A DNA stretch of 13,231 nt from Tubiluchus corallicola (taxonomy: Eukaryota > Animalia > Priapulida), in assembly GCA_030141605.1 (NCBI GenBank), contig JAQGDQ010002517.1:1-13231 (forward strand). The letters are read 5' to 3'. The notes beneath the pieces are model-generated. The model saw only the letters and a list, made by a program, of their open reading frames with translations. It was not told the DNA's origin and did no database searches. This document shows positions 1 to 13,231 of the stretch, piece after piece. The position numbers and the translations under genes were made by a program. Each line of letters starts with the position of its first letter. Positions within the stretch are counted from its first letter, which is position 1.

Positions 1-597
1 AAAATTGATGATTTCTTAAAAAAGCATTTTTCATATTTTATTGAGGTTTATAATGACTTTCCTTACAATATACAGAGGTGGGATGCTATACGCTATCTTA
101 TTCTTTACCAGTATGGAGGTCTGTATGTAGATTTTGATTTTGAATGTTTAGAAAACTTAGAACCTTTGTTAGAAAACAAAGAGTGTTGTTTTGGTTACGA
201 GCCTGATGGACATAAATACTTGCCTCCCAAATATGATAAAATTGTAGGTAATGCCATAATGGCAACTGTTCCCAGACATCCATTTTATAAGCTTATTATT
301 GATAAGATGTATAAAGCCCACCCACACAGTAATATAAAAGAGAAGTTATATAGAAATAAAATTTTTATGGTTCTTTTTACTACGGGACCTGGATTAGTTA
401 CAGAGGTTTATGATGGTCACCAAAACAAAGAAGAAATTACAATTTTTGATTCAAAATACTTATATCCACTTACCAACACAGAAGTAAAAATTCTTGTTTT
501 AGACAAGGAAAATCCTGAGTTGTTAGATGAAAAACTAAGAGATGCCTATGCGGTTCATTACCTTTTTTCATTATGGATTCCCCAAGTAAATGAATAA
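1..597 (+). CDS. Glycosyltransferase, GT32/DXD sugar-binding (Och1/SUR1-like) family, copy 1, 5'-truncated by the window edge
   Basis: Frame is open from base 1 (KIDDFLKKHF...) to TAA at 595-597. Contains RWDAIRY..LY.YGGLYVDFD (DxD) and TTGPG. Collinear with copies 2-4. The listed start at 166 is internal. Confidence 0.9.
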   Translation, partial: KIDDFLKKHFSYFIEVYNDFPYNIQRWDAIRYLILYQYGGLYVDFDFECLENLEPLLENKECCFGYEPDGHKYLPPKYDKIVGNAIMATVPRHPFYKLIIDKMYKAHPHSNIKEKLYRNKIFMVLFTTGPGLVTEVYDGHQNKEEITIFDSKYLYPLTNTEVKILVLDKENPELLDEKLRDAYAVHYLFSLWIPQVNE

Positions 598-647
598 AAA
601 AATAGAAGTAATAAATTTTAAACTTTAATTTGAATTTTTATAAACCT

Positions 648-1376
648 ATGTCATTAAGAATACCGAGAATTATTCATCAAATATGGGAAGGCAAACCTCT
701 GCCTGAGTTTTATAAATTATTAGGAGAATCTTGGCAGAAAAAACATCCTGACTGGGAATATGTTTTTTGGGATGCAAAAAAAATTGATGATTTCTTAAAA
801 AAGCATTTTTCATATTTTATTGAGGTTTATAATGACTTTCCTTACAATATACAGAGGTGGGATGCTATACGCTATCTTATTCTTTACCAGTATGGAGGTC
901 TGTATGTAGATTTTGATTTTGAGTGTTTAGAAAATTTAGAACCTTTGTTAGAAAACAAAGAGTGTTGTTTTGGTTACGAGCCTGATGGGCATAAATCGTT
1001 AGCTCCCAAATATCATAAGATTGTATGCAATGCCATAATGGCAACTGTTCCAGAGCATTCATTTTATAAGCTTATTATTGATAAGATGTATAAAGCCCAC
1101 CCACACAGTAATATAAAAGAGAAGCTATATGGAGATAAAGCTTCTATGGTTCTTTTTACTACGGGACCTGGATTAGTTACAGAGGTTTATGATGGTCACC
1201 AAAACAAAGAAGAAATTACAATTTTTGATTCAAAATATTTATATCCACTCACTCACGAAGAGATACAAACCCTTGTTTTAGATAAGAAAGATCCTGAATT
1301 ATTAGACAAAAAGTTAAAAGATGCCTATGCGGTTCATTACTTTTTTTCATTATGGATTCCCCAAGTAAATGAATAA
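648..1376 (+). CDS. Glycosyltransferase, GT32/DXD family, copy 2
   Basis: IPRIIHQIW N-terminal motif, YGGLYVDFD and TTGPG. ATG at 648 (MSLRIP) is preferred over the in-frame TTG at 630. Confidence 0.92.
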   Translation: MSLRIPRIIHQIWEGKPLPEFYKLLGESWQKKHPDWEYVFWDAKKIDDFLKKHFSYFIEVYNDFPYNIQRWDAIRYLILYQYGGLYVDFDFECLENLEPLLENKECCFGYEPDGHKSLAPKYHKIVCNAIMATVPEHSFYKLIIDKMYKAHPHSNIKEKLYGDKASMVLFTTGPGLVTEVYDGHQNKEEITIFDSKYLYPLTHEEIQTLVLDKKDPELLDKKLKDAYAVHYFFSLWIPQVNE

Positions 1377-1426
1377 AAAAATGGAAATAATAAATTTTAA
1401 ACTTTAACTTGAATTTTTATAAACCT

Positions 1427-2161
1427 ATGTCATTAAAAATACCTAGAATTATTCATCAAGTATGGGAAGGCAAGGAAGAACCTCTGCCTGAGTTTTATAA
1501 ATTATTAGGAGAATCTTGGCAGAAAAAACATCCTGACTGGGAATATGTTTTTTGGGATGCAAAAAAAATTGATGATTTCTTAAAAAAGCATTTTTCATAT
1601 TTTATTGAGGTTTATAATGACTTTCCTTACAATATACAGAGGTGGGATGCTATACGCTATCTTATTCTTTACCAGTATGGAGGTCTGTATGTAGATTTTG
1701 ATTTTGAGTGTTTAGAAAATTTAGAACCTTTGTTAGAAAACAAAGAGTGTTGTTTTGGTTACGAGCCTGATGGGCATAAATCGTTAGCTCCCAAATATCA
1801 TAAGATTGTATGCAATGCCATAATGGCAACTGTTCCAGAGCATTCATTTTATAAGCTTATTATTGATAAGATGTATAAAGCCCACCCACACAGTAATATA
1901 AAAGAGAAGCTATATGGAGATAAAGCTTCTATGGTTCTTTTTACTACGGGACCTGGATTAGTTACAGAGGTTTATGATGGTCACCAAAACAAAGAAGAAA
2001 TTACAATTTTTGATTCAAAATATTTATATCCACTCACTCACGAAGAGATACAAACCCTTGTTTTAGATAAGAAAGATCCTGAATTATTAGACAAAAAGTT
2101 AAAAGATGCCTATGCGGTTCATTACTTTTTTTCATTATGGATTCCCCAAGTAAATGAATAA
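1427..2161 (+). CDS. Glycosyltransferase, GT32/DXD family, copy 3
   Basis: Same motifs as copy 2; ATG at 1427. The N-terminus matches copy 4 and the remainder matches copy 2. Confidence 0.92.
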   Translation: MSLKIPRIIHQVWEGKEEPLPEFYKLLGESWQKKHPDWEYVFWDAKKIDDFLKKHFSYFIEVYNDFPYNIQRWDAIRYLILYQYGGLYVDFDFECLENLEPLLENKECCFGYEPDGHKSLAPKYHKIVCNAIMATVPEHSFYKLIIDKMYKAHPHSNIKEKLYGDKASMVLFTTGPGLVTEVYDGHQNKEEITIFDSKYLYPLTHEEIQTLVLDKKDPELLDKKLKDAYAVHYFFSLWIPQVNE

Positions 2162-2211
2162 AAAAATGGAAATAATAAATTTTAAACTTTAACTTGAATT
2201 TTTATAAACCT

Positions 2212-2952
2212 ATGTCATTAAAAATACCTAGAATTATTCATCAAGTATGGGAAGGCAAGGAAGAACCTCTGCCTGAGTTTTATAAATTATTAGGAGAATC
2301 TTGGCAGAAAAAACATCCTGACTGGGAATATGTTCTCTGGGATGCCAAAAAAATTGATGATTTCTTAAAAAAGCATTTTTCATATTTTATTGAAGTTTAT
2401 GATGACTTTCCTTACAATATACAGAGGTGGGATGCTATACGCTATCTTATTCTTTACCAGTATGGAGGTCTGTATGTAGATTTTGATTTTGAGTGTTTAG
2501 AAAACTTAGAGCCTTTGTTAGAAGATAAAGAATGTTGTTTTGGCTATGAACCTGATGAGCACAAATATTTAACTCCTAGATATAATAAAATTGTAGGTAA
2601 TGCCATAATGGCAACTGTCCCAGAGCATCCGTTTTACAAACTTATCATTGATAGAATATATAAAACACATCCACACAGTACAAAAAAGGAACAATATGGT
2701 AAAAAAGATTTTATGGTTCTTTTCACTACAGGACCTGGACTGGTCACAGAAATTTATGATACTTGCCAAAATAAAGAAGAAATCACTGTTTTTGATTCAA
2801 AATACTTATACCCTCTTACTAACGAAGAAATAAGAACTCTTGTCTTGGATAAGGAAAATCCTGAGTTGTTAGATGAGAAATTAAAAAACGCTTATGCACT
2901 TCACTATATGTTTTCATTATGGTCTAAACAACTAAATGAACAAAAATTATGA
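2212..2952 (+). CDS. Glycosyltransferase, GT32/DXD family, copy 4
   Basis: Same motifs; ATG at 2212. The C-terminal half is the most divergent of the four. The stop codon overlaps the next start (ATGA, 2949-2952). Confidence 0.92.
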   Translation: MSLKIPRIIHQVWEGKEEPLPEFYKLLGESWQKKHPDWEYVLWDAKKIDDFLKKHFSYFIEVYDDFPYNIQRWDAIRYLILYQYGGLYVDFDFECLENLEPLLEDKECCFGYEPDEHKYLTPRYNKIVGNAIMATVPEHPFYKLIIDRIYKTHPHSTKKEQYGKKDFMVLFTTGPGLVTEIYDTCQNKEEITVFDSKYLYPLTNEEIRTLVLDKENPELLDEKLKNAYALHYMFSLWSKQLNEQKL

Positions 2953-5345
2953 GATGTTATCAATTATTTATTATTTTTATTTTAGTTGTAGAGACCGTTC
3001 AATCCCAAAACTTTAAGGTAGAAGGCACAATATTAGATGGTAATAGCAATGTTTTGCCCTATGCCAATCTGCAAATACTAACCCTTGATAGTGTTTTTTT
3101 CAAAGGAGGGATTTCGGGGGACAACGGAGAGTTCCTTTTTGAGGATATTCCAGCAGGTGAGTATTTGTTTTATGCCTATTATTTGGGGTATGAACAATAT
3201 GTAAGTAATATTACTATAAAATCAGATGCCCAGTTAGATAATATTAGGTTACAACAACAATCTACAGCCATAGAAGAAGTAGTAGTAAAGGCATTAAAAC
3301 CTACAGTAGAGCGTAAGATAGATAGATATGTAGTTTCTTTAAGTGGTACTTATGTAGGTGGTAGGACGACTTTAGATTTACTGAAATTTGCACCTGGCGT
3401 AACAGTAGATTTAGATGGTAACATATTACTCAACAGACAGGATGTTACAGTATTTGTGAATGATAGGCAACTGCGATTGAGTGGTAAACAATTACAAAGT
3501 TACTTGCTAAGTCTCAATAGTGAAGATATAGAAAGCATAGAGGTACTACCTAGCCCCAAGGCAGATATGGATGCAGAAGGCTCAGGAGGTATTATAGTAA
3601 TCAACTTAAAGAAAGGAGCTAAAAGAGGCACTAATGGTTATGTGAATGCAGGATACAGCAAGGGTATAGCTCCTGCTGCTGATGGTAATATAGGCTTGAA
3701 CTACAACAAGAACAATCTCACCCTATATGCAAATTATGCTTATCATTACACTGAGCCTTATGAATACTATGAGATGCTCTATACACAGGAAAATAGTGAA
3801 ACTACTTTTTTTGATTATGTCAAAAACTATCTTTATAATAATTCTCATACTGTAAGAGGCGGTTTGGATTATATTATTGGGAATAGACACAACATAGGGT
3901 TAGAAGTAGATGGCAATACCTCAAGGAGTGATGCCAAAAAGGCTTATACCAACACAGAAATTTATACGGGTGAGGTTTTAGATACCCTTATTCTAGGAGA
4001 TTTCCCCAAAGTAAACGCTTCAAACAATTTAGGGGTTAATTTCAATTACATATGGGATATAGATGACAAGGGTAGGAAGTTTAAATTGATTACAGATTAT
4101 TATACCTACTCTCAAGAAGTAGAAGATGACTACAATAGTGACTATTACAGTGGTGACAATCTATATGATATAGTGTATTCTATTAATAGGCAAAGTACTA
4201 ATAGTAATGAATTAGATATTTATACAGTTCGTGTAGACTACATTCATCCCTTCAACAATAACACAAAATTGGAAACAGGTTTGAAGTTTAGCGATGTAGT
4301 CTCTATTACAAACAATAGGTTCTTTTTCTTGGAGGGCGATGAGTGGGTAGTTGATACTGGAAGAACAGATAAGTTTAGCTATACTGAAAATATTTATGCA
4401 GGCTATGCAACTTTCGAGTCTAAATGGAAGAAGTTGGAGTATTCATTTGGGCTTCGTGCAGAGCATACCCAGTTTGACACCTATTCTCATACCTTAGATT
4501 CTACTACCAGTAATACCTACACAGAGTTATTTCCTACGGTATTTTTCTCACATCCCATTTTTGAAGAAGACAAGATTATCATTAACTACAACAGAAGAAT
4601 ACGGAGACCATCTTACGAGTGGATGAATCCCTTTGAATATTTTTATGGTGAATACACTATAGGAAAGGGGAATCCTAATATTATTCCCTCTTATTCTCAA
4701 AATATAGAACTAAACTATGCACTCAAAGGCAAACATTATTTTACCTTCAAATATACACATAGAGATGATATAATAGGAGAATTTTACTATAGAGACCCTG
4801 AAACAGATATTGCTACAAGGACTTTTAACAATTTAGCCAAATCACAATTTTTAACTTTCGATATTTTTACTCCCTTTAAAATTTATAAATGGTGGACGAC
4901 AGACAATTATGTGTCGTTTAGTTACAATCTTTTTGAAGAAGAAAAAATAGATTATGCAGTCCAATTCCCCGTTGTCTTTATTTCTTCCAATCATTATTTT
5001 CTCTTACCCAAAGATTTTAGATTTGAAATGAATATAGCTTTTAGGTCAAAAGATGTAACATATACATATACGACTATGGAGACTTCTATGTTTTTTTTAA
5101 ACCTCTCTATTCAAAAGAGCTTTTGGAAGAACAAAGCCAATCTAAGAATATTTGCAAATGACATTTTATACAGAGGTGGTAGATGGGAAGCTTCTGAAGA
5201 TTATCTGGGACAGTATAATTATATTTATGCTGAAGGAGACACCCGTAGGGTAGGTATATCATTTAAGTACAATTTTGATTGGGGAAAAAGTTTTTCAGTA
5301 AAAGGCAATGAGAAAAGTAATAGAGACGAATTGCAAAGAAAGTAA
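2949..5345 (+). CDS. Outer-membrane beta-barrel / TonB-dependent receptor-like protein with N-terminal carboxypeptidase-regulatory-like domain, copy 1
   Basis: 798 aa. Has a 19-aa signal peptide followed by Gln, a VEGTILD..LPYAN..G..DNGEF domain, a plug-like segment (IESIEV..SP.A..DAEGSGGII.I.LKK) and aromatic alternating beta-strands ending VGISFKYNF. Confidence 0.88.
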   Translation: MRCYQLFIIFILVVETVQSQNFKVEGTILDGNSNVLPYANLQILTLDSVFFKGGISGDNGEFLFEDIPAGEYLFYAYYLGYEQYVSNITIKSDAQLDNIRLQQQSTAIEEVVVKALKPTVERKIDRYVVSLSGTYVGGRTTLDLLKFAPGVTVDLDGNILLNRQDVTVFVNDRQLRLSGKQLQSYLLSLNSEDIESIEVLPSPKADMDAEGSGGIIVINLKKGAKRGTNGYVNAGYSKGIAPAADGNIGLNYNKNNLTLYANYAYHYTEPYEYYEMLYTQENSETTFFDYVKNYLYNNSHTVRGGLDYIIGNRHNIGLEVDGNTSRSDAKKAYTNTEIYTGEVLDTLILGDFPKVNASNNLGVNFNYIWDIDDKGRKFKLITDYYTYSQEVEDDYNSDYYSGDNLYDIVYSINRQSTNSNELDIYTVRVDYIHPFNNNTKLETGLKFSDVVSITNNRFFFLEGDEWVVDTGRTDKFSYTENIYAGYATFESKWKKLEYSFGLRAEHTQFDTYSHTLDSTTSNTYTELFPTVFFSHPIFEEDKIIINYNRRIRRPSYEWMNPFEYFYGEYTIGKGNPNIIPSYSQNIELNYALKGKHYFTFKYTHRDDIIGEFYYRDPETDIATRTFNNLAKSQFLTFDIFTPFKIYKWWTTDNYVSFSYNLFEEEKIDYAVQFPVVFISSNHYFLLPKDFRFEMNIAFRSKDVTYTYTTMETSMFFLNLSIQKSFWKNKANLRIFANDILYRGGRWEASEDYLGQYNYIYAEGDTRRVGISFKYNFDWGKSFSVKGNEKSNRDELQRK

Positions 5346-5354
5346 TGACATACT

Positions 5355-5583
5355 TATATGTACAATGAGCGGAAGCCAAAAAGCTAAGAAAATAGAGTAG
5401 GCATAACCTTTAAAACGTCATTCTTTGAACATTACAAATTTGTATATATACAATTAGTGGAAGCCGAAAAACTAATAAAAGAGTAGGCATAACCTTTAAA
5501 ACGTTATTCTTTGAATATTACAAATTTGTATATATACAATTAGTGGAAGCCGAAAAACTAATAAAACTAATAAAAGAGTAGGC
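5355..5583 (+). repeat. About 2.6 copies of an 86-88 bp direct repeat containing GGAAGCCRAAAA..AGAGTAGGC
   Basis: GGAAGCC occurs at 5371, 5459 and 5545. AGAGTAGGC ends at 5402, 5488 and 5583. The intervening sequences are near-identical. The third copy has an internal 9-bp duplication (ACTAATAAA, 5557-5574). Confidence 0.95.
5459..5488 (+). ncRNA. Candidate structured RNA element (GCC-GAA...AGUA-GGC hairpin, resembling the Flavo-1-type Bacteroidota motif); also at 5371-5402 and 5545-5583
   Basis: GCC/GGC pairing flanks GAA and AGUA, the loop-E/sarcin-ricin arrangement. The family assignment is from recall and has not been verified. Confidence 0.45.
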
Positions 5584-5606
5584 AAAATTTTAAGTTTATT
5601 TAAATT

Positions 5607-5777
5607 ATGGAAAATAAAAAGCAAAATGAAAAGCAAGAAGCTAAAAAAGTTCTTTTAGCTCAGGAAGCTGAGAATCTTCTAAGTGCTGAGATGTTAAAAT
5701 TTAAGGGAGGAGGTGCTTCGACCAGATGGTGTATCTCTAGACAATGTAATACTTATGCATGTTACACTAAATCTTAG
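5607..5777 (+). CDS. RiPP precursor peptide with double-glycine leader, 56 aa: MENKKQNEKQEAKKVLLAQEAENLLSAEMLKFKGG-GASTRWCISRQCNTYACYTKS
   Basis: Translated by hand from ATG 5607 to TAG 5775-5777. The LSAEMLKFKGG leader end fits the GG-motif pattern. The core carries C-x4-C-x4-C. It lies directly upstream of the rSAM/SPASM and C39 ABC transporter genes and is below the ORF-track size cutoff. Confidence 0.9.
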   Translation: MENKKQNEKQEAKKVLLAQEAENLLSAEMLKFKGGGASTRWCISRQCNTYACYTKS

Positions 5778-5864
5778 AAATTTAACAGATATTCTGTACC
5801 AATTTTAGCAAACGATATATCAGAAGAATCTAATATATTAATATTTTAAGGTACTAAGCTATCT

Positions 5865-5896
5865 AAATTTCCTGCCAAAAACTGGCAGGAAATTTT
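5865..5896 (+). terminator. Stem-loop between precursor and maturase genes (terminator/attenuator or mRNA stabiliser)
   Basis: Perfect 13-bp inverted repeat AAATTTCCTGCCA (5865-5877) / TGGCAGGAAATTT (5883-5895) with a 5-nt loop. The T-tail is short. Confidence 0.7.
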
Positions 5897-5930
5897 ATCT
5901 AATTTATTTAAATTTAATATCTTAATAACT

Positions 5931-7409
5931 ATGAATATAACATTTAATCCTGATTATATAATTAGACCAGATAAAGGAAAAGCATTGTTATTGTCAAAAG
6001 ACGTTATGAGGTTTAATCAAGAAACCAGAGAAGGTCGTTTTATGTCAAATATACATCCCATTCACGCAATGGTACTATCATTTATGAATGGGGAAGAAAA
6101 AGGGAAATCTATTGACAAGGCTGCAAAATATTTGAATATCTCGTCTGCAAAAGTGAAGGATTTTGTAAACTCTTTAATAGAAAACAAAGAAAGAAAAACG
6201 ATTCAAATAGGAGCTCACTCAACTTCTACTTTTCCTATACATACACTCATTCAATCAGATAAAAAAAATACCAGAGTATATAACCCCGACGATTTTTTGT
6301 ATGACAAACTAGACTTAACAAACAATAGAAATTCTACTCCATCGGATGTAACTTTGATGGTAACAACTCAGTGTGCTACCAATTGTATTTATTGCTATGC
6401 TGACAGAAAAAAAGTATCCACTAAAATTCCTCTTGATAGAGTCAAAGAATTGATACAAGAAGCAGTTCAATTTAAAGCAAGAAGTTTTGGTGTAGTAGGA
6501 GGAGACTTTTTTGCATACAAGCACTGGAGAGAAGTCTTAAAAGAACTATACAAATATAGTTTTCATCCATATCTATCAACAAAAGTTCCCCTTCAAGAAA
6601 AAGATATTGCTTTTTTAGCAGATATTGGTATTGTAGACATACAAATTTCATTAGATACTTTGGTAGAAGACAATCTTATTGCACTGTTACAGGCAAATTC
6701 TCATTATCCTAATAGAATACAAGAGACTTTAAGATTGCTTGACAAATACAATATAAATACAATTATACATACCATTGTTTCAGATATTAATGGTCATATA
6801 GAAGATATCAAAAGTGTTTATGATTTTATAAAGAAATTGACAAATATCTCACAATGGATAATAGAACCTGCAATAAATTCATCTTATACCCAACAAGAAT
6901 TTTCTGAAATAAAAGTAAAACGAGATAATTTAAAAAAACTCACTAATTATACCAGTGAATTAAAAGAAAAGAATAACAAATTTGAAATATACCCTCCCAA
7001 TTTAGCAGAAACACCTAAGGAACTATCTATAAAAGGGGGGAAAGATAATTTTTCTAATATGTCAATCTGTTCTGGTAATCTTTCCCAATTGTTTATTTTA
7101 CCTGATGGGCAGGTAACAATATGTGACCAAATGTATTGGAGACCTCGATTTATTCTGGGTAATATATTGGAGCAGAGCTTAGAAGAAGTTTGGAACTCGG
7201 AAAAAGCTCGTAGTCTCTACTATATAAAAAAAGAAGCCATTCAAGACAAAAGCGTTTGTAAATCGTGTTCTAACTTTGAAAAATGCAGATACCAAAATGG
7301 AAGCGCCTGTTGGAAAGATGTTATTCAAGCTTACGGAGAAGAAAATTGGGACTATCCAGATCCAAAATGCCCTAAAGCTCCTAAAGTAACGAAAGATATT
7401 TATGTTTAG
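5931..7409 (+). CDS. Radical SAM/SPASM-domain peptide maturase
   Basis: 492 aa. CATNCIYC fits CxxxCxxC; GGD replaces the usual GGE. SPASM-type cysteines: CSGN...ILPDGQVTIC...LGNI...CKSC.....C.......C...CP. Confidence 0.93.
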   Translation: MNITFNPDYIIRPDKGKALLLSKDVMRFNQETREGRFMSNIHPIHAMVLSFMNGEEKGKSIDKAAKYLNISSAKVKDFVNSLIENKERKTIQIGAHSTSTFPIHTLIQSDKKNTRVYNPDDFLYDKLDLTNNRNSTPSDVTLMVTTQCATNCIYCYADRKKVSTKIPLDRVKELIQEAVQFKARSFGVVGGDFFAYKHWREVLKELYKYSFHPYLSTKVPLQEKDIAFLADIGIVDIQISLDTLVEDNLIALLQANSHYPNRIQETLRLLDKYNINTIIHTIVSDINGHIEDIKSVYDFIKKLTNISQWIIEPAINSSYTQQEFSEIKVKRDNLKKLTNYTSELKEKNNKFEIYPPNLAETPKELSIKGGKDNFSNMSICSGNLSQLFILPDGQVTICDQMYWRPRFILGNILEQSLEEVWNSEKARSLYYIKKEAIQDKSVCKSCSNFEKCRYQNGSACWKDVIQAYGEENWDYPDPKCPKAPKVTKDIYV

Positions 7410-9615
7410 AAAGCAGTTCCCCTCTTGCTATCAACGCGATGCTATGGACTGTGGTGCTGCTTGTTTAAAGTCTATAACACGGTATTATGGCAAAAACTTC
7501 GATTTAGAAGAAATAAGGGAGAAATGCTACATTACAAACGAGGGTGTTTCGTTGATGGGAATAGCAGAGGCTGCCAAACATTATGGATTATCTACAAAGG
7601 GTTATAAACTAACTATCAAAGCCTTAAAAGAAAGATTCCAAAAACCATGTATTCTGCATTGGAATCAAAATCATTTTGTAGTTCTTTACAAAATAACTAA
7701 GAAAAAAAAAACTACAAAATTCCATATTGCAGACCCTGGGACAGGCAAAATAGTCTTAAACGAGAAAATCTTTAAGAAAGCTTGGCTTGGAGCTAAGAAC
7801 TACAATGAGAAAGAAAAAAAAATGGGGGCTACATTGTTCTTAGAGCCTACAAAATTATTCTACCAACAAAAAAGCCAAAAACCTAAACTACACTTTAACT
7901 TCCATAAAATATGGGCATACACTAAGCCCTATAAAAAAGCATTAAGGCAACTTTTATACTGTGTACTGTTTGTCAATCTTATTCAGTTTGCCTTTCCCTT
8001 TCTTACACAAATCATTGTTGATATTGGCATCAACCAGCAAAGTGTCAATATCATACTAATGATACTAATAGCCCAAGTGGTATTGTATATAAGTACCAAT
8101 CTTTCTGATTTTGTAAGAAGATGGTTGCTACTACAAGTCAACAGTAGGATAAATATATTCATGATTTCAGATTTTTTACTTAAGCTTACCCAACTGCCTA
8201 TACGTTTTTTTGATAATAAACTATTAGGGGATATCCTGCAAAGAATAAATGACCATTCTAAGATAGAACACTTCTTAACCTCTACTGTAACCAATATTTT
8301 CTTTTCATTTACTACCTTGATTATATTTGGTATAGTTCTCTCTATTTATAGTTTTCAACTCTTTTTATTGTTTTTAGCAGGTAGTGTGCTTTACATATTT
8401 TGGATTTATATATTCTTAGAAAAGCGCAAAGAAATTGATTATGCCCGTTTCATTCAGCAGTCAGCAAATAGTAGTAATTTGGTAGAGTTCATCAGGGGGA
8501 TGAAGGATGTGAAGCTCTACAACTGCCATAATGAAAAACGCTGGGAGTGGGAAAAAATACAAGTAAAGCTTTTCAAACTTAACTTAAGTAGTCTATCTAT
8601 TGAGCAATATCAAAGCATAGGTAGTCTGCTTATCAATCAAATAAAAAATGTACTGATTACTTTCCTAAGTGCTAAAATGGTCATAGAAGGTGAGTTATCC
8701 TTGGGAATGATGCTATCCGTTCAGTTTATTGTAGGGCAACTAGAAGGGCCTATTAATCAAACCATCGAATTTATGCACTCTTGGCAAGATGCTAAAATTT
8801 CATTCGAAAGGCTGGGCGAAGTGCATAAAAAAGAAAACGAAGAAAAAGGAACGGAAATAGCCATCTCTAACACTACACAATACAGTATTGCTCTAAAAAA
8901 TGTCTCTTTCCAATATGATGGGCCCTATTCCCCTAAGGTATTACAGAACATAAACTTGGAAATCCCTTTTGGCAAGACGACTGCCATTGTTGGTACCAGT
9001 GGAAGTGGTAAAACTACATTGATAAAAATGCTTTTGGGCTTTTACGAGCCTATTGAGGGTGAAATAACGATAGGTAATAATCTGTTGAAAAAGATTAATC
9101 TAACTACGTGGAGAAATCGCTGTGGGGTAATTCTGCAAGATAGTTTTATCTTCTCAGATACCATAGCTAACAACATAACCCTATCGGAAGAGAATATTGA
9201 CTATAAGAAGCTGGAATATGCTACCCAAATGGCAAACATACTTGACTTAGTGGAATCTCTACCTTTAAGATTTAATACTAAAATAGGGGCAGACGGACAT
9301 GGCCTAAGCCAAGGACAGCAACAAAGGCTTTTGATAGCAAGGGCTATTTACAAAGATCCTGACTACATATTCTTTGACGAAGCTACCAATTCATTGGATG
9401 CAAGCAATGAAAACGAAATAATGGACAATATAGAGGTTTTCAGTAAGGATAAAACAGCTATTATTATTGCTCATAGGTTTAGCACTATAAAAAATGCAGA
9501 CCAAATTATAGTATTGCAAGAAGGAAAAATCCTTGAAAAAGGAAAACATAAGGAACTGATGAAGGATGGCAAAGTATACTACAACTTAATGAAAAACCAA
9601 TTGAACTTAAATTAA
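7402..9615 (+). CDS. Peptidase C39-containing ABC transporter (PCAT, SunT/LagD-like)
   Basis: QRDAMDCGAACL (catalytic Cys), HWNQNHFVV, ADP, a transmembrane domain, Walker A GTSGSGKTT, signature LSQGQQQR, Walker B IFFDEAT and AHR. Confidence 0.96.
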   Translation: MFRKQFPSCYQRDAMDCGAACLKSITRYYGKNFDLEEIREKCYITNEGVSLMGIAEAAKHYGLSTKGYKLTIKALKERFQKPCILHWNQNHFVVLYKITKKKKTTKFHIADPGTGKIVLNEKIFKKAWLGAKNYNEKEKKMGATLFLEPTKLFYQQKSQKPKLHFNFHKIWAYTKPYKKALRQLLYCVLFVNLIQFAFPFLTQIIVDIGINQQSVNIILMILIAQVVLYISTNLSDFVRRWLLLQVNSRINIFMISDFLLKLTQLPIRFFDNKLLGDILQRINDHSKIEHFLTSTVTNIFFSFTTLIIFGIVLSIYSFQLFLLFLAGSVLYIFWIYIFLEKRKEIDYARFIQQSANSSNLVEFIRGMKDVKLYNCHNEKRWEWEKIQVKLFKLNLSSLSIEQYQSIGSLLINQIKNVLITFLSAKMVIEGELSLGMMLSVQFIVGQLEGPINQTIEFMHSWQDAKISFERLGEVHKKENEEKGTEIAISNTTQYSIALKNVSFQYDGPYSPKVLQNINLEIPFGKTTAIVGTSGSGKTTLIKMLLGFYEPIEGEITIGNNLLKKINLTTWRNRCGVILQDSFIFSDTIANNITLSEENIDYKKLEYATQMANILDLVESLPLRFNTKIGADGHGLSQGQQQRLLIARAIYKDPDYIFFDEATNSLDASNENEIMDNIEVFSKDKTAIIIAHRFSTIKNADQIIVLQEGKILEKGKHKELMKDGKVYYNLMKNQLNLN

Positions 9616-9623
9616 TACTTCTG

Positions 9624-10097
9624 ATGAACACTCCTCATATAAATAGCAAAGAATTTACAGATATAATGAAGTTTCAACCCAGTAACTTATCAAAAATAGT
9701 AGTTGGTGGTTCACTTTTCATTATTGTGTTGCTTGTTATTTTTGCTTTGTTTATTGAAGTACCAGAGGAAAAGCTTAATTTTCAGGTAAAAGCAAATGAA
9801 ATTTCTTTGTTGACAGAAGATACTGCTTCCCTGTTAGCTGAAGAGAGTTATCAAAAGATATTAACGACAGAGCAAAAAATCTCTATTCTTTCCCTTAATC
9901 AACACATAAAAGGAGTAATTTATAGGGTAGTGAAAAAACCTACTAATCCTCGCGGTAAAATATCAGTCATAATGACAATAGAGAAAAATACTCTTGACCT
10001 AAAAGAACTCACACCACAAGACACCCTAAAAGTAGAGATAGTAGTAAAGAAAATTCCAGTCTTAGAAAAACTTATTCCTTTTATTAAGAGAAAATAG
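9624..10097 (+). CDS. Short HlyD/membrane-fusion-like accessory protein with a single N-terminal TM helix
   Basis: 157 aa with one hydrophobic segment (IVVGGSLFIIVLLVIFALFI). Starts 8 nt after the PCAT stop. The C-terminus VEIVVKKIPVLEKLI resembles HlyD-family ends. The product call rests on context. Confidence 0.55.
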   Translation: MNTPHINSKEFTDIMKFQPSNLSKIVVGGSLFIIVLLVIFALFIEVPEEKLNFQVKANEISLLTEDTASLLAEESYQKILTTEQKISILSLNQHIKGVIYRVVKKPTNPRGKISVIMTIEKNTLDLKELTPQDTLKVEIVVKKIPVLEKLIPFIKRK

Positions 10098-10126
10098 GGT
10101 AAAAACTTCAATGATTGATTGATGAC

Positions 10127-10351
10127 TGACCTCCTCCCAAAAAACTGGACAGATATAAATCAGAGATAGTCGGTAAATAGTTTTAAGTTTAAAATAATAC
10201 GTTATTTACAATGAAAAAATCAAAACTTGCAGAATCACAAGTTGTATTTGCATTAAGACAAGCAGAGACTGGCACACAAGTTTCAGAAGTATATCGAAAA
10301 CTAGGCATAAGTGAAGCTACTTTTTACACAAGGAGAGGGGATCAGAGGTCA
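10127..10351 (+). mobile_element. IS3-family remnant (left end plus truncated orfA)
   Basis: TGACCTCCTCCCAAAAAACTGGACAG at 10127 resembles an IS3 left inverted repeat. A possible partial right end (GGAGAGGGGATCA / GAGGTCA) lies at 10332-10351. No orfB/DDE domain is present. Confidence 0.7.
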
Positions 10352-10447
10352 AATCTTACTCTGCCTCACAACATCACTAAGCGTTCCCGTAATAACTTCA
10401 AGAAAGCTATCAATTCGGAGGAAAATATCTTAACAAAAATCAATTAA
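10211..10447 (+). pseudogene. Truncated IS3-family transposase OrfA (HTH) running into unrelated sequence
   Basis: MKKSKLAESQVVFALRQAETGTQVSEVYRKLGISEATFY is a typical OrfA N-terminus. Similarity stops at about 10327, where NWKKKY-like sequence would be expected. Confidence 0.85.
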
Positions 10448-10729
10448 TTGTGTAAATTATTGTACCTTTAGTGGTGAAATTTTTCAGTAACAAACACCTA
10501 GCTGCTTAACACACTGACCGACATAAGATGGTTAGTGAAAATAAAAACACTGTAAATTACAACAGAAATAAAAGCTGAACAACTGAAGCAAGACAGCCAG
10601 TAAATTTCGACTACTCAATTATTATAGCCTACTACAAAAAAGTAGTGATAAGGTTTGTGGTAAATTGCACTTATGCTGTGTTTTGTAATATTACATTCTT
10701 AATTTTTTAACCAAGTTAATTACAAATTA

Positions 10730-13125
10730 ATGAATTATTTTTAGTATGCTTGCTACTCTTTCTACATATAGTAACTCTTCAAGGACAAAACTTTAAGGTA
10801 GAAGGCACAATATTAGATAATGAGAGCAATGTTTTGCCCTATGCCAATCTGCAAATACTAACCCTTGATAGTGTTTTTTTCAAAGGAGGGATTTCGGGGG
10901 ACAACGGAGAGTTTATTTTTGAGGATATTCCAGCAGGTGAGTATTTGTTTTATGCCTATTATTTGGGGTATGAACAATATGTAAGTAATATTACTATAAA
11001 ATCAGATGCCCAGTTAGATAATATTAGGTTACAACAACAATCTACAGCCATAGAAGAGATAGTAGTAAAGGCATTAAGACCTACAGTAAAGCGTGAGATA
11101 GATAGGTATGTAGTTTCTTTAAGTGGTACTTATGTAGGTGGTAGGACGACTTTAGATTTACTGCAATTTGCACCTGGCGTAACAGTAGATTTAGATGGTA
11201 ACATATTACTCAACAGACAGGATGTTACAGTATTTGTGAATGATAGGCAACTGCGATTGAGTGGTAAACAATTACAAAGTTACTTGCTAAGTCTCAATAG
11301 TGAAGATATAGAAAGCATAGAGGTACTACCTAGCCCCAAGGCAGATATGGATGCAGAAGGCTCAGGAGGTATTATAGTAATCAACTTAAAGAAAGGAGCT
11401 AAAAGAGGCACTAATGGTTATGTGAATGCAGGATACAGCAAGGGTATAGCTCCTGCTGCTGATGGTAATATGGGCTTGAACTACAACAAGAACAATCTCA
11501 CCCTATATGCAAATTATGCTTATCATTACACTGAGCCTTATGAATACTATGAGATGCTCTATACACAGGAAAATAGTGAAACTACTTTTTTTGATTATAT
11601 CAAAAACTATCTTTATAATAATTCTCATACTGTAAGAGGCGGTTTGGATTATATTATTGGGAATAGACACAACATAGGGTTAGAAGTAGATGGCAATACC
11701 TCAAGGAGTGATGCCAAAAAGGCTTATACCAACACAGAAATTTATACGGGTGAGGTTTTAGATACCCTTATTCTAGGAGATTTCCCCAAAGTAAACGCTT
11801 CAAACAATTTAGGGGTTAATTTCAATTACATATGGGATATAGATGACAAGGGTAGGAAGTTTAAATTGATTACAGATTATTATACCTACTCTCAAGAAAT
11901 AGAAGATGACTACAATAGTGACTATTACAGTGGTGACAATCTATATGATATAGTGTATTCTATTAATAGGCAAAGTACTAATAGTAATGAATTAGATATT
12001 TATACAGTTCGTGTAGACTACATTCATCCCTTCAACAATAACACAAAATTGGAAACAGGTTTGAAGTTTAGCGATGTAGTCTCTATTACAAACAATAGGT
12101 TCTTTTTCTTGGAGGGCGATGAGTGGGTAGTTGATACTGGAAGAACAGATAAGTTTAGCTATACTGAAAATATTTATGCAGGCTATGCAACTTTCGAGTC
12201 TAAATGGAAGAAGTTGGAGTATTCATTTGGGCTTCGTGTAGAGCATACCCAGTTTGACACCTATTCTCATACCTTAGATTCTACTACCAGTAATACCTAC
12301 ACAGAGTTATTTCCTACGGTATTTTTCTCACATCCCATTTTTGAAGAAGACAAGATTATCATTAACTACAACAGAAGAATACGGAGACCATCTTACGAGT
12401 GGATGAATCCCTTTGAATATTTTTATGGTGAATACACTATAGGAAAGGGGAATCCTAATATTATTCCCTCTTATTCTCAAAATATAGAACTAAACTATGC
12501 ACTCAAAGGCAAACATTATTTTACCTTCAAATATACACATAGAGATGATATAATAGGAGAATTTTACTATAGAGACCCTGAAACAGATATTGCTACAAGG
12601 ACTTTTAACAATTTAGCCAAATCACAATTTTTAACTTTCGATATTTTTACTCCCTTTAAAATTTATAAATGGTGGACGACAGACAATTATGTGGCGTTTA
12701 GTTACAATCTTTTTGAAGAAGAAAAAATAGATTATGCAGTCCAATTCCCCGTTGTCTTTATTTCTTCCAATCATTATTTTCTCTTACCCAAAGATTTTAG
12801 ATTTGAAATGAATATAGCTTTTAGGTCAAAAGATGTAACATATATATATACGACTATGGAGACTTCTATGTTTTTTTTAAACCTCTCTATTCAAAAGAGC
12901 TTTTGGAAGAACAAAGCCAATCTAAGAATATTTGCAAATGACATTTTATACAGAGGTGGTAGATGGGAACATTCTGAAGATTATCTGGGACAGTATAATT
13001 ATATTTATGCTGAAAGAGACACCCGTAGGGTAGGTATATCATTTAAGTACAATTTTGATTGGGGAAAAAGTTTTTCTGTGAAAGATAATGAAAAAAGCAA
13101 TCAGGATGAGTTGCAAAGACAATAG
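10730..13125 (+). CDS. Outer-membrane beta-barrel / TonB-dependent receptor-like protein, copy 2; probable true ATG at 10730 is out of frame by one base (ORF open 10750-13125)
   Basis: The mature region differs from copy 1 at about 19 of 779 residues (counted by eye). One extra T in the run at 10738-10742 would give MNYFLVCLLLFLHIVTLQG-Q and a 798-aa product, the same length as copy 1. Confidence 0.85.
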
Positions 13126-13231
13126 CTAGAAAAAGACCTAATATTATAGCTAGAATGTAGTGTTATAAAAAACAGCAAGAGCTGAAAAGCTTGGATAGAG
13201 TAAACAATGAACTTTTTAATCTTATTATGAG

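Follow-up and report, generated by a model that had tools for sequence, protein, structure and literature searches.

We find that the window (the whole 13,231-nucleotide stretch of DNA analysed here) holds a RiPP-type gene cluster of the Bacteroidota, in which a short precursor with a double-glycine (GG) leader adjoins a radical SAM (rSAM)/SPASM maturase and a C39 transporter, and that the 'array' of glycosyltransferases (GTs) at its 5' end is a single GT32 gene, locally amplified and now present as four copies that fall into three sequence types, whose clade is tied to Bacteroidota RiPP loci and not to polysaccharide loci. The gene content, the tandem amplification, the distribution of the families and the link between the GT32 clade and RiPPs are direct observations. 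The product would very probably be a cross-linked, exported peptide; with GT32 included as an optional tailoring enzyme that would add or extend a sugar on that peptide, the proposal as a whole falls slightly short of an even chance.

Gene organization of the cluster

The sequence-only reading had taken the locus for a candidate RiPP system, which gene content and the RiPP association of the GT32 clade support. The rSAM/SPASM enzyme, C39 peptidase-containing ABC transporter (PCAT), outer-membrane barrel and GG-leader Cys peptide that it named are all found by Pfam and open reading frames (Table 1); every listed gene is on the + strand of the ORF and Pfam map, as it had stated, and both of its overlaps are present in the sequence, the ATGA at 2949-2952 that joins the stop of GT32 copy 4 to the barrel start and the 8 bp (7402-7409) shared by the rSAM and PCAT genes. 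The hairpin would be a terminator or a processing stem. A promoter scan of the locus stayed at chance level (68 vs 62), and the canonical Bacteroidetes -7 motif was not found in the intergenic regions. The PCAT is 63.7% identical to that of locus L001, and the 157-aa ORF that follows it has no Pfam match; Atlas feature scores liken it to an LcnD-like cluster (0.96) and to HlyD-family clusters (0.94).

Table 1. Features of the window, with positions counted from its first letter
Feature	Position	Strand	Remarks
GT32-type glycosyltransferase copy 1	1..597	+	5' end cut by window; PF04488 E 4e-14
GT32 copy 2	630..1376	+	probable start ATG 648; PF04488 E 3e-20
GT32 copy 3	1409..2161	+	probable start ATG 1427; PF04488
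GT32 copy 4	2194..2952	+	probable start ATG 2212; PF04488
856-bp exact direct repeat	694..2334	+	694-1549 = 1479-2334
Outer-membrane beta-barrel	2949..5345	+	PF14905 + N-terminal CarboxypepD_reg + weak plug match
Imperfect tandem repeat, 86-bp unit, 5' of precursor	5355..5587	+	
56-aa precursor peptide	5607..5777	+	double-glycine leader + Cys core
Perfect 13-bp hairpin between precursor and rSAM	5865..5895	+	
Radical SAM/SPASM maturase, N-terminal RRE-like domain	5931..7409	+	PF04055 + PF13186
Peptidase-containing ABC transporter (PCAT)	7402..9615	+	C39 + ABC membrane + ATPase
Short LcnD/HlyD-like secretion accessory protein, 157 aa	9624..10097	+	Atlas feature score
IS3-family transposase remnant, beyond the cluster	10211..10447	+	PF01527 E 5e-6
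Second barrel gene copy, beyond the cluster	10750..13125	+	98.6% nt identity over 2335 bp

The maturase family and its precursors

The maturase belongs to an unnamed family that is widespread in Bacteroidota (395 relatives in one genome scan), unmodelled in NCBIfam and apparently uncharacterised; the best NCBIfam score of the window's enzyme is 48.7 bits, and TIGR04148 (cut-off 300) is not among the 25 matches listed. All 58 family sequences compared carry CxxxCxxC and seven invariant SPASM cysteines. In the model of the enzyme (pLDDT 91.2) residues 2-82 form an RRE-like domain of three strands followed by three helices, and the best folds are SuiB, SkfB and CteB at 13-16% identity, SuiB matching over the full length (TM 0.63) and SkfB being the best solved relative by sequence (E 2e-16). 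Motif landmarks place the catalytic-site positions at Tyr156, Val/Ile189, Ser240, Asp/Glu399 and Gln/Glu400, with the third position ambiguous (215 or 216). A Glu follows the auxiliary-cluster Cys in 57/58 sequences, the window having Asp, and Lys218 is invariant; the catalytic-site-proximity profiles given in the available portion of PMC10288494 for CteB (F-F-T-S-H-Q) and StsB (Y-T-I-S-K-L) seem to differ from this near-invariant Glu and invariant Lys.

Conserved neighbours were counted at the 80 closest rSAM loci, 38 of which have wide flanks. A C39 transporter is present in 53 of the 80 and a PF14905 barrel in 56-57, and the order barrel, precursor, rSAM, PCAT recurs in L005, L027 and L031.

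The precursor core is 20-21 aa long with three cysteines spaced Cx4Cx4C, and leader positions L24, L25 and G35 are conserved in at least 90% of 24 aligned precursors. No NCBIfam precursor model, TIGR04149 (cut-off 25 bits) included, matched it at E 0.1. Among the 51 precursor candidates listed (the window's and 50 from the 80 closest rSAM loci), which were chosen to have at least one Cys, all have 2-10; CxxxC is the commonest Cys spacing of the cores (54/186 gaps), and in 14 candidates the Cys region is free of aromatic residues. Because Cys occurs in every family core and the SPASM domain has seven, the cross-links would be Cys thioethers, a reading that we put somewhat above even chance.

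Local amplification of a GT32 gene

The array of GT32 genes described in the sequence-only reading exists as four PF04488 ORFs in tandem, but they are one amplified gene. Assignment to GT32 is by the match to PF04488 (53-74 bits, cut-off 23). The four paralogues share 84-99% protein identity, copy 1 being 90% identical in amino acids to copies 2/3 and 84% to copy 4; copies 2 and 3 are 99.6% identical in nucleotides, and copy 3 combines a 5' end like that of copy 4 with a body like that of copy 2. One member of the copy 2/3 pair could be an assembly expansion of a repeat, as the exact 856-bp repeat suggests; the second barrel copy, too, has an out-of-frame upstream ATG at a T run, which could be a sequencing error. 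We consider this quite improbable, and only copy number would be affected: a chimeric copy 3 is the expected outcome of unequal crossing-over, 11 of 79 related loci also have this GT32 as a tandem pair, and the many synonymous differences between copies 1, 2/3 and 4 (dS 0.2-0.7) mean that no fewer than three copies are genuine. Purifying selection acts on the paralogues (dN/dS 0.13-0.23); positive selection among them was not seen, with regional dN/dS of 0.05-0.33.

The DFD of copy 2 is the invariant DxD of the family, D96 and D98 both being invariant. The model of copy 4 (pLDDT 89.8) has Och1 as its top Foldseek match (E 2e-10) and a GT-A fold like that of Och1, YGT, YeGT and SetA (Z 17.9-19.3; rmsd 3.0-3.2 over 191-205 residues; 17-22% identity). 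The nearest solved folds include, besides Och1, those of the protein-directed YGT, YeGT, SetA and PaToxG, while Och1, which extends glycans, is the sole solved relative at the sequence level; the acceptor is not fixed by the common GT-A fold. Neither a signal peptide nor a membrane segment is obvious in the model, so the GTs would share the compartment of the precursor. DUF6734 was tried as a GT32 relative and rejected (hhalign probability 1.6%; no solved relative). Its Atlas similarity, a lead only, is to GT8-like clusters at 0.90-0.91.

The GT32 clade and its genomic company

RiPP-type genes, marked in metagenome loci as TIGR04148/49/50/57-like or C39 genes, accompany the clade of the window's GT32 in 19 of the 22 metagenome loci that are non-redundant and at least 10 kb long, and RiPP loci surround it in 20/21 genome loci (3/3, 1/1 and 16/17 in separate samples), as against 0/26 regions around distant Bacteroidales GT32s (PF04488). 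The clade profile, which was built from 50 rows, two of them window copies, gives the GTs of the window 240-331 bits, and a quick tree with SH-aLRT as its only support measure places them inside a RiPP-associated clade of 46 rows (SH-aLRT 91), with RiPP markers in 38 of the 42 other rows.

That the GTs derive from an upstream polysaccharide cluster, which would have told against the sequence-only reading, is made unlikely by this clade membership. An ordinary capsular or exopolysaccharide locus that lies here by chance is accordingly a very remote prospect, even though distant GT32s make up the majority of the PF04488 genes sampled in Bacteroidales (the 26 regions lacking a RiPP marker), several in polysaccharide loci; polysaccharide-cluster genes stood in 4/5 of the distant-GT32 control regions examined. 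Pfam finds no flippase, polymerase, priming transferase or sugar-nucleotide gene in the window, which starts inside GT copy 1.

The usual partner of the clade is the GG-Bacteroidales system, for which NCBIfam has models of the rSAM (TIGR04148), the precursor (TIGR04149), a pseudo-rSAM (TIGR04150) and a glycosyltransferase (TIGR04157); class I lanthipeptide clusters also have this GT32 clade. The array could therefore be the 3' end of a second, upstream RiPP cluster of either type, tailoring another precursor, and another precursor may lie 5' of position 1. TIGR04148/04150 is the commonest partner, in 10 of the 22 long loci, while a window-type rSAM is in none; locus L061 has the composite order TIGR04148, TIGR04150, GT10, GT2, barrel, precursor, window-type rSAM, PCAT; and the second barrel copy, which comes after the IS3-type remnant, has its own, different 5' end and no GT upstream. 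We nevertheless regard this as unlikely. L043, L194 and L196, which are unrelated loci (only 31-36% rSAM and 35-41% GT identity to the window), also combine a window-type rSAM, the GT32 clade and a PCAT, and L194 has no TIGR04148-type system in 34 kb, nor L196 a TIGR04148 gene in the stretch read. With 25.3 bits the precursor of L196 attains the cut-off of TIGR04149, which makes the leader classes overlapping ones, and the overlap of GT32 copy 4 with the barrel start counts for the GT32 belonging with the cluster.

With homologous rSAM loci, as opposed to RiPP loci at large, the co-occurrence that the sequence-only reading had proposed as a check stood in part: it is seen in those three unrelated loci, but GT32 is missing from 79/80 of the closest rSAM loci, only 7/80 of which have any Pfam-named GT, though just 38 of these 80 extend over wide flanks. 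GT32 is therefore optional and not class-defining, and its absence counts against the proposal. At the genome level co-occurrence of the rSAM family with the GT32 clade is not significant (3/11 vs 18/172, p 0.12).

What the glycosyltransferases may modify

The RRE-fused rSAM/SPASM enzyme likely cross-links the three-Cys core of the GG-leader precursor. C39 PCATs cleave leaders and export peptides, established biology from which the transporter is predicted to remove the leader and export the product here, and the barrel may have a receptor or export role. The amplified GT32, as a member of a RiPP-associated clade, would likely be an optional tailoring enzyme that adds or extends a sugar on the peptide; the peptide as its acceptor is the weakest step of this proposal.

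Core composition gives no pointer to an acceptor. Tyr, taken up post hoc from cores near GT32, is not commoner there (11/11 vs 33/36 cores), and an excess of Ser/Thr near GT32 in a first set (11 vs 36 cores, p 2e-4), one of several residue classes tried, did not replicate: 22 independent cores gave 0.19 vs 0.17 (p 0.30), cores of the window-type rSAM family gave p 0.58, and both L194 cores lack Ser/Thr. This counts against peptide glycosylation, as Och1 being the only solved sequence relative counts against the proposal.

The same points favour a peptide cross-linked and exported without sugar, with the GT32s accompanying RiPP clusters because they act on some other target, for example a lipoprotein, a glycan of the cell surface or the receptor in the outer membrane, in the service of self-protection or display; they are joined by the optional status of GT32 in the rSAM family (1/80) and by the glycan-building families among the clade's neighbours (GT2, GT4, GT7, GT10, GT14, GT47, sulfotransferase, UDP-galactopyranose mutase), more than a 20-40-aa peptide obviously requires. 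Against it, the window lacks flippase, polymerase and priming transferase, the modelled GTs lack an obvious signal peptide or membrane segment, and many independent loci have their GT genes placed in among those for precursor, maturase and PCAT; we hold such a non-peptide target to be rather unlikely. An alternative form of the proposal, only a little less doubtful, would make the clade a dedicated peptide-glycosylation module that moves between RiPP clusters of the Bacteroidota and here alpha-glycosylates the cross-linked peptide: the rSAM family would have its own active-site signature, the GT32 would be a retaining, Och1/SetA-like peptide transferase, the product would represent a class of glycopeptides cross-linked by radical SAM enzymes, and the tandem copies, having diverged, would either glycosylate separate sites or lengthen one sugar chain.

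Comparison with known systems

The sequence-only reading did not recognise the combination as a characterised class. No characterised product was found in the literature searched, but rSAM, GT and GG-peptide were already combined for Bacteroidales in NCBIfam (TIGR04148/04149/04150/04157) and, in silico, in what was available of PMC10352776; the general architecture is thus catalogued, with GT32 optional. The GG-Bacteroidales system shares with the window its phylum, a Cys-rich GG-leader precursor, rSAM/SPASM, PCAT and accessory glycosyltransferases, and the window's GT32 clade is its regular neighbour. The window's rSAM is of a different family, however, its precursor does not match TIGR04149, and the window itself has no TIGR04150 pseudo-rSAM, LanC-like or TIGR04157 gene. 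That system is a bioinformatic model, and neither a characterised product of it nor a characterised GT32 peptide transferase was found in a literature search whose coverage excluded most subscription journals. Fernandez-Cantos et al. 2023 (PMC10352776) described Bacteroidales clusters, in silico only, that likewise have rSAM, PCAT, outer-membrane protein and GG precursor. In the portion available accessory glycosyltransferases are noted in BGC3 and BGC9, BGC1 or BGC2 may belong to the window's rSAM family, and the supplements searched contain neither GT32 nor PF04488.

Ranthipeptide and sactipeptide enzymes (CteB-thermocellin, SkfB, StsB) also have RRE, rSAM and SPASM domains, seven SPASM cysteines (given for CteB, QhpD and Tte1186 in the same portion of PMC10352776) and Cys-repeat cores, but only 13-16% identity to the window's rSAM; the Cys of the 51 listed cores and the seven SPASM Cys would be compatible with a thioether of the sacti/ranthipeptide kind. 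Glycocins of the SunS type likewise have a GG leader, a core with Cys and a glycosyltransferase in the cluster and are exported by a PCAT, but use disulfides in place of a radical SAM enzyme. The window's GTs, unlike theirs, match PF04488 and not PF00535, match no NCBIfam model and have an Och1/SetA-like fold; the statement in the sequence-only reading that characterised glycocin transferases are GT2 agrees with PMC11912497, where they are predicted GT2. The GT32/GT44/GT88-like retaining transferases have the same GT-A fold with DxD, Och1 extending N-glycans and SetA, PaToxG and YGT being secreted protein-modifying enzymes, whereas each GT of the window is a free-standing domain of 250 aa within a peptide cluster.

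Glycosylated RiPPs are rare, comprising glycocins, some thiopeptides, two lanthipeptides and lasso peptides, and most of their characterised transferases are predicted GT2 (PMC11912497). The GT32 clade, judged from its genomic company, likely points to a route by which sugars would be added to bacterial peptides, and its spread across several Bacteroidota RiPP classes would, if this is true, make it a new kind of peptide transferase. Having no more than a single 56-aa precursor, a single maturase and a single GT family, this locus offers a minimal case for such a test.

Gene content and layout of the cluster

The sequence-only reading described a RiPP-type cluster of co-oriented, partly overlapping genes, and this much is real: a GG-leader Cys precursor, a radical SAM/SPASM maturase (rSAM), a C39 peptidase-ABC transporter (PCAT) and a PF14905 outer-membrane barrel are present, all on the + strand with four PF04488 (GT32) ORFs and a 157-aa ORF that Atlas groups with LcnD/HlyD-like secretion proteins (0.94-0.96), and the sequence confirms both overlaps, 2949-2952 and 7402-7409. 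The GC content of the window is ~0.3. The 56-aa precursor has a predicted core past the double glycine of GASTRWCISRQCNTYACYTKS, with three Cys at a spacing of four, and a perfect 13-bp hairpin lies between it and the rSAM gene. The repeat directly 5' of the precursor possibly represents a duplicated promoter or operator. The second barrel copy is 98.6% identical to the first with a differing 5' end. Here a run of five T puts the ATG at 10730 and the ORF in different frames, which could reflect either a frameshifted signal peptide or a sequencing error. Because the barrel gene is duplicated as well as the GT32 gene, the region is prone to duplication.

Features of the window and of related loci
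Locus	Position	Feature
Window	1-2952	GT32 copies 1-4
Window	2949-5345	barrel
Window	5355-5587	86-bp AT-rich unit repeated ~2.5 times in tandem, short internal palindromes
Window	5607-5777	precursor
Window	5931-7409	rSAM
Window	7402-9615	PCAT
Window	10211-10447	IS3-family transposase remnant, between cluster and duplicated barrel gene
Window	10750-13125 (10730-13125 from the ATG)	second barrel copy
L194	8511-8666; 10279-10443 (minus strand)	two acidic precursors, each adjoining its own rSAM
L001	7278-8195	DUF6734 (PF20508) in RiPP locus
L018	1779-2666	DUF6734 in RiPP locus
L028	8365-9219	DUF6734 in RiPP locus
L108	3471-4988	DUF6734 in RiPP locus
L056	4211-6268	GT2-LanC-like fusion downstream of window-type rSAM
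L061	10881-12560	GT2-LanC-like fusion downstream of window-type rSAM
L105	3304-9763	class I lanthipeptide cluster, split LanB, GT32 clade
L130	4066-11665	class I lanthipeptide cluster, split LanB, GT32 clade
L164	8666-18484	class I lanthipeptide cluster, split LanB, GT32 clade
L088	9059-10690	GT32 fusion
L043	15042-16577	GT32 fusion
L110	7006-8619	GT32 fusion

A single GT32 gene, amplified

The four ORFs read as an array of GT32 genes are present but are copies of one gene that has been amplified, with protein identities of 84-99% and a single clade in a quick tree (SH-aLRT 100). Copies 2 and 3 have an 856-bp exact repeat in common, and copy 3 takes its 5' end from copy 4 and its body from copy 2, a chimera as unequal crossing-over would give; the copy 2/3 pair could also be an assembly expansion of a repeat. 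Purifying selection acts on the three sequence types (dN/dS 0.13-0.23), which diverge mostly past the DxD motif at family-variable positions (mean conservation 0.34 vs 0.60), among which the acceptor site may lie.

A widespread radical SAM family

The rSAM belongs to a widespread family without an NCBIfam model or name: it reaches no NCBIfam cut-off (best 48.7 bits), and even its nearest database relatives reach no more than 48% identity. A genome scan gave 395 relatives, which are Bacteroidota, and the best 80 were taken for locus comparison. The rSAM family turned up in 11/301 genomes from a sample of the order to which the Prevotella genome G002 (locus L003) belongs, and in 11/183 from the family of G001 (L001, Tannerellaceae). 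Many of the 80 contigs are short, only 38 having 4.5 kb upstream and 5 kb downstream; a C39 transporter was found in 53 of these best 80 loci and a barrel in 56-57. Short GG-leader ORFs lie directly upstream of rSAM in related loci, and the 51 precursor candidates (50 from the 80 loci plus the window's, chosen to contain one Cys or more) carry 2-10 Cys each, most commonly spaced CxxxC; in 14 of them the Cys region is free of aromatic residues. A literature search taking in few subscription journals found no characterised member, and large rSAM-RiPP atlases may include the family.

The rSAM model (pLDDT 91.2) begins with an RRE-like region and resembles SuiB, SkfB and CteB, at 13-16% identity, SkfB being the top sequence match. 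Seven SPASM Cys are invariant in the family; the accessible text of PMC10352776 reports the same number for CteB, QhpD and Tte1186, which form thioethers. At the catalytic-site residues defined in the accessible part of PMC10288494, the family appears to agree with neither CteB nor StsB; in particular, unlike in both, its auxiliary Cys is followed by an acidic residue and Lys218 is invariant. One supplementary file of that paper contains no Bacteroidota names. Thioether formation is probably the chemistry, with another a real possibility.

Seen from the rSAM side, the proposed co-occurrence with GT32 is rare: among the best 80 of the 395 relatives, window-type GT32 was found only in L043. Any Pfam-named glycosyltransferase within the co-oriented run was found in seven of the 80 (L028, L043, L054, L056, L061, L071 and L080), from a tally of 126 + 62 neighbours with at most two per sequence cluster, mostly <700 aa, and five near-duplicates from L065 excluded; those of L071 look like a sugar-nucleotide cluster. 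The glycosyltransferase is optional for this family. DUF6734 occurs in five of these best 80 loci, including the closest, L001, where it lies with a LanC-like gene upstream of the precursor. It contains a DxD-like motif, Atlas points from it to GT8-like clusters (0.90-0.91), and it may be another unrecognised RiPP-cluster glycosyltransferase.

In the family sample, L194 (GT1, GT32, PCAT, HlyD, GT2, two precursor-rSAM pairs, barrel) and L196 (GT32, TIGR04157-like fusion, precursor, rSAM, six-bladed propeller, split GT32, PCAT) also combine the two, making four such loci with L043 and the window. The low identity of the other three to the window (rSAM 31-36%, GT 35-41%) suggests that GT32 may have been recruited repeatedly; genome-level co-occurrence of the rSAM family and GT32 clade was not significant (p 0.12).

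The GT32 clade in RiPP clusters

Taken from the GT32 side, the association with RiPP clusters is strong. At least 568 relatives came from a metagenome scan, and the best 80 of them represent 79 loci in 54 clusters at 80% identity. Among these best 80, a core marker was found in 19 of 22 clusters of at least 10 kb and, short loci included, in 44/79 loci; the 22 held TIGR04148/50-like (10), TIGR04149-like (12), TIGR04157-like (9) and C39 (6) genes, and none held window-type rSAM. Marker profiles were in-house, mostly from neighbours above NCBIfam cut-offs, with five precursors of the TIGR04149-like set not scanned; since some profile sequences came from the same metagenome loci, the genome samples serve as the independent test.

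The 301 genomes gave 30 GT32 matches in 29 regions. The three close members (>300 bits) are all located in RiPP clusters, including one of class I lanthipeptide type, and core markers were found near none of the distant GT32s (0/26 regions); four of five control regions examined held polysaccharide genes. That the window's GT32 is itself a polysaccharide bystander is very improbable. Among 401 phylum-wide genomes there were two matches, the closer (219 bits) adjoining a PCAT and the weaker (142 bits) without one. The family sample has the clade in 21/183 genomes at 39 places, with a core marker in 16 of 17 GT32-centred stretches (longer contigs chosen) and a TIGR04149 match in 17/21 genomes with the clade vs 46/162 without (p 5e-6, kinship ignored). 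In the quick tree (72 rows, excluding domains <170 aa, exact duplicates and loci <8 kb) the window copies fall inside a 46-row clade (SH-aLRT 91), where a broader marker set tags 38 of the other 42 rows as RiPP, vs 0/26 outside.

The lanthipeptide clusters of L105, L130 and L164 carry GT7-like, GT47 or GT2 genes alongside GT32. Many clade members are 510-560-aa fusions whose N-terminal ~300 aa have no Pfam match; in other members the fusion partner is a GT4 or GT2 domain.

The acceptor of GT32

The GT32 model (pLDDT 89.8) has a GT-A fold. Its top matches are tied between Och1, a glycan extender (Z 18.6), and the protein-directed YGT (19.3), YeGT (18.2) and SetA (17.9), with 191-205 residues superposed at rmsd 3.0-3.2. 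Enzymes of this group are retaining and form alpha linkages. That GT32 tailors the window's own peptide is a tentative reading, a little short of an even chance. Many glycan-building families occur among the genes around clade members, compatible with either multi-sugar decoration or a non-peptide target, the latter rather unlikely; action on the peptide of an upstream cluster is slightly less likely still. The make-up of the cores lends the peptide reading no support: Tyr is not commoner in cores near GT32, a Ser/Thr excess there failed to replicate, and the L194 cores have two Cys each and neither Ser nor Thr. Those L194 cores, whose cluster also has GT1, GT2 and GT32 genes, are a good test of the acceptor residue.

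Relation to known systems

NCBIfam already models a Bacteroidales system of rSAM, GG peptide and glycosyltransferase (TIGR04148/04149/04150/04157), mentioned in the accessible text of PMC4573289, and that of PMC10352776 describes, wholly in silico, rSAM + PCAT + OMP + GG-precursor clusters, of which BGC3 and BGC9 contain glycosyltransferases. The general architecture is catalogued. The window cluster lies outside the GG-Bacteroidales family by that family's models, although its predicted mode of work is alike and the GT32 clade is an accessory common to both. The accessible text of PMC11912497 lists known glycosylated RiPPs and gives glycocin transferases as predicted GT2; the parts consulted of PMC9576775, PMC4922554 and PMC7268733 added nothing specific, and no GT32 RiPP transferase was found in literature with few subscription journals. 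The sequence-only reading overrated the locus: its array arose by local amplification, the glycosyltransferase is optional and the architecture had already been catalogued. Two things are new and useful: a GT32 clade linked to the loci of several RiPP classes, and a widespread rSAM family that has no model.

Follow-up and report, generated by a model that had tools for sequence, protein, structure and literature searches.

The 56-amino-acid open reading frame that lies between an outer-membrane protein gene and a radical SAM/SPASM enzyme gene in the window (the whole 13,231-nucleotide stretch of DNA analysed here) is almost certainly the precursor of a RiPP, and the enzyme encoded next to it probably forms short thioether rings from each Cys of the precursor core to a residue downstream of it, in whatever register.

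The precursor gene and its neighbours

The genes of the cluster all lie on the forward strand, in the order outer-membrane beta-barrel protein (OMP), precursor, radical SAM/SPASM maturase (rSAM), C39 peptidase-ABC transporter (PCAT) and 157-amino-acid ORF (Table 1). The peptide reads in the sequence as the original prediction had described it: its leader ends in LSAEMLKFKGG, the two Gly being G34 and G35, and its 21-residue core holds three Cys (Cys42, Cys47 and Cys52), six Ser or Thr, one Trp and two Tyr. We follow the register of the family in placing the cut after G35, because in an alignment with 32 homologous precursors this residue falls on their invariant Gly. The leader is predicted to serve both in binding to the RRE and as the C39 cleavage signal.

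Table 1. Features of the precursor cluster in the window.
Feature	Position	Strand	Description or evidence
Tandem DXD glycosyltransferase genes, at least four	1..2952	+	PF04488, GT32-type; 84-98% identical
798-aa outer-membrane beta-barrel protein	2949..5345	+	OMP_b-brl_3, carboxypeptidase-regulatory and plug-like domains (Pfam)
56-aa precursor peptide gene	5607..5777	+	ATG-to-TAG ORF; leader HMM 23.6 bits; alignment with 32 homologues
Leader, aa 1-35	5607..5711	+	Motif (E/D)AxxLLxxEMxx(I/L)KGG; HMM match residues 17-35; G35 invariant, L25 nearly invariant
Core, aa 36-56 (21 aa)	5712..5774	+	C-x4-C-x4-C, ending C-x3-Ser
Strong hairpin in the precursor-rSAM spacer, with a T-rich tail	5865..5895	+	1 found, 0.2 expected
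492-aa radical SAM/SPASM maturase	5931..7409	+	PF04055, PF13186
737-aa C39 peptidase-ABC transporter	7402..9615	+	PF03412, PF00664, PF00005
157-aa protein	9624..10097	+	One N-terminal hydrophobic stretch

No direct homologue of the peptide was returned by phmmer, a search limited for 56 residues by word size and E-value, and no Pfam or NCBIfam model reached its cut-off; we attribute these blank searches to hypervariable cores. We therefore gathered loci with homologous rSAM genes, 160 in all (80 of 349 confirmed in genome contigs and 80 of at least 505 from metagenomes), among which the best identity to the window rSAM is 47%. A small ORF with a GG, GA or AG leader and at least two Cys occurs within 900 bases upstream of the rSAM in 117 of the 146 loci that have at least 450 bases of upstream sequence, as against 1 of 146 in the opposite-strand control, and such a precursor ORF is found in 53 of the 58 closest loci. 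The conserved GG/Cys pattern that had been expected upstream of homologous rSAMs is thus present, and across these loci the GG motif follows an acidic/hydrophobic leader, as in PCAT substrates.

A leader HMM made from 53 homologous precursors, with the window peptide excluded, gives this peptide 23.6 bits. The next best of the 239 stop-to-stop frames of the window scores 2.4 bits, and none of 2000 shuffles reaches the window score, the best of them having 13.3. The matched residues 17-35 include the EAxxLL part of the motif, which the selection rule did not require; the window peptide itself was missed by the regular-expression precursor rule solely on account of the Phe four residues before its cut. 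Searching with the precursor profile yielded 28 proteins, and a Cx4Cx4C core is present in none of the 22 examined. The best ESM Atlas matches of the precursor (0.89-0.90) are unnamed or a type-A lantibiotic, and are leads only. A match to Cfr (E = 0.006-0.01, 16 bits for a cut-off of 550) was rejected as compositional.

The leader score, the position of the ORF, a conserved hairpin and the intact neighbouring genes make it hardly credible that this is a chance or dead ORF, even if such a reading could draw on the blank phmmer result and on the RBS and the Bacteroidetes -7 promoter match, neither of which is positive. No Bacteroidetes TAnnTTTG element was found upstream of the precursor, and sigma-70 promoter matches are at chance level. 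The hairpin, which stands between precursor and rSAM, is likely to be a terminator or an mRNA-stabilising stem that favours the precursor over the enzyme; at close homologous loci 34 of 35 spacers fold at z ≤ -2, compared with 2 of 35 coding controls (mononucleotide shuffles). Just upstream of the precursor, positions 5391-5562 hold two tandem 86-nt copies (97% identical) and the start of a third, and these may duplicate promoter or regulator sites.

The PCAT has the catalytic Cys, His and Asp (Gln11, Cys17 and His91 with the Asp that follows it are all present), and a homologue occurs in 52 of 68 loci with long flanks. The 157-amino-acid protein, for which no Pfam or NCBIfam match exceeded its cut-off, is 29% identical (E = 5e-6) to the ORF that follows the PCAT at locus L001, and judging by its sequence it may be a short membrane-fusion-like export partner. 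The OMP has homologues in 30 of the 68 long-flank loci and may serve either uptake or export. The OMP gene is present twice (2949-5345 and 10750-13125), once on either side of the cluster; the copies lie 7,780 bases apart and share 98.5% identity over 2,342 bases, and after the second copy there is no second precursor region within the window. The start of a truncated IS3-family transposase (PF01527, E = 4.6e-6) occupies positions 10211-10447, between the 157-amino-acid ORF and the second OMP.

The radical SAM/SPASM maturase

The maturase carries the radical SAM motif CxxxCxYC (C148, C152 and C155) and seven SPASM Cys (380, 398, 443, 446, 452, 460 and 480), which are kept in 136-138 of 138 homologues; besides these seven, no column of the SPASM domain is more than 30% Cys. 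All of 69 aligned sequences keep Asp477, which could be an eighth cluster ligand, a role for which PqqE provides a precedent. Seven SPASM Cys with an open AuxI site have been described for CteB, QhpD, Tte1186 and RumMC2 (PMC10352776, PMC8172795, PMC8326336).

Residues 1-112, when folded alone, give an RRE fold. The top VIA-align matches of this part are the RRE domains of MibB (Z 8.0, rmsd 3.5, 85 aligned), TigE (Z 7.9, rmsd 2.5, 80 aligned), PqqD (Z 6.1) and CteB (Z 5.6), and also of TbtB and lasso B1, with Z ranging from 5.6 to 8.0, and Foldseek agrees on an RRE at E = 0.03 or weaker; the scores of this modelled domain are middling, and its matches are consistently RREs. The predicted complex of rSAM and precursor is a weak pass at 0.56 (best of three controls, 0.10), with runs agreeing in at least 81% of contacts and a partner pLDDT of at least 56. 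Passes at or below 0.60 were seen for 5 of 78 solved complexes and for every one of the 4 mismatches that passed; the present pass may be driven by likeness to solved RRE-leader complexes.

The model of the whole enzyme is confident (pLDDT 90.7), and its closest folds are SuiB, SkfB, CteB, PqqE and anSME, at 13-19% identity. The top whole-fold match is SuiB (TM 0.63, 16% identity), a Lys-Trp crosslinker. When the family profile is compared with PDB sequences, the best match is the sactisynthase SkfB (E = 6e-17, the next being 3e-8), and CteB is among the matches (E = 5e-8). The generic SPASM model TIGR04085 is the only NCBIfam maturase-type model over its cut-off (37.6 bits for a cut-off of 27). 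The best score below cut-off is that of WgkB (48.7 bits, cut-off 650), with DynA also among the best, and the models for SkfB (36.9 of 300 bits), PapB (36 of 340), anSME (43 of 349) and SbtM (31 of 350) are all below theirs; the AlbA model, with a best E of 1.5e-14 among 69 members, likewise did not identify a known sactisynthase. The SkfB and AlbA results lower the probability of membership of those subfamilies, not that of a likeness in working. With SuiB as the best fold and WgkB as the best NCBIfam score, the similarity of the enzyme does not fix its chemistry.

These same matches to SuiB, WgkB and DynA might suggest that Trp41, Tyr50 or Tyr53 takes part in an aromatic crosslink of the streptide, triceptide or Itf kind, and there is an example in ItfD of Bacteroides thetaiotaomicron, which is described as crosslinking Trp and as belonging to a cluster with a PCAT and a TonB-dependent transporter (PMC11002830). 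The composition of the cores makes this very improbable: of 53 close cores, 4 have Trp and 16 have Tyr, and of the 111 unique cores at homologous loci, many of which have no aromatic residue, 15 have Trp and 51 have Tyr. Aromatics are also not enriched by position, with no offset near Cys at which |z| is above 2.2, so that the crosslinks at Trp or Tyr offered as an alternative in the original prediction are poorly supported.

In a tree of 138 rSAMs the window enzyme is placed, weakly, by the clades with C-x1-C-x5-C and C-x2-C-x5-C cores (FastTree 0.85; SH-aLRT 60.5 with 38 of the 138). Named loci with homologous rSAMs are almost all from Bacteroidota. Family rSAMs with no detectable upstream precursor occur at L013, L057, L020/L021/L102 and L022; the order at L013 and L057 (PCAT, short partner, rSAM, OMP) suggests that there the precursor may lie elsewhere. 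At L019, L037 and L023 there are two family or related rSAM/SPASM genes per cluster, and L019 also has several glycosyltransferases and a second C39 domain.

Core composition and the proposed rings

Cys is the only conserved residue in the 111 unique homologous cores, which otherwise vary widely. Of 444 Cys gaps, 240 are gaps of 2 and 3, and 53 are gaps of 4. The Cx4C gap makes up 1 of 209 gaps in the close clade, and consecutive Cx4C is seen in five distant cores, which means that the spacing in the window is unusual for its clade, not for the family. Cores that end in C-x3-Ser/Thr are concentrated in the weakly supported sister clades of the window (14 of 15, versus 4 of 94 elsewhere, with L118 and L122 dropped).

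The residues around Cys were assessed in 80 representative cores with Cys fixed and the other residues shuffled, related cores being treated as independent after dereplication at 55%. Downstream of Cys, Thr is enriched at +1 (z 8.1), and Ser (z 5.6), Gly (z 11.2) and aliphatic residues (z 8.5) at +2, +3 and +4, respectively. Gly fills 116 of 325 positions at +3, and at a distance of 4 to the following Cys the +3 residue is Gly or Ser in 62 of 84 cases. Thr is enriched at +1 and +4, not at +2, and Asp and Glu are depleted downstream of Cys. Upstream the signals are weaker; Gly at -4 has z 4.3, which is partly a mirror of +3/+1 in repeats. At least four residues follow the last Cys in 81 of 82 representative cores, whereas shuffles average 35 with a shorter tail, and the tail is exactly 4 or 5 residues long in 27 of the 82. 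By comparison, fewer than four residues precede the first Cys in 14 of the 82, and GG may be succeeded at once by the first Cys. The tail rule was kept in all six new candidates (one of them doubtful) from a separate genome sample.

The core statistics suggest a sactipeptide. The single likeliest register for the proposed rings, which we hold with somewhat less than even confidence, is Cys(i)-Calpha(i+3), that is, sactionines of the streptosactin type. Attack at Calpha is favoured, the conservation of any acceptor side chain being about 40% at the highest. In the CxxC-repeat clade the +3 residue is itself Cys in 85 of 85 cases, so that not all Cys of the family can follow a single register, and the Gly at +3 might mark a turn instead of an acceptor. 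The original prediction had proposed repeated rings of the sacti- or ranthipeptide kind on a GG precursor for the adjacent rSAM and C39-ABC exporter. Both the chemistry, as the likeliest one, and the pairing of genes are supported.

Under this scheme, the RRE of the rSAM would bind the leader, a three-Cys auxiliary cluster would hold the donor thiol, as the analogous CteB and RumMC2 suggest, and the 5'-deoxyadenosyl radical would abstract hydrogen from an acceptor that follows each Cys at a distance of 2-4 residues. In the window peptide this would create three unnested rings, from Cys42 to residue 45, Cys47 to Tyr50 and Cys52 to Lys55. The C39 domain of the PCAT is predicted to cut after Gly35, and the 21-residue product would leave through the PCAT and its short partner. 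As a candidate role for the product, a narrow-range antibacterial or signalling peptide is most likely.

The +3 residues of the window core (Arg or Gly, Tyr and Lys) are mostly not the Gly or Ser of the family. The choice at residue 45 comes from a substitution, A5739G, at the first base of codon 45, which changes Arg to Gly in contigs from two runs (X1 and X2) of one sample and is the sole substitution listed over 4,586 bases between the window and these runs. Contigs from both runs cover the ORF, and one from X1 joins it to the rSAM. The window may itself derive from this sample, and the substitution then reflects either strain variation or a wrong base in the window. The Gly of the X1/X2 allele stands at +3 of Cys42, where Gly is the commonest residue of the family.

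The window core can be divided into three non-overlapping +3 rings or into three C-x-Ser/Thr units, and it fits either. In the second case, each Cys(i) would be joined to Ser/Thr(i+2), giving Cys42-Ser44, Cys47-Thr49 and Cys52-Thr54, with the bond at Thr Cgamma (a ranthipeptide link, as in CteB) or at Calpha (9-membered rings, as in QmpB). All three window Cys have Ser or Thr at +2 (P = 0.025 for that offset, although 0.18 when any of 8 offsets is allowed for), the family has Ser or Thr there in 154 of 401 cases (z 5.4), and the +2 position is free in CxxC repeats. CteB, which the family profile matches, is reported to link Cys32 to Thr34 at Cgamma (PMC8326336), and rings with one intervening residue are described for QMP. 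We nevertheless think this register unlikely. Its signal is one of Ser and not of Thr (z 1.2 for Thr alone), Ser lacks a Cgamma, at 62% of +2 positions there is neither of the two, the PapB model falls far below its cut-off, and +2 rings alone leave the wall at four tail residues unexplained.

It is also unlikely, in our view, that the peptide is a real substrate on which the rSAM makes a change other than a thioether, such as oxidation or another Cys-directed modification or epimerisation, with thiols or disulfides left for metal binding or folding. Enzymes of the rSAM/SPASM type do include anSME, SbtM and epimerases, no close relative of the window enzyme is characterised (13-19% being its best identities to solved structures), and repeats of CxxC and CxxxC resemble metal-binding motifs. 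However, the residue bias is directed downstream and the cores show the tail wall, the seven-Cys SPASM pattern and the low anSME and SbtM scores point away from such enzymes, and the spacing is too variable for one disulfide or metal fold. We thus prefer short downstream thioether rings.

Related systems and the glycosyltransferase array

Streptosactin (GggA/GggB) resembles the proposed product in its rSAM/SPASM maturase, its alternating donors and acceptors, and its +3 rings onto Ser and Gly, to be compared with the +3 Gly/Ser bias of the family; it is described as having two unnested 4-residue sactionine rings, including Cys31-Gly34 (PMC8172795, PMC13361665). It differs in being streptococcal, regulated by Rgg/SHP, two-ringed and served by a separate protease, while the window system is of Bacteroidota type, with a GG leader and PCAT, three Cys and predicted rings. 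The SCIFF ranthipeptide thermocellin (CteA/CteB) shares an RRE, rSAM and seven-Cys SPASM domain, and its Cys-Thr(i+2) link recalls the C-x-T motif that the window core has twice. CteB is only 13-14% identical to the window rSAM in structural alignment, and the SCIFF precursor is conserved, with six Cys and one bridge, in contrast to the hypervariable cores and PCAT of the present family.

The GG-Bacteroidales set (TIGR04149 precursor, TIGR04148 maturase, TIGR04150 pseudo-rSAM) is likewise reported to combine Bacteroidota hosts, a GG leader, rSAM and PCAT (PMC4573289). TIGR04149 gave weak scores for 8 of 22 homologous precursors (10.4-18.2 bits, cut-off 25), none of eight family rSAM genes in five genomes coincides with any of 13 TIGR04148 matches, and the window has no pseudo-rSAM. 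CefA (NF038108) and the Cxxx-repeat targets (TIGR04114/04117/04118) are similar in their periodic Cys, C-x4-C placing a Cys at every fifth residue, and homologues reach at most 14.5 of 30 and 12.2 of 35 bits with these models. Scoring against GG-Bacteroidales and Cys-repeat models had been suggested as a check on the precursor; the window peptide matched none of TIGR04149, NF038108 and TIGR04114-04118 at E ≤ 1. A Bacteroides origin of the SPECO Cys-Gly crosslinker was not borne out by the literature searched.

The closest counterparts in architecture include BGC1 and BGC2, Bacteroidales rSAM-only PCAT clusters with GG precursor and OMP, which may belong to the rSAM family of the window; the Itf and BGC8 clusters differ by a YcaO, and the SPASM domain of BGC8 has eight Cys (PMC10352776). 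As that paper describes clusters of GG precursor, rSAM and PCAT as general in Bacteroidales, this kind of cluster is already known, and the architecture is no surprise. We found no characterised member of the window's rSAM family, a weak negative given that most subscription papers lay outside the search and that rSAM-RiPP atlases (JACS, Angewandte) may list it. Curated models do not cover the maturase family, and none of its products is characterised in the literature searched. The family is widespread, with 349 confirmed stretches in genome contigs, and is found in 14 of 401 genomes sampled around one genome (G001), two of the 14 being seeds. It pairs one fixed leader with a freely varying Cys periodicity. 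A rule that places the acceptor downstream, at +3 or +2, would cover more than 100 precursors, many from gut Bacteroidales, and the 21-residue, three-Cys core of the window is among the shortest and hence an easy first substrate.

The tandem DXD glycosyltransferases could add sugar to Ser, Thr or a free Cys, a modification compatible with rings. The OMP and precursor genes are preceded by four GT32-type genes of the same orientation, family rSAMs lie by GT32 and GT2-GT10 genes at L032 and with GT2, UDPGT-type and GT7-type genes at L019, DUF6734 flanks L001, L081, L074 and L019, and areas with rSAM and glycosyltransferase genes are reported from Bacteroidales (PMC10352776). That the product is additionally a glycopeptide is still, we believe, unlikely. 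A GT32 homologue occurs in 1 of 160 homologous loci (L032; 1 of 68 with long flanks), so that glycosylation is at most a local add-on, and other glycosyltransferases are found in a minority of loci; among 65 neighbouring genes compared with Pfam (60 out of the 114 listed, with 5 others) they occurred at L019 and L032. Enzymes of PF04488 usually extend existing glycans, and we found no literature that joins GT32 or PF04488 with RiPP terms. The odd number of Cys, which together with the many hydroxyls had at first been taken to offer glycosylation sites, is not special, as 43 of 111 homologous cores have an odd count. The genes may encode local tailoring enzymes; they are not a conserved feature of the family.

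A bolder combination, which we consider decidedly unlikely, is that Bacteroidota possess, in this rSAM family, a spacing-tolerant 'in-line' thioether synthase, in which one conserved leader and RRE would let a Cys at every 3 to 8 residues be ringed just downstream whatever the side chain, and that the three-ring Cx4C product of the window is then glycosylated by the four tandem, diverging GT32 enzymes. If true, this would be a class of glyco-sactipeptides with no described member and a natural tool for promiscuous macrocyclisation.

The neighbour scan also found DUF6734 or LanC-like genes at four loci. In the closest loci (L001:4278-6723, L081:117-2435, L074:1779-2663 and L019:5365-6219) DUF6734 genes come immediately before the precursor, accompanied by LanC-like genes in L001 and L081, and the cores at these four loci are only 13-15 residues long (C-x-C-x5-C). 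The glycosyltransferase genes of the window repeat with a period of about 780-785 bp and differ in patches; copies 2 and 3 are nearly identical, and copy 4 and the cut-off copy 1 have diverged in the C-terminal half. The array has the look of copies recently amplified and then diversified, or else of an artefact of assembly.
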